From Nitrospirota bacterium (lineage in GTDB: Bacteria; Nitrospirota; Thermodesulfovibrionia; Thermodesulfovibrionales; Dissulfurispiraceae): a stretch of 64,000 nucleotides of DNA. The stretch is from contig JBFLWF010000013.1 in assembly GCA_040758355.1 (NCBI GenBank), forward strand, positions 1 to 64,000, read 5' to 3'. Position numbers and translations under genes: made by a program. Every line of letters starts with the position of its first letter. Position 1 is the stretch's first letter. The notes beneath the pieces were generated by a model. It saw only the letters and a program-made list of their open reading frames with translations, did no database searches and was not told where the DNA came from. Positions 1 to 64,000 of this stretch are shown piece by piece.

Positions 1-60
1 AAGTTTTACTGCCTCCTGCCGAAATTCCTTCGTGTACCTTCCATACGGTAACCTTTCCAT
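1..60 (-). CDS. IS3-family transposase OrfA, N-terminus (partial)
   Basis: Manual translation MERLPYGRYTKEFRQEAVKL matches the RY(T/S)xEFK/RxEAV start of IS3 OrfA proteins. Confidence 0.8.
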   Translation of the reverse strand, partial: MERLPYGRYTKEFRQEAVKL

Positions 61-124
61 CTGAACACCTCCGTTAACTTATTTTACCTCAACTTTTGGT
101 GTCCACTTTTCTTATCCTACCTCA
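1..124 (-). mobile_element. Left end of IS3-family insertion sequence (continues beyond window start)
   Basis: Minus strand from 124 reads TGAGGTAGGATAAGAAAAGTGGACACC (TG-starting terminal repeat), then GGAGG RBS and an OrfA-like start. Confidence 0.8.
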
Positions 125-1005
125 ATGAGTATTTGTCCAATGGATGCCGTATCCGCATCGAGAAGCATGATTAAATCTACTATTACATTTCTGGTCAATA
201 ACTGGTTATAACAAGTTTCATATCTCGTCGCAAAGTATGCAAGTGGTTGGTCTATTTTCACGGTTGGCTGCTGCGGCCTGGGATTTGAATCATCTCTCGG
301 GTCAGGGATATAAATAGCCGGGATGCAGTTTTTGATGTTGAACGAATTAAAGTAATAACTTCCCAAATCATTCCATGTTTTTTTACTGCCAATAAAAACT
401 ATTTTCTTGTCAAAACTTGTAGGTATAAAATCAAAATCTTCATCAGGATTTAACGCTTTAAATAAGTCGAAATAACTTTCTATTCTTCTGCTTCGTGTCC
501 TGTCCGATATTTTGATGTAATCTTTTACTAATGATTCATAGGTAATATCTCTAATTGTTACAGGGGAATTAGCGGTCTCTTTTTTTGTTCTTGACTTTGG
601 TTTCTCTGTAAGAGTGAATGAATCACCATCTATGTTTTCTATAACAAATTCCCTCTCTTTCTCCTTCTCATGTTTTTTACGCCTTTTAAGTCTATCACCA
701 ATCTTGAAATCTGGATAATTCACAAATTTAACAAAACCATAATTTGTCAAGTTTATATAAAAACTGCAACACAAATCTGGCATTTTGTGGAATGATTCTG
801 GAATTTGAAAGATAATATTTTGGTTGTTCTCCAGCGATCTGAGAATAATCTTGGTGCAGAGATCAGTAAATTTTGATGAGTGGTTATTACTCTGGACAAC
901 CTTACAATCCTGATATACCTGTAGAAGTTTTTGATAATATTCTTTATTTATCCTGATTAAATCAGTGTTCATAACTAAGCAAATGATAAATACTTCTCCG
1001 CTCAC
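112..1005 (-). pseudogene. AT-rich hypothetical protein truncated by the IS3 insertion
   Basis: 297-aa ORF; last residues EVG and the stop codon lie inside the IS end (124-112). Confidence 0.6.
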
Positions 1006-1019
1006 TTACTTGCCAAAGA

Positions 1020-1162
1020 CTTAAAACATACTCCTGCTGATAAAGCAACGTATCCCCCGCTTCCATCCGCTCTGCATCAGTCTTTCAACCCCATTAGAAG
1101 GTTTCTTCTAACTGGTCAAGACCTTTAAATCCGTATCTGTTGCTTCGTTGACTTTAGGGCAT
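1020..1162 (-). pseudogene. Decayed N-terminal remnant, possibly restriction enzyme HsdR_N-like (copy B)
   Basis: Frameshifted MP-KVNEATDTDLKV...ERLMQSGWKRG-DTLLYQQEYVL; homologous to 2190-2290. Confidence 0.4.
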
Positions 1163-1170
1163 AATTCAAT

Positions 1171-1290
1171 CTATTCCCCTTGCAGTTTGCGTTCTATTTC
1201 GATAGCTTTCCGTTCTTTGATAAGCTCTGCTGCCAGTTCTTTTTCTGTCGGAAGATAAAGCTTATATCGTGAAGCGATAATGTGTACATA
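1171..1290 (-). pseudogene. C-terminal remnant of YhcG/DUF1016 family nuclease
   Basis: Manual translation IIASRYKLYLPTEKELAAELIKERKAIE resembles the conserved ASxYxLYLPTEEEL C-terminus. Confidence 0.65.
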
Positions 1291-1304
1291 TTAATTCTCC
1301 ACGT

Positions 1305-1520
1305 TTATCCAGCCTTTTTCTTTTCAGCGTGTTTTTTAGCTTTCTTGTAAATGTCTTCCACGCTCATGCCTTTAAAGAGATCGTCCTGAAGTTTCAGGTA
1401 ATCCCTTTTCTCATATGTAATCTGGGATAAAAACCGCATGGCATCTACCTCGCCAAGGCTTTTAAATAAAACGCTCAGTCCCTTTTTCCTTATCTCCATA
1501 TCGCTTGCCATCTGTGTCAT
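1305..1520 (-). CDS. Putative antitoxin partner of PIN toxin
   Basis: 71 aa, starts 1 nt after PIN gene stop; GLSVLFKSLGEVDAMRFL...DY pattern typical of small PIN partners. Confidence 0.65.
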   Translation of the reverse strand: MTQMASDMEIRKKGLSVLFKSLGEVDAMRFLSQITYEKRDYLKLQDDLFKGMSVEDIYKKAKKHAEKKKAG

Positions 1521-1521
1521 T

Positions 1522-1962
1522 TCAATTCACCTCCATATATTCAATAAACCTTAAAGGGTTTATTATCTTTATATTCATATTCAGAGAATATGCTCTTTTT
1601 GTTAGTTTATCATCACAAGTCAAAAAATACTCAGCCTTCCCTTTTAATGCACATGCAAGATGTATGGAATCTCTCGGCTTTATGCCCCTTGATTCAAGTT
1701 CCTTTGCAGCATTCAAAATAGTCTCATCAGGTGTTATGTTCTTAAATGCAAGGGAAGCAGCCATCTCAATTTCCTGCTTTACATCGGCATAAGGATTCAG
1801 GCTGTTTTCATACTCAAGCATAAATGACCATAAAAGTTTAAACTCTTTATTTTTGACTTTCTGGAAAATCGAAAATATCGCTATTGTCTCAAGCCTTATT
1901 CTAACCTGTGACTGATCGTCAAAAGGCCGGTTATAAATATTCATGTCAAGATAAATTCTCAT
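1522..1962 (-). CDS. PIN-domain (VapC-like) toxin
   Basis: IYLDMNIYNRPFDD, DSIHLACA and FLTCDD acidic PIN motifs. Confidence 0.85.
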   Translation of the reverse strand: MRIYLDMNIYNRPFDDQSQVRIRLETIAIFSIFQKVKNKEFKLLWSFMLEYENSLNPYADVKQEIEMAASLAFKNITPDETILNAAKELESRGIKPRDSIHLACALKGKAEYFLTCDDKLTKRAYSLNMNIKIINPLRFIEYMEVN

Positions 1963-2123
1963 TCAGCCTTCACCGAGTTCAAAAATTTCCGAATCTCGTT
2001 TTTTGCAACTCCTTGTTCAGTAAAGGCATAAGGCAAGTATTTTCTGTGTTGTCCTCTGCTTGTTTTTAAGGTCGCATTTTGCGACCTTAAAGAATCAAAT
2101 TCTTCAGGCGTGAGTTGAAACAT
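1959..2123 (-). pseudogene. ORF6N-domain fragment (54 aa)
   Basis: Manual translation MFQLTPEEFDSLRSQNATLKTSRGQHRKYLPYAFTEQGVA; lacks N-terminal half of domain; stop overlaps PIN start. Confidence 0.7.
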
Positions 2124-2142
2124 GCCGCCCCCTGTTGTATAT

Positions 2143-2192
2143 TAAGGATTGCTATAATTATAGATTATTTTTCAGAAAAATGTTTTCCTTCC
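2143..2192. repeat. 50-bp direct repeat, copy 1 (contains minus-strand TATAAT)
   Basis: 43/50 identical to 2713-2762. Confidence 0.85.
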
Positions 2193-2290
2193 AGCCAAGC
2201 TGCTGTAGCCTTTCAACCCGTTAGAAGGTTTCTTCTAACGGGGTCAATTATCTTTAAATCCATTGATGTTGCCTCGTTGGATTTTGGCAT
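2190..2290 (-). pseudogene. N-terminal remnant, possibly HsdR_N-like (copy A), interrupted by 31-nt palindromic insertion
   Basis: Removing the insertion gives MPKSNEATSMDLKIIERLQQLGWKE. Confidence 0.45.
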
Positions 2291-2292
2291 TT

Positions 2293-2481
2293 TTATTTTC
2301 CCTCAGCAATTCCAAGCTGTTTCATTATCAATTTACAAAGGCTGTCTTTGATTTCAGGATGTCGCGGAACAGGCGCTTTCCTGCCATTCTGGGGATTTAC
2401 AAAAATATCGTGATTTGAACCATGCCTTTTCAGATAACAGCCATTGTTTGCCAATGTCCTGATAAATTCCTGCCGCTTCAA
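2293..2481 (-). CDS. hicA: HicA family toxin
   Basis: 62 aa, RHGSNHDIF and VPRHPEI motifs. Confidence 0.85.
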   Translation of the reverse strand: MKRQEFIRTLANNGCYLKRHGSNHDIFVNPQNGRKAPVPRHPEIKDSLCKLIMKQLGIAEGK

Positions 2482-2681
2482 ACCATAACCTCTATATCTT
2501 TCTCCTGAGTTTTAACCCATAAAGGCTCCTCTTCCTCCATCATTAGCTTGTACGCCTCCCTGATATTCTTCTCAAGCTCTTCCAACGTTTCTCCCTGACT
2601 AAATACTCCGGGAATCTCTTTTAGTCTTCCTACATACCAACTGTCGTCAAGCCAATATTCAAGCGTAAAATGTCTTAACAT
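2478..2681 (-). CDS. hicB: HicB family antitoxin (short form)
   Basis: IPGVFSQGETLEELEKNIREA motif; overlaps hicA by 4 nt. Confidence 0.85.
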   Translation of the reverse strand: MLRHFTLEYWLDDSWYVGRLKEIPGVFSQGETLEELEKNIREAYKLMMEEEEPLWVKTQEKDIEVMV

Positions 2682-2712
2682 TTTTCAACACCTCCTCCCT
2701 CCTTGCTGCACA

Positions 2713-2762
2713 TAAGGATTACCATAATTATAGATTATTTTTCAGGGAAATGCTTCCCTCCC
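2713..2762. repeat. 50-bp direct repeat, copy 2
   Basis: 43/50 identical to 2143-2192; lies just upstream of hicB. Confidence 0.85.
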
Positions 2763-2818
2763 CGTAATCCTTGACCCATGGTAAGCTTTTGATATATCGT
2801 ATCCATCGGGGTCTTTAA

Positions 2819-4318
2819 ATGAAAAAATTTCTGAAAATCTTTTCATTCATAATCTGTCTGGCAGCTTTATTTTATTGGACAATCCCCACGCAATCCGATA
2901 CCGGCAATCCCCTCGAAAAGATCAAAAAGCGCGGTTATCTCCTCTGGGGCTCTGATGCAGAGGGCGGAGCACCTTATGCATTCCCTGACCCAAAAGACCC
3001 TTCAAGGCTTATAGGATTTGAAGTTGACCTGGCAGAGGCCATCGCAAGGGAACTCGGCGTCAAGGCAAGACAGTCACAGAATGCATGGGACAGCCTTATC
3101 CCTGCACTTAAAAGAGGAGATTTCGATATGGTCATGAACGGCATAGAGATAACTCCCCAGAGACAGGCAGAAGTCCTTTTTTCTCTACCCTATTACATCT
3201 ATACCGAACAGCTTGTTGTCAGGAAAGAAGAGACAAAGATAAAAGACATCAATGACCTCAAAGGCAAAAAAATCGGAACCCTTTCAGGTGCAGTTGCACA
3301 GGATATTCTCACAAATTTAGGCGGTGTGGATGTAAGAGTTTATTCAGGACAGGTGGAGCCTTATGAAGACCTTGCACTTGGCCGTCTCGATGCAGTGCTC
3401 TTAGACCTTCCAATTGCAGCCTATTATGCTAAGCCAAACCCTAAGCTTAAATATACAGGCAATCCTGTTGGAGAGGGATTTTATGGAATAGCCATAAGAA
3501 AAGACGATGATGAATTAAAAAAGAAGATAGATGAAATCCTTATAAAACTCCTGAAAAGCGGCGAGCTTAAAAAAATATATGAGAAATGGGATTTGTGGAA
3601 CGAGACGCAGGAAAAACTCTTTCTGGCGGCAAAGGAATCAAGAGATTATGTAACCCTCGAGGAAACAAAAAAAGCCCCCATATATACATTCTTTCCAAAT
3701 CTCTTAAGGGGTGCAGGCATAACAATCCTTATCTCTTTTTCATCCATGGCACTTGCCATTGTTCTTGGCCTCATAATTACAATCCTCAGACTATATGGAA
3801 GACCTCCTTTAAGCACAGCGGCCACCGCATATATAGAAATTTACAGGGGGACCCCGCTTCTTATTCAGCTCTACATCCTTTATTACGGTCTTCCGAATAT
3901 AGGCATATCATTGAGCCCTCTGTTTGCTGCATTCATAGGCCTCGGAATGAATTATGCCGCATACGAATCAGAGCTTTACAGGGCAGGGATAAACGCTGTG
4001 CCAAAGGGACAGATGGAGGCTGCCCTTTCCCTCGGCATGACGCAATCCCTTGCAATAAAGCGAATTATAATGCCGCAGGCAGTGAGGGTAGCCCTTCCGG
4101 GAGTTACAAATGACTTCATTGCTCTTTTCAAAGACTCATCCCTTGTGTCTGTAATTGCCATGGTTGAGCTCACAAAGACATACAGCATTCTTGCTGCAAC
4201 CACATTAAGATTCTTCGAGCTTGGACTTATTGTTGCCTTCTTATACTTTGTTATGAGTTATCCATTATCTCTACTTGCAAGGAAATTGGAAGAAAGGCTG
4301 AAAGGACCCATGCGATGA
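2819..4318 (+). CDS. Polar amino acid ABC transporter, fused substrate-binding protein and permease
   Basis: Signal peptide, SBP family 3 (GFEVDLA), then RGTPLLIQL and [11 protein letters not shown] permease motifs. Confidence 0.92.
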
Positions 4319-5085
4319 TAAACACGATGATAGAGGTAAAAAACCTTCATAAATATTATGGAGAACATCATCTCTTTAAGGGCATTAACCTGAATATCCA
4401 GAAAGGCGAGGTAGTTGTATTTATCGGCCCTTCGGGAAGCGGCAAGAGTACATTTTTGAGATGCATAAACGGACTCGAATATTTTCAAGAAGGCGAGATA
4501 GCTGTAAATGATATTGAACTGCATTCCATAAACAGATTAAGACCAAGTAAAGAGGATATGGAAACTATAAGGAAAATCAGGCTCAAGGTGGGAATGGTGT
4601 TTCAGCAATTCAATCTGTTTCCTCATATGACGGTCATGGAAAATATTATCGAAGCTCCGACAAGGGTGCTCAGCATGGATAAGGATAAGGCAGTGGAAAA
4701 TGCCTTATCACTTCTAAGAAGAATAAACATCGAGAAAAAGGCAAATTCCTATCCCGATGAACTTTCTGGTGGAGAGCAGCAGAGGGTGGCAATAGCAAGG
4801 GCACTTGCCATGAAGCCTGAGGCAATGCTCTTTGACGAACCGACATCATCCCTTGATCCGGAGATGGTTGGGGAGGTGCTTTCAGTTATAAAAGACCTTG
4901 TAGAAGAGGGAATGACAACTCTGATAGCTACACACGAGATGGGTTTTGCGAGGGAGGTTGCAGACAGGGTGGTTGTATTTGACAAAGGGGATATAATAGA
5001 AATAGGCACTCCCGAAGATATATTCACAAATCCAAAAATGGAAAGGACAAGGATATTTTTGAGCAGGGTTTTGAGGAATGTATAA
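4315..5085 (+). CDS. Polar amino acid ABC transporter ATP-binding protein (GlnQ-like)
   Basis: [28 protein letters not shown]. Confidence 0.93.
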
Positions 5086-6382
5086 CTTAGTAAGCTTTAT
5101 AGGCATATTTATTCTCATGGCGTTTGCATGGGCTATCTCTGCAAACAGAAAGGTAATCAACTGGCGCGTCATCCTCTGGGGAACGGCGCTTCAGCTTATA
5201 TTCGCCCTCTTTATATTCGTGGTGCCGGCAGGCTCTAAAATATTTCTTATCGTAAACGATGCTGTCGTAAAAATCCTTGACAGTGCATCCGCAGGCACAA
5301 GGTTTCTCTTCGGCAGGCTTGCCCTTCCTCCCGGAACAAGGGGCGAGGCTGGAGAGGAGTCATTGGGTTTCTTCCTCGCATTTCAGGCATTGCCTACAAT
5401 CATATTCTTTGCGAGCATAATGGCAGCCCTTTACTACATCGGCGTGATGCCAAAACTCATAAAGGCATTCTCAAAGGTCTTCACAAAGCTAATGAGGATA
5501 AGCGGCGCAGAGTCATTGAGCGTATCCAGCAATATCTTTGTTGGTGTAGAAGCGAATATGACGGTGCTTCCATACCTGAACACCATGACGAGTTCGGAAT
5601 TATGCACTATCCTTGCAGCAGGCATGTCCACAACGGCATCAAATGTCCTTGCCCTTTATGTCTTCCTGCTTCATGGTCAGTTTCCAACAATAGCAGGCCA
5701 TCTCGTATCCGCATCCATACTTTCAGCAACAGCAGCCATAGTAATGTCAAAGATTATCATGCCCGAGACAGATAAGCCTGAGACATTGGGAATGGACATA
5801 GCGCCCCATTACGAAAAAGAGTCCTCCATTATGGAGGCAATCATAAACGGTGCAAATGAAGGCGTCAGAATGGTTGTAGGCATAGTAGCCCTCCTTCTGG
5901 CATTCCTGGGCATCGTAGCCCTTATGGACTATATTCTTACAGGTGCAGGAATGAAGTTTAACAATCTCGTTGGAGTCCAGATTGACTGGTCGTTGAAGGG
6001 GCTTTTAGGCTATCTCTTCTATCCCTTTGCCCTTGTAATAGGCGTGCCTCCGTCAGACGCCTTTGAGATAGCAAGGCTCATAGGAGAAAGGGCTGTGCTT
6101 ACAGAAGTTAAGGCGTATCAGGACCTTGCAGTGCTTCTTTCTTCAAATGCACTTAAAGATCCCCGCTCGGCAGTCCTTGCTGCTTATGCGCTCTGCGGTT
6201 TTGCCCATGTAGCCTCACTCGCAATATTCGTAGGAGGCACTGCTGCTCTCATTCCCAGGAGGACAAAAGACCTCTCTGATATAGGCTTCAGGGCGCTTAT
6301 CGCTGCAACCCTGGCCACCCTCATGACAGCAGCAGTTGCAGGGACATTCTTCATTGAAGGCTCTATACTGCTTGGCAAGTGA
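5078..6382 (+). CDS. Concentrative Na+/nucleoside transporter (CNT/NupC family)
   Basis: [21 protein letters not shown] and YALCGFAH motifs; highly hydrophobic. Confidence 0.9.
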
Positions 6383-6716
6383 GTGCTGACTGCGGCTTTA
6401 TTGATTTGTCATTAAGCGACAGATAAAGGCCCAGATGCCCGCTTTGTGTAAAATCAAAAAACAATGCCTCACGGGAGAGGACAGAGACCGTATACGATAG
6501 GTCTTTTAGTTTCTCCATGACCCCTTCGAATGTCCTTTCTTCTATATCATAAAGCTCGAGAATATCTATAATGTCATCTATATCCCCGGTATTGTAGCAC
6601 TCAAGCAGAATGATGTCCTTATATGTACAGGTTCCATCCTTTGTCCTCTGCCTTGCATTATTTATCTGGTGTCTGAGCCTTTCAAGACAGAGTCCGTATA
6701 TCTTTGCTTCCAGCAT
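6363..6716 (-). CDS. Hypothetical protein (117 aa, acidic)
   Basis: GGAGG RBS upstream of ATG; downstream of a sigma54 promoter. Confidence 0.65.
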   Translation of the reverse strand: MLEAKIYGLCLERLRHQINNARQRTKDGTCTYKDIILLECYNTGDIDDIIDILELYDIEERTFEGVMEKLKDLSYTVSVLSREALFFDFTQSGHLGLYLSLNDKSIKPQSALTCQAV

Positions 6717-6744
6717 GCGCCATCCTCCATTAGTTTTTTTCTGT

Positions 6745-7059
6745 AATCCAACGATAAGGATAAGTCTCTTTCGTTCAGGAGCTCTGTTTTGACAGTTCTA
6801 ATGCTTCTTCCGCTACAGCCGCAAAACTCGCTTCGCTCAGACACTTGCGGCTGTCAGGCAATGGTATGGTCTTGGAGCGACTTGGACAGCCCAAGCGTGG
6901 CATGGATGCCTAAGCGGGCTGTCTTTGCTTCGGAGAATGGCTGGATGCCATTCGAGAATGAAGCGGAAAGATTATACCATTGCCTGACGCTCCATTTCGC
7001 AAAGAACTGTTACCAAAACATCGCTATTCACTTCAGAGACCCATCCTTATCGCTGGATT
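6745..7059. mobile_element. MITE-like repeat, copy 1 (315 bp)
   Basis: Terminal IRs AATCCAACGATAAGGAT / ATCCTTATCGCTGGATT; homologous copies at 9226-9414 and 21988-22299. Confidence 0.85.
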
Positions 7060-7077
7060 TGGGTTTTTATTTGATAA

Positions 7078-7093
7078 AGCAATCAGCATGCCA
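7078..7093 (-). promoter_or_regulatory. Sigma54 -24/-12 promoter
   Basis: Minus strand TGGCATG-CTGA-TTGCT (GG-N10-GC), divergent from a sigma54 activator gene. Confidence 0.75.
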
Positions 7094-7191
7094 AACTTAA
7101 TGTCTTGAAAGAAGCCATCTTAAGGCATGGGAATAATCCTGTTTGATTAATTTATAATCACCTTGTATAATATTTATATAGGAGTCGCAAT

Positions 7192-8535
7192 ATGAAAAAG
7201 ATAGTCCTGCTTACAAAGGATAATTCATTAAAAAAAGAGTTGTCGGACATTCTACCCGCTGGTTTTAAGCTCTCTGTCAGCACATCTATCGATAGAGATG
7301 CCTTTGTATTTTTTGACCTCGATACAATGAGACCGGGCGCCATAAAAGAGCTTCGTGATACAGCCCTCATAATCGCCGTTACACGGCAGAAAATAACAGG
7401 GCCTGTAATGGAGGCTGTAACATTTGGCGCCTATGATGTGATGCATCGCCCTTTGAGTAAAAATGCAGTCCTTCAGGCACTTCAGGAACTGGAAGACCTT
7501 GGCAGTGAAATAAAACATATCATCCCTGTTACAAGCCTTCCACCCACACCGACCTGTGCAATAGTGGGACATTCCTCCATCATTATGGATGTATGCAAAA
7601 AAATATCCAGATTGGCGCAGGTGGATACCCCTGTTCTTGTTACAGGAGAGACGGGAACTGGAAAAGAGCTTGTTGCCGAGGCCGTTGCACAGCTCTCCTC
7701 AAGATTTGGCAAACCCTTTGTGGTAGTTAATTGTGCTGCTGTTCCGGAAACCCTCCTCGAATCAGAATTGTTCGGATTTGAGAAAGGCTCCTTTACAGGT
7801 GCAGTTTCTGCAAAAGAGGGAATCCTCAAGATCGCAGATGAAGGATGTGTATTTCTCGATGAGGTAGGAGAGCTGCCTTTATCGCTGCAGGCCAAACTTC
7901 TGCGCTTTTTACAAACACAGACATTCTATCCCCTGGGCAGCACAAAAGAAATTCAGGTCAATGTGCGGGTCATCTCTGCAACGAATAGAGATCTGTCAGT
8001 TATGGTTAAGGAAGGAAAATTCAGGGAGGATTTATACCATCGATTGAGTGTTACAAAAATACATATACCACCTCTGAGAGAACGCAATGAGGACATCCCT
8101 CCCCTGCTGCATTTTTTCATCAATAGATACAGACACACAGCGCCAAGGCCACTTAAAGGCTTTACCAGGGCATTTTTAAAAAAACTGACTTCCTATGACT
8201 GGCCGGGGAATATACGTGAACTTGAAAATACTGTCCGCTCTGCCATTGCCCTGAGCAAAACAAATTATCTTACAACATATGAACTCAAAGAACTGGGAAG
8301 ATACCCTTCAATGCCTGATAAAACTGCTTTTTCAGAACCCCTTGCATCCATTTTAATACCTTTCATGAAAGAGGCATTAGAGAGAAAGGATAAAAATCTT
8401 TACGAAAAAATCCATAATGAAGTGGATAAGTCCATTTTTGATTATATTCTTTCCTACACAAAGGAAAATCAATCAGAGGCAGCGCGTATCCTTGGAATAA
8501 ACCGCTTAACACTGAGAAAAAAACTGAAATATTAA
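7192..8535 (+). CDS. Sigma54-dependent Fis-family activator (NtrC-like) with degenerate receiver
   Basis: GETGTGKE, ESELFG, GSFTGA, FLDEVGE, WPGNIREL, C-terminal NQSEAARILGINRLTLRKKL HTH. Confidence 0.92.
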   Translation: MKKIVLLTKDNSLKKELSDILPAGFKLSVSTSIDRDAFVFFDLDTMRPGAIKELRDTALIIAVTRQKITGPVMEAVTFGAYDVMHRPLSKNAVLQALQELEDLGSEIKHIIPVTSLPPTPTCAIVGHSSIIMDVCKKISRLAQVDTPVLVTGETGTGKELVAEAVAQLSSRFGKPFVVVNCAAVPETLLESELFGFEKGSFTGAVSAKEGILKIADEGCVFLDEVGELPLSLQAKLLRFLQTQTFYPLGSTKEIQVNVRVISATNRDLSVMVKEGKFREDLYHRLSVTKIHIPPLRERNEDIPPLLHFFINRYRHTAPRPLKGFTRAFLKKLTSYDWPGNIRELENTVRSAIALSKTNYLTTYELKELGRYPSMPDKTAFSEPLASILIPFMKEALERKDKNLYEKIHNEVDKSIFDYILSYTKENQSEAARILGINRLTLRKKLKY

Positions 8536-9185
8536 GTTTTCCCCTTCTTCAGCATCACATATATAGCCCCAAGCCCTCCATCGCACTGCCTTGCAGTCAC
8601 AAAAGCTATAACATGCTTTCTATAGCGGCCTGCGAGCCATTGGGCTATGGCATCCTTTAACACAGGGCCTTTTGGAGAGCGGAGTCCTCTGCCGTGGATA
8701 ATCTTTACACATCTAAAGCCCTTCTTTAATGAGCCTTTGATAAAATTCTCAACCTCCACTTCAGCATCTTCAACTGTAAAGCCATGCAAATCGAGAAAGT
8801 CCTGAACGGAAAATCTGCCTTCGTGGAGTTTCCTGACTATCTCTGCGCTATAATCCGGATTAATCCATTCCACATATTCCTGCGTATCCGAAAGTGCAAT
8901 TGGTTTCTTTCCGTTTGCGATCTCGGCAAGCATGCGCAAGGCCCTTAATTCCTGCTTCTCGGCACGTGGCAAAACAGGCTTTTTCCTGCGGATCGGGATA
9001 TCCCTGAATTCTTTAACTTCCTTAACATCCTTCATGGCTGTGGCGAACAGTTCCTCGTCAGAGATGTCCTGTTTCTTGTGCACAGGTCTCCCAGACGGGA
9101 CAAAACCTTTTACTGACATAAGTTCTTTCAGTCTTTCGAAAGGATGATATGCGACTGTTTCCGGCATGTCTCTTTTTGCACCCAC
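8532..9185 (-). CDS. Smr/MutS2-domain protein
   Basis: LDLHG, IIHGRG and GGLGAIYV motifs. Confidence 0.88.
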   Translation of the reverse strand: MGAKRDMPETVAYHPFERLKELMSVKGFVPSGRPVHKKQDISDEELFATAMKDVKEVKEFRDIPIRRKKPVLPRAEKQELRALRMLAEIANGKKPIALSDTQEYVEWINPDYSAEIVRKLHEGRFSVQDFLDLHGFTVEDAEVEVENFIKGSLKKGFRCVKIIHGRGLRSPKGPVLKDAIAQWLAGRYRKHVIAFVTARQCDGGLGAIYVMLKKGKT

Positions 9186-9225
9186 AAAATCACCTTCACA
9201 ACGGGTATATTTTAATTATAAACCA

Positions 9226-9414
9226 AATCCAGCGATAAGGATGGGTTTCTGAAGTGAATAGCGATGTTTTGGTAACAGTTCTTTGTGACTGGAGCGTTAA
9301 ACAGCCGCAAGTGTTTGAACCCGAAGGGTGAGTTTTGCGGCTGTAGCGAAAGGAGCATTAGAACTGTCAAAACAGAGCTTCTGAACGAAAGAGACTTATC
9401 CTTATCGCTGGATC
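9226..9414. mobile_element. MITE-like repeat, copy 2 (189 bp, inverted relative to copy 1, lacks inner module)
   Basis: IRs ATCCAGCGATAAGGAT / ATCCTTATCGCTGGAT; internal homology to copy 1. Confidence 0.85.
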
Positions 9415-9517
9415 ACGGAATAGACTAACTCAGGGTAAATTATTTATGGATACTTCAAATACGTTCAAAAAAGTGATATATTTAAAAATATAAATTGATA
9501 GAGGAGGTGATTATCTG

Positions 9518-9607
9518 ATGGCATGTAAGTCAAAGGGCCCATGCGGCACCGCCAAAAAGGCAACTGCGAAAAAGACAACCGCAAAAAAGACAGCAAAGAA
9601 AAAGTAG
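9518..9607 (+). CDS. 29-aa Cys/Lys-rich microprotein (histone H1-like repeats)
   Basis: MACKSKGPCGTAKKATAKKTTAKKTAKKK; AGGAGGTGA RBS upstream and terminator downstream. Confidence 0.8.
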   Translation: MACKSKGPCGTAKKATAKKTTAKKTAKKK

Positions 9608-9618
9608 AAATCCTCTGC

Positions 9619-9675
9619 AAAAAATCTCCCTCTCAGGTCATATCCGTTTTGTGGTCTGAGAGGGAGATTTTTTTA
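9619..9675. terminator. Bidirectional intrinsic terminator
   Basis: AAAAAATCTCCCTCTCAG ... CTGAGAGGGAGATTTTTTT between convergent genes. Confidence 0.85.
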
Positions 9676-11007
9676 TTATTTCAAAATTGCCTTTAATCCC
9701 TTCACTGCCCTTTCTGGTGAAGGATAAACAGGTATCTTCATCTTCTCAAGAAGGGAGATAATCCTTCTCGCAACGCCATTGGCAGGGATATGAAACACTA
9801 CCGGTTTGTTCACATCCGTCATGACACGCTTAATCATACCTGCAAGCCCCTCTGTTATACCCATAACATTGGGCAGGGCAATGATCACAAAGCCGTCATA
9901 ATCATCCCTGAGTTCGTTTAGTGCTGTAATATAGTCTTCATCCCTCACCTGTGCAGTCAGGTCAATGGGATTATTGATGCCGTAAAAATATGGAAATACA
10001 TGTCTGAGTTTTTCTGCCTTATCATCAGGTAATTTTGCAACCTCAAGCCCCTGTCTCATGCACTCGTCGGCGGCAAGCACACCTGAGCCCCCGCCGTTTG
10101 TAATGATGCAGACACGATTACCTTTTGATGGTCTCTGATACGAAAGAGCCTTTGTCGCGTCGATCAGTTCATCAAAATCCATCGTCTCCTTTATCCCAAA
10201 TTGTTTGAGGATCGAATTGAAGACCTCGTATTTACCTGCAAGCCTTCCTGTATGGGAAAAGGCTGCTGCCTGCCCGCTCAGTCCCTTCCCTGCCTTGAGT
10301 ATGATAAGGGATTTTTTTCCCGACAATCCTTTTGCCCTTTCTATAAATTTTCTTCCGTCTCCCAGAGATTCCACGTAGGAAATCACTACATCCGTATCTT
10401 TATCTTCAGCAAGATATTCGTATAAGTCCGACTCATCTATATCTATGGCATTGCCGTAACCTATAGCCTTTGATATGCCTGTATTTGCCTCTCTAACAGC
10501 GCCGAGAAGACAGCTTAAAATCGCACCGCTCTGGGATACAATAGCAACATTGCCTTTTTTTGGCCTCTTCAGCCTCTCATAAGGGAGAAAAAATGTATCG
10601 AGTCTTTGATATGGATTGTATAACCCCATGCAGTTCGGCCCTAAAATCCTCGCGCCAATTTCTTTTCCTATCTTTTTTACCTCATCTTGAAGCTCATTCT
10701 GACCTATCTCTGCAAAGCCTGAGCTGGCAATTATTACGCACTTAGTTTTATCTTGAAGTCCCTTGAGTATTTCAGGAACCTCTGATGCAGGCCTCATGAT
10801 TATTGTCAGATCAACAGACTCAGGAATATCTTTAACAGAAGAATAAGTCTTTAAGCCCATGAGTTCTGTATAATTCGGATTTACAGGATAAACCCTGCCC
10901 CTGAATTTAAGCAGGTTCTTGAGAATAACACCGCCCAGCTTTTCTTCGCTGTGCGCAGCGCCGATAAGGGCAATGGATTTGGGGTTAAAAAGATAATTTA
11001 GGTTCAT
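9676..11007 (-). CDS. Acyl/acetate-CoA ligase (ADP-forming) alpha subunit
   Basis: FNPKSIALIGA, ILGPNCMG, SQSGA, SHTG phospho-His, TNGGGSGVLAAD, NPIDL; no ATP-grasp beta part. Confidence 0.88.
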   Translation of the reverse strand: MNLNYLFNPKSIALIGAAHSEEKLGGVILKNLLKFRGRVYPVNPNYTELMGLKTYSSVKDIPESVDLTIIMRPASEVPEILKGLQDKTKCVIIASSGFAEIGQNELQDEVKKIGKEIGARILGPNCMGLYNPYQRLDTFFLPYERLKRPKKGNVAIVSQSGAILSCLLGAVREANTGISKAIGYGNAIDIDESDLYEYLAEDKDTDVVISYVESLGDGRKFIERAKGLSGKKSLIILKAGKGLSGQAAAFSHTGRLAGKYEVFNSILKQFGIKETMDFDELIDATKALSYQRPSKGNRVCIITNGGGSGVLAADECMRQGLEVAKLPDDKAEKLRHVFPYFYGINNPIDLTAQVRDEDYITALNELRDDYDGFVIIALPNVMGITEGLAGMIKRVMTDVNKPVVFHIPANGVARRIISLLEKMKIPVYPSPERAVKGLKAILK

Positions 11008-12176
11008 GCACTTTCTATAAATAATAATGCTGGGTCTTCGAGGTACTGAATCACCTTTGACAAAAACTTTGCCGAATCTACTCCGTCCGTTACCCTGTGG
11101 TCAAAGGTCAGAGATAACGGAAGAATCTTTCTAATCACAACCTGCCCATCCTTTACCCATGGCTTTTCTGAAATCTTTCCTGTGCCTAAGATTGCAACGT
11201 CAGGATAATTAATGATAGGGGTCGCAAATACGCCTCCGAAGTGTCCGTAATTCGTTATAGTAAATGTGCTTCCCTTCATCTCCTCAAGTTTTATCTTCCT
11301 CTCCCTTGCCTTTTGGCTCAAATCCTGTATTTCCTTTACAAGTTCAAGAATCGTCTTTTTATCAACATCTTTTATTACAGGAACCATGAGACCGTCAGGT
11401 GTGTCAACTGCAATACCCATATTGTAATATTTCTTGATGATGATCTCCTCTTTTTCCTCATCCACAGAGGCATTGAGCAATGGATGCTCTGCAAGGGCAT
11501 GATGCACAGCCTTTATGAAAAATGGCAAAAAGGTCAGATGAATGCCTTTATCAAGCAGCGCCTTCTTTTCACGCTCACGCAAGTTCCATAATTCTGTAAT
11601 ATCAGCCTCATCCATTCCTGTTACAAAGGCAGTTGTTTTCTGTGACAATATGAGATTCTTTGCTATCGTTCTTCTCAATCCCCTAATAGGCATTCTTTCC
11701 ACAGTGCCATATTGATCTTCTATCTTCTTGGCCTTTTCAGATGCCTCGATGACATCCTCTTTTGTAATACTCCCGCCGGGGCCTGAGCCTTTGATGGTCT
11801 CAATTTTAACTCCAAGCTCTTTTGCCAGCGCCCTTACTGCCGGTGTCGCAAGTATCTCCTCCTCTTCAGGAAGAATACCAACAACAGAGACAGATTTCGG
11901 CCTTTCTTCAGGTTTTGGTTTTTCTTCAACAGCCTCTCCTTCTTCAGCAATGGCCATTAATACCTCTCCGACCTTTGCAATATCGCCGATGTCTTTATTA
12001 ATTTTCAATACCCTTCCTTTTTTTGGAGAAGGCACTTCAACAATTGCCTTGTCGGTCTCTATTTCGAGAATGGTCTGATGCTCTTCTATGGCATCTCCTT
12101 CTTTTACAAGCCATTTCCTTACCTCGCCCTCTGTTATACCTTCACCCAAATCCGGCAATACAAAATCAAATGGCAT
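11004..12176 (-). CDS. pdhC: 2-oxoacid dehydrogenase E2, dihydrolipoamide acyltransferase
   Basis: Lipoyl ETDKA, E3-binding ATPAVRALA, catalytic DHRVTDG. Confidence 0.92.
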   Translation of the reverse strand: MPFDFVLPDLGEGITEGEVRKWLVKEGDAIEEHQTILEIETDKAIVEVPSPKKGRVLKINKDIGDIAKVGEVLMAIAEEGEAVEEKPKPEERPKSVSVVGILPEEEEILATPAVRALAKELGVKIETIKGSGPGGSITKEDVIEASEKAKKIEDQYGTVERMPIRGLRRTIAKNLILSQKTTAFVTGMDEADITELWNLREREKKALLDKGIHLTFLPFFIKAVHHALAEHPLLNASVDEEKEEIIIKKYYNMGIAVDTPDGLMVPVIKDVDKKTILELVKEIQDLSQKARERKIKLEEMKGSTFTITNYGHFGGVFATPIINYPDVAILGTGKISEKPWVKDGQVVIRKILPLSLTFDHRVTDGVDSAKFLSKVIQYLEDPALLFIESA

Positions 12177-12299
12177 AATGTCTCCTTTTCATCTGCTTTC
12201 TGATAAAAAGGATAACATGCACGATGGGTACAGTCAATGTTGACGAGAGCCCGCACATAATATGCTATACTGTTTTAAAGCACGGAAGGGGTCATAACC

Positions 12300-13196
12300 A
12301 TGAAAAAACTCGCAAACAGATCTTTGCATATAGTTTTAATCCTTCTTCTCCTCAATCTGTTCGTCCATGCCCATGATGCCGTTTCTCAGGACAAAAAGAA
12401 CTTTCTCTGGAAGGTCCAGTCAAACACAACTACTGTTTATTTATTGGGATCCGTACATTTTATGAGAAAGGACAGCTATCCTCTGGACAGCAAAATCGAG
12501 GATGCATTTAAAAAATCGAATATCCTTGTGGTAGAGGCAAATATCAATGATACAGCAAAGATGGATGTACAGAGGCTTATGGCAGATGCCTATTATCACG
12601 GCAGCGATACGCTTGACAAACATGTTTCAAGGGAGACCTATGATCTCATAAAAAAAGAGACAGAGAGGCTCGGCATCCCCATCCAGATGATCAACAAACA
12701 AAAGCCATGGATTATTGCATTAACGCTATCTTCCTTAGAACTCTTAAAATTGGGGTTTACTCCAACTGACGGCATAGACATGTATTTTCTTTCAAAGGCT
12801 GGAGGGAAAAGGATAGTGGAGCTTGAGAGCGTTGATTATCAGATAAGGCTTCTTTCCTCATTTTCCGACAGAGAACAGGAACTGTTTTTGCTTTATACAT
12901 TAAAAGACCTAAAAACCATCCGTCAGGAAATGGAACAATTGCTGCATACATGGAAATCCGGAGACATAAAGGGCATGGAGTTATTAATATCGAAGTGGAA
13001 CTCCGGCGATGCGCAATTGACTCCGATTTACGAAAAATTGATCTATGAAAGGAACAGGCGCATGACATCGCGGATAGAAGAATTTCTGAGAACAGGAGAA
13101 ACCTATTTCGTGGTTGTGGGTGCAGCACATCTTATCGGAGACAGGGGAATCGTCAGGGCGCTAAAGGATAAAGGGTATTCTGTTGAACAAAACTAA
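12300..13196 (+). CDS. TraB/GumN family secreted protein
   Basis: Signal peptide, YLLGSVH, ERNRRM and FVVVGAAHLIG motifs. Confidence 0.88.
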   Translation: MKKLANRSLHIVLILLLLNLFVHAHDAVSQDKKNFLWKVQSNTTTVYLLGSVHFMRKDSYPLDSKIEDAFKKSNILVVEANINDTAKMDVQRLMADAYYHGSDTLDKHVSRETYDLIKKETERLGIPIQMINKQKPWIIALTLSSLELLKLGFTPTDGIDMYFLSKAGGKRIVELESVDYQIRLLSSFSDREQELFLLYTLKDLKTIRQEMEQLLHTWKSGDIKGMELLISKWNSGDAQLTPIYEKLIYERNRRMTSRIEEFLRTGETYFVVVGAAHLIGDRGIVRALKDKGYSVEQN

Positions 13197-13201
13197 TGGT
13201 T

Positions 13202-14176
13202 CTAATACTTCATTACTTCCTCAATAACCTTTCTTATCCTCTCCACAGTTGGCGTGTAATAGTCCTCGAGTTTTGGAAGGGGCATTACAACATCGTATCC
13301 TGTAATCCTCATTATCGGGCCTTTTAAATAAAGCATTGCATCTTCTGCAATGGTTGCTGAAAGTTCTGCGCCGAATCCGCAGGTCTTGGGCGCCTCGTGA
13401 ACAATCACAACCCTTCCTGTCTTTTTCACCGATTTGAATATTGTCTCTTCATCGAATGGGTTGAGGGTCATTAAATCTATTACTTCAGCATCAAATTCCT
13501 CCACTGCCTGAAGCGTCCTGTGGAGCATGCTTCCCCATGCAATGACCGTAACATCCTTTCCTTCCTGAACGATCCTTGCCCTGCCGAGTGGAACAGTATA
13601 TTCTCCTTCAGGGACGTCTTCTTTTATGAGGCGATAGAGCCTCGTTGATTCAAGAAAAATCACAGGGTCGGGGTCTCTGATGGATGAAATAAGCAATCCC
13701 TTTGCATTATAAGGCGATGATGGCACGACAACCTTTACACCAGGCATGTGGCAGAACAATGCCTCTGTGCTCTCCGAATGAAGGTCAGGCGCCTTTATTC
13801 CTGCACCATAGGGAGTCCTGACCACCATCGGACACGTGAACCTTCCCCTTGTTCTATTGCGAATCCTCGATGCATGTGAGAATATCTGGTCAATTGCAGG
13901 ATAGATAAACCCCATAAACTGGATCTCTGCAACTGGCTTTAATCCATATGCAGCCATTCCTATGGCAGCGCCCACAATGACGGATTCAGCAAGGGGTGCA
14001 TCTATGACCCTTTCGTCTCCAAATAATTCCAGTAAACCTTCTGTAACTCTAAATACGCCTCCGTCCTTTCCCACATCCTCGCCGAGGATGACAACGCTGT
14101 TGTCCCTCTGCATCTCTTCTTTCAATGCAAGGTTTATTGCCTGAACCATATTTAATTTTTTTGAGTTCTGGGGCAT
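13202..14176 (-). CDS. pdhB: Pyruvate/2-oxoacid dehydrogenase E1 beta
   Basis: GEDVGKDGGVFRVT, EIQFMGF, HSESTE. Confidence 0.92.
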   Translation of the reverse strand: MPQNSKKLNMVQAINLALKEEMQRDNSVVILGEDVGKDGGVFRVTEGLLELFGDERVIDAPLAESVIVGAAIGMAAYGLKPVAEIQFMGFIYPAIDQIFSHASRIRNRTRGRFTCPMVVRTPYGAGIKAPDLHSESTEALFCHMPGVKVVVPSSPYNAKGLLISSIRDPDPVIFLESTRLYRLIKEDVPEGEYTVPLGRARIVQEGKDVTVIAWGSMLHRTLQAVEEFDAEVIDLMTLNPFDEETIFKSVKKTGRVVIVHEAPKTCGFGAELSATIAEDAMLYLKGPIMRITGYDVVMPLPKLEDYYTPTVERIRKVIEEVMKY

Positions 14177-14177
14177 A

Positions 14178-15233
14178 TTAGAAATCCCTCATCTCTCTTA
14201 TCTGCCTTTGTGTAAGACTTTCATAAGTATATGCAAACATATCCTTTGGATTCTGCACTTCTATTGATTCCGCCATCTTAACAGCCTCATCAATCATATC
14301 CCTTGATTTTTCCTCAACCTCTTTCTGATATTGCTCTGTCCATAGTCCATTTTTCTCCATAAACAGTTTCAATCTCAGAACTGGGTCTTTTGCCCTCCAT
14401 GCATCAACCTCCTCCTTGGAACGATACCTCGTTGCATCATCCGCTGTTGTATGGTCAGACATCCTGTACGTGAAGCATTCGATGAATGTGGGGCCTCCGC
14501 CATCTCTTGCCTTATCCAAAGCCTCCTTTGTAGCCTTATAAACAGAAAATATATCATTGCCGTCAATCTGAATGCCTTCAAATCCATAGGCAAGTGCTTT
14601 TTGCGCAAGTGTCTTTGATGCTGTCTGTTTTCCCCTCGGCACCGATATTGCCCACTGGTTGTTCTGGCAGATGAAAACCACAGGCAATTTAAATACTCCT
14701 GCCATATTGAACCCTTCATGGAAGTCGCCCTTTGATGTTCCACCGTCTCCGAAATAACAGATCACTGCTGCTTTGTCTTTTTTGTATTTTGCAGCCATTG
14801 CAGCGCCGACAGCATGCGGCACCTGCGTACCAACAGGGACAGCCAATGGGAATATATTAAGGTCATCCGGGCACTTCATCCCCCTCTCGTCTCCGGACCA
14901 GTACTGAAAAAGCATATGAATTGGATAGCCCATAGTTATATAAACGCCCATCTCCCTGAATGACGGAAATATCCAGTCAGATTTTTCTAATGCAAATGCG
15001 CTTCCGATCTGCGATGCCTCCTGACCTAAAATGGATGCATATGTGCCCATGCGTCCCTCTCTCTGGAGGCTTAAAGCGTGATGGTCAAAGGTTCGCGAGA
15101 GGATAAGCAGTTCATATATCCTCTTTATTTCGGAGTCCGATAGGGAAGGCGTGATGGATTCATCCGCATTCCCCTTCTCATCAAGGATGTCGAGACGCTT
15201 TACATTGAATGATTCTATTATCCTTTCCGGCAT
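14178..15233 (-). CDS. pdhA: Pyruvate/2-oxoacid dehydrogenase E1 alpha
   Basis: TPP motif GDGGTSKGDFHEG...NNQWAIS, HTTADD. Confidence 0.92.
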   Translation of the reverse strand: MPERIIESFNVKRLDILDEKGNADESITPSLSDSEIKRIYELLILSRTFDHHALSLQREGRMGTYASILGQEASQIGSAFALEKSDWIFPSFREMGVYITMGYPIHMLFQYWSGDERGMKCPDDLNIFPLAVPVGTQVPHAVGAAMAAKYKKDKAAVICYFGDGGTSKGDFHEGFNMAGVFKLPVVFICQNNQWAISVPRGKQTASKTLAQKALAYGFEGIQIDGNDIFSVYKATKEALDKARDGGGPTFIECFTYRMSDHTTADDATRYRSKEEVDAWRAKDPVLRLKLFMEKNGLWTEQYQKEVEEKSRDMIDEAVKMAESIEVQNPKDMFAYTYESLTQRQIREMRDF

Positions 15234-15398
15234 CAATTAAAGAATATCACGGAGAAAATTTACAGTCAAATCCATAACCCTCAGCCAAATATCATAGAAT
15301 GGGTGTCGAGTGTGCTGAAAAAGACTTTGCACCCGGAATGTTCAACTGCAAGTAGAAGGTTAATACATGTTTTGCTATACTCCTGATATGGAGGTGTT

Positions 15399-17284
15399 TT
15401 GCAAATGGGAAATTTAGGCGAATTCAAAAAGATATATCCTGAAAAGTTCGCGACCGAAGATAAGATATTCGACAACATCCATCCGGGCGACAGGATTTTC
15501 ATTGGCACCGGCTGCGGAGAGCCACAGTACCTTGTCCGTGCACTCATAAATTATGTCAAGTCCCATCCAAAGGCATTTTTCGATGCAGAGGTGCTTCAGG
15601 TATGGACCCTCGGAGTTGCTCCCTATGCTGATGAAAAATTCAAAGATACCTTCAGGCACAACTCCTTCTTCATCGGCAATAACACAAGGGCTGCCGTCAA
15701 TAAGGGAGTTGCAGACTACACCCCCATATTCCTCTCTGCAGTTCCGAATCTGTTTTACACCAAACGCATATCTGTCGATGTGGCTCTGATACAGACATCT
15801 CTTCCTGACGACCATGGCTATATGAGTCTCGGGATAAGCGTTGATATTGTTAAGGCAGCAGTGGAGTCTGCATCTCTTGTCATAGCACAGGTGAACTCAT
15901 ACATGCCCCGCGTTCATGGCGAGACCTTTATAAACATAAAAAATGTGAGTTTTGTCGTGTCGTATGACGAGCCGCTATTGGAGTTTGAGGCAAGCGTTCC
16001 CGATGATATTGCCCAGAGGATCGGTACGTATGTCTCGCGCATTATTCAGGATGGAGACACAATTCAGGTGGGATACGGGACAATCCCAAATGCCATAATG
16101 TCACACCTGAACAATAAAAAGAATCTCGGCATACATACAGAACTGCTGACCGATGGTGTTATCGAGATCATGAAAAATGGGGTTGTGGATAACACAAAAA
16201 AAGAGCTCAACAAAGGCAAAACCGTGGCAGCCTTTTGCATGGGTAGAAAGGAGACATACGAATACCTTCACGACAATCCATCCATTGAGTTCAGGCCTGT
16301 GAGCTACACAAACAATCCATTGGTTATAGCCAGACACAAAAACATGCAGCAATAAACAGTGCACTGGAAATAGACCTCACAGGACAGGCTACAGCAGAAT
16401 CTCTCGGAAGGATATTCTACAGCGGAATCGGAGGACAGGCAGATTTCATGAGGGGTGCAGTGCTTTCGCAGGGAGGAAAGACCATACTCGCACTCCAATC
16501 CACCGCTGAAAATGACACAATATCAAGGATAGTTCCGAATCTCAAGGAAGGCGCTGGAGTAACTTTAACCAGAGGCGACATTCATTATGTTGTCACAGAA
16601 TACGGCATTGCATATCTTCATGGAAAAAATATAAGAGAGAGAACAATGGCTTTAATAGCGATCGCACATCCAAAGTTCAGACCGTGGCTTATAGAAGAGG
16701 CAAGAAAGCTGAACCTCGTATATAAAGACCAGGCATTTATCCCCGGAGAAAGGGGAGAGTATCCTGAAGATATGGAAACTTACAGAACCACAAAGGCAGG
16801 ACTCCGGATATTTCTACGTCCCGTGAGAATGAGCGATGAGCCGCTGCTTAAGGACTTCTTTTATTCCCTTACAGATGAATGCATGCACCACAGGTTCATC
16901 TCCACAAGAAGGGATATGCCCCATGAGCGCCTGCAGAAATTCGTGATCATCGATTACACAAAAGAGATGGTAATACTTGCTGTGATAGAGCAGGGAGGGA
17001 AAGAGATGATCATAGGCATGGGACAGTATTATATAGATGAAAATGCACATACCGCAGAAGTTGCGTTTGTGGTCAGAGATGATTATCAGGGCAAAGGCAT
17101 AGGCGCCGAGCTTCTTTCATATCTGACTTATCTCGCAAAGAAAAGCGGTCTTCACGGATTTACAGCAGAAGTCCTGTCTGATAACAAGCCGATGCTTAAT
17201 TTGTTTGAAAGAATGGGGTTCGTCATCGAAAGGCGTGCAGAAGCAGGGGTGTATGAATTGACTATGTCTTTCAGAGAAGGCTGA
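15399..17284 (+). pseudogene. Acetyl-CoA hydrolase/transferase-GNAT fusion split by a 1-nt frameshift near 16347 (or sequencing error)
   Basis: ORF 15399-16355 ends at HKNM; the conserved continuation AINSALEIDLTGQ...SGIGGQADF is in the frame of ORF 16448-17284, which ends in a GNAT domain (YQGKGIG). Confidence 0.85.
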
Positions 17285-17291
17285 TAAAGGC

Positions 17292-17738
17292 TTACCTTAA
17301 ACCCAATCTGCTGAGTATGATTCCTAAATACTTATTGATCGGATTATTCCTTTCCAAAAAAGGAATAACAGGAGGCCTTCGCGTCTGGAGTTTATTTAGC
17401 TCTTCAATAATCTGCTGGTTTGTTTCGTATCTCAAGCCGGCCCTAAAGGTATTTATTGCGGTTTCTTTATCAACCGCATGGAGGTATATCTTGCCGAGAT
17501 TAAGATAATGGATGGGATTTTCGGGTTCCCTTTTTATTGCCTCTTCGCAGAGGGAAATCGCCTTTCTTATCTGTCCGCGCTCTTTTGCTATGCATAATGC
17601 CAGATAAGAGACATAAACAGGTACCTCTTTAATCTGGGCTGCCTTTTCAAAATAAACAAGGGCAGAAAGGCCGTGTCCCACAGCAAGCTCGTTTAATCCC
17701 CTCGTAAAAAACTCTTCTGACTCGGTAATTTGTGCCAT
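17292..17738 (-). CDS. Tetratricopeptide repeat protein
   Basis: AIKREPENPIHYLNLGKIYL TPR pattern. Confidence 0.8.
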   Translation of the reverse strand: MAQITESEEFFTRGLNELAVGHGLSALVYFEKAAQIKEVPVYVSYLALCIAKERGQIRKAISLCEEAIKREPENPIHYLNLGKIYLHAVDKETAINTFRAGLRYETNQQIIEELNKLQTRRPPVIPFLERNNPINKYLGIILSRLGLR

Positions 17739-17780
17739 ATAAAATTTTACTATAATCTCGGAATATGTTGCAGTCCCGGA

Positions 17781-18284
17781 CTATTTTTTGATTTTTTTAT
17801 ATTCAAAAAATAATTTAAAGGCAAGCAGGAATATCCCGATGGTAAGGGCTGAATCAGCCACGTTGAATGCAGGCCAGTGGAATCTGCCCGCATACACATC
17901 GAGAAAGTCTATGACATAGCCGCGGATAATCCTGTCTGTAAGATTTCCAGCAGCACCGCCGAGTATCAGGGAAAAGCTCAACCTGTTGTCTCTGTCTTTA
18001 ATAATGAGAACCGTTACAAAAACCATTGCCAGTGCTGCAACTGCTATGAAGAAAATATTGCCAAGGCTCTTAAACATGCCAAATGCAGAGCCGATATTCT
18101 CCACATAGACGATATTGAAAAAGGGTAATACTCTTATAATCTCATATGGACTCACATAGCTCTTTATGAGGTATTTAGTGAACTGGTCGAGGATAAATAC
18201 AAATAAAGCAATCAGAAAAAATGGAATCGGTGAAACAGATTTTACTTCTGGCTTCTGACTTCTGGCTTCTGTGTTCTGATTCAT
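17781..18284 (-). CDS. lspA: Lipoprotein signal peptidase II
   Basis: DQFTK, NIGSAFG, GAAGNLTDR, WPAFNVADS; follows ileS. Confidence 0.95.
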   Translation of the reverse strand: MNQNTEARSQKPEVKSVSPIPFFLIALFVFILDQFTKYLIKSYVSPYEIIRVLPFFNIVYVENIGSAFGMFKSLGNIFFIAVAALAMVFVTVLIIKDRDNRLSFSLILGGAAGNLTDRIIRGYVIDFLDVYAGRFHWPAFNVADSALTIGIFLLAFKLFFEYKKIKK

Positions 18285-21100
18285 TTAATGGCATTATAAC
18301 ATCTTTCGCAGACCTGAGGATGGGCTTCGAATTTACCCACGGATTCGCTCCAGTTCCAGCACCTTTCGCACTTCTGCCCGGATGCCTTTTCGACTTTTAT
18401 GAACATGTTTTTAATCTCCGTGCTTTCATAAACCTCACCTGTCTTCTGGCTGGATGGATATATCTCAACTGCCGAGACAATGAAAAGTGCAGGCAGAAAG
18501 TTTTTATAGGCCTGTAAGAGATTAAACTCTTCATCAGGTAAATAGAATACGAGCTTTGCCTCAAGGGCATTGCCTATGAACTTCTCTTTTCTTTTTATCT
18601 CAAGCGCCTTATTGGCCTCGTCTCTTATCGTGATAAGTTTCTCCCATCTCTTTTCCAGCACTTCATCCACAAATTCTTCCTTTATAATGGGAAATCCTGA
18701 AAGAAAAACACTCTCTGCATCTGCTGACTGCTGACTGCTGTCTGCTGACTGCTTTTTCGGCACATAATTCCATATCTCATCGGCAGTGAATGACAGAACA
18801 GGCGCCATAAGCCTTGTCATGTCAACGAGTATCTGGTACATAACCCACTGGGCTGCACGCCTCTCAGCCGAATCTGCCCTGAATGTATAGAGGCGGTCTT
18901 TCAATATATCGAGATAAAAAGAGCTCATATCAACAATGCAGAAATTGTATATGGAGTGGAACGCCTCATGGAAGTTGAAATCCTCGTAGGCCTCCATGAC
19001 CTTTTGAATCAAATTCTGAAGCCTGCTCATAGCCCATCTGTCTATCTCAAGGAGATTTGCGCTATAGTCTTTCCCGTCAAAATCGGAAATATTGCCTAAG
19101 AGGAATCTCCCTGTATTCCTTATCTTCCTGTATGCCTCTGTAAGCCTGCTTATTATCTCCTTTGAAAGCCTTACATCATCACGGTAATCCTCTGCAGAGA
19201 CCCACAATCTGAGAATGTCTGCACCATTGGCTTTTATGACTTCTTGTGGCGCTATGACATTTCCGAGGGACTTTGACATCTTCTTTCCCTGGCCGTCAAC
19301 CGTGAATCCGTGTGTAAGGACTATGTTGTATGGGGCCTTTTCCCTTGTGCCGACAGATGCAAGAAGCGAACTCTGGAACCACCCCCTGTGCTGGTCGCTT
19401 CCTTCAAGATACATTGCAGCAGGCCATGAGAGCCTTTCATCCCTTTCCAGAACCGCTGCATGGCTAACGCCTGAATCGAACCACACATCAAGAATATCCA
19501 TTTCTTTCTTAAAAGACGTACTGCCGCATCTGCATTTATAGCCGTCTTTCAGCAGGTCTTTGACATCAGCTTTAAACCAAATATCAGCACCTTCCTGCTC
19601 TGTAAGTTTCACTATTTTGTTGAACAATTCTTCATCATCGAGAAATGCTCCGCAGTCTTCGCATGTGATTAGGGTTATGGGTACTCCCCATGACCTCTGT
19701 CTCGAAACACACCAGTCCGGCCTGTTGGAGACCATGCCGTGAATTCTTTCCCTGCCCCATGAGGGAATCCATTCAACCCTCTCTATCTCCTTCAGGCATT
19801 TCTGCCTGAGATTTCTCTTTTCCATGGATATGAACCACTGGGCAGTTGCCCTGAATATAACAGGCTTTTTGCATCTCCAGCAGTGGGGATATGAATGCCT
19901 GATTTTATCAATTCCTAAAAGGGCATTCCTTTGTTTCAGTGTATCTATGATTCCTTCATTTGCCTTGAAGACAAACTGCCCCTCGAATTCAGGGACATGT
20001 TTTGTGAACTTGCCTCTGTCATCAACAGGTGCATATATATCAAGTCCGTATTTAAGGCCTGCCTCGTAGTCATCCTCGCCATGTCCCGGCGCAATATGAA
20101 CAATGCCAGAGCCTTCGCCGACAGTGACAAAATCTCCAAGAATAACCTTTGATTCCCTGTCTATAAATGGATGTTTTGCCCTCATGCCTTCGAGCTTGTC
20201 GCCGGAAATTTTCAGGATAACATTTCCTTTGATAATATCCTTCACTTTGAGATTTTCAAGATTATCCTCTGCAACTATATGTATTGCATTTTCATCTTCC
20301 GTGGCATCCTCAACTGCAGCATAGATAAGCTCCGGATGCACTGCAAGCGCAAGGTTTGCAGGAAGCGTCCATGGAGTAGTTGTCCAGATAACGATATATG
20401 TCTTTTTGCCTGCTAATTGTGGAAGGTACTTTGAAATGTCATCTTCTACGATCTGAAATCTTACAAATATTGAAGGGGATTCCTTATCTGCATACTCCAC
20501 TTCTGCCTCTGCAAGGGCAGTAACGCATGAAGGACACCAGTGCACAGGCTTTTTGCCTTTATAGACAGAGCCGTTATTTACAAACCTGAAAAACTCCCTG
20601 ACAATTGATGCCTCATAATCATAAGACATTGTGAGATAAGGATTGTCCCAATCGCCGAATACGCCAAGCCTCTTGAAGTCTTCCCTCTGGATATTTACGA
20701 ACTTATCCGCATATTCCCTGCAGAGCTGCCTCTTTTGTAAGACATCCACCTGCTCTTTTTTGTCTCCAAGATTCTTATCCACCTGAAGCTCTATGGGAAG
20801 GCCGTGGCAGTCCCATCCCGGAACATAGGGAGAGTAATATCCCTGCATAGATTTGTATTTGACAATAATGTCCTTGAGAATTTTATTCAGCGCATGTCCG
20901 ATATGGATATTGCCGTTTGCATAAGGCGGCCCGTCATGGAGGATAAAGCTCTTATTGCCTTTATTTTTTTCCTGAAGCCTTCTGTAAATTGCCTTTTCTT
21001 CCCATAATTTCAGCATCTCGGGCTCCCTCTGATTGAGGTTTGCCTTCATGGGAAAGTCTGTTTGTGGTAAATTAAGGGTATCCTTGTAATCAATTGGCAT
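18281..21100 (-). CDS. ileS: Isoleucyl-tRNA synthetase (type 1)
   Basis: HDGPPYANG, HIGH, KMSKS, C-terminal zinc finger. Confidence 0.97.
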   Translation of the reverse strand: MPIDYKDTLNLPQTDFPMKANLNQREPEMLKLWEEKAIYRRLQEKNKGNKSFILHDGPPYANGNIHIGHALNKILKDIIVKYKSMQGYYSPYVPGWDCHGLPIELQVDKNLGDKKEQVDVLQKRQLCREYADKFVNIQREDFKRLGVFGDWDNPYLTMSYDYEASIVREFFRFVNNGSVYKGKKPVHWCPSCVTALAEAEVEYADKESPSIFVRFQIVEDDISKYLPQLAGKKTYIVIWTTTPWTLPANLALAVHPELIYAAVEDATEDENAIHIVAEDNLENLKVKDIIKGNVILKISGDKLEGMRAKHPFIDRESKVILGDFVTVGEGSGIVHIAPGHGEDDYEAGLKYGLDIYAPVDDRGKFTKHVPEFEGQFVFKANEGIIDTLKQRNALLGIDKIRHSYPHCWRCKKPVIFRATAQWFISMEKRNLRQKCLKEIERVEWIPSWGRERIHGMVSNRPDWCVSRQRSWGVPITLITCEDCGAFLDDEELFNKIVKLTEQEGADIWFKADVKDLLKDGYKCRCGSTSFKKEMDILDVWFDSGVSHAAVLERDERLSWPAAMYLEGSDQHRGWFQSSLLASVGTREKAPYNIVLTHGFTVDGQGKKMSKSLGNVIAPQEVIKANGADILRLWVSAEDYRDDVRLSKEIISRLTEAYRKIRNTGRFLLGNISDFDGKDYSANLLEIDRWAMSRLQNLIQKVMEAYEDFNFHEAFHSIYNFCIVDMSSFYLDILKDRLYTFRADSAERRAAQWVMYQILVDMTRLMAPVLSFTADEIWNYVPKKQSADSSQQSADAESVFLSGFPIIKEEFVDEVLEKRWEKLITIRDEANKALEIKRKEKFIGNALEAKLVFYLPDEEFNLLQAYKNFLPALFIVSAVEIYPSSQKTGEVYESTEIKNMFIKVEKASGQKCERCWNWSESVGKFEAHPQVCERCYNAIK

Positions 21101-21144
21101 AACAGGAAAATTACCACTAAAGGGTATTTGGTGTCAAGGAAGGC

Positions 21145-21984
21145 ATGAGAAGGCTCGGTGTCCATACATCCATAGCAGGCGGTGTGCATCTTTCTATTGA
21201 GAGGGCAAAAGAGTTGGGATGCAACACCGTCCAGATATTTTCCCACAACCCAAGACAATGGCTCGTGAAAGAGATACCCGCAGATTCAATTTCAAGATTT
21301 AAAAAACTACGAAAAACATACGATATAAGTCCAGCTTTCATTCACACCTCTTATCTCATAAACCTCGCTGCTTCGGATAACGCCATCCTTAAAAAATCAA
21401 TAGAGATGCTGATTCAAGAAATGGATATCGCAGACTTGTTGGATGCCGATTATGTGATACTCCATACAGGCAGCGCATCTCAGGATTCAGAAGAAGTCGG
21501 CCGTAAAAGGGCAATAGAGGCACTAAAAAGGGTGGCAAGTGAGAAATATTGGAAAGCTAAACTTCTCCTTGAAAATACTGCCGGAGAGAGGGGAGACGTA
21601 TCATCACACATAAAAGACATTGCAGAGATTATTGATAAGACAGGCAGTCCTCTGATAGGAGGCGTGGTAATCGATACATGCCATGCCTTTGCAGCGGGTT
21701 ATGACATAAAAAATGAAAAGGGTTTGTCAGAGTTTATAAAAGAAATAGCGGTACATATCGGATTAAACAATGTAAAACTCATTCACCTCAATGATTCAAA
21801 AAAAGGCCACAACTCCCATGTAGACAGGCATGAGCATATCGGACACGGTGGCATCGGCAAAGAAGGATTGAAAAAATTCATAAACCATCCTGCCTTTAAA
21901 AATATTCCCTTAATACTCGAAACCCCTAAGAAGGGTGAAGAGGATGATCCGAGAAATCTGAAGATCGTTAGAAGTTTACTGTAA
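21145..21984 (+). CDS. nfo: Endonuclease IV
   Basis: HTSYLINLA, LLENTAG, DTCHAFAAG, HLNDSK, DRHEHIG, ILETP. Confidence 0.95.
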   Translation: MRRLGVHTSIAGGVHLSIERAKELGCNTVQIFSHNPRQWLVKEIPADSISRFKKLRKTYDISPAFIHTSYLINLAASDNAILKKSIEMLIQEMDIADLLDADYVILHTGSASQDSEEVGRKRAIEALKRVASEKYWKAKLLLENTAGERGDVSSHIKDIAEIIDKTGSPLIGGVVIDTCHAFAAGYDIKNEKGLSEFIKEIAVHIGLNNVKLIHLNDSKKGHNSHVDRHEHIGHGGIGKEGLKKFINHPAFKNIPLILETPKKGEEDDPRNLKIVRSLL

Positions 21985-21987
21985 CTA

Positions 21988-22299
21988 AATCAGCGGTAAG
22001 GATGGGTCTCTGGAGTGAATAGCTGAGTTTTGGAAACGGTTCTTTGCAAGTGGATCGCCAGGCAATGGCATAATCTCTCCGCTTCATTCTCGAATGGCAT
22101 CCAGCCATTCTCCGAAGCAAAGACAGCCCGCTTAGTCATCCATGCTACGCTTGGGCTGTCCAAGTCGCTTCGAGACCATACCATTGCCTGACAGACGCAA
22201 GTGTCTGAGCGAAGCGAGTTTTGCGGCTGTAGCGGAAGGAGCATTAGAACTGTCAAAACTTAGCTCCTGAACGGAAGAGACTTATCCTTACCGCTGGAT
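21988..22299. mobile_element. MITE-like repeat, copy 3 (about 312 bp, inverted relative to copy 1)
   Basis: Full-length homologue of 6745-7059 between convergent nfo and argB. Confidence 0.85.
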
Positions 22300-22307
22300 G
22301 CTAAAAA

Positions 22308-23186
22308 CTACGCTACTATCTCTGTCCCTATTCCCTCTTTTGTGAATATTTCCAAAAGCAGGCAGTGCGGAGTCCTGCCGTCAACGATATGCGTCTTTTT
22401 CACGGCGCCATCCAATGCGCGTGTGCATGCCTGAACTTTTGGGAGCATGCCTCCTGAAACAGTGCCGTCATCGATGAGTTTCTTAATGCCTTTTTTATTA
22501 ACTGACGATATTACATCGCCCTTTTTATTCTTTATCCCCGGCACATCCGTAAGCAGTATAAGCTTCTCTGCCTTCAAGGCCGACGCAATAGCGGAAGCCA
22601 CATAATCGGCATTAATGTTAAATGCCTCGCCTTTACTCCCGACGCCGATAGGTGAGATAACAGGTATAAAACCGTCCCGTTCAAGGGAATTCAGTATTTC
22701 AGGGTCAACTGATTCAACCTCACCGACCAATCCAATGTCGATTATTTCTTCGTCTCCTGTATCGGTAGCCTTCTTTATGACTTTCTTCTTCGCCTTTATA
22801 AGACCTCCGTCTTTACCGCTCAATCCCGCCGCCTTGCCGCCGTGACTGTTTATCAATGCAACTATCTCTTTATTTATAAGCCCTCCAAGCACCATTTCCA
22901 CAATATCCATAGTCTCTTTATCAGTCACGCGCTGGCCATGAATGAATGTGGGCTCCTTGCCCATCTTCTTCATGGTCTGGCTAATTTTAGGCCCTCCGCC
23001 GTGAATTATGACTGGCTTGATGCCGATAAAGTTCAAAAGAACCACATCCTGTGCAAAGGAATCTTTTAAGTCTTCTTCTGTCTGTGCAGCCCCGCCGTAT
23101 TTTATTACAAATGTCTTCCCATAAAAATTGCGGATATACGGCAATGACTCAATTAAAATATTCGCCTTTTCAATAAGTTTTTTCAT
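22308..23186 (-). CDS. argB: Acetylglutamate kinase
   Basis: VIKYGG, HGGGP, NINAD, GGMLPKV. Confidence 0.95.
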
Positions 23187-23274
23187 AGTCTAACCTCACA
23201 TGAATCTATTTGCCTTTTTTCTTTTCGATATATTCTACTAAAAGCACCTTATCTGTTGGAATTCATAACGACCC

Positions 23275-23721
23275 CTAAATTTTGGCCATTTTATTCAACA
23301 ACTCATTCGAAACATAAAAGCCCATTTCTTTTAATTCCTTTACCTTCTCAAATGCGCTACTTATCAATCCCGTTTTCTCTGCTTTTAGCAATAGTCCAAT
23401 AGTTCCGCTGACAGTCAACCCAAAGTCTTCAGCAATCTTGCGGGCTTTTAAATCGTCTATTAAGACATTCGCTCCCGATTCATAAGCAAGTGCTATAACT
23501 TCAGCTTCTCCCCGTCCCAGATTTAAATCTTGTGTTAATACTTTAATTAGTTTACTCTTAATCTTTCTTTTCGAGTAACATTCAATATTAACATTGCCAA
23601 ACTCGGCAATAACGCCTTCAGGCAGGATAATTTCTTTATACAGCTTACATAAGATCTGTAGGAGGTTTATTTTTTCGAGCGCTATAAGGACAGAGGCATC
23701 TAAGATAACCGATTCATGCAT
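23275..23721 (-). CDS. DUF3368-type PIN-domain toxin
   Basis: VILDASVLI, LGRGEAEVIALA, LIDDLKAR, GTIGLL. Confidence 0.85.
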   Translation of the reverse strand: MHESVILDASVLIALEKINLLQILCKLYKEIILPEGVIAEFGNVNIECYSKRKIKSKLIKVLTQDLNLGRGEAEVIALAYESGANVLIDDLKARKIAEDFGLTVSGTIGLLLKAEKTGLISSAFEKVKELKEMGFYVSNELLNKMAKI

Positions 23722-23941
23722 TGCGTAATTCTTTATTTAGGTCGAGTTTTTCGTATTTTACAGGAGCTATTCCTTTATGCACCAAGACTTCCGCAAATGC
23801 CTTCTCGGAATAACCAGCTATTTCTGATGCCTTTCCAAGGGAGACAACGCCATCTTCAAAAAGTTTTATGGCAAGCAGTAATTTCAATTCATCTTCTTTT
23901 ATATTGAGTTCAGGGAGGCTAACAGTCATGCCCATACGCAC
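23714..23941 (-). CDS. UPF0175 family antitoxin
   Basis: LAIKLFEDGVVSLGKASEIAG; overlaps toxin start. Confidence 0.85.
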   Translation of the reverse strand: MRMGMTVSLPELNIKEDELKLLLAIKLFEDGVVSLGKASEIAGYSEKAFAEVLVHKGIAPVKYEKLDLNKELRNA

Positions 23942-24161
23942 TTCTCCTTATTAATTTAACTTTTCGAAAACCAGATTCTTCCAGCACATCCTCTAATGTT
24001 CCCATCTGTTCGCATTCTTCAACAAATGCCTCTATTGCCTCTTTTAGAGATGCCTTCGCCTCATCTATCGTCTCACCAAAGCTTGACACATTTAATTCTG
24101 GAGCAAGTGCTACATAAACATCATCTTCTTTAAATATCTCGGCCTTTAAGTGAATGTTCAT
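23919..24161 (-). CDS. HicB-like antitoxin, orphan
   Basis: YVALAPELNVSSFGETIDEA motif; no adjacent hicA. Confidence 0.75.
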   Translation of the reverse strand: MNIHLKAEIFKEDDVYVALAPELNVSSFGETIDEAKASLKEAIEAFVEECEQMGTLEDVLEESGFRKVKLIRRSAYGHDC

Positions 24162-24209
24162 CTATAAAGAACCTCCTCTAACCTCTTGGCTACATTATAT
24201 CACAGAATG

Positions 24210-24791
24210 TTACGCCTCAAAACAAGGTATGCACACGATCTTTCCATCTTTCACTCTCGCCTTTGGCTCCGCTACTTTTTCCCCGCACATCTCGCATTTG
24301 ACGCTTGGGTATATCTTCGCCTCTGCAGGAAGCTGCATTTTTAATCTTGTCATTTTCAACAGTTCCGAATCGGGCGCATCGAGTATCGCCTTCATCTTCT
24401 TTGCCTTCCTATTATGAACAGCCTTTAATACATCAGAACGGTCACCTTCAGAATATCTCTTCCACATTTCCTTTTCTTCCTCTGTTTCTTCAGGCAAAGC
24501 TAAGTCTATAGAGATTCTGACTGCATCTCCCGATGGTCTCTTAATGAATGTATAAACCTGCTTGCCGTAATCCTTAAATATTAGATTTCCCTTTCCGAAA
24601 GTACAGCCTGTAAGCACTTGAATTGCGTCCACAGCGCATGAATCGTTTTCCACTATTGCCACTACTTCCTCGTCCTCAGAGATATTTTCCATATTCAGTT
24701 CTTTTACTGCTGCAACTGCAACCCTGTAGCCAAAGGCGAGGCCGGGGCAACTATGACCGTGAAATTTTACGACATCATCGAATGCTTTCAT
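24210..24791 (-). CDS. FmdE/FwdE family protein with C-terminal zinc finger
   Basis: FHGHSCPG, CAVDAIQVLTGCTFGKGN, CEMCGE...CIPC. Confidence 0.88.
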   Translation of the reverse strand: MKAFDDVVKFHGHSCPGLAFGYRVAVAAVKELNMENISEDEEVVAIVENDSCAVDAIQVLTGCTFGKGNLIFKDYGKQVYTFIKRPSGDAVRISIDLALPEETEEEKEMWKRYSEGDRSDVLKAVHNRKAKKMKAILDAPDSELLKMTRLKMQLPAEAKIYPSVKCEMCGEKVAEPKARVKDGKIVCIPCFEA

Positions 24792-24795
24792 AATC

Positions 24796-25593
24796 TTATA
24801 TCTGCTGCTCGAATTTTGTTATCAGCACATTATACCCTTCATTGGCAAGGGCATTTCCTATTTTCTGTGCATCTACTTTGTTATTAAACTTCCCAATCCT
24901 TACCCTGTAATATTTGGCGCCGCCCACATTGGCCTCAATTATATAAACATGCTTATAATTCAGTTCCATCGCCGTCTTAAGCCTCTTTGCATTTGACTCG
25001 TCTTTAAAAGAGCCGACCTGAATCGTCAAAGTGCCGCTGGATACCCCGTATCTAATATACTTTACATATCGCAAATCCCTTCCCAAGGGCTCTATCATCA
25101 CGGCACCTGTGCCAGGCCCCACAAGGTCTATCTTTTTTGCCGCTGCATAAGAGAGGTCAAGGTCACGGCCGGGAATAAAGGGACCTCTGTCATTCACGAC
25201 ACATTCTACATCCTTGTTGTTCTGGGGGTTAACAACCTTGAGTTTTGTTCCAAAGGGATACTCCTTGTGGGCGCAGGTTAAAGCATACATATTGAACAAT
25301 TCCCCCGATGATGTCGGTCTGCCGTGAAAATCTGGGCCATACCATGACGCAACAATCCTTTTCCTGTCACCTTTGAACGCCTCAAATCCCTGCGGCTCTT
25401 GTTCTTTTTCGACCTTCTTTTCAGGAGGCGTAGCCGATGGCGTTACAGGGACTGTCTCATATCGTGCAGCAGTGCAAGAAGAAAGGTAAAAGGCGATAGG
25501 CAATAGGCAACAGGCAAGGAACATCGACTTCTGTCGTTTTACTCTTGACCCTTTACCCTTGACCCTAAAGTATGTATCTGCTGAGGTCTTCAT
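24796..25593 (-). CDS. rlpA: Septal ring lytic transglycosylase RlpA with SPOR domain (start uncertain)
   Basis: Lipobox LSSC, ASWYG, NDRGPF, DLSYAAA, IQVGSF. Confidence 0.88.
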
Positions 25594-26908
25594 CCTTCAC
25601 CACATCTGAAAGTTTCTTTCTTACATATTGCCTGTCTATGACAATCTTTTCATCCTTCATTTCAGGCGCATCAAAGGATATGTCCTCAAGAAGCCTCTCG
25701 ATCACTGTGTGAAGCCTTCGTGCTCCAATGTTCTCTGTCTTTTCATTCACCGTAACAGCAATGTCTGCTATTTCATCAATGGCATCTTCTGTAAATTCGA
25801 GTTTTACATCCTCTGTCTCAAGAAGTGCTGTGTATTGTTTTATCAGCGCATTATGCGGCTCTGTGAGTATTCTTACAAAATCATCCTTGCCAAGAGATTC
25901 AAGTTCAACCCTTATGGGAAACCTTCCCTGAAGCTCGGGAATGAGGTCAGACGGCTTGGCTATATGGAAAGCGCCGGCAGCGATAAACAGTATATGCTCT
26001 GTCCTGACAGGACCATGTTTTGTGGCAACTGTTGACCCCTCCACGATTGGCAGCAGATCTCTCTGAACTCCCTCCCTCGACACATCAGGACCATGGCCAT
26101 GACCCCTGCTCGCAACCTTGTCTATCTCATCTATAAAAACAATCCCTGCCTGCTCTACCCTCTCTATGGCCTCCTTTGTAACCTTTTCCATATCTATAAG
26201 CTTGCTTGCCTCCTCCTGTGTGAGCATGGCTAATGCTTCAGGGACCTTAACCTTCTTCCTCTTCGACTTCTCGGGCATAAAGCTTCCGAGCATCTCTTTG
26301 AGATTAATTTCCAGTTCTTCTAATCCTACATTGGATATAACGCCAAATGGCATCATCTTTTCTCTGACCTCGATATCCACATATCTGGAATCAAGTTTTC
26401 CTCCCCTCAGTTGCATCCTCAGCCGCTCTCTTGTATCTTTGTAGCTTTCCTTCTCTTCCTCCTCTGAAGCAGCAACCCCTCTAACAGGTCTCGGAGGCGG
26501 TAATAAAAGGTCGAGAACCCTGTCTTCGGCGAGGGTCTTTGCCTTCTCCTGCACCTTTTCCATATGCTCTGTCTTAACCATGTTCATGGCAATTTCGGTG
26601 AGGTCCCTTATCATTGACTCCACATCCCTGCCCACATAGCCTACTTCCGTAAATTTCGATGCCTCTATTTTCAGGAAAGGCGCATTGGCAAGCCGCGCAA
26701 GCCTTCTCGCAATCTCGGTCTTACCGACGCCTGTCGGGCCTATCATGATAATGTTTTTAGGCAGCACCTCGTCCTTCAGGTCGGGAGAGAGCCGCTGTCT
26801 TCTCCATCTGTTCCTCAAAGCTATTGCAACTGCCTTTTTAGCGTTATCCTGACCAATGATATACTTATCCAACTCTCCTACTATTTTTTTAGGTGTAAAG
26901 TTATCCAT
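25565..26908 (-). CDS. hslU: ATP-dependent protease ATPase subunit
   Basis: [25 protein letters not shown]. Confidence 0.97.
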
Positions 26909-27434
26909 TTAACTCCTCTAATGTTATATTCTTATTCGTGTAAATGCATATATCCGCTGCTATATCCATAGCCTTTTTCACTATCTCAGCTGCATTAAGG
27001 TCTGTAGTTTCGTACAATGCCCTTGCTGCTGCCTGTGCATAGGGACCGCCGGAACCGATGGCTGCAACGCCGTCTTCAGGCTCGATGACATCGCCTGTCC
27101 CCGAAAGTATAAGTGTATGTTCATTATCGGCAACAATGAGCAGTGCCTCAAGTCTCCTTAGAATCTTATCTGTCCGCCAGTCCTTTGCAAGCTCCACAGC
27201 GGCCCTCGTGATATTTCCCCTGTATGATTCGAGCTTTGATTCAAACTTCTCGAAGAGCGTAAAGGCGTCTGCAGTGGCTCCGGCAAAGCCTGCGAGTATT
27301 TTATCATTATACATTTTTCTTGTCTTTTTGGCATTATGCTTCAATACCGTATTCCCCATCGTCACCTGCCCGTCGCTGGCAATGGCAACCTTTCCGTTAC
27401 GCCTTACGCATAGAATCGTTGTCCCGTGAAACAT
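26901..27434 (-). CDS. hslV: ATP-dependent protease peptidase subunit
   Basis: GTTILCV N-terminal Thr, GSGG. Confidence 0.97.
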
Positions 27435-27437
27435 GCT

Positions 27438-28412
27438 TTATTTTCCTCCTTTTCTTTCTTCTACTTTGTCTGCAACAGGGTTCCCATGAAAATTTTTCGC
27501 AGAAAAATTTTCATGGGACATAGGGTGTGCCTTATCATAAACATCGATCAAATGTCCTATATCGAGATGTGTGTACTTCTGTGTTGTCGAAAGTGACGAG
27601 TGCCCCAGAAGCTCCTGAATCACCCTCAAATCCGCACCCCCAAACAAGAGATGTGTTGCAAATGTATGTCTTAATGTATGCGGGCCTATCTGCCCATCAA
27701 TGCCGATTGCGCGGGCATATTTAACCACAATCCTTCTTATCTGTCTGTCTGTCAGCCTTTCGCCATTCCTGTTCAAAAAGAGTGCGTTATCGCTGTCAGA
27801 AATCGATTTCTTCTTCTTGTAAAGCTTCCTTTCGATCAAATAAGATTTCAATGAATCCATGGCCTTGTTGCCGACAGGGACAATCCTCTCCTTCTTACCC
27901 TTTCCTTTAGCCTTTACCATTCCTTCCCTCGTATTCAGGTCATCGATATTAAGACCGGCAATTTCGCTGACCCTCAAACCGCTGGAATAAAGCAACTCCA
28001 GAATTGCCCTGTCACGCACCGGGAGGAGTCCTATTCCTTCGGGTGTCTGAACAAGATTGAACGCATCGTCCACGGACAGGAAATTAGGCAGGTGTTTTGA
28101 TGTCTTTGGAGCAGGGACAAGCTTGGCCTGATTGATCTTTACATAACCTTCCTGATAGAGGTAACTGAAAAACGACCTTAATGTTGCAAGCTTCCTTGAA
28201 ACAGTGGTTTTTGATTTTCCTTTATTTATCTGTTCAGAAATAAAGCCCCTTATATCTATCATATCTATATCTCCGGGTTGCGCATGGCAGTATTCGGAGA
28301 AGTCCTTTAAATCCCTCTCGTATGCCCTGAGTGTATGTACAGAGACATTCCTCTCTATCCCAAGGTATTTCAAAAATTTTTTAATATATATCTCTAATCC
28401 TTCGTCTGCCAT
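27438..28412 (-). CDS. xerC: Tyrosine recombinase XerC
   Basis: SGLRVSE, HTLRHTFATH, LLGHSSLSTTQKYTH; between trmFO and hslV. Confidence 0.9.
   Translation of the reverse strand: MADEGLEIYIKKFLKYLGIERNVSVHTLRAYERDLKDFSEYCHAQPGDIDMIDIRGFISEQINKGKSKTTVSRKLATLRSFFSYLYQEGYVKINQAKLVPAPKTSKHLPNFLSVDDAFNLVQTPEGIGLLPVRDRAILELLYSSGLRVSEIAGLNIDDLNTREGMVKAKGKGKKERIVPVGNKAMDSLKSYLIERKLYKKKKSISDSDNALFLNRNGERLTDRQIRRIVVKYARAIGIDGQIGPHTLRHTFATHLLFGGADLRVIQELLGHSSLSTTQKYTHLDIGHLIDVYDKAHPMSHENFSAKNFHGNPVADKVEERKGGK
27482..27518. repeat. Palindrome with perfect 16-bp arms inside xerC 3' end
   Basis: TCCCATGAAAATTTTT-cgcag-AAAAATTTTCATGGGA, flanked by AGGGT direct repeats. Confidence 0.85.
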
Positions 28413-29737
28413 AAATCCTTAGCCTCGCCTTTAATTTTATTAATATACTCCGTCCATTCCTTTAATGCAATCTCCGCAAGCCTCTGCCTTCTGAGCCTTT
28501 TATCCCTCATTTTTAAAATATCTTCATTAACCTGCATCAGACCGAAATTTATATTGCTCGGCTGGAAATGTTCCGTGTCGGACTCTGTTATATGAGCAAT
28601 CAGAGAGCCGTGAGCAGATTCCCTCGGCGGATAAGCAACCTCTTTCCCAATTATCCTCCTTGCTGCGTTTATTCCTGCTATCAAACCCATTGCCGTTGAC
28701 TCTATGTATCCCTCAACGCCTGTGATCTGTCCGGCAAGATAAATGTTGCTTTTTTCTTTTAATGTAAGGTCTGCATTCAGATGCCTCGGTGAATTTATGA
28801 ATGTATTACGGTGAATGCTCCCGAATCTCATAAATTCTGCATTCTCAAGACATGGTATCATCCTGAATACCTTTTTCTGTTCAGGCCATTTCAGCCTTGT
28901 CTGGAAGCCGACCATATTGTAAGCGGTCTTTTCCATGTTTTCGGGCCTCAACTGAACAACGGCATATGGTATCTTTCCTGTCCGCGGATCAGGAAGTCCC
29001 ACGGGTTTTAAAGGACCGAAAACAAGAGTATTCCTTCCTCTTTTTCCCATGACCTCCACAGGCATGCAGCCTTCGAATACCTTTATATCCTCAAAATCCC
29101 TTGCAGAAACAGTATCCGCTTCCATTAACGCATCATAAAATTGATTGTATTCGTCTTTTGTCATCGGGCAGTTCACATAATCGTCACCGCCTTTTCCATA
29201 TCGTGACGAGAGATAAACCCTTGAGTGATCAATACTTTCAGCATCGATTATGGGGGCTATTGCATCGTAGAAATGGAGATGTTCGTCTCCGATAACAGAC
29301 TTAATGGAATCTGCCATTGAATTGGATGTAAGAGGGCCTGTGGCTATGATGGCTATAGTGTCGGGAAGTTCTGTTATCTCTTTTCTGACGACTTTTATAT
29401 TTGGATGGTTCTCTATAATCATGGTTATGAGTTCCGAGAAGATATTCCTGTCAACCGCAAACGCAGAGCCTGCCGGCACTTCTGATTCCTTTGCTGCCTT
29501 CATTATCAGGGAATCTGCGATTTCCAGTTCCTTTTTCAATAGACCAGGGCCGGTAATAATCTCTTTTGACCTCAAAGAATTGGAACAGACAAGCTCTGAT
29601 AGCGAAGAGGTCTTATGGGCCTCTGTCATCCTCTCAGGCCTCATCTCAAAAAGCAGGACATTAACACCCTGCCTTGCAGCCTGCCATGCAGCCTCGCAGC
29701 CCGCAAGACCGCCGCCTATAATAATCAGTTCTTTCAT
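28394..29737 (-). CDS. trmFO: Folate/FAD-dependent tRNA U54 methyltransferase
   Basis: IIGGGLAGCEAA, ELVCSNS, FYDAIAP, AGQITGVEGY. Confidence 0.95.
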   Translation of the reverse strand: MKELIIIGGGLAGCEAAWQAARQGVNVLLFEMRPERMTEAHKTSSLSELVCSNSLRSKEIITGPGLLKKELEIADSLIMKAAKESEVPAGSAFAVDRNIFSELITMIIENHPNIKVVRKEITELPDTIAIIATGPLTSNSMADSIKSVIGDEHLHFYDAIAPIIDAESIDHSRVYLSSRYGKGGDDYVNCPMTKDEYNQFYDALMEADTVSARDFEDIKVFEGCMPVEVMGKRGRNTLVFGPLKPVGLPDPRTGKIPYAVVQLRPENMEKTAYNMVGFQTRLKWPEQKKVFRMIPCLENAEFMRFGSIHRNTFINSPRHLNADLTLKEKSNIYLAGQITGVEGYIESTAMGLIAGINAARRIIGKEVAYPPRESAHGSLIAHITESDTEHFQPSNINFGLMQVNEDILKMRDKRLRRQRLAEIALKEWTEYINKIKGEAKDLWQTKD

Positions 29738-29806
29738 ATAAATGTTTTTAATATATCTAATTTTCGATTGACACGGTCAATATACTACTGTTATAAATAA
29801 TAACTT

Positions 29807-30724
29807 ATGATCAATAAAACAGAAAAGATATGGATGGACGGCAAGTTCGTCAACTGGGATGACGCAAAGATCCATATAATGACCCATACCTTGCATTACG
29901 GACTCGGTGCATTTGAGGGCATACGCTGCTACAACACGCCGAAGGGGCCTGCAATATTCAAACTCGATGAGCATGTCAAAAGACTCTTTCAGACAGCGCA
30001 TATATTTCTCCTAAGCATACCCTTTACCGAAAATGAGATCAAAAAGGCTATCATCGACACGGTTAAAGCAAACAAACTAAAAGAGTGCTATATCAGACCA
30101 CTGGTATATATCGGATACGGAGCAATGGGTCTTTATCCAAAGGGCAATCCTATAAATGTCGCTATTGCTGCATGGCCGTGGGGTGCATATTTAGGAGAAG
30201 AGGGCATTGAGAAGGGAATAAGGGTCAAGGTGTCCTCCTTTATAAGGAACCATGTGAACTCAAACATGTCCAGAGGCAAGGTAAGCGGCTACTATGTCAA
30301 TTCACAGATTGCAAAGAAAGAGGCCATATCCAGCGGTTATGACGAAGCTCTTTTGCTCGATACAGAGGGATATATCTCGGAAGGCAGCGGCGAAAATATC
30401 TTTATTGTGAGAAACGGCGTGTTAAAGACAACCCCGCTGACCTCGATTTTAGAAGGCATAACGAGGGGCAGCATCATCACAATAGCAAAGGATCTCAAGA
30501 TAGAGGTCAGGGAAGATAGATTCACAAGGGATGAGGTCTATATAGCCGATGAGGCATTCTTCACAGGGACAGCAGCAGAGGTTACACCCATCAAGGAACT
30601 GGACGGCAGGGCAATCGGAGACGGGAAGAGGGGCAAGATCACGAAAAAATTACAGTCCATCTTCTTCGATATAGTCAAAGGCAAGAACAAAAAATACAAC
30701 TCATGGCTTACCTATATTAGGTAA
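29807..30724 (+). CDS. ilvE: Branched-chain amino acid aminotransferase
   Basis: [32 protein letters not shown]. Confidence 0.95.
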
Positions 30725-30734
30725 TCAATATATT

Positions 30735-30788
30735 GCAAATAAAAAAGGCGACCTAAAATTATCTTGACAGGTCGCCTTTTTTATTTGC
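30735..30788. terminator. Bidirectional intrinsic terminator
   Basis: GCAAATAAAAAAGGCGACCT ... AGGTCGCCTTTTTTATTTGC. Confidence 0.85.
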
Positions 30789-30797
30789 CTTCCAAAA

Positions 30798-31115
30798 TTA
30801 TTTCTTATGGCATTTTGCACAGTTTGCTGCATCGCTTGACTTAAATGCCTTTGTGCCGTTATGGCATTCGCCGCAGTTCTTGCCTGCGTTCATGTCTGCC
30901 ATTGTTATCTTGACAACGCCCTTCTTCATCTGGAATATCTTTGTGTGGCAGTCATTGCATTTGAGTCCTTTGTCTGCATGGCTCTTGCCGTCAAATACGA
31001 CCTTTCCCATTGGACCGCCTGCGTACTCACTGGTCTTGCCTGCCGGAACTGCCATTGCGCTGCCGACAAAAACAACTGCTATCAGGATTGCCAATACTGC
31101 TGTTAAAATTCTCAT
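30798..31115 (-). CDS. Triheme cytochrome c7-like periplasmic protein
   Basis: Signal peptide; CNDCH, CGECH, CAKCH. Confidence 0.9.
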   Translation of the reverse strand: MRILTAVLAILIAVVFVGSAMAVPAGKTSEYAGGPMGKVVFDGKSHADKGLKCNDCHTKIFQMKKGVVKITMADMNAGKNCGECHNGTKAFKSSDAANCAKCHKK

Positions 31116-31152
31116 ATGTTCACCCCCTTTCTTTTATTCACTGTATAAATCA

Positions 31153-31168
31153 AGCAACTAACATGCCA
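31153..31168 (-). promoter_or_regulatory. Sigma54 -24/-12 promoter of the cytochrome gene
   Basis: Minus strand TGGCATG-TTAG-TTGCT, 37 nt upstream of ATG. Confidence 0.75.
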
Positions 31169-31295
31169 TGCATGTTAAGCCTTATTTTCAAAACGCATGT
31201 GCCTGCTGTTTTCCAATTTGAGGATTTTCTTTCCCCTTTAAGGAACTTTTAACTGGGCATTAATATATATGAGCCAATAAAATTTTTCAAGTATT

Positions 31296-32729
31296 TTAGC
31301 CTAATTTCTTCTTCAGCAGCTCGTTCACCATCTGCGGGTTTGCCTTTCCCTTTGTAGCCTTCATAACCTGCCCGACAAAGAACCCCACCAGCTTTTCATC
31401 TCCGGCCTTATAACGCTCAACCTCTTTCTGGCTCTTTGCGAGAATCTCGTCTATCGCCTTCTCTATCTCTCCTGCATCGCTTATCTGGACAAGTCCCTTT
31501 TCTTTTACTATCTGCTCAGCGTCCTTTCCGCTCTTATACATCTCCTCAAAAACGGTCTTTGCTATCTTGCCGCTTATAGTGCCGTTGTCAATGAGCTTAA
31601 GCATATCCACAAGCTGTATTGGTTTTAGAGGACACTCCTCAATCCCTTTATTTTCTTCATTGAGAAGTCTCATCAGCTCGCCCATCATCCAGTTAGAAAC
31701 AGCTTTGGGGCTTCCACCGAGCCTTACAGCTTCTTCAAACCATTCAGCAACAGCTTTTTCAGATGTAAGCAAATCTGCATCGTATTCGGGTATTCCGTAT
31801 TCAGAAACAAACCTCTCCCTCTTTGCATCAGGCAGTTCAGGGAGTTTAGTCCTGATTTCATCAATCCACTCCTGACTTGCAGTTATAGGCACGAGGTCTG
31901 GCTCAGGGAAATACCGATAGTCATGGGCTTCTTCCTTCCCCCGCATAGACTCTGTTATCCCCTTATTTGAATCCCAGAGCCTTGTCTCCTGTATTACCCT
32001 TCCGCCTTCTTCAACAACCTTTATCTGTCTTTTAATCTCGTATTCCAATGCCTTTTCAACGAACTTAAATGAGTTGATATTCTTTACCTCTGCCCTTGTT
32101 CCGTATTCCTTCTGCCCGACAGGCCTTATTGAGACATTGGCATCGCATCTCAGAGAGCCCTGTTCCATGTTGCCGTCGCATACGCCAAGGTATCTCAGAA
32201 TGGTTCTCAGCTTCTTCATATATTCGGCAGCCTCTTTAGGGCTTCTTATGTCCGGCTCTGAAACTATCTCCATCAACGGAATGCCTGCACGGTTTAGATC
32301 AACAAAGCTGTAATTGCCGCCGCCTTCATGGATATTCTTGCCTGCGTCTTCCTCCATGTGGATCCTTGTGATGCCGATTATCTTCACCTCGCCGTCAACC
32401 ACAATCTCTATGCGCCCTCCCTCGCATATGGGAAGCTCGTACTGGCTGATTTGATAACCTTTTGGCAAATCTGGATAGAAATAATTCTTTCTCGCAAACC
32501 TGCTGTAAGGGGATATTTTACAGTTCATGGCAAGCCCTGTCTTTATTGCGAATTCGAGCGCCTTTTTATTAAGCACAGGAAGCACTCCAGGCATACCTAT
32601 ACATACAGGGCATGTCTGCGTGTTTGGCTCAGAGCCGAATCTGGTTGAACAGCCGCAGAATATCTTTGTATCCGTCAGCATCTGGGCATGGACTTCAAGA
32701 CCTATGACCGCTTCATATCTATCCATCAT
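31296..32729 (-). CDS. gatB: Asp/Glu-tRNA amidotransferase subunit B
   Basis: [35 protein letters not shown]. Confidence 0.96.
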
Positions 32730-34192
32730 AGAGATGGTCTCCTCAAATGCCACTCTGTGCTCTGCTCATAGGCATAGGCAAGCTTGAATATTGATTCTTC
32801 GTCAAAATGTTTACCTATAATCTGCAAACCAACCGGCAGGTTGTCCCTTGTAAAACCGCATGGAATGGAAATGGCAGGCACGCCTGCGAGGTTCACCGAT
32901 ATTGTAAATATGTCCGAAAGATACATCTGAAGCGGGTCTGTAGCCTTTTCGCCGATCTTGAATGCGGCGCTTGGCGAGGTGGGTGTAACTATTACATCCA
33001 CATTTTTGAATGCATTGTCAAAGTCTTGCTTTATCAATGTCCTTACCTGCTGACCCTTTTTATAATAAGCCTCATAATATCCTGCAGAGAGGGCATATGT
33101 GCCGAGCATTATCCTCCTTTTCACTTCTGCGCCGAATCCCTGCGACCTTGTATTCATATACATTTCGAGCAGGTCTTCTTTGCCGGATTGGCTGACTGCC
33201 CTGAATCCATACTTGACACCATCATACCGTGCAAGGTTTGAAGAAGCCTCTGATGTAGCGAGTATATAGTAAGTGGCGACTGCATAGCCTGTATGGGGCA
33301 GAGAGACCTCGACAGAAATTGCCCCCAGTGATTCAAGCTTTTTTATCGCTGTGCGCATAGAATCTTCCACATCTTTATCCATTCCTTCTATAAAGTATTC
33401 CTTTGGAATCCCTATCTTTAAGCCTTTTATGTCCTGCCCAAGCACCTCTGCAAAGTCAGGGACATCAACAGGTGCAGATGTTGAATCCTTTGGATCATGC
33501 CCTGCTATAGCATTGAGCATTATTGCAGAATCCATTACATTCTTTGTAATCGGTCCTATCTGATCGAGGGATGATGCAAAGGCAACAAGCCCGTATCTCG
33601 AAACCCTGCCGTAAGTTGGCTTTAAGCCGACAACTCCGCAGAGTGCAGCAGGTTGTCTTATAGAACCTCCTGTGTCAGAGCCGAGGGCTGCAATACATTC
33701 ATCTGCAGCAACTGCTGCAGCAGAGCCTCCGCTGCTTCCTCCCGGAACACGCTCCATATCCCATGGATTTCTTGTCGTATGAAAACCCGAGTTCTCCGTA
33801 GAAGATCCCATTGCGAACTCATCCAGATTCGTCTTTCCTGTGAGGATATATCCCTGCTCTTTTAATCTTGTTGTTACTGTGCTTTCATAGGGAGGCTTGA
33901 AATTATGAAGTATCTTTGATGCGCATGTGGTCAATATATCCTTTGTGCACATGTTGTCTTTCACAGCAACAGGCATTCCTGTCAGAAGGGATGCCTTATT
34001 CTCAAGGATTGCCTGCTCTGCATCCTTTGCCATTTCATAGGCAACATCTTTCGTTATCGTAATATAAGATTTTACTTTATCTTCTACTGCATCGATGCGG
34101 CCATAAATATCGTCAAGGACTTCCCGGGGCTTTACTTCCCTGTTGTCAAGAAGCCTTCTTAATTCAGAAATGGTTAGTTCATTGAGCTTCAA
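32726..34192 (-). CDS. gatA: Asp/Glu-tRNA amidotransferase subunit A
   Basis: Amidase [21 protein letters not shown]; probable TTG start at 34192 after GGGAGGAG. Confidence 0.95.
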
Positions 34193-34296
34193 AGCACTCC
34201 TCCCAGTATTGCTGACTGGTAATTCTATCACTCTGATATAACGATTTGCAATATTGGGTAGAATTAGGAAGGAATCTATGATAATATGGGAAAGTT

Positions 34297-34614
34297 ATGA
34301 AAATTATTGTATCGTCGATTATAGCTGCTTTAACAATTGCTGCCCTGGCGAACATAGCAACGGCAGTTCCGCCTGGGAAAGTTTTAGAGTGGAAGACACC
34401 AATGGGTACAGTAATATTCAATGGCAAGATCCATCAAGAAAAAGGACTTGTTTGCGATAACTGCCATCCAAAGATCTTCCAACAAAAGAGGGGTTCTTCA
34501 GACTTTAAGATGACAGACATTAAAATGCGCAGATTTTGCGGTGAGTGCCACAATGGTACAAAGGCATTCAATGCAAATGAAGGAAACAACTGCATCAGGT
34601 GTCATAAGAGATGA
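34297..34614 (+). CDS. Triheme cytochrome c7-like protein (paralogue)
   Basis: Signal peptide; CDNCH, CGECH, CIRCH. Confidence 0.9.
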   Translation: MKIIVSSIIAALTIAALANIATAVPPGKVLEWKTPMGTVIFNGKIHQEKGLVCDNCHPKIFQQKRGSSDFKMTDIKMRRFCGECHNGTKAFNANEGNNCIRCHKR

Positions 34615-35856
34615 TCATATCCATGCAATCATGTCCCTGCCTTCATTCTTTGCCTTATACAATCCATCATCCGCCCTCTTAAGTACATGATTCAGATCGT
34701 TATCTGCTCCGTCAAAGCAGGCTATTCCCATGCTTGCCGTAACATTGATGGACAAATCAGCAATCACAAAAGGCCTTTCCCTTATTGTCCTCCATATCCT
34801 TTCAGCAACCACCCTTGTATCTTCAAAACTGGTATTAGGCAGTATAACTAAAAATTCTTCCCCGCCATACCTGCCGAGGATATCATATTTACGCAAAGAA
34901 TTCCTCAGACGGGCAGAGACCTCCTTTAATACCTCGTCCCCTACAGGATGACCATACCGGTCATTTATTTTCTTAAAATGATCTACATCAAACATGATAA
35001 GCCCGCAGAATGTACTTACCATCCCCTTCTCTATAAGCCGCTTTGTCTTTAAGAATTCCTCCTCGGCCCTTACAATTAAATGCCCCCTGTTGTATATTTT
35101 TGTCAATCCATCCGTTACGGCTATATTTTCGAGCTCGTTTTGGGCCGTGGAAAGCTGGTCTGTCAATCTCCTCATAAGGACGAACAGAAATCCGAAAACA
35201 AAGAGCAGAACGATTGACAAGACCGACAACGATGACAGCAGTACCTTTTTAATCTGTTGATAAGAACGGGTAACATCGATGTATACCTCGAAGCTCCCTA
35301 TTATCTCGTGCTTCTTATCTATAATAGGGAAGTATGTTTCGACAACATCGACATCATAACGCTTCTCTCCGGCGAGGTCCATGACCGAGCCCTTTTTGAC
35401 AATTTTAGAAACCACCTCTCCCTTTAATGCCCTGCTCAGAGTAGTATTTTTATCATCGACCTTGCCGATAATCGAGTGGTCGGTGCTGTAGATGATCTTT
35501 TTATCTTTGCTAAAAAATTTGATCTTAAACATATTCATGGGATGCAGGTATTTCTTCATGCGGTCGTCCAAGACAGGGAAGTCTTTATCGGCGACAAAGA
35601 TGGCGGCATTCGAATTTGAATCGTAGGAGATAAGCATATCCTTTTCCTGTTCAAATATGGCATATCCAATATTCACCGCATCGTTTTCTGCATCGCTGAT
35701 AATGTGGTTGTGGTATATACGGTATATGCCGAGGCCCGCAAGCAAAAGGATGGTAACTACCGATAAAGCGGAAAATATTGTAAATACCCTTAATAAGTAG
35801 TTGGGACGTTTTCTGGCGTAAACATTTGTCAATGACAGGACAGCCGCATTACCCAC
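34615..35856 (-). CDS. Membrane-bound diguanylate cyclase
   Basis: Two TM segments around a periplasmic domain; RKYD I-site, RYGGEEF. Confidence 0.9.
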   Translation of the reverse strand: MGNAAVLSLTNVYARKRPNYLLRVFTIFSALSVVTILLLAGLGIYRIYHNHIISDAENDAVNIGYAIFEQEKDMLISYDSNSNAAIFVADKDFPVLDDRMKKYLHPMNMFKIKFFSKDKKIIYSTDHSIIGKVDDKNTTLSRALKGEVVSKIVKKGSVMDLAGEKRYDVDVVETYFPIIDKKHEIIGSFEVYIDVTRSYQQIKKVLLSSLSVLSIVLLFVFGFLFVLMRRLTDQLSTAQNELENIAVTDGLTKIYNRGHLIVRAEEEFLKTKRLIEKGMVSTFCGLIMFDVDHFKKINDRYGHPVGDEVLKEVSARLRNSLRKYDILGRYGGEEFLVILPNTSFEDTRVVAERIWRTIRERPFVIADLSINVTASMGIACFDGADNDLNHVLKRADDGLYKAKNEGRDMIAWI

Positions 35857-35997
35857 CGAATGTAAATCTCCCCCAAAAATTCCGATATTCTTATATTATT
35901 TTATTTATAAAAGTAAAAATCGATTTATATTAATGTAGCATAAATATAAATTCTGAGCAAATTCTATATTTTCAGGTTATATTATATAATTCGTATC

Positions 35998-36957
35998 ATG
36001 TTATATCATTTCACCATAACGGCTTCGGCATCGGATAAGTCAAAACGGCTCGATGTTCTAATCGCAGAAAAGACAGGCATTACCCGCTCGCAGGTTCAAA
36101 GGCTCATAAAAGAAGGCCTCGTCCTTGTGAATAACAAGACAGAAAACCAAAACTACAAGGTGAAGACAAACGATGTCATTACAATCCACAAACCTGAAGA
36201 AGAAAAGGAAATACTCATACCAGAAGCACTCCCGATAAATATACTCTACATGGACAGGCATCTCGTTGTGGTAGATAAACCATCGGGCATGGTGGTATAT
36301 CCTGCAGCAGGGCATAACAGAGGCACTTTACTTAATGCACTTGCCTATCATTGCAAGAAGCTGGCAACTGTCGGCAGGCCTATGCGTCCCGGTGTAGTCC
36401 ACAGGCTTGATAAGGATACGTCAGGGGTCATGGTTGTAGCTCTCGATGATAAGGCATATTACGACCTCGTGGAGCAGTTCAAAAAAAGGACAATCAACAG
36501 AAAATATACAACTCTTGTTTACGGCAATATCAAAGAGGATTCAGGGGAAATCGAAATGAAGATAGGACGGGCCGTCTCTGACAGAAAAAAGATGTCCACA
36601 CGGACAAAAAGGGGAAAAGAAGCAGTTACCAGATGGAGGGTAATAGAGAGATTCGATGCTGCGACTCTCATTGAGGCAAAACTCGGCACGGGGAGGACCC
36701 ATCAGATAAGGGTGCATTTCTCAGCTATCGGACATCCTGTGCTCGGAGATAAGACATACGGGAAAAAGGTCGAGGTTGAGGTTAAGGTTGAGGGAAAGAG
36801 AAAAAAAATTGTCTTTCCCAGACAGATGCTTCACGCAGAGACACTCGGATTCATTCATCCTGTTACCAAGGAATATATTGAGTTTTCAAGCCCCCTGCCG
36901 GAGGATATGGAGGAGTGCATCAAGAAGCTCACCCTATCGGCAATGACCTTATTCTAA
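35998..36957 (+). CDS. rluD: RluA-family pseudouridine synthase
   Basis: S4 domain, VHRLDKDTSG, TGRTHQIRVH. Confidence 0.92.
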   Translation: MLYHFTITASASDKSKRLDVLIAEKTGITRSQVQRLIKEGLVLVNNKTENQNYKVKTNDVITIHKPEEEKEILIPEALPINILYMDRHLVVVDKPSGMVVYPAAGHNRGTLLNALAYHCKKLATVGRPMRPGVVHRLDKDTSGVMVVALDDKAYYDLVEQFKKRTINRKYTTLVYGNIKEDSGEIEMKIGRAVSDRKKMSTRTKRGKEAVTRWRVIERFDAATLIEAKLGTGRTHQIRVHFSAIGHPVLGDKTYGKKVEVEVKVEGKRKKIVFPRQMLHAETLGFIHPVTKEYIEFSSPLPEDMEECIKKLTLSAMTLF

Positions 36958-37294
36958 TCCTGTTATCTTCGAAAACCACAACACTTCCGTCTGCTAAAGC
37001 ATCTTTTATTTCGGAAAGATGAGAGAGCAGCAAAGAAAGTTGCGATTGAGGCCGTTTATCGGTGCATCTAAAAAGTATTACAGACGGTTTACTGGACTGC
37101 CGCATGGCAAGCAATGTTCCAAAATCGGTGTCAGCAGATACTATTATCTGGTCATTCTTAAAGGCGTGCTCAAAAATTACCGAATCAGAAGCAGAATGTA
37201 ATCCGATGTCTCTTACGTGGATGGCTTCAAAACCGGCCTTTTGGAGTCCTTGAGCAATTATAGGAGAAAGGGCATTGTCTATCAGAAATTTCAT
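36929..37294 (-). CDS. DUF5615 PIN-like toxin
   Basis: MKFLIDNALSP, SADTDFG, RIRIRSLP. Confidence 0.85.
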   Translation of the reverse strand: MKFLIDNALSPIIAQGLQKAGFEAIHVRDIGLHSASDSVIFEHAFKNDQIIVSADTDFGTLLAMRQSSKPSVILFRCTDKRPQSQLSLLLSHLSEIKDALADGSVVVFEDNRIRIRSLPIG

Positions 37295-37518
37295 GCAGTA
37301 ACGAGCGGGATTTGCCGTTCTTTAACAGCTTCTGCTGCATATAACAGCGCTTCTTTAATATCCTCTGGTTCAATATCAGGATATGCATCGAGTATTTCCT
37401 TTTCAGTCATTCCATTAGCTACCATGCCAACAATCGTGGCAACAGGGATACGCAAGCCTCTTATGCAAGGGACACCGCCCATTTTTTCAGGGTCTATAGT
37501 AATACGTGTAAACTTCAT
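37291..37518 (-). CDS. DUF433 antitoxin
   Basis: RITIDPEKMGGVPCIRGLRIPV. Confidence 0.88.
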   Translation of the reverse strand: MKFTRITIDPEKMGGVPCIRGLRIPVATIVGMVANGMTEKEILDAYPDIEPEDIKEALLYAAEAVKERQIPLVTA

Positions 37519-37859
37519 AACTTTTCCTCCAATCAAACGGCTACTGACTTGTTACACTTATTATATCAGATTATATCAGAACGGCCTATTGCATGGTTTA
37601 TTTCTCTATCCGTCTTTATAAACCTTTCCCATTAAGGCTCTATTCTATCACAAATAAATTTGAATCCAGCACCTCTGCCGGAGGATATGGAGGAGTGCAT
37701 AGAAAAACTTTCTGCAAACTTTAAATACAAGCAATAGCGCAAGCATTATTACTCTTTAAAATTCATGCAGCTTTCATATATAATTGGCGGCAAGGGGCAT
37801 CCATCATTGTGCTCTGTATCCGGGGGAATCACTATTCAATTGCATAGAAAGAAAGCAAT

Positions 37860-39830
37860 ATGGCTGATATTGTTTTAGAGGCTATTCGTGCTGCGGTAGT
37901 AAGCATCATCTTTGTCTATCTCTGCGTGATCGGCCGAAAGCACCAAATCCAGCAGCAAAAGGGATGGTTCTATATCGTTTTTGGATTTGCACTCATACTC
38001 TTCGGCATGATCATTGACATCACGGACAACTTCCCGCATCTCAACAAATATATCATCGTCGGCGACACTGAATACGAGGCATTTCTGGAAAAGGTGGTCG
38101 GCTATCTGTTCGGCTTTATTTTCCTCGCTATAGGTTTTTGGAAATGGATGCCGACAGTCATTCTGCTCGATAAAACGAAGAGGGAACTCAAGATGTCTTA
38201 TGACATGCTTGAGTTAAAGGTGAGTGAGCGAACCGCTGAATTAAAAGCAGCAAACGAAGAACTCCGGCAGGAGATGCAAGAGCGAAGGAAGGCAGAGGAG
38301 GCCCTGAGAGAGAGCGAAGCAATGCTCAAGGAATCGCAGCGCGTCGCTCTGATCGGCCATTATAACTTCGACCCTGTCACCGGGTACTGGACAAGCTCGG
38401 AAATGCTCGATGAGATATTCGGGATAGATGCCAATTATGTCAAGAATGTCGAAGGATGGCTGAGCATTGTGCATCCCGATCTCCGCGCAGAAATGCTGGA
38501 GTATCTTCAGGATTTCGTATTGAAGGAAAAGAGGCCTTTCAATAAGGAATACCGGATTGTGCGCGTGAGCGACAAAGCGGAACGCTGGGTGCATGGCCTT
38601 GGCAGCCTGGTGTTTGACCACGATGGACATCCTGTCAGGATGTTTGGCGTCGTCCAAGACATCACTTACCACAAAAAAATGGAAGATGAGATGGCAAAGG
38701 CGCAGAAGCTTGAATCGCTCGGAATCCTCGCGGGCGGCATAGCCCACGATTTCAATAATCTCCTGACCGGAATTCTCGGCAATATAAGTCTTGCGAAAAT
38801 GCTCACCGGGCCCGATGAGAAGATATACGAGAGGCTGCAAAAAGCAGAGAATGCCTCTGAGCGGGCAAAGTACCTTACATCCCAGCTCCTCACCTTTGCA
38901 AAGGGAGGCTCCCCCGTCAAGAAGGCGTCTTCAATAGAGCAAGTAGTTATGGACTCGGCAAGTTTTTCTCTCAGAGGGTCGAATGTCAGGTGCGAGTTTT
39001 CTATTCCTGACGATATCTGGCAGGTAGAGGTGGACGAAGGCCAGATGAGCCAGGTAATCAACAATCTCATCATCAATGCAGATCAGGCAATGCCTGATGG
39101 CGGAGTGGTGAGCATAAGACTGGAGAACAGGATCGTTACGTCGCATGATAACCTTCCTCTGAAAGAAGGGAACTACGTGAAGATATGCATTCAGGACAGG
39201 GGCATCGGCATATCGCGGGAAAACCTGCAGAAGATATTCGACCCCTACTTCACAACAAAACAGAGGGGTACAGGACTCGGACTCGCAATGGTATATTCCA
39301 TCATCAAAAAGCATGACGGCCATATCGAGGTGGAATCATCGGCAGGAACAGGAACTTCTTTCCACATTTACCTTCCTGCAGCGGAAAAGTCGCCTGATTC
39401 GGACAGGACAGCGGCAAAGGAAAGAATAACAGCGAAGGGACACGGGAAGATACTTATCATGGATGACGAAGATATGGTAAGGGAGGTCGCTAAACAGGTA
39501 CTGATCCACATGGGGTATGACGTTGAAGAAAGCAGGGACGGCAGAGAGGCACTCGAAATTTACCGGAAGGCAAAGGAAGAAGGGAAGCCGTTTGACGTGG
39601 TGATTATGGACCTCACCATACCAGGCGGAATGGGAGGAAAGGAATTGATCAAACACCTCCGCGAAATAGATAAAGATGTAAAGACAATCGTGTCAAGCGG
39701 ATACTCCAACGACCCGGTCATGTCCATGTATCAGAAATTCGGATTCAACGGCGTTGTTGCAAAACCATATAAGGTGGATGAACTCGGCAGGGCAGTCCAG
39801 AAGGTCATTGGCTCAATCAGTCCTATCTGA
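37860..39830 (+). CDS. Membrane hybrid histidine kinase (TM-PAS-HisKA-HATPase-REC)
   Basis: AHDFNNLL, GTGLGL, C-terminal ILIMDDE...MDLTIPG. Confidence 0.92.
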   Translation: MADIVLEAIRAAVVSIIFVYLCVIGRKHQIQQQKGWFYIVFGFALILFGMIIDITDNFPHLNKYIIVGDTEYEAFLEKVVGYLFGFIFLAIGFWKWMPTVILLDKTKRELKMSYDMLELKVSERTAELKAANEELRQEMQERRKAEEALRESEAMLKESQRVALIGHYNFDPVTGYWTSSEMLDEIFGIDANYVKNVEGWLSIVHPDLRAEMLEYLQDFVLKEKRPFNKEYRIVRVSDKAERWVHGLGSLVFDHDGHPVRMFGVVQDITYHKKMEDEMAKAQKLESLGILAGGIAHDFNNLLTGILGNISLAKMLTGPDEKIYERLQKAENASERAKYLTSQLLTFAKGGSPVKKASSIEQVVMDSASFSLRGSNVRCEFSIPDDIWQVEVDEGQMSQVINNLIINADQAMPDGGVVSIRLENRIVTSHDNLPLKEGNYVKICIQDRGIGISRENLQKIFDPYFTTKQRGTGLGLAMVYSIIKKHDGHIEVESSAGTGTSFHIYLPAAEKSPDSDRTAAKERITAKGHGKILIMDDEDMVREVAKQVLIHMGYDVEESRDGREALEIYRKAKEEGKPFDVVIMDLTIPGGMGGKELIKHLREIDKDVKTIVSSGYSNDPVMSMYQKFGFNGVVAKPYKVDELGRAVQKVIGSISPI

Positions 39831-40338
39831 ACTCCACTGCCTCTTTTGCAGAAACCCTCGGCGGTGCAGACGGTATCCTCGAAGGATAGCCCACTGGAAC
39901 AATTGCTACGGGCCTTAAATTATTTGGCATATCAAGTATCTCGAACACATCACTCTCTTTAAATGCACCGACCCATACGCTGCCGAGCCCGTTTTCCCAT
40001 ACAGTAAGCATCATATTCATAATACTGCATGCCACATCCTGAATTGTGTAGAGATGAACACCCCTGTCTCCATAGCGGTTTTCGATCCTCCTGTCAGTGC
40101 ATCCAATGACAACGAGTGAAGCTTCGGCAATGAAATTCTGGTTTAGTGCAGCAGTGGCAATATCACGCTTTGTCTTTTCATCTCTGACAAAATAGAACTT
40201 TCTCGACTGTAGGTTTCCTGCACTGGGCGCCCATATAAGTGCATCTATCAATTTTTTGATTATTTCATCAGGGATATCCTTTTTCTGGAAATCTCTGATG
40301 CTACGCCTCTCTTTTATGATCTTCAATACAGTGTCCAT
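39823..40338 (-). CDS. Nitroreductase family protein
   Basis: RRSIRDF, APSAGNLQ, GLGSVWVG. Confidence 0.9.
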   Translation of the reverse strand: MDTVLKIIKERRSIRDFQKKDIPDEIIKKLIDALIWAPSAGNLQSRKFYFVRDEKTKRDIATAALNQNFIAEASLVVIGCTDRRIENRYGDRGVHLYTIQDVACSIMNMMLTVWENGLGSVWVGAFKESDVFEILDMPNNLRPVAIVPVGYPSRIPSAPPRVSAKEAVEFR

Positions 40339-40353
40339 AACACCTCCTGCATT

Positions 40354-42705
40354 TTACTTGTCCAGCACTTCTCTCACCTTTCTTAAAAGGTCATCCGGTG
40401 AAACAGGCTTTGATATGAAGTTTATTCCTTCCTCTAAGACGCCTTTTTCATGGATGATATCTGCCGGATAACCGCTTGTAAAAAGCACTTTAATATCGGG
40501 CATTATCTTTCTTATCTCTTCATATGCCTCCTTGCCGTTCTTCTTGGGCATTATCAGATCGAACAGAAGGAACTGAATCCTGTCTTTATTCTCTATGAAT
40601 TTATTTATTGCATCCACTCCATTAACTGCCTCGATGACCTTGTAACCAAAATTCTCAAGCACTTCTTTTGTGAGTCTTCTGACCTCTGCGTCATCTTCCG
40701 CAGCCAGTATAGTTTCTGTACCTCCTTTTGGTGCAGGAAGAACTATCGATTCAGCTTCTTTAAATTCAGGCTTTATTAAAGGAATATATATCCTGAATGT
40801 TGTTCCTTTGCCGGGTTCGCTGTAGACATTTATGTATCCATTATGCTGTTTGATTATTCCGTATACTATTGCAAGTCCGAGTCCTGTGCCTTTCCCAAAT
40901 TCCTTGGTTGTGAAAAATGGCTCAAATATCCTCTCCCTTGTCTTTTCATCCATTCCGATGCCTGTATCGGTAACCGAGATTCTGGCATATATGCCCGGAG
41001 TCTCGACAGCATGTGTCTTTATGTATTCTTTGTCCAATTCCACAAGCTCTGTTTCGATGGTCAAAAGTCCACCATGAGGCATGGCGTCCCTTGCATTAGT
41101 TGCGAGGTTCATCAATACCTGTTCTATCTGGCCGCTGTCTGCCATTGCTGTCAGGTCTTTATCGGCAAGTATGGTCTTAAGTTCTATATCCTCGCCAATG
41201 AGTCTTAACAAAAGCTTTTCTGTTCTCTTTATAACTTCGTTTAAATTTACAGGTTTTGGGCTGATTATCTGTTTTCTGCTGAACGCAAGGAGCTGCTGGG
41301 TAAGATTTGCTGCCCTTTCTGATGAAGAGAGTATCTGTTCGACATAAGCCACCAGCGGGTCTTCTCTATCCATATTTGTCTTCAAAAGGCTTCCGTATCC
41401 TATTATTGCTGTAAGGATATTGTTGAAGTCATGGGCAATGCCGCCTGCAAGCCGGCCGATTGCCTCCATCTTCTGCGCCTGACCGAGCTGAGCCTTGAGA
41501 ATGGCACTCTCATCTTCTGCCCGTTTTCTGTCGGTTACATCAAGCAGTATCAATATCAGACCACTTACAGTCCCGTCAGCCTCCTTCACAGGCTGCAGGC
41601 TCCAATCCCAATATGTTACTCCACGCTCAGGATGCCCGGCATATTCAAAAGGCTTCTCATAAGCAAGGTACGGCTCGCCTGTTTCCACTACTTTACGGAA
41701 AATGGCCTCATTCTCCTCGCTTGGATATAAATCAAAATGGCTCTTGCCGACAAAGAATTCAGGAGTTCGTTCGTCAGCCTCTGCATAGGCCTGATTTACG
41801 CGTATGAAGTTGAAGTCCTTATCCATGTAAGCGATCATGAGATGCATTGAGGAGAAAACCTTCTCGAATAGTTCATTTGCCTTCGAAAGTATCCTTTTCG
41901 ATTCCATCTCCTTTTCTAATGCATCGAGGAGTTTCTTTCTCGTCTCCCATGCGAATATCCCGAGCATCCCGCCAATGGAAAAAGCAGCCGTTAATGCCGT
42001 GCCGGCCCGGAAGACCTGAACAGGGATATGCACTGCTAAAAAAAAGGAGTCTGCATTAAGCAAGTTTGAAGGGAAAAAGTCTCCTTTTGGAACAACCAAC
42101 CCACTTAAAAAACCATAGGCGAGAAAGGATAAACCAGCCCATAGAAAATACCCTTTTACCTTGAGCGGCTTTAATGTTTCCTTCTCATGCCGGCAATAAG
42201 AGAAAAAACCGAAACCAGTAAAAATAGCGCCAAAAAATCCAAAGAGATATCTTGCCAAGATGCTTCCTGTTTTCCAGAAGTCATGAGATGTAATGCCGAA
42301 GATAAATACGAAAAGCCCTAAAACAGGAGACAACCACCAACCGATATGCCTCTTGACATTTTTTTCCCATGCAGGAGACCCCTCATGGATATTGACTATA
42401 AAAAGCCTCCTGCCGAACTCAAACAGGAAGATAAAGGAAGCAACAAGGCAGAACCACCTGATTAAATCAAGCAATTCGCTCCTGCCTTTGATTATTGCCC
42501 ACATATCCAGCCATTCATTTATTCCGTGTATAAGACCAAACCCCGATAGAAGCCATAAAATATCCGCAATCCTGAATGCGCTTCCCTTTTTAGGCTGAAT
42601 CAGGATACTAATGCCCATCACAAAGAAGGCCATGCCGTAGATAAAAAACACGATTTCCATGTTATTTTGAAACCACTGGTATATTAGATCCATCACCTGT
42701 TGCAT
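40354..42705 (-). CDS. Membrane hybrid histidine kinase (multi-TM-PAS-HisKA-HATPase-REC)
   Basis: Multiple TM segments, AHDFNNIL, GKGTGLGL, REC with DLIMP. Confidence 0.92.
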   Translation of the reverse strand: MQQVMDLIYQWFQNNMEIVFFIYGMAFFVMGISILIQPKKGSAFRIADILWLLSGFGLIHGINEWLDMWAIIKGRSELLDLIRWFCLVASFIFLFEFGRRLFIVNIHEGSPAWEKNVKRHIGWWLSPVLGLFVFIFGITSHDFWKTGSILARYLFGFFGAIFTGFGFFSYCRHEKETLKPLKVKGYFLWAGLSFLAYGFLSGLVVPKGDFFPSNLLNADSFFLAVHIPVQVFRAGTALTAAFSIGGMLGIFAWETRKKLLDALEKEMESKRILSKANELFEKVFSSMHLMIAYMDKDFNFIRVNQAYAEADERTPEFFVGKSHFDLYPSEENEAIFRKVVETGEPYLAYEKPFEYAGHPERGVTYWDWSLQPVKEADGTVSGLILILLDVTDRKRAEDESAILKAQLGQAQKMEAIGRLAGGIAHDFNNILTAIIGYGSLLKTNMDREDPLVAYVEQILSSSERAANLTQQLLAFSRKQIISPKPVNLNEVIKRTEKLLLRLIGEDIELKTILADKDLTAMADSGQIEQVLMNLATNARDAMPHGGLLTIETELVELDKEYIKTHAVETPGIYARISVTDTGIGMDEKTRERIFEPFFTTKEFGKGTGLGLAIVYGIIKQHNGYINVYSEPGKGTTFRIYIPLIKPEFKEAESIVLPAPKGGTETILAAEDDAEVRRLTKEVLENFGYKVIEAVNGVDAINKFIENKDRIQFLLFDLIMPKKNGKEAYEEIRKIMPDIKVLFTSGYPADIIHEKGVLEEGINFISKPVSPDDLLRKVREVLDK

Positions 42706-42803
42706 AATGACAATTATAGAATAGTTTAAGAAGATTTTCTGTAAATATCATGTAAATTTAATAAGTTGATAAAATCTAAGAATTACTGATAGAATCCATG
42801 TGT

Positions 42804-42880
42804 GCGCCCATAGCTCAGCTGGATAGAGCGTCGGACTACGAATCCGCAGGTCGGGGGTTCGAATCCTCCTGGGCGCGCCA
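42804..42880 (+). tRNA. tRNA-Arg(ACG)
   Basis: GCGCCCA acceptor stem, anticodon loop CT-ACG-AA, GTTCGAATC T-loop, CCA end. Confidence 0.95.
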
Positions 42881-42961
42881 CCTGTTATTTTCTTGACAGG
42901 AAATTCGCCAAATTGTTAAATTATCTGCAAAAATCCCAATATAGAGAGGGGTGATTTATAA

Positions 42962-43168
42962 GTGCCCTCAGTAAAAGTAAGAGATACAGAATCTTTTGAG
43001 TCTGCCCTCAAGCACTTCAAGAAACAGTGCGAGAGAGAAGGCATACTCTCGGAGATCAAAAAGAGAGAGCATTACGACAAGCCGAGCGTCAAGAAAAAGA
43101 AGAAAATCATAGCTGCCCGCAAAAAGGCTGCTAAGAGAAGAACATTCTCAGCAAGGCCGGCGAGGTAA
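42962..43168 (+). CDS. rpsU: 30S ribosomal protein bS21
   Basis: [22 protein letters not shown]. Confidence 0.95.
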
Positions 43169-43170
43169 AA

Positions 43171-43641
43171 ATGTCCGTCCCTGTCAGCACTATCGCCAAG
43201 ACCATCGAGAGGCTCGATGCAGAACTCAAGGAGGCCTTGAAGTCAAGGGATGAACTGAAAGTATCGGTCATCCGCATGATCAAGGCCTCTTTAAAAAATA
43301 AATCCATAGAAAAAATGGGAACCCTGACAGACGATGATATTCTTTCTGTCCTGTCATCCATGGCAAAGCAGAGAAGAGAATCCATAGAGCAGTTTGCATC
43401 AGCAGGCAGAACAGACCTTGCCGAAAAGGAGAAAAAAGAGCTGGAGATTGTCCAATCATACCTCCCCAAACAGCTCTCGTTACAGGAAATAGACGAAATC
43501 ATACGCTCGGCTATAAAGGAATGCAATGCATCATCCCCGGGCGATATGGGAAAGGTCATGAAGATCGTCATACCTAAAACAAAAGGGGCGGCTGACGGAA
43601 GGGTCGTCAGCGAGAGGGTCAAGGAACTTTTGAGTAAATGA
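43171..43641 (+). CDS. GatB/YqeY domain protein
   Basis: KQRRESIEQF, YLPKQLS, DMGKVM; follows rpsU. Confidence 0.92.
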   Translation: MSVPVSTIAKTIERLDAELKEALKSRDELKVSVIRMIKASLKNKSIEKMGTLTDDDILSVLSSMAKQRRESIEQFASAGRTDLAEKEKKELEIVQSYLPKQLSLQEIDEIIRSAIKECNASSPGDMGKVMKIVIPKTKGAADGRVVSERVKELLSK

Positions 43642-43720
43642 GTGAATGAGCAAATGGGTTAATGGGTAAATTTTCAGTTGTCAACTTATTCACCCATCTA
43701 CTCATTTACTCATCCACGCA
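43630..43720. repeat. Inverted arrays of degenerate 8-mers (GAGTAAAT-like)
   Basis: gagtaaat gagtgaat gagcaaat gggttaat gggtaaat, then complementary attcaccc atctactc atttactc. Confidence 0.75.
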
Positions 43721-43744
43721 TCTACAAAACAATGAGGTAAATTC

Positions 43745-44701
43745 ATGAAACTGTCCGAATTTTATAAAAAGGCGATATCCACAGGCATCGACAACGACCC
43801 GAGAGGGAAAGACCTTGTACTAAAGGAATTGGAGCGCAAGAAAAAGGATTACGAAAACCTCAAGCCTAAGGAAAAAGAGACCTTCGATATGGAGGGTCTT
43901 GAAAATCCCTACTCTGATTCGAGGATACTTCACGGCACCGGCGATGAAGACATTAAAACCATTCTTGTCGGCATAGACATAGAGGTGGGCGAGGTGCTCC
44001 TCTCAGAGACATTGAAAAACAGAAACATTCCGGTGGACCTCATAGTTTCCCACCATCCGGAAGGCAGGGCATATGCAAACCTCTATGCTGTAATGTACAT
44101 GCAGTCGGATATACTGAACAGGTTCGGCGTTCCCATAAATATCGCAGAAGGCCTTATGGAGGGAAGGATAAAAGAGGTGGAGCGCAAACTGATGCCGGTA
44201 AACCATACGCGGGCTGTTGATGCAGCAAAGCTCCTGAACATACCGTTTGTCTGTCTGCACACACCTGCGGATAATATGGTGGCCTCATATTTACAGAAGA
44301 CGTTTGACGACAAAAAGCCCTACACGGTTGATGATGTAATCGACCTTTTGCGGGAAATGCCCGAATACAAAGAGGGAGAAAAGAACAATGCAGGGCCGAA
44401 GATACTGTTGGGGTCAAAGAACAGAAAGGCAGGGAAGATATTTGTGGATATGACAGGAGGCACGGAGGGCTCAAAGGAGATATTCCAGAGCCTTTCTCTA
44501 AGCGGGATAAATACCATCGTTGCCATGCACCTCAGCGAAGATCACAGAAAAGAGGCAGAAAAGAACCATGTCAACGTAGTGATAGCCGGGCACATAGCCA
44601 GCGACAATCTGGGATTAAACCTCCTCCTTGACCGCGCCATTGAAAATAACGGGTTGCGAGTTCTTGAATGTTCCGGCTTTAGGAGAATAAGCCGGAATTA
44701 A
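43745..44701 (+). CDS. NIF3-like metal-binding protein
   Basis: VGIDIE, VSHHPEG, HTPADN, AGHIASDNLG. Confidence 0.8.
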   Translation: MKLSEFYKKAISTGIDNDPRGKDLVLKELERKKKDYENLKPKEKETFDMEGLENPYSDSRILHGTGDEDIKTILVGIDIEVGEVLLSETLKNRNIPVDLIVSHHPEGRAYANLYAVMYMQSDILNRFGVPINIAEGLMEGRIKEVERKLMPVNHTRAVDAAKLLNIPFVCLHTPADNMVASYLQKTFDDKKPYTVDDVIDLLREMPEYKEGEKNNAGPKILLGSKNRKAGKIFVDMTGGTEGSKEIFQSLSLSGINTIVAMHLSEDHRKEAEKNHVNVVIAGHIASDNLGLNLLLDRAIENNGLRVLECSGFRRISRN

Positions 44702-44768
44702 GTAAATGAGTCATTAAGTAAATAAGTAAATAAAAATGACTCAATAACTCAATAACTCAATTACTTAA
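44698..44768. repeat. Inverted arrays of degenerate 8-mers
   Basis: aagtaaat gagtcatt aagtaaat aagtaaat, then (aataactc)n. Confidence 0.7.
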
Positions 44769-44775
44769 CATATAT

Positions 44776-46500
44776 ATGAACTCAACTGTCGAAGATATAA
44801 AAGCAAGAATCGATATAATCGACCTGATAGCCGAGCATGTGGAACTCAAGCGGGCAGGCCAGAATTATAAAGGTCTGTGTCCGTTCCATTCGGAAAAAAC
44901 CCCTTCTTTCATGGTAAACCCTTCGAAACAGATATTTCACTGTTTCGGCTGCCATAAGGGAGGAGATATCTTCGCCTTTGTGATGAATTACGAAAATATG
45001 ACATTCCATGAGGCATTGTCCTATCTCGCACAAAAGGCAGGGATAAAATTAGAAAATAGAAGTCAGAAGTCAGAAGTCAGAAGCGGATTTAAGGAAAATT
45101 TATTTGCAATTCATAAAGAGGCGCTTATTTTTTTCCAGAATAATTTCAAAATTTCTAAACAGGCCATCTCATATCTGAAAGAACGTGGACTGAACAGCGA
45201 TGTAATAGAAGCGTTTTCTATAGGCTACAGCAGGAACGAAAAAGATGCGCTTTTCAATCACCTGAAGGCAAAAGGATTTGCGATAGAACACATAAAGGCA
45301 TCCGGCCTCGTGAACTTTGGCGAACACGGCATCTATGACTTTTTCAGGGACAGGCTGATGTTCCCCATATTCGACCTCCAGGGAAGGACAATCGCCTTTG
45401 GAGGCAGAATACTGTCCAGCTCGAAAAATGCACCGAAATATATAAATTCTCCTGACAGCATTATATTCAAAAAAGGTGAATCAAGCTACGGGCTTAACAT
45501 CGCTAAAAATTCCATAACCCAGAAGGGATATTCGATTATTGTGGAGGGCTATCTCGATGTAATCTCATGCCACCAGTACGGTTTTACCAATGCAATTGCC
45601 CCTCTCGGAACTGCATTGACCCCGGGGCAACTGAAAAGGCTCAAAAGATTTTCCAATAAAGTACTGCTCGTTTTTGACGGCGATTCCGCCGGAATATCCG
45701 CAACAAAGAGATCCATTGAACTCTGCTATGCCGAAGGCATGATTGTAAAGATCCTGCTCCTTCCTCAGGGCGAAGATCCGGATACCTTTCTAAGAAAACA
45801 CGGCGAGGAGAATTTCAGGAAATATATGGGCAGGGCCATCTCGCCTGTGGAGTTTTTGCTAAAGGTTTCGGGCAGAAGCAAACTCGACGCCGTGCGATAT
45901 ATGCTGCAGATCATAGCCTCCTGCCCTGACTCCCTCCAGAGGGATGAGACCATCCGTGAACTTTCGGACAGATCAAAAATAAACGAGCTGACATTGAGGG
46001 AAGAGTTGAAGGCCGCAGGTCAGAAAAGACAGAAGTCAGAAGTCAGAAGTCAGAAGTCAGACATTTTAAACCCATGCATAAATAGAGAAGAGCAGATGCT
46101 CTTAACCATCGCCCTTTCATTCCCTGACAGAGCGGCACTCATAGCAAATAACATCGATCCAATGATTATAGAAGACCCTGGCATCAGGGGGATCTTTGAA
46201 AAAATAAAAAAAGGACTTTCCATGGGAAAATTGTTGTCGGTGTGCGATGAGGAGGAACAAAGACTGATAACGATGCTCTCCATAAATACAGAAATCGATG
46301 AAGAGTATGTTGAGGCCAATGTTGAAGAAATTATAGAGGGCTGCCTGAAGGCAATAGCCCTGAGAAAGCTCGAAAGGCAGATTAAATCGGCAGGCGAAGC
46401 CGGAGATGTAAAACTCCTGAACTCCCTGCTCTTTGAAAAGAAAAGCCTGTCGCAAAAATCAAGATTATTGCTAAAAGGGGGCAACCTTGCCAAGAATTGA
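44776..46500 (+). CDS. dnaG: DNA primase
   Basis: CPFH...CFGC zinc finger, KYINSP, VEGYLD, FDGD. Confidence 0.96.
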
Positions 46501-48031
46501 TGATAATCCGTTTAATGTCTACGAAAATAGTTTTGACGACCACGATGCAGAAGCAGGTCATAAAAATCTTTCTGAAGAGAAGTTCTTGGAAGAAGATACA
46601 GAACCCGTTTATTCAGAAGAGGCCATAAAGGGCGCCATAGAGCAGGAATACGACCCTCTAAGGGCTTACTTAAAAGGGATAAGCTCCATACCACTCCTTA
46701 CCAAGGACGGAGAGATAGAGATTGCACAAAAAATAGAAGAGGGCAAATTGAAGACATGCGGTGCAATATTCACAATCCCTTTTGTCTTAAACAAGCTGGT
46801 AATGCTGGGCAGGCTCGTGGAAAAAGGCGAGGCCCCTCTTGTGGAGCTCATTCAGGATGGAGAGGATCTGTCCGAAGATGATATTCTGGAAGAGAAGGAA
46901 AAATTCTCGAAGATTACCGAGTCCATAAACTCCCTTTTTACAAAAAGGAAAAAGCTCTTGAAGGAAGGCGGTTTCTGCGTGGAGAGCAAGGCTTCACCTG
47001 CAAAATGGGATACACCCATCTGTAAGCTGCTGCATGAAAACAAAAACCAGATACTCCAGAGGGTTAAGGAGCTGGATCTTAAGGACGATGTTATAAACGC
47101 ATTTTCTGAAGAGTTGAAGAAGATGAACAGACAGACCCAGTCCATGCATGAAAGCCTCCGCAGGGCAAAAAAGACAAAAAACAATTCATCAAAAATCAGG
47201 AACATAACAACGGAGATAAAGTCCGTGGAGTCCACAATCGGACTGAGGGCATCGGAAATAAAAAAGATTGTACATGAACTCGAAAAGGCAGAGATCGAGG
47301 TAAACAATGCAAAGGGGCAACTGGTCGAATCAAATCTCAGATTGGTCATAAGCATTGCCAAGAGGTACATTGGAAAAGGGCTGAGTCTTGGGGACCTGAT
47401 CCAGGAGGGAAACATAGGCCTTATGCGCGCTGTGGACAAATTCGAATACAGGCGTGGATATAAGTTCAGCACCTATGCCACATGGTGGATAAGGCAGGCG
47501 ATAAGCAGGGCCATAGCAGACCAGTCAAGGACAATAAGGATACCTGTCCATATGATAGAAAACATAAACAAGATAAACAGAGTTACAAAGGAGCTGGTAC
47601 AGGAACTGGGAGTCGAGCCCAGCCCAGAAGAGATAGCAAACCGGTCGAAGATACCCCTCGACAAGGTCAAGAACATATTGAAAATATCAAAGGAGCCGAT
47701 ATCCATCGAAACCCCTATCGGCGAGGAATCGGACACCATGCTCAAGGATTTCATAGAGGACAAGGGGAACCTATCTCCGCTGGATGCAGTTATCCACGAG
47801 GACTTAAAGGCCCATATCGACAAGGTTCTGTGCACCCTGTCACCAAAGGAAGAGATGGTTATAAGAAAGAGATTCGGAATAGGAGAGGACAGCCCCCATA
47901 CCCTCGAAGAAGTGGGACAGGAGTTCGATGTCACGAGAGAACGCATAAGGCAGATAGAGGTAAAGGCTATCAGAAAACTGAAACATCCTGCCAGAAGCAA
48001 GTGGCTCAGGGATTTTCTCGGCAAGTCTTGA
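46487..48031 (+). CDS. rpoD: RNA polymerase primary sigma factor
   Basis: [37 protein letters not shown]; follows dnaG. Confidence 0.95.
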
Positions 48032-48089
48032 CTTAAAAGCAAATCAAAAGTTAAAGTAACTATCTCTGATTCAGGCTCTGATTCAGGCA

Positions 48090-48163
48090 GGGCCCTTAGC
48101 TCAGTTGGTTAGAGCTACCGGCTCATAACCGGTTGGTCCCAGGTTCGAGTCCTGGAGGGCCCA
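48090..48163 (+). tRNA. tRNA with CAT anticodon, probably tRNA-Ile2 (lysidine)
   Basis: GGGCCCT acceptor stem, CT-CAT-AA loop; lacks initiator features; CCA not encoded; located after rpoD. Confidence 0.88.
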
Positions 48164-48172
48164 TTCTTAAAC

Positions 48173-48934
48173 TTGAGGAGAATTGTGAACGAACAACTTA
48201 GACTTTTAATAGACCTGCAAAAACTCGATTCCATTATGCTCTCCACCCGCCTCACAATGGATGCAATACCAGCCAGAATCTCGTCTCATGAGGGATCTTT
48301 GAAAAACGCCGAGGCAGCATACGAAACCGCAAAGCAGCAGCTTGCCTCCCTCGAGAAAAAAAAGAAGGATAAGGAACGGGACATCGAAGACGTCAAAGAA
48401 AAAACACAGAAACTGAAACAGAGGACTTCGGAGATTAAGACCAATAAAGAATATCAGGCGCAGTTGAAAGAAATAGAAAAGACTGAAAAAGGACTGAAGT
48501 CCGCAGAAGACGAGATGCTGTCCATTATGGACTCCCTCGAAGGAGCTTCAAAGGTTATAGAGATAGAAAAGGGCCGCGTAACCGAAGAAAAGGCAAAAAT
48601 TGAATCGATGAAAAAAGAACTCGAAAAAGAGGTCCTCAGATGCGGGGAAGAGTTAAAGCGGTTAAAAGAGGACAGGAAAAAGTTAATCGACAAAATAGAC
48701 GCCGGCATCTACAACGAATATATGACCATTATGAAAGCACGCCGCGGCCTTGCTGTAGTTGAGGCAAAGGACGAAGCATGTCAGGGGTGTAACATGCATA
48801 TCCCTCCTCAGATGTTTGTAGAGATAAAGACAAGCGATGAGATCATTCACTGCCCCCAGTGCAGAAGGATGCTATATTATCTGAAACCGGAACAGCATCA
48901 AGAAGTCAGCAGCCAGAAGACAGCCATCAGATAG
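48173..48934 (+). CDS. Coiled-coil protein with C4 zinc ribbon (DUF164-like)
   Basis: Long coiled coil, CQGCNM...CPQCRR. Confidence 0.85.
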   Translation: MRRIVNEQLRLLIDLQKLDSIMLSTRLTMDAIPARISSHEGSLKNAEAAYETAKQQLASLEKKKKDKERDIEDVKEKTQKLKQRTSEIKTNKEYQAQLKEIEKTEKGLKSAEDEMLSIMDSLEGASKVIEIEKGRVTEEKAKIESMKKELEKEVLRCGEELKRLKEDRKKLIDKIDAGIYNEYMTIMKARRGLAVVEAKDEACQGCNMHIPPQMFVEIKTSDEIIHCPQCRRMLYYLKPEQHQEVSSQKTAIR

Positions 48935-48986
48935 CCCTTTACAATTTATTTACATATAAATAAATTTTATGGTATAGTAGGTTGCT

Positions 48987-49913
48987 ATGGGAATGGAAGA
49001 CCACAAATTAAAAGTCTTTTGCACAGTCGCAGAAACAAAGAGCTTCTCAAAGACCTCCGAGATTATCCATCTGACACAGCCTGCCGTAAGCCTGCAGATT
49101 CAGGCCCTTGAAGAGATATACGAAACAAAGCTGTTCGACAGGTCGAGCAGCTTTATTAACCTGACTCCTGCCGGAGAGATCCTTTATAAATACGCAAAGG
49201 ATATCCTCAACCTCTATGCCGAGGCAGAAAAGGAGATAGGGAAGATAACAGGGCTGATAAAGGGCAGCATAACAATAGGCGCAAGCACTACCATAGGCAA
49301 CTACGTACTGCCGACTGTGATAGCAGATTTTAAAAAGACCCATCCGAAAATCAAGATAAATGTCTTTATAGGGAATACAAAAAGGATTGTGGATCTTTTA
49401 AACTCAGGCGGCGTTGACATCGGACTCGTGGAGGGAGAGACCTCAAAACACAAGATGAAGACAGAGCCAATAATCACAGACGAGCTTACATTTATCGTAC
49501 CTCCATTCCATCCATGGGCAAAGAAAAAAGTGGTCTCCATTTTAGAGGTCACAAAAGAGCCATTCATCTTAAGGGAGGAAGGCTCCGGCACGAGGCAGAT
49601 GATAGAGAAATACCTCTTATCGCATGGAATAAACACAGGCGATATGCGCATAGCACTGGTACTGGGCAGCACAGAGTCCATAAAAGAGGCTGTTGAAAGC
49701 GGCATGGGCATATCCATTGTCTCGAAATGGGCAGCCCGAAAAGAGGTCAAGTACGGAAGCCTCAAGCTTATCACACCGAAGGAAGAAAAGATAATCAGGA
49801 ACTTCTCCCTCATCATGCAGAAGAGTGCGGTTTTATCCCATGCAGTGGACGAGTTCCTCGCCTATCTGAAGTCATATCCATACGACAGTCTGTTGTCAGA
49901 AGGCAAAGTGTAA
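48987..49913 (+). CDS. LysR-family regulator (selenium-metabolism-associated/CysL type)
   Basis: LTQPAVSLQI HTH, GASTTIGNY, REEGSGTR; near selD. Confidence 0.88.
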   Translation: MGMEDHKLKVFCTVAETKSFSKTSEIIHLTQPAVSLQIQALEEIYETKLFDRSSSFINLTPAGEILYKYAKDILNLYAEAEKEIGKITGLIKGSITIGASTTIGNYVLPTVIADFKKTHPKIKINVFIGNTKRIVDLLNSGGVDIGLVEGETSKHKMKTEPIITDELTFIVPPFHPWAKKKVVSILEVTKEPFILREEGSGTRQMIEKYLLSHGINTGDMRIALVLGSTESIKEAVESGMGISIVSKWAARKEVKYGSLKLITPKEEKIIRNFSLIMQKSAVLSHAVDEFLAYLKSYPYDSLLSEGKV

Positions 49914-51481
49914 TAGAAAATCCTGTTGGATTCTTCCATAGACTTCAATATAGACTCTTCCATATTCCCGTTTTCAATCATATCAAAAAGCATATTGAAC
50001 CTCTCTATGTGCCCCCTTACCCTGTGCTCTGCATACTCCTGCGCCCTGCCCTTCTGCATTAAAAAAGGCCAGTCGCTTGCATGTGCAAGGAGCATTTCCC
50101 TCATTGCCTGATTAACAGTCCTCTGAATCGGTGAATCGGTGAATCGGTGAATGGGTGAATCGGTGATTCTCTGTTTCAATAATGCCATCCTCTCTGCCAT
50201 TTTATGCAGGTGTCTGTAGAGCCGGTGATTCCTTCCTCCTATCCACATGGAGTTGTATCCTCCCTCTCCCCAGCTTGAGGATGAAATGTGTATGGACTGC
50301 ACGGTTTCGGAATTAACACATTCATTAAAATATCTTTCTGGAGTAACAATATCAAAGGACCTCTTGCCTTCAGATATGCTCCTGAGCACAATATTCAACC
50401 ACTCAATCCCCTCAAACCACCAGTGTCCAAAGAGCTCTGCATCAAATGTCGAGAATATTACAGGACAGAAATCGAATTCCGAAAGGCGTCTGATGTCCGA
50501 TTCCCTGCTTTCAACAAAGTGCTTTGCATGCTCCGACACTCTCTCTATGGCCTTCACCCTGTTGTAGGGCATCTTGTATTCCGTATTGCCGGTAATACTG
50601 TGATATTTTATCCCTGTAAATGTCCTTATACCCAGATGCGTAAATTGCTCTATATAACTCACGGGCAGATCAAAGCCGATGTCACGGTAAAAATCCCTGT
50701 AAGAAAAATCTCCTGGATACCCTTTCGATGCACACCATACCTGCTGTGCGGATTTAAAATCCCTGCTAAAGACCATAAGGCCTGCAGGGGACAGAACAGG
50801 CTTGTAAATGCTGTATACCGGCCTCGGCCTTCCGTGAATGACGCCATGGGACTCGACAAAAAAGTATCGTATGCCTGCATCCTTCAAAAACGAGTCAAGG
50901 CCTTTGAAATATCCGCACTCGGGAAGCCAGAAACCCGAAGGCTGCCTGCCAAAGTTGTGGACATAACTTTTAATTCCAATCTCTATCTGGGCTTTAACTG
51001 CATCTGGATAATGTTCAAACGCAGGCAAAAATGCATGGGTAGCGGCAGATGCAACAATCTCGACATGTCCTTCGTCCTGAAGTCTCCTGAATGCAGAAAC
51101 AATATCCTGCTTATACCTTTCACAATACAATCGTCTTATTCGTTTAAACTCATTGTTATAAAGAAATGCTATTGGCTCAAAGGCCGATTTCTTCGTCCTC
51201 CTCTTCTCTGCTTCTGAAAGCTCTATGAGATTGTCCATATATCTGACAAACCTCTTCCTGAGCAGTTCATCATTCAGCATCTCTATGAGGGGCGGACTTA
51301 TGGATAATGTAAGGTGAGGGCTTATTCCATCATTGACCATTCCTTCGAGGACATCGAGCAACGGAATATATGTTTCCCTTAATGCCTCAAAAAGCCAGTT
51401 TTCTTCAAGGGAATATTCGTATTCCGGATGCCTTACATATGGAAGGTGGGCATGGAGGAGAAGTATGAGATGACCATTCAC
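49862..51481 (-). CDS. GH57 glycoside hydrolase, branching-enzyme type (DUF1957)
   Basis: HAHLPYV, WLPEC, DAELFGHWWFEG, ASDWPF. Confidence 0.88.
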   Translation of the reverse strand: MNGHLILLLHAHLPYVRHPEYEYSLEENWLFEALRETYIPLLDVLEGMVNDGISPHLTLSISPPLIEMLNDELLRKRFVRYMDNLIELSEAEKRRTKKSAFEPIAFLYNNEFKRIRRLYCERYKQDIVSAFRRLQDEGHVEIVASAATHAFLPAFEHYPDAVKAQIEIGIKSYVHNFGRQPSGFWLPECGYFKGLDSFLKDAGIRYFFVESHGVIHGRPRPVYSIYKPVLSPAGLMVFSRDFKSAQQVWCASKGYPGDFSYRDFYRDIGFDLPVSYIEQFTHLGIRTFTGIKYHSITGNTEYKMPYNRVKAIERVSEHAKHFVESRESDIRRLSEFDFCPVIFSTFDAELFGHWWFEGIEWLNIVLRSISEGKRSFDIVTPERYFNECVNSETVQSIHISSSSWGEGGYNSMWIGGRNHRLYRHLHKMAERMALLKQRITDSPIHRFTDSPIQRTVNQAMREMLLAHASDWPFLMQKGRAQEYAEHRVRGHIERFNMLFDMIENGNMEESILKSMEESNRIFYYTLPSDNRLSYGYDFR

Positions 51482-52488
51482 TTTACTATAATTCTGCCGG
51501 AGCCTTTTATAACCCTGCCGATAACAGAGAAGAATATGCCTGATTCCTCAAAGACCTTAATGTTTTCTTCCTTCAGGGTTATCAAGAGACCTCCGGATGT
51601 CTGGGGGTCTGAAAGCAAAAGCCTGTCTTCCTCGGCAATATTAGAAGAAAATTCAACCTTTCCATCGAGAAACCTGAGATTGTTGTATGCGCCCTCCGGA
51701 ACCATGCCTGCATTAATCATTTCACGCACATGTTCTAATACAGGGACGCTGTCAATTTCAATCTCGAAATTAATGCCTGCATCCTTGACCATATTATGGG
51801 CATGCCCCAACAGGCCGAATCCTGTTATATCGGTGCATGCAGTAGCATCTGCCTTTAGAGCCAGTTCCGATGCCATATCATTCAATGTGAGCATCCAGCC
51901 GATTGCAGTTTTCATATCGTCATCCGTTAATTTCCCGCCCTTAAGCGATGTGGTAAGGATGCCTATGCCTATGGGCTTTGTAATAACAATTACATCCCCA
52001 TCCTTTGCACCGGAGACTTTAAGAATTTTGTCTTTATTCACAATGCCTGTTACAGATAAACCGAATTTAAGCTCTGCATCTTCAAAACTGTGGCCACCGA
52101 TAAGGACTGCCCCTGCCCTCTTCAGAGAATGCACAGCACCCCTTAAAATCTCCTTAAAGACAACAGGCTCATAATCGCACGAAGAAAATCCTGCAATGGC
52201 AAGGGCAGAAACAGGCCTGCCTCCCATGGCATAAACATCGCTCAATGAATTGTTGGCGCTTATTGCTCCGAAAGTGAAAGGGTCGTTCACCACGGGAGTT
52301 ATAACATCCACTGTCTCGACTATTGCAGTGCCGTCAATCAGATAGATTCCTGCATCGTCACCTGGTCCTACAAGGACGGATGCACTTTCGCAGGGTTGAA
52401 TATCGCCTATTATTTCTTCCAGGTCCGACGGACCCATCTTTGCTGCTCAGCCAGCAGCCCTCACCTTTTCTGTAAGTTTGTAGTTCAT
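51478..52488 (-). CDS. selD: Selenide, water dikinase SelD, selenocysteine form (UGA at codon 14)
   Basis: In-frame upstream extension MNYKLTEKVRAAG-U-AAKMGP; DDAG, SDVYAMGG, DITGFGLLGH, DPQTSGGLL. Confidence 0.93.
52421..52435 (-). promoter_or_regulatory. Putative bacterial SECIS hairpin
   Basis: GGTCC-GTC-GGACC stem-loop with G-first loop about 17 nt after the UGA at 52449-52447. Confidence 0.65.
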
Positions 52489-52572
52489 GTGCTATTATAC
52501 TTTTTACTTTACCATCCATGCAATCTGTATTATTATTGAATTATAAATGAAAATCATAGGGAGAATCTTTTC

Positions 52573-54231
52573 ATGCCCGAAGAAAAAAAGCCAAAAATCC
52601 TCATAGTCGATGACGACCCCACAGACCTGAAATTTCTGACCACTCTTATAACTTATTTCAGATATGATTTCGAGACCGCCACAAATGGCATAGAAGCCAT
52701 AGAAAAGGCAAAAAAAACAAATCCCGATGTCATACTCCTCGATGTCTTAATGCCCGAGATGAACGGAATCGAGGCGTGCAAGATACTGAAGGAAGACCCG
52801 GAAACCCGACATATTCCAATCATGATACTAACTGCATATGGAGATAAAGAAACAAGGATCGAATGCCTGAATGCAGGTGCTAACGACTTCCTTTCAAAGC
52901 CCGTGGACAATACAGAGCTTATGGCAAGAATCAAAAACTTCTTGCAGCTTAAATATCTTGAAGACATTAAGATAAAAAATGAAATTCTGACAGAAACAAT
53001 TAAAGCCATTGAGAATGCCAAGAGAGAGTGGGAACAAACCCTTGACTGCATAGGTGACATAGTAATGTTAATCGATGCAAAGGATAATATTTTAAGATGC
53101 AACAAAATATTGACCACATTAACCGGTAAGTCTTATGACAACTTGCTGAACCGCAAATGGCAGGACATCCTTCGAGAAGGAGGATTCAGTTACAAGATCA
53201 GCAATTCTGGGGCGGTAGAGTTTTCGCATCCGAGTGGTAGATATTTTAACTACAACATCTACCATATCAGACCGCAGAACATCCCCGCCGGATATACATC
53301 AGTAATAACACTCCAGGATATAACGGATTTAAGACACCTGTCAGAAGAAATCAAAAAAAGCAAAGAAATCATGGAAGAGAAAAACAAAGAACTTGAAACC
53401 GCATATGCCGAACTCAAAGCAGCCCAATCACGGATAATACAGTCCGAAAAGATGGCATCTATCGGCCAGCTCGCAGCAGGCATTGCACACGAGATAAACA
53501 ACCCAGTTGGATTTATAATGAGCAACCTCGGTTCGCTTTTAAAGTATTCCGATAAATTATCGCAATTTATAAAAATCCAATCAGAGGCAATCGAAAAAGT
53601 CTCAACACAAAAAGAGGACATTAACAAAATACTCGATACAATAAAAGAAACCAGGAAATCACTCAAGGTCGATTACATAACAGAGGACATAAACAATCTC
53701 ATCAAGGAGTCCATCGATGGTACTGAAAGGGTCAAAAAGATAGTTCAGGATTTAAAGAGCTTTTCGAGGGTTGATGAGGCTGAATGGAAAATGGCTGACA
53801 TCAATGCAGGAATAGAGAGCACAATAAACATCGTATGGAACGAGCTTAAATATAAGGCAACAGTGAAGAAGGAATACGGAGACATCCCTTTAACAAAATG
53901 CAATCCCGGACAGTTGAATCAGGTATTCATGAACATACTTATCAATGCAGCACATGCAATACAAAAGCAGGGGGAGATTACGGTAAAGACATGGCATGGC
54001 AATGGTAATATCTTCATTTCAATCTCCGATACCGGAATTGGAATATCTAAGGAAAACATAAGCAGGATATTCGAGCCTTTTTTCACAACAAAGGAGGTTG
54101 GAAAAGGAACAGGGCTCGGTTTGAGCATAGCTTATGACATTGCGAGAAGACATAAAGGTGATATAATAGTTGATAGTGAAGCGGGAAAAGGGACAACATT
54201 TACTGTGAAAATCCCTGTTGTAAAAAAATGA
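52573..54231 (+). CDS. Soluble histidine kinase, REC-PAS-HisKA-HATPase
   Basis: ILIVDDD...LLDVLMP, AHEINNP, GKGTGLGL; no TM segment. Confidence 0.92.
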   Translation: MPEEKKPKILIVDDDPTDLKFLTTLITYFRYDFETATNGIEAIEKAKKTNPDVILLDVLMPEMNGIEACKILKEDPETRHIPIMILTAYGDKETRIECLNAGANDFLSKPVDNTELMARIKNFLQLKYLEDIKIKNEILTETIKAIENAKREWEQTLDCIGDIVMLIDAKDNILRCNKILTTLTGKSYDNLLNRKWQDILREGGFSYKISNSGAVEFSHPSGRYFNYNIYHIRPQNIPAGYTSVITLQDITDLRHLSEEIKKSKEIMEEKNKELETAYAELKAAQSRIIQSEKMASIGQLAAGIAHEINNPVGFIMSNLGSLLKYSDKLSQFIKIQSEAIEKVSTQKEDINKILDTIKETRKSLKVDYITEDINNLIKESIDGTERVKKIVQDLKSFSRVDEAEWKMADINAGIESTINIVWNELKYKATVKKEYGDIPLTKCNPGQLNQVFMNILINAAHAIQKQGEITVKTWHGNGNIFISISDTGIGISKENISRIFEPFFTTKEVGKGTGLGLSIAYDIARRHKGDIIVDSEAGKGTTFTVKIPVVKK

Positions 54232-54253
54232 ATTGAAATAAGGAAACAGATCG

Positions 54254-56149
54254 ATGGGCAGAGAACTCAAGAAAGACCATAATACAGACAGATATTCATA
54301 CGAGTTCTACAAAACTGTTCTCAATGGCATAAATGACTCCATCTGTATTATTGATACCGATGATTTAAGCATAGTCTCGGTCAATGACGCATTTTTAAAG
54401 GAGTACGGCTTAACGGAAAAAGATGTAATCGGAAAGAAATGTCATGAAATAACCCATAACAGGCAAACCGTATGTCTTCCGCCATATGATCCATGCCCTC
54501 TCAATGAGACTCTGAGAACAGGAGCGCATGCAGCATTCGAACACATCCATTATACAAAAAGAGGAGAGAGAATATATGTCGAGGTATCGGCACATCCGTT
54601 GAAGGATAACAAAGGGAGGGTTATTCAGGCGATACATGTATCAAGAAACATAACGCATCTCAAGGAAACAGAAAACTCCCTTCGCAAAAAACAGGATGAA
54701 CTCCTTAAAAAAACCGAGGAATTGACCGGTGTTTTAAAAAATGTGGAAACAATAAAAAAAGAGTGGGAAACCACCATGGATTGCATAGAGGATATGGTTA
54801 TGATTGTCGACAAAGACGATAAAATCCAGAGATGCAATATGGCGGTAAGGAAATTTACCGCGAAGACCTATGATGAAATACTCGGCAAAAACTGGAAAAC
54901 ATTGCTTATGGAGCATGGCATAAAATTCGGCGATGAGAATATTTATCATTATGTAAAAAGGGATATAGAGTTTGTTGATGAGACAAAAGGAGGCTGGTTT
55001 TCGATTAACTCCTATCCGTATAAGATATTGTCGGGAGAAAAGGAAGGCTCCGTTATAACCGTGCATGATACAACCGAGATAAAAACCCTTATGGAGTCCC
55101 TCAAGATAACGAACGAAGTCCTCGAAAAAGATCGAAAGGAGTTGCAGCTTGCGCTCGATGAGATATCCTTTCTTATGCAGGAAGTCAGAAAGAGAAAAGA
55201 TATCAGTGTAAGATTCAATACATCGGATTTTTCCGGATCGGATGTCATATTCGGAATCGCCGGGCACTTTAATGAAATGATGGCTATTCTCGAATCCCAG
55301 CACAAAGAACTCGAAAATGCATATTCCGAATTAAAGTCTGCCCAATCACAGCTATTGCAGTCCGAAAAGATGGCATCTATCGGCCAGCTTGCAGCAGGTG
55401 TTGCGCATGAGATCAACAATCCCGTTGGATTCATAATGAGCAATCTTGGTTCTTTGCAAAGATATATTGGAAGGCTCTCTGAATTTATAAAGGCGCAGAC
55501 AGAGGCAATTGGGCAGTTAGGGGTTACGGGTTCGGAGTTTGAAGAGATACAGAAAAAGGTGAATGAATTTAAAAAATCACTGAAGATCGATTACATAATG
55601 GATGATTTAAACAACCTCATCAAGGAGTCTCTCGATGGTGCAGAGAGGGTCAAAAAGATAGTTCAGGACTTAAAGAGCTTTTCAAGGGTTGATGAGGCTG
55701 AATGGAAGATGGCTGACATCAATTCATGCATAGAAAGCACGATAAATATAGTATGGAATGAGCTCAAGTACAAGGCAACAATAAAAAAGGAATATGGAAA
55801 CATACCTTTAACAAAATGCAATCCCGGACAATTGAATCAGGTATTTATGAACATGCTGGTAAATGCAGCATACGCAATAGAGAAACAGGGAGAGATTACA
55901 ATAAAAACATGGCTTGAAAATGGGTATATTTATGTTTCTATTTCGGACACGGGCTGTGGAATCCCCGCAGATAAAATCAATAGGATATTCGAGCCATTTT
56001 TCACAACAAAGGAGGTAGGAAAAGGAACAGGGCTCGGTTTAAGCATAGCATATGATATTATGAAGAAACATAATGGAGAAATAAATGTAGAGAGCGAAGC
56101 GGGAAAAGGCACGACATTTACTGTGAAAATCCCTGTCGTGGAGAGATAG
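54254..56149 (+). CDS. Soluble histidine kinase, PAS-PAS-HisKA-HATPase
   Basis: GKKCHE..CPL PAS, AHEINNP, GKGTGLGL. Confidence 0.92.
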   Translation: MGRELKKDHNTDRYSYEFYKTVLNGINDSICIIDTDDLSIVSVNDAFLKEYGLTEKDVIGKKCHEITHNRQTVCLPPYDPCPLNETLRTGAHAAFEHIHYTKRGERIYVEVSAHPLKDNKGRVIQAIHVSRNITHLKETENSLRKKQDELLKKTEELTGVLKNVETIKKEWETTMDCIEDMVMIVDKDDKIQRCNMAVRKFTAKTYDEILGKNWKTLLMEHGIKFGDENIYHYVKRDIEFVDETKGGWFSINSYPYKILSGEKEGSVITVHDTTEIKTLMESLKITNEVLEKDRKELQLALDEISFLMQEVRKRKDISVRFNTSDFSGSDVIFGIAGHFNEMMAILESQHKELENAYSELKSAQSQLLQSEKMASIGQLAAGVAHEINNPVGFIMSNLGSLQRYIGRLSEFIKAQTEAIGQLGVTGSEFEEIQKKVNEFKKSLKIDYIMDDLNNLIKESLDGAERVKKIVQDLKSFSRVDEAEWKMADINSCIESTINIVWNELKYKATIKKEYGNIPLTKCNPGQLNQVFMNMLVNAAYAIEKQGEITIKTWLENGYIYVSISDTGCGIPADKINRIFEPFFTTKEVGKGTGLGLSIAYDIMKKHNGEINVESEAGKGTTFTVKIPVVER

Positions 56150-56160
56150 CTCTCAGCCTT

Positions 56161-56247
56161 TGTCATTCCTGCGGAAGCAGGAATCCAGAGGCATAGATTC
56201 CCGTTCCCCGATTAAGAACTTCGGGGACAGGTTTCACGGGAATGACA
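56161..56247. repeat. REP-like palindromic doublet with nested hairpin
   Basis: TGTCATTCC...GGAATCCAG / GATTCCCG...CGGGAATGACA with inner TCCCCGA-ttaagaact-TCGGGGA. Confidence 0.8.
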
Positions 56248-56263
56248 GGAATTAGGAGTAATT

Positions 56264-57067
56264 ATGAATGGAGAGATAAAAATACTGTGCGTGGACGACG
56301 AGCCGAATGTCCTCAATGCATTGAAAAGGTTATTCCTCGACGAACCGTATACTATTTTAACTGCTGCTTCAGGACAGGAAGGTCTCGAAATTATCGAAAA
56401 GGAAGATGTCCAGATAATCATATCCGATTATCGCATGCCCGGTATGAACGGGGTGGATTTTCTAAAAGAGGCACGGAAAAAATGGCCTGATACCGTCAGG
56501 ATCGTACTTTCCGGTTATGCCGACACCGCAGCCATTGTCTCGGCCATAAATGAAGGACAGATATATAAATTCGTTCCCAAACCGTGGAATGATGACGAAT
56601 TAAAGGTTACCATTTCAAATGCCGTTGAGCGGTATTATCTTTTTTTAAAAAATATGGAACTCACAGAAGAGCTCCGGAGGAAAAACAACGAACTCACAAA
56701 GCTGAATAAAGAGTTGAAATCCCATCTTGCATTCAGGGCAAGGGCATTGGCTATCCAGCAGAACATCCTCGATGCAATGCCTGTGGGAATTGTAGGGATT
56801 GACTTTAACAATTTAGTGGTTTTATGCAATTCAACATGGATAGATATAACAAATACCAGATGGCAATTATTAGGACAAAGCATAGAATCCGCCGGCTGGC
56901 CTGAATGTATAAAAGACTTTGTGGGGGAGGTCAAAGACAGGCACAAGGCCGCGAAAAAAATAGAGATAAACGGTATTTACGGCAGGCTTTCGGGTGCTAT
57001 AATGGATTATGGCGACGACCAGAAGGGCATAATCCTTGTCTTCAGCCAGGAGAATGATGTTTTATGA
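56264..57067 (+). CDS. Response regulator, REC plus coiled coil plus PAS-like domain
   Basis: CVDDEPNVL, SDYRMP, KPWND. Confidence 0.88.
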   Translation: MNGEIKILCVDDEPNVLNALKRLFLDEPYTILTAASGQEGLEIIEKEDVQIIISDYRMPGMNGVDFLKEARKKWPDTVRIVLSGYADTAAIVSAINEGQIYKFVPKPWNDDELKVTISNAVERYYLFLKNMELTEELRRKNNELTKLNKELKSHLAFRARALAIQQNILDAMPVGIVGIDFNNLVVLCNSTWIDITNTRWQLLGQSIESAGWPECIKDFVGEVKDRHKAAKKIEINGIYGRLSGAIMDYGDDQKGIILVFSQENDVL

Positions 57068-58020
57068 ATGATTCGGTTTTGTTTGTGGATGACGAAGCCA
57101 ATGTGCTGAACTCCTTGAAGAGGCTTTTCATGGACAGCGACATCAGAATCATGACTGCCATGAATGCATTTGAGGCCATGGACATATTAAATAACAACAG
57201 CATCTCTGTTATTGTCTCTGACAACCGCATGCCCGGAATGACAGGAATCGAACTCCTGCAAAATGCAAAAGATATATCTCCAGACAGCGTAAGAATCCTG
57301 ATAACCGCCTATGCGGATATGAAATCTGCAATAGATGCCATCAACAAAGGAGAGGTGTACAAGTTCATAACAAAACCATGGAATGACCACGACTTCAAGG
57401 AGATTGTTTTTAATGCGCTCCACAGATACGATTTCATCAAATCTTGCAGAAGGGCTGACGAGGCCACCCTGCTCTCTTTAGCCCAGACTATCGAGCTGAA
57501 AGACCCTTATACGAGAGGTCACTGCGACAGGGTGGCAAATTATGCAGTCAGGCTAGCAGAGGCTTTAGGCTTATCAGGAGAGAAGCAAAAAAACATCAGA
57601 TACGGAAGCTGGCTTCATGATTGTGGCAAAATAGGGGTTCCTGAGGCCATACTCAACAACAACGGTCCTCTATCTCCAGAGCAAATGGAGATAGTAAAGA
57701 ATCACAGCAGATGGGGAGCAGATGTTGCGCGGCTGGCTCAACTGCCAGAGGCTGTCATAAACATCATCCTCTACCACCACGAGAGATATGACGGCAAAGG
57801 TTATCCTCTGGGATTGAAGGGCAGCAACATTCCAATCGAGGCAAGAATAGTTACTGTTGCGGATACCTATGATGCCCTGACATCGGATAGGCCATACAGG
57901 GACAAAGTGGCGCACGGAACTGCAGTAGAATTTTTAACAAAATTTAAGGGCCAATTCTTTGACCCTGAGGTCGTGGATGCCTTTTTAAAGCTCATGGAAG
58001 AAAAACGTTTTGAGGCTTAA
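57064..58020 (+). CDS. REC-HD-GYP cyclic dinucleotide phosphodiesterase
   Basis: GHCDRVA, LHDCGK, HHERYDGKGYP. Confidence 0.92.
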   Translation: MNDSVLFVDDEANVLNSLKRLFMDSDIRIMTAMNAFEAMDILNNNSISVIVSDNRMPGMTGIELLQNAKDISPDSVRILITAYADMKSAIDAINKGEVYKFITKPWNDHDFKEIVFNALHRYDFIKSCRRADEATLLSLAQTIELKDPYTRGHCDRVANYAVRLAEALGLSGEKQKNIRYGSWLHDCGKIGVPEAILNNNGPLSPEQMEIVKNHSRWGADVARLAQLPEAVINIILYHHERYDGKGYPLGLKGSNIPIEARIVTVADTYDALTSDRPYRDKVAHGTAVEFLTKFKGQFFDPEVVDAFLKLMEEKRFEA

Positions 58021-58041
58021 TAGAATATTAAGGGGGTAGAA

Positions 58042-58575
58042 ATGGACGAAAAGGTCAAGATACTATTTGTGGACGACGAGGAGAATGTGCTCACTGCGCT
58101 GAAAAGGGTCTTTCTCGATACAGATTATGTAATACTTGCAGCGCCATCAGGGAAGGAAGCACTGAAGATTCTGGAGACAAACGATGTTCAGGTCATTGTC
58201 TCGGATTACCGAATGCCTGAAATGAACGGAGTCGAATTTTTAAAAATTGTAAGGGAGCAATGGAACGATATAATAAGAATAATTCTTTCGGGTTATGCAG
58301 ACCTGAATGCATTGATTACAGCCGTAAACGAGGGCCATATCTACAAATTCATAGCCAAGCCATGGAATGACGACGAATTGAGAATTACCATATCCAATGC
58401 CCTCGACAGATACTTTCTCCATAAGAAAAACCTCGAACTGACATCCGAACTCGAGGAAAAAAACAGGCAGCTCGTGATGTTAAACGCCAAATTAAAGGAA
58501 TTCATGGAGCAGCAGGAGGCTCAACTCGATTTTTTACGCAAAGAACTGGAAAAGGCCCAGAAAAACAATATTTAA
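58042..58575 (+). CDS. Response regulator, REC plus coiled coil
   Basis: FVDDEENVL, SDYRMP, KPWND. Confidence 0.9.
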   Translation: MDEKVKILFVDDEENVLTALKRVFLDTDYVILAAPSGKEALKILETNDVQVIVSDYRMPEMNGVEFLKIVREQWNDIIRIILSGYADLNALITAVNEGHIYKFIAKPWNDDELRITISNALDRYFLHKKNLELTSELEEKNRQLVMLNAKLKEFMEQQEAQLDFLRKELEKAQKNNI

Positions 58576-58588
58576 AGGCAATATTTAA

Positions 58589-59911
58589 ATGGCAACGGTT
58601 CAAAAAAATGAAATATTCAATGTCCTCTTTGTAGACGATGAGGAAAATATCCTCCGCTCAATGAAGCGGCTGTTTATGGGTGTGAAAGGCATAAACATCC
58701 TCACAGCCATGTCAGGCAAGGAGGGCCTCGGAATTTTGAAAAACAACGAGGTTGCCGTCATAGTCTCCGACCAGAAGATGCCTGAAATGAGCGGCCCGGA
58801 ATTCCTCGAAAAGGCAAAAAAGATGCAGCCCGAATCAGTGAGGATTGTACTGACAGGCTATGCCGATATCGATGCTGCAATGGATGCAATAAATAAGGGA
58901 GGCGCATCGAAGTATATAACAAAGCCATGGGACGACAACGACTTGATGCTGACCGTACTGAATTCGGTAGAAACATACAGCCTGAAAAAGGAAAATAAGC
59001 GCCTTACAGAACTCACAAGGAAACAGAACGAAGAATTGAAAAAATGGAGCTCCGAGCTCGAATTTTACGTCCAGCAGCAGACAGTAGACCTGACGAAACA
59101 GAACAAAGAACTGAACAAGCTCAACGAAAAGTTGAGAAAAAATTTCAGGGATTTCATCTCTGCATTTTATAATCTTATTGAGCTGCGCAATAAGATCATC
59201 TATATCCACTCGAATAATGTCGCAACCCTTGTCTCTGAAATGATTCATAAGATGAGGCTGTCTCATGCGGAATCGGAAAACGCGGTCGTGGCTGCACAAC
59301 TGCATGACATCGGCAAGATTGGTGTTTCCGATGCCATGCTGATAAAAAACTTTAACGAATTCTCCGCAGAAGAAAAAGCGGAATATATAAAGCACCCTGT
59401 AATAGGGCAGACCGTCATTGATTCCGTTGAGGAACTTCGGGATGTCGGCATCCTCATCAGACACCACCACGAATGGTATAACGGAGACGGATTCCCTGAC
59501 AGGCTAAGGTATGAAAAGATACCTCTTGGCTCACGGGTCATTGCCATTGCCGATAAATTCGACAGATTGACAAATACCGGCAGGGACTCTCTGAATACTG
59601 AAAGCGCATTGCAAAAAATAAAGACCCTTCTCGGCACCCAATTTGATCCGGACCTGTACCCATTCCTGTGCGAGGTGGCGCATGAAAGGATTACAACCGC
59701 AATTCCTGAAACAGAGGATGTAGAGGTCGAAATGAAACCAAATGACCTTGTTCCGGGCATTGTTTTATCAAGGGATGTCAGGAGCGGCACAGGACTGCTG
59801 CTCTTAAAAAAAGGGACGACCCTTAATGATAAAAACATAGATACCTTAAAACGGGGATACCATCTCGATCCATCAAAGAGCGGAATATTTGTATGGGGGA
59901 GAAGAAAATAA
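58589..59911 (+). CDS. REC-HD-GYP-like protein (GFP variant) with extra C-terminal domain
   Basis: LHDIGK, HHEWYNGDGFP, C-terminal LVPGIVLSRDV...LLLKKG. Confidence 0.88.
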   Translation: MATVQKNEIFNVLFVDDEENILRSMKRLFMGVKGINILTAMSGKEGLGILKNNEVAVIVSDQKMPEMSGPEFLEKAKKMQPESVRIVLTGYADIDAAMDAINKGGASKYITKPWDDNDLMLTVLNSVETYSLKKENKRLTELTRKQNEELKKWSSELEFYVQQQTVDLTKQNKELNKLNEKLRKNFRDFISAFYNLIELRNKIIYIHSNNVATLVSEMIHKMRLSHAESENAVVAAQLHDIGKIGVSDAMLIKNFNEFSAEEKAEYIKHPVIGQTVIDSVEELRDVGILIRHHHEWYNGDGFPDRLRYEKIPLGSRVIAIADKFDRLTNTGRDSLNTESALQKIKTLLGTQFDPDLYPFLCEVAHERITTAIPETEDVEVEMKPNDLVPGIVLSRDVRSGTGLLLLKKGTTLNDKNIDTLKRGYHLDPSKSGIFVWGRRK

Positions 59912-59912
59912 C

Positions 59913-60578
59913 ATGATTGAATACGATGAAATAGAGCAAAGGATGGTTTTAAAGCTCGTATATTACGGTCCTGCCATGTCAGGAAAAAGCACCAATCTCT
60001 TAAGGCTTCACGACATCCTCGATATCGAGGGCAGAGGCGATTTGATGACCCTCGACACAAAGGATGACCGAACCATATTCTTCGACCTGCTTCCGTTTTT
60101 CTTTACCGCACCGAGCGGATTGAAGATAAAGGTCAAGGTTTACACAGTACCGGGGCAGGTCCGCCATGATGCAACCAGAAAAGCAGTATTGACGAGGGCT
60201 GACGGCATAGCATTTATTGCGGATTCGCAGATCTCGGAATCTGCGAATAATGTCGAAAGCTTCGAAAACCTCGAAAAGAACCTCGCCCTTGTGGGAATCA
60301 ATGTAGAGAAGATACCCCTCGTTATACAATTTAATAAAAGGGATTTGAAGGATATTGTTTCGGAAGATGAAATTAAAAGAACATGGGAATCAACGGGCAT
60401 ACCTGTTTTTGTGGCATCCGCATTATACGGGCATGGTGTGCTCGAAACATTCAGAAGGCTTGTGGAGCTAACATATGATTACATCGATATCCGCTACGGT
60501 CTGAAGGAAAAACATATGCTGACAAAAGAGATGTTTGTGGAAAATCTTACAAAGACAGTAGATAGTGAAATAGCATGA
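59913..60578 (+). CDS. MglA-family small Ras-like GTPase
   Basis: KLVYYGPAMSGKSTNL, DRTIFFD, TVPGQ, NKRD, ASA. Confidence 0.9.
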   Translation: MIEYDEIEQRMVLKLVYYGPAMSGKSTNLLRLHDILDIEGRGDLMTLDTKDDRTIFFDLLPFFFTAPSGLKIKVKVYTVPGQVRHDATRKAVLTRADGIAFIADSQISESANNVESFENLEKNLALVGINVEKIPLVIQFNKRDLKDIVSEDEIKRTWESTGIPVFVASALYGHGVLETFRRLVELTYDYIDIRYGLKEKHMLTKEMFVENLTKTVDSEIA

Positions 60579-61921
60579 CAGGGCAAACAGACAGGATAGA
60601 TTTTTCCCTCGGGGCAGAGATGAGGCTTAAAGACATTCTAAGCACCACAGATGTGCTCCCTCTGTTAAAGGCAATAGTGGAGGCAGGCACAGACATGGCA
60701 GCCGTATCCGATGCAAAAGGGGAAATATTATGGGCAGAAGGCAGCGTGCCGGATAACAGGGAACTCCCTCAGTCTGTTATTAAAAGTCTATCTGACGGGA
60801 AATATGAAGATACAGGCTGGAGATTGTCGCCAATTTATCATGAGGGCGAGTTAGTCGGGTTCATCTTCATATCCGCACTGGGCCGAATAAATGAAGAAAT
60901 CCTTTCAGGCATTACAGGTATTGCCTTTGCAGGACTGAACGCAATTATAAAAAATATAGTAAAAAGGGTATTCACCACAGAACTGCACACTACTGTTGTG
61001 CAAAGGTCTTATGAAGACCTCCTCGAAATCAACAAAAACTTAGCGGCCTCGGAAAAGAAATACAAGGAACTGTCGGAAACACTTGAGCAAAGGGTACAGG
61101 AGAGGACAGAGGAATTGAAAAGGGCATACACAAGACTGCTCCAGCAGGAGAAGATGGCATCCATAGGACAGCTTGCAGCAGGCGTTGCACATGAGATCAA
61201 TAACCCGATAGGCTTCATATACAGCAATCTCAACACCTTTGGGAAATATGTTAAAAATCTTACAGAGATGCTCGAATTCTATAGAAGGCAAGAGGCTACG
61301 GATATTAGGCAAGAGACAGAGGAATTGTACAAGAAACTGAAAATCGATTTCATAACATCCGACATACAGGATTTAATTAAACAGAGCACCGATGGCGCAG
61401 AGCGTATAAAAAACATTGTAGCCAACCTGAAAGGCTTTTCGCACATAGATGAGGCTGCCGACAGGGAAATGAGCATTAATGCAGAGATGGACAATACCAT
61501 CAGTGTGCTTTCATACGAGATAAAGGCAAGGTCGGCAGAGATCGTAAAACATTATGGTAAGATTGCAGGTTTCTTCGGCAATCCCGGGCTTATATGCCAG
61601 GCATTTCTTAATATTCTGTTAAACGCCCTGCACTCAAGAGATGATAATATCATAGTAACGATCAAGACAGAACAGCATGGGGACAATGCAGTCATTTCCA
61701 TTGCTGACAATGGAATAGGGATACCACCGGAAATACAGAGCCGCATATTTGAGCCATTCTTTACTACAAAGGATGTGGGCAGGGGCACAGGCATGGGTCT
61801 GGCGGTGGCATATGATATTATTTCCCGATATGGAGGAAATATTGAAGTTAAGAGCGAGTTAGGCAAAGGATCGACCTTTGTAATAACATTACCTTTGAAA
61901 AAAGTTGGAGTGATGGAGTAA
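60575..61921 (+). CDS. Soluble histidine kinase with PocR/GAF-like N-terminal domain
   Basis: AHEINNP, GRGTGMGL; start overlaps GTPase stop. Confidence 0.9.
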   Translation: MTGQTDRIDFSLGAEMRLKDILSTTDVLPLLKAIVEAGTDMAAVSDAKGEILWAEGSVPDNRELPQSVIKSLSDGKYEDTGWRLSPIYHEGELVGFIFISALGRINEEILSGITGIAFAGLNAIIKNIVKRVFTTELHTTVVQRSYEDLLEINKNLAASEKKYKELSETLEQRVQERTEELKRAYTRLLQQEKMASIGQLAAGVAHEINNPIGFIYSNLNTFGKYVKNLTEMLEFYRRQEATDIRQETEELYKKLKIDFITSDIQDLIKQSTDGAERIKNIVANLKGFSHIDEAADREMSINAEMDNTISVLSYEIKARSAEIVKHYGKIAGFFGNPGLICQAFLNILLNALHSRDDNIIVTIKTEQHGDNAVISIADNGIGIPPEIQSRIFEPFFTTKDVGRGTGMGLAVAYDIISRYGGNIEVKSELGKGSTFVITLPLKKVGVME

Positions 61922-64000
61922 TGGCAAAATACGCTGAGCTTTTCAAGACGACAAAAAAAGACGATACGGGCGATGAGATAATAAGCTCTCCTGAGTCTGT
62001 TCAGGCAAGGTTCACCCTTCTATTTGTGGATGACGAGGAAAATGTGCTCCATGCGCTCAGGCGTATATTCCTCGATGAGAACTACGAAATCCTTACTGCC
62101 GCATCAGGGGAGGATGCGCTGAAGATTATGGAAAGCACTGTTGTTCACCTCGTGATTTCCGACCACAGAATGCCCGGAATGCTCGGCTCGGAACTCCTCA
62201 GGGAAATCAAGAACAGATGGCCCGAGACAATAAGGATCATGCTCACCGGCCACGCTGACATTCAGGCGATTATGGGCGCAGTGAATGAGGGCGCTGTCTA
62301 TAAATTCATAACAAAACCCTGGAACGACGAAGACCTGCGTCTGACCGTAAGCCTTGCCCTTCAACAGTATGTCCTGATACAGGAGAACAGGAAACTCAAG
62401 GAGCTGGCAAAGGAGCAGCAGGTAAAGATAAAAACCTACTCCAATCTCTTTGACGAATACAGGGGAATTTTAGGCAGCATACTCGTAAAATCAGGCGTCA
62501 TCACAAACGAGCAGCTTAGCAGGGCATTGAAAGAAAAAGACAAGGACGAATTCATAGGAGATGCCATAGTCCGCCTTGGATTCACGACAGAATCAAAGAT
62601 AGTTCAGGCGATTCAGAAGCACCAGAATTTAGACTATATAGACCTCAAAGAGATTCATATCAACCCAAATATTGCAAAGTTTCTCCCGCGCGACCTGTGT
62701 GAAAAGAACAGATTAATCCCCACAAAATTGGACGGCAGGAACCTAACAATAGCCATGGCAGACCCATCGGACATTATAAAAACAGACAATATCTCCATGC
62801 TCACCGGATTCAAGGTGATCCCTGTTGTCGCAAAATCTTCGGACATTGTCAAATATATAAAAAGGATTTACGGAGATGTCGAAGGAGCCGCGCCTGTCGA
62901 GGATATCTCCGAGACCCTCGATCTCGAGCCCATAGAAGAGATAGATATTGTCATAGAAGAAGATGAAACAGATATAAATATCCAGGAACTGATAAGCACA
63001 TCCGGCATCCCTCCGATTGTAAGGATCGTGAATGCCATCATCATGGAGGCGCTCCGCTATCAGGCGAGCGATATACATATCGAGCCGAAAACGAAATATA
63101 CCATTATAAGGTATAGGATCGACGGCATGCTTCACACAAAGATAAAAATACCTTTGAACCTGCATCCTGCAGTCATATCGAGGGTTAAGATACTCGCAAA
63201 GATGGACATCTCGGAGCGCAGGAAGCCTCAGGATGGAAGGATCACCATAAAGACCGGCACGAGGCTCGTGGATATGAGGGTGTCAAGCATGCCGACCATA
63301 AACGGCGAGAAAATCGTTATGAGAATATTGGACAAAGGAGCTGCTGTAAAGAAAATTGCTGAGCTCGGGATGAGCGAGGCCGACCTTCAGCGGCTGAATG
63401 TGGTAATAAAAAAGCCTCAGGGCATACTGGTATCCACTGGCCCTACCGGAAGCGGAAAAACTACGACTCTTTATTCCATCATTTACGAGATGATTCAATC
63501 CACCAAGAATTTCGAGACGATAGAAGACCCTGTAGAATATTTTTTAGAAGACGCAAATCAGGTCTATGTAAGAGAGCGCATAGGGTTGTCGTTTGCGTCC
63601 ATATTGAGGTCAACCTTGAGGCAGGATCCTGATGTGATACTGGTAGGCGAAATCCGTGATTATGAGACAGCAGATGTAGCATTTAAGGCAGCGCTTACTG
63701 GACACATGGTTTTAACAAGCCTGCACACAAACAATACGGTTGCGTCTATCACACGACTTATCGATATTGGCGTTAAACCGTATCTCATTGCATCTGCCAT
63801 CGAAGGCATAATAGCACAGAGGCTCGTAAGAAAAGTCTGTCAGTACTGTAAGACGACAACAGTCCCGGATAAGGAAATAATGAAGCTGCTCAAAATTCCA
63901 GAGGACACATTTAAAGAAGTGGTAGTCGGCAGGGGATGCAGCAAATGCAATAATACAGGCTATCTTGGCAGGACAGGCATTTTCGAGTTGTTTGTAATAA
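61921..64000 (+). CDS. REC-MshEN-like-PilB/GspE ATPase fusion (runs off window end; absent from ORF track)
   Basis: Manual translation: FVDDEENVL..SDHRMP..KPWND receiver; LGSILVKSGVITNEQLSRAL; ASDIHIEP; GPTGSGKTTT; LRQDPDVILVGEIRD; AQRLVRKVCQYC..CSKC. Confidence 0.92.
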   Translation, partial: MAKYAELFKTTKKDDTGDEIISSPESVQARFTLLFVDDEENVLHALRRIFLDENYEILTAASGEDALKIMESTVVHLVISDHRMPGMLGSELLREIKNRWPETIRIMLTGHADIQAIMGAVNEGAVYKFITKPWNDEDLRLTVSLALQQYVLIQENRKLKELAKEQQVKIKTYSNLFDEYRGILGSILVKSGVITNEQLSRALKEKDKDEFIGDAIVRLGFTTESKIVQAIQKHQNLDYIDLKEIHINPNIAKFLPRDLCEKNRLIPTKLDGRNLTIAMADPSDIIKTDNISMLTGFKVIPVVAKSSDIVKYIKRIYGDVEGAAPVEDISETLDLEPIEEIDIVIEEDETDINIQELISTSGIPPIVRIVNAIIMEALRYQASDIHIEPKTKYTIIRYRIDGMLHTKIKIPLNLHPAVISRVKILAKMDISERRKPQDGRITIKTGTRLVDMRVSSMPTINGEKIVMRILDKGAAVKKIAELGMSEADLQRLNVVIKKPQGILVSTGPTGSGKTTTLYSIIYEMIQSTKNFETIEDPVEYFLEDANQVYVRERIGLSFASILRSTLRQDPDVILVGEIRDYETADVAFKAALTGHMVLTSLHTNNTVASITRLIDIGVKPYLIASAIEGIIAQRLVRKVCQYCKTTTVPDKEIMKLLKIPEDTFKEVVVGRGCSKCNNTGYLGRTGIFELFVI

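Follow-up and report, generated by a model that had tools for sequence, protein, structure and literature searches.

Bacterial small GTPases are known to act downstream of two-component signalling, as in the Frz/RomR system and in conservons. SofG is an orphan Group 1 GTPase of the MglA family, which is longer than MglA, contains an arginine finger, and has a link to the ATPases of type IV pili (PMC4316618, PMC4085708). It acts with the bactofilin BacP on the localisation of PilB and PilT, and the accessible part of that account mentions no kinase partner (PMC4085708); likewise, the available portion of a 2014 survey gives SofG without an identified cognate regulator (PMC4316618). Conservons are described as combining Group-2 GTPases, a membrane kinase, and separate CvnB and CvnC components, with no response regulator and with the GTPase as the proposed output (PMC4316618, PMC13343842). 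In the Group 1 Rup arrangement, the GTPase has a kinase or cyclase next to it, and the N-terminal domain of this neighbor was suggested as the source of a GAP residue (PMC4316618).

The DNA analyzed here (the window) was a stretch of 64,000 nucleotides, positions 1–64,000 of contig JBFLWF010000013.1 in assembly GCA_040758355.1 of a Nitrospirota bacterium, where a gene cluster starting at position 52,573 is best read as a variant of bacterial G-protein/two-component coupling. A first-pass annotation had described nine co-oriented genes on the plus strand; all of them, with their domains and junctions, were recovered in place by ORF and Pfam analysis, and the cluster is completed by g10:

g1, 52573-54231, plus strand: soluble hybrid kinase REC-PAS-HisKA-HATPase, 552 aa, a variable upstream sensor (Pfam; H-box common to g2 and g8)
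g2, 54254-56149, plus strand: soluble kinase PAS-PAS-HisKA-HATPase, 631 aa, a variable upstream sensor (Pfam; H-box)
g3, 56264-57067, plus strand: REC-coiled coil-PAS-like protein without enzymatic output, 267 aa (Pfam; PAS match weak, E 0.002)
g4, 57064-58020, plus strand: REC-HD-GYP, 318 aa, predicted c-di-GMP phosphodiesterase (Pfam; motifs HD, HHE, GYP, and RPYR intact)
g5, 58042-58575, plus strand: REC-coiled coil, 177 aa, resembling a shortened g3 (Pfam)
g6, 58589-59911, plus strand: REC-coiled coil-HD of the NosR family, 440 aa (NF053512 match)
g7, 59913-60578, plus strand: orphan Group-1 MglA-family GTPase with a C-terminal extension, 221 aa (alignments, tree)
g8, 60575-61921, plus strand: soluble kinase, 448 aa, with a PocR-related roadblock-like input domain, coiled coil, DHp (His206), and ATPase domain
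g8 residues 10-148, 60602-61018, plus strand: input domain and docking helix, with the predicted GTPase-binding surface at residues 11-15, 88-92, and 126-148
g9, 61921-64335 (past the window end at 64000), plus strand: REC-coiled coil-MshEN-PilB/GspE-type ATPase-double zinc ribbon, 804 aa
g10, contig positions 64352-64909, outside the window, plus strand: REC with a conserved C-terminal tail, 185 aa, the last gene before rho

Two of the junctions are ATGA overlaps (57064-57067, 60575-60578), a single nucleotide separates the genes at 59911/59913, and TAATG is located at 61919-61923. The promoter scan was uninformative (29 sites versus 25.1 in shuffles), and terminator-like sites numbered 20 versus 10.1 in shuffles, none of which was interpreted. 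The earlier view that the cluster has neither a DNA-binding output nor a transmembrane segment was upheld, as Pfam detected no DNA-binding domain in the cluster proteins and the mean hydropathy over 19 consecutive residues did not exceed 1.53 anywhere in any of the 10. The region 3′ of g9, where mglB, pilC/gspF, or pilins had been suggested as neighbors to look for beyond position 64000, contained none of these genes, but only the REC gene g10 followed by rho.

The core trio, namely, the MglA-like GTPase, the kinase, and the REC-MshEN-ATPase, was found together in 39 of the 40 loci of the g7 clade (clade A), which span several phyla, the 40th locus being the one where the contig ends; such recurrence indicates that the cluster is not a product of chance. 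The kinase gene directly followed the GTPase gene in 39/40 loci, and the ATPase was likewise present in 39/40, with four of the 39 copies split into two ORFs. The accessory elements were found less regularly: the conserved tail of g10 in 31, NosR-type REC-HD (the g6 family) in 27, REC-HD-GYP of the g4 type in 23, and the C-terminal part of g3 in 17 of the 40 loci. Among 61 genomes of the family of a Geobacter MAG, both the GTPase and the REC-ATPase were present in 20 and neither in 39, whereas one of them alone was found in two, both apparently cut by contig ends. This neighborhood check bears out the proposed post-translational network with conserved gene order; its cytoplasmic nature is valid for the present locus, whereas 15 of the 40 clade-A loci contained a same-family kinase with at least two hydrophobic segments (crude hydropathy estimate, with locus L027 left unscored).

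The sister clade of clade A was the myxobacterial (Myxococcota) clade B (A+B support 0.999, FastTree), in which the GTPase and a PocR-type kinase were kept together in 55 of 60 loci (24/29 among loci outside profile building); the kinase misses comprised two at contig ends and three real ones. No ATPase match was detected near any of the 60 clade-B loci, 35 of which had full flanks. Between the clades, the input domains were homologous (hhalign 98%, E 1.7e-13), and the H-boxes of the kinases belonged to different kinase families. The constant partner of the GTPase is the kinase rather than the motor. A connection between MglA and the motor as in Myxococcus, which had been invoked for this cluster, is disfavored because the GTPase instead co-occurs with the kinase and is predicted to bind its input domain.

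The g7 protein matched MglA structures at E 2.5e-44 and is a Group 1 MglA with a single G domain in the size range of 150–240 aa, an intrinsic arginine finger (Arg53), and catalytic Gln82; among 38 clade-A GTPases, R53 was invariant and Q82 nearly invariant. It is the only MglA of the genome, and no NCBIfam family was assigned to it at 1e-8. No PF03259 match indicative of a roadblock/MglB gene was detected in the 99%-complete genome, and tblastn revealed no MglB either in the genome or in the 40 clade-A loci. Residues K75 and H85 were invariant in clade A (38/38) and clade B (22/22) and were found in 0/10 other MglAs, whereas T88, equally invariant in both clades, was found in 1/10. The GTPase alignment used for the complex prediction (A3) contained 38 of 40 possible clade-A rows, two loci having been missed by the start pattern; the other alignment (A1), with two minus-strand references one codon off, served as the search profile and the source of 12 clade-B rows.

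Judged by profile homology to clade B, the input domain of g8 is a shortened PocR relative, although g8 gave no match to PF10114 (PocR) at E 0.1, whereas 6/6 clade-B kinases tested passed. In fold comparison with VIA-align, this domain was closest to M. xanthus MglB (Z 11.1, rmsd 2.9, 106 aligned residues, 9% identity), followed by a second MglB (Z 10.9), roadblock proteins (10.1–10.4), and GAF (9.2). Foldseek yielded no significant match, with GAF/PAS domains ranked first, and there was no Pfam match to Robl_LC7. Folded from its sequence alone, the N-terminal part of a clade-B kinase reached a pLDDT of 43.9. Residues G13, E90, E92, K130, H138, and S145 of g8 were invariant in 40/40 clade-A kinases; these alignment columns were relied on instead of a strict motif pattern, which matched 27/40. 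A word search with the first 190 residues of the g8 kinase gave 26 matches, all of them close relatives.

The predicted complex of the GTPase with the input domain had a score of 0.70, whereas the best of three controls had 0.01; in calibration, 116/157 solved complexes attained the mark for this score, as did 2/215 mismatched pairs, and the custom alignments and GTP/Mg ligands used here lie outside that calibration. The prediction runs shared at least 87% of contacts, with a partner pLDDT of at least 87; as MglA-MglB complexes have been solved, the pass may partly reflect the MglB likeness of the input domain. According to the model, switch I, beta2-beta3, and switch II of the GTPase dock where the input domain and the coiled coil meet; the docked coiled coil runs straight into the helix of the phosphorylated His, and the contact extends over the signalling helices of the two kinase subunits. 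The predicted interface coincides with the invariant kinase columns and with K75, H85, and T88 of the GTPase, and includes beta2 residues 55-59 of g7. When MglA is in its GTP state, the beta2 strand is described as flipped towards the face that binds MglB (PMC11016934).

The reading that we prefer, with a probability of roughly 50%, is that the orphan GTPase binds and sets the adjacent kinase, and that three kinases phosphorylate six receivers, including that of the motor ATPase. Here, g7 is predicted to bind the g8 input domain, likely when GTP-loaded, so that binding would depend on GTP, and the bound GTPase would alter g8 kinase activity through the coiled coil into the His helix. Together with g1 and g2, g8 would likely phosphorylate the six related receivers, and the phosphorylated PilB/GspE-type ATPase g9 would have as its target a pilus or secretion platform with genes elsewhere, with receiver phosphorylation presumably replacing c-di-GMP binding as the ATPase switch. 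In parallel, g4 and g6 may tune cyclic-dinucleotide levels, whereas g3, g5, and g10 could be phosphate sinks or adaptors. What is read from the sequence itself is the gene order, the domains, the intact catalytic motifs, the private kinase/receiver family, and the co-occurrence; the GTPase may also make a second contact with the ATPase.

A reverse direction, compatible with the preferred explanation and nearest to the idea of the first-pass annotation, would make the roadblock-like domain of g8 a built-in GAP replacing MglB, so that the state of the kinase controls the GTPase, and the GTPase, in a conservon-like manner, is the output on the ATPase or its localisation. We consider this unlikely, although it is the strongest of the alternatives. 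The predicted contact fits it equally well, since MglB exerts its GAP function on this very surface of the GTPase; moreover, the top structural matches of the domain are the two MglB proteins, a roadblock/MglB gene was not detected in the genome, and the GTPase keeps Arg53 and Gln82, with which an indirect GAP would suffice. In the available part of one source, conservons also place the kinase upstream of the GTPase (PMC13343842). However, the domain is related to PocR rather than to Robl_LC7, other roadblocks tie with MglB within Z 1 and GAF comes next, and an input role is suited by its place in g8, as it occupies the input position of a kinase that is intact and has a different core in each clade. 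Furthermore, an ATPase that carries a receiver itself does not need contact with the GTPase, and no ATPase was detected near the clade-B loci.

The six receivers were near-paralogous, with 45–54% mean identity to each other and at most 33% for the other 81 of the genome. Among the 28 H-boxes listed, the sequence common to g1, g2, and g8 was confined to these three; the T2SS_HK family (NCBIfam) matched all three kinases below its cut-off. Because the six near-paralogous receivers are likely common to the three kinases, the signal probably fans out, and the proposed convergence on one motor ATPase was not retained. The term phosphorelay had to be abandoned in its strict sense, since no Hpt domain was found in the cluster and the three Hpt matches of the genome were all on other contigs.

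Of the two proteins previously called HD-GYP-type, g4 is a canonical one, with HD, HHE, GYP, and RxxK/R of the RpfG type and hence a predicted activity, whereas g6 reads GFP instead of GYP and is without the canonical RxxK/R substrate motif. The g6 protein scored 470.6 bits against the NosR family NF053512 (cut-off 400), and the other cluster receivers matched the REC part of this family. It was 48% identical over 426 aa to Gmet_3476 (WP_004513926.1), a putative cGAMP phosphodiesterase assayed in an E. coli biosensor screen; the accessible part of that report does not discuss the surrounding cluster alongside the assay (10.1101/600031). The criterion for cGAMP-selective HD-GYP of the PmxA type is Rxx(Q/N) at the R314-K317 position; the RxxN of g6 aligned to the RxxQ of Gmet_3476, but lies five residues N-terminal to the place where g4 has the canonical motif. 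A role for cGAMP in the source organism appears disfavored because no Hypr-type synthase was found in the genome and, of 15 GGDEF matches, 14 were examined (the remaining one is a fragment), of which 13 had the canonical Asp and the other was without the GGDEF motif.

Compared with the PilB, GspE, and MshE-like ATPases of the genome, g9 keeps Walker A/B, the Asp box, the His box, and the tetracysteine Zn motif and belongs, by motif criteria, to the superfamily of PilB/GspE-type extension ATPases. Its best family match was PilB; nevertheless, the full 804 aa scored below the cut-offs of both PilB TIGR02538 (562.1 versus 675.65) and GspE TIGR02533 (537.1 versus 630.25). The REC-ATPase clade had 65–93% identity across phyla, and in a quick version of the ATPase tree, where long branches meet, the g9 type formed its own long-branched clade assigned to no single machine or platform. 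A platform gene was located within 10 kb in one of the 40 clade-A loci; the genome has three platform genes on other contigs, for which PilB, GspE, and the MshE-like ATPase are available. The same genome encodes two other platform-less extension ATPases.

Binding of c-di-GMP by MshEN needs the Arg of the RLG motif and a downstream Gln (PMC4624772), whereas g9 has Ile and Lys at these positions and thus departs from the canonical site. In a set of 35 sequences, I, M, V, and L were the residues most often seen at the Arg position (31/35), and K/R/M/L were those leading at the Gln position (30). In 28/35, an Arg is kept two positions ahead of the canonical one, which leaves room for a variant c-di-GMP site.

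It should be noted that the REC-ATPase could be a repurposed hexameric ATPase, or a scaffold acting via its zinc-ribbon tail, with the rest of the circuit standing. The absence of a nearby platform gene in 39/40 loci, the separate long-branched clade with scores below the equivalog cut-offs, and the three platform genes already matched by other ATPases are in line with this, but the full set of catalytic boxes, Zn motif, and MshEN-fold domain kept at such identity across phyla, PilB as the best family match, and the precedent of platform-less extension ATPases in the same genome make it doubtful. Still less probable is a spatial scaffold, in which the GTPase only places the kinase, e.g., at the pole, for local phosphorylation of the ATPase, with kinase activity unchanged. 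SofG, indeed, localises to patches of BacP, and PilB and PilT require it for their polar position (PMC4085708), and g7 is sister to the clade likely holding SofG; however, the predicted contact, which covers the signalling helices of the two kinase subunits, is suited to allostery, and no canonical MglA-MglB polarity module was detected in the genome. Mere co-regulation of a block of genes whose GTPase and kinase never touch is very improbable, for, although adjacent genes need not bind and three clade-B loci have no kinase, the complex prediction was controlled, the conserved surfaces of both proteins match, and the pair is kept across different kinase cores.

If the GTPase does control a histidine kinase directly through its input domain, such wiring would be new, and if a receiver within the protein itself switches the PilB-type ATPase, pilus/secretion motors would be controlled in a new way. 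A wider proposal, to which we lean somewhat less than to the preferred reading and hold tentatively, is that SofG-type GTPases form a G-protein-to-kinase cascade (Ras-Raf-like), in which the GTP form switches a kinase via a PocR/roadblock-like domain; this module would be used on different kinase cores, would gate a phosphorylation-controlled pilus-type motor in Geobacter and Nitrospirota, and would make the kinase next to sofG the missing effector or GAP of SofG. The clade-B PocR kinase is a candidate cognate regulator of SofG, and the residues named above can be mutated. Both clades would be within laboratory organisms, namely, G. metallireducens (full cluster) and, if SofG belongs to clade B, M. 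xanthus (pair).

Among the known systems, SofG is approached by ten loci of large Myxococcales genomes, in which a 232–248-aa orphan GTPase is followed by a PocR kinase and which form the sister clade; unlike the g7 cluster, this clade has no REC-ATPase nearby. Clade B likely holds SofG, a placement made by length, orphan state, and taxon. We take MXAN_6703 of Myxococcus xanthus to be SofG; no paper was found by locus tag for MXAN_6702/6703 in the full-text literature. The MglA-MglB module of Myxococcus and Thermus shares with g7 the GTPase family, the catalytic residues, and, in the prediction, a partner of similar fold on the switch/beta2 face, but the cluster has no mglB within four genes, the partner is the input domain of a kinase of PocR ancestry, and K75, H85, and T88 at the interface differ from MglB-coupled MglA. 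Conservons/AGPS (CvnA-D, Mfp) similarly combine a small GTPase, a histidine kinase, and a roadblock-fold component in an operon; in contrast, g8 is soluble and carries the roadblock-like domain itself, with six receivers and no separate roadblock gene. Group 1 Rup is the nearest precedent in concept to g7-g8, although Rup GTPases are without the catalytic Gln and have coiled-coil and OmpA-type neighbors, whereas g7 is of the MglA type, has Gln82, and has neither neighbor. The NosP/NosK/NosR and Hno networks resemble the cluster in several kinases, paralogous receivers, and HD-GYP outputs, with g6 passing the NosR cut-off; Pfam found no NosP or H-NOX domain in the cluster, and these networks are not known to include a GTPase or ATPase. 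In comparison with PilB/GspE/MshE, g9 shares the MshEN-fold domain, the T2SSE domain, the catalytic boxes, and the Zn motif, but has an N-terminal receiver, a C-terminal double zinc ribbon, and no canonical c-di-GMP Arg/Gln. The first-pass annotation knew of no characterised system of such architecture, which stands for the cluster as a unit and not for the part represented by the assayed Gmet_3476; no paper on the GTPase-PocR kinase pair or the whole cluster was found in the full-text literature, a search mostly outside subscription papers, so an earlier description is possible. The same gene set is present in Geobacter metallireducens Gmet_3472-3478 (REC, REC-PulE, kinase, orphan MglA, REC-HD, and two sensor kinases), where the upstream kinases, unlike those of the window, have HAMP domains.

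The nine ORFs of the cluster (+ strand, from position 52573 onward), their domains and their junctions were all borne out as the first-pass annotation had described them, as was its statement that no TM segment or DNA-binding output is encoded: hydrophobic segments and DNA-binding domains were absent from all ten proteins of the set, the last of which lies beyond the window. The contig extends to 74,687, and the ATPase gene g9 is followed by one further member:

Contig 64352-64909: g10, the tenth gene, encoding a REC protein

A rho gene (named from its sequence), preceded by a sigma-70-like site, lies 3' of g10; beyond 64000, where the first-pass annotation had proposed to look, no mglB, platform or pilin genes were evident downstream of g10 and rho on the contig. 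The nearest relatives are Nitrospirota MAGs. The source genome (99% complete) contains one MglA copy and gave zero matches to Robl_LC7. A palindromic element between the kinase gene g2 and the REC gene g3 (window 56162-56246) resembles a small dispersed repeat and has a likeness to REP-type elements, and its left arm had 10 matches in the genome as a degenerate pattern. Outside the cluster, window 40354-42705 (- strand) encodes a separate hybrid kinase with a different H-box, in which an N-terminal hydrophobic region is followed by PAS, HisKA, HATPase and REC.

The cluster is real and conserved. The best 80 of 205 loci were fetched with the GTPase (g7) as the query; 20 of these (65-92% identical), together with 20 added by handle, of which 18 belong to the same family as a Geobacter MAG and two to the window's class, constituted clade A (n = 40). 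The gene order was retained, with the kinase directly after the GTPase at 39 of the 40 loci and the REC-ATPase present at 39; one contig stops just past the GTPase (L024), and at one locus the ATPase lies upstream (L018). The last REC gene (g10 type) was found at 31/40 loci and an HD protein of the g4 or g6 type at 36/40. The sensors of the upstream kinases varied, their H-box being of the same type as that of the core kinase, and an upstream kinase with membrane segments was present at 15/40 loci. The distribution was patchy, the clade-A GTPase occurring in 10 of 301 genomes of the window's phylum and in 21 of 61 of the Geobacter family. Among these 61 genomes, the GTPase and REC-ATPase were found together in 20, neither was found in 39 and two were discordant (genes apparently cut by contig ends), although this co-occurrence is not a statistical test because the genomes are kin and not independent. 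It should be added that, of 39 relatives, four have the REC-ATPase broken into a pair of ORFs (L016 10198-13451, L019 12042-14421, L028 2384-4800 and L108 11571-14001), which may reflect sequencing error or decay, and that in two relatives the REC-HD genes were adjoined by proteins (L021 354-1220 and L029 4275-5138) resembling HDOD-domain proteins.

The remaining 60 loci among the best 80 of 205, most of them from Myxococcota and 44-54% identical, constituted clade B, which the tree placed as the sister of clade A, apart from MglB-coupled MglA. No match to a PilB-type ATPase was obtained at any of these 60 loci, and the kinase input domain lay directly 3' of the GTPase at 55 of them; the constant partner of the GTPase is the kinase. 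Of the five loci without it, two lie where a contig ends and three are true absences. The latter (L040, L056 and L057) carry clade-B GTPases with ample flanks and no PocR kinase downstream. A PocR domain was identified in all six clade-B kinases tested and was homologous to the unannotated N-terminus of the cluster kinase g8 (98%, E = 1.7e-13), the two having in common a helix in which a His is conserved; the cores of the kinases, by contrast, differ in H-box family between the two clades. In the order to which an Anaeromyxobacter MAG belongs, 81 genomes were searched and 69 contained a clade-B-type match (E ≤ 2.1e-64). Ten loci from large genomes encode orphan GTPases of 232-248 aa, with a PocR kinase next in each; SofG is described as a 239-aa orphan and therefore likely belongs to clade B.

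The predicted fold of the g8 N-terminus was a small alpha/beta domain (mean pLDDT 88), the final helix of which continues unbroken into the His helix. Its top structural matches were two MglB proteins, at Z = 11.1 and 10.9 and with 9-12% identity; other roadblocks were level with these, GAF domains came next, and Foldseek gave zero significant matches. This region is read as a shortened PocR-family domain with a profilin-like fold, descent from MglB not being proven. A complex of the GTPase together with two kinase fragments, GTP and Mg was predicted with a score of 0.70, whereas none of three controls scored above 0.01; agreement between runs was at least 87% of contacts and partner pLDDT at least 87; this mark was attained by 116 of 157 solved complexes versus 2 of 215 mismatches. 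The score may be raised by likeness to solved MglA-MglB complexes. On the kinase side, the predicted interface comprises residues 11-15, 88-92 and 126-148, the site of the invariant columns, and on the GTPase side switch I, beta2-beta3 and switch II. The GTPase residues K75, H85 and T88 were invariant in all 60 aligned clade-A and -B sequences; among ten other MglAs, K75 and H85 occurred in none and T88 in one. The model supports GTPase-kinase binding without being a demonstration, and physical binding, taken alone, is considered probable. Since the beta2 strand of MglA is described as flipping toward the MglB face in the GTP state (PMC11016934), such binding is suggested, by analogy, to be GTP-selective. 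In the mechanism proposed, the GTPase would act on the kinase and the kinase on the receivers, the motor ATPase among them; this direction, motor included, is given a probability of about 0.5. A GAP reading of the pair appears rather unlikely, and it can hold jointly with the GTPase-to-kinase mechanism.

The six non-kinase receivers had a mean mutual identity of 45-54%, versus at most 33% with the other 81 of the genome, and the three cluster kinases have one H-box sequence, unique among the 28 H-boxes listed. The acceptor Asp was retained in all cluster receivers, and no Hpt was found within the cluster. These private receivers and the unique H-box, as specificity residues, point to a putative insulated, many-to-many phosphotransfer network.

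The g9 ATPase (804 aa) combines REC, a coiled coil, an MshEN fold, T2SSE and a double zinc ribbon; it retains every catalytic box, forms its own clade in the tree and scores under the PilB and GspE cut-offs. The Arg and Gln on which the binding of c-di-GMP by MshE is reported to depend (PMC4624772) are absent from it, and the simplest reading is that its receiver would stand in for the nucleotide switch. A platform gene was located within 10 kb of the cluster at 1 of 40 clade-A loci, on the opposite strand and with its own GspE-like gene alongside. The source genome contains six ATPases of the extension type and four of the PilT type; its three platform genes are on other contigs. Two extension-type ATPases of this genome besides g9 have no adjacent platform gene (L114 5954-7741 and L115 6973-8703, contig C1), one being TfpB-like under the cut-off and the other flanked by genes without an NCBIfam match at 1e-25. 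A type II secretion cluster (L113 2211-12543, contig C26) comprises gspE, F, G and subsequent genes; ahead of it are encoded a serine protease and a FapF-like protein, each scoring under its family cut-off.

According to published tables, G. metallireducens carries the same gene set: a REC-PulE protein (Gmet_3473), a kinase (3474), a REC-HD protein (3476) and two kinases (3477 and 3478), with no G. sulfurreducens orthologues for these five entered in that supplement (PMC2700814), and Gmet_3475 as an orphan Group-1 MglA (PMC4316618 supplement). In contrast to that 2009 table, one g6-family protein (P0032) bears a Geobacter sulfurreducens name, and the cluster may vary between strains. In the supplement of PMC12285248, Gmet_3472-3477 were all six up in a high-c-di-GMP strain (log2FC 0.68-2.04, one alone flagged significant), and changes in a low-c-di-GMP strain were mixed. 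Of the two REC-HD proteins, g4 is an intact HD-GYP protein and g6 belongs to the NosR family, with 48% identity to Gmet_3476 versus 33% for g4. A biosensor screen classed a G. metallireducens candidate as a putative phosphodiesterase of cGAMP (10.1101/600031); this candidate is named as Gmet_3476 elsewhere (10.1101/2021.11.05.467447). Both g6 and Gmet_3476 have Rxx(Q/N) five residues ahead of the canonical site; no Hypr synthase was found in the source genome.

No account of the cluster as a system was found in the searchable literature. Among known systems, SofG, MglA-MglB, conservons, Rup systems and NosR networks come nearest; in membership tests, the window cluster fell outside the MglA-MglB polarity module, the conservons as outlined in PMC13343842 and the Rup systems as treated in section 18 of PMC4316618. 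The cluster represents a variant form of coupling between a GTPase and two-component signalling, and the interface predicted for it is specific and testable.
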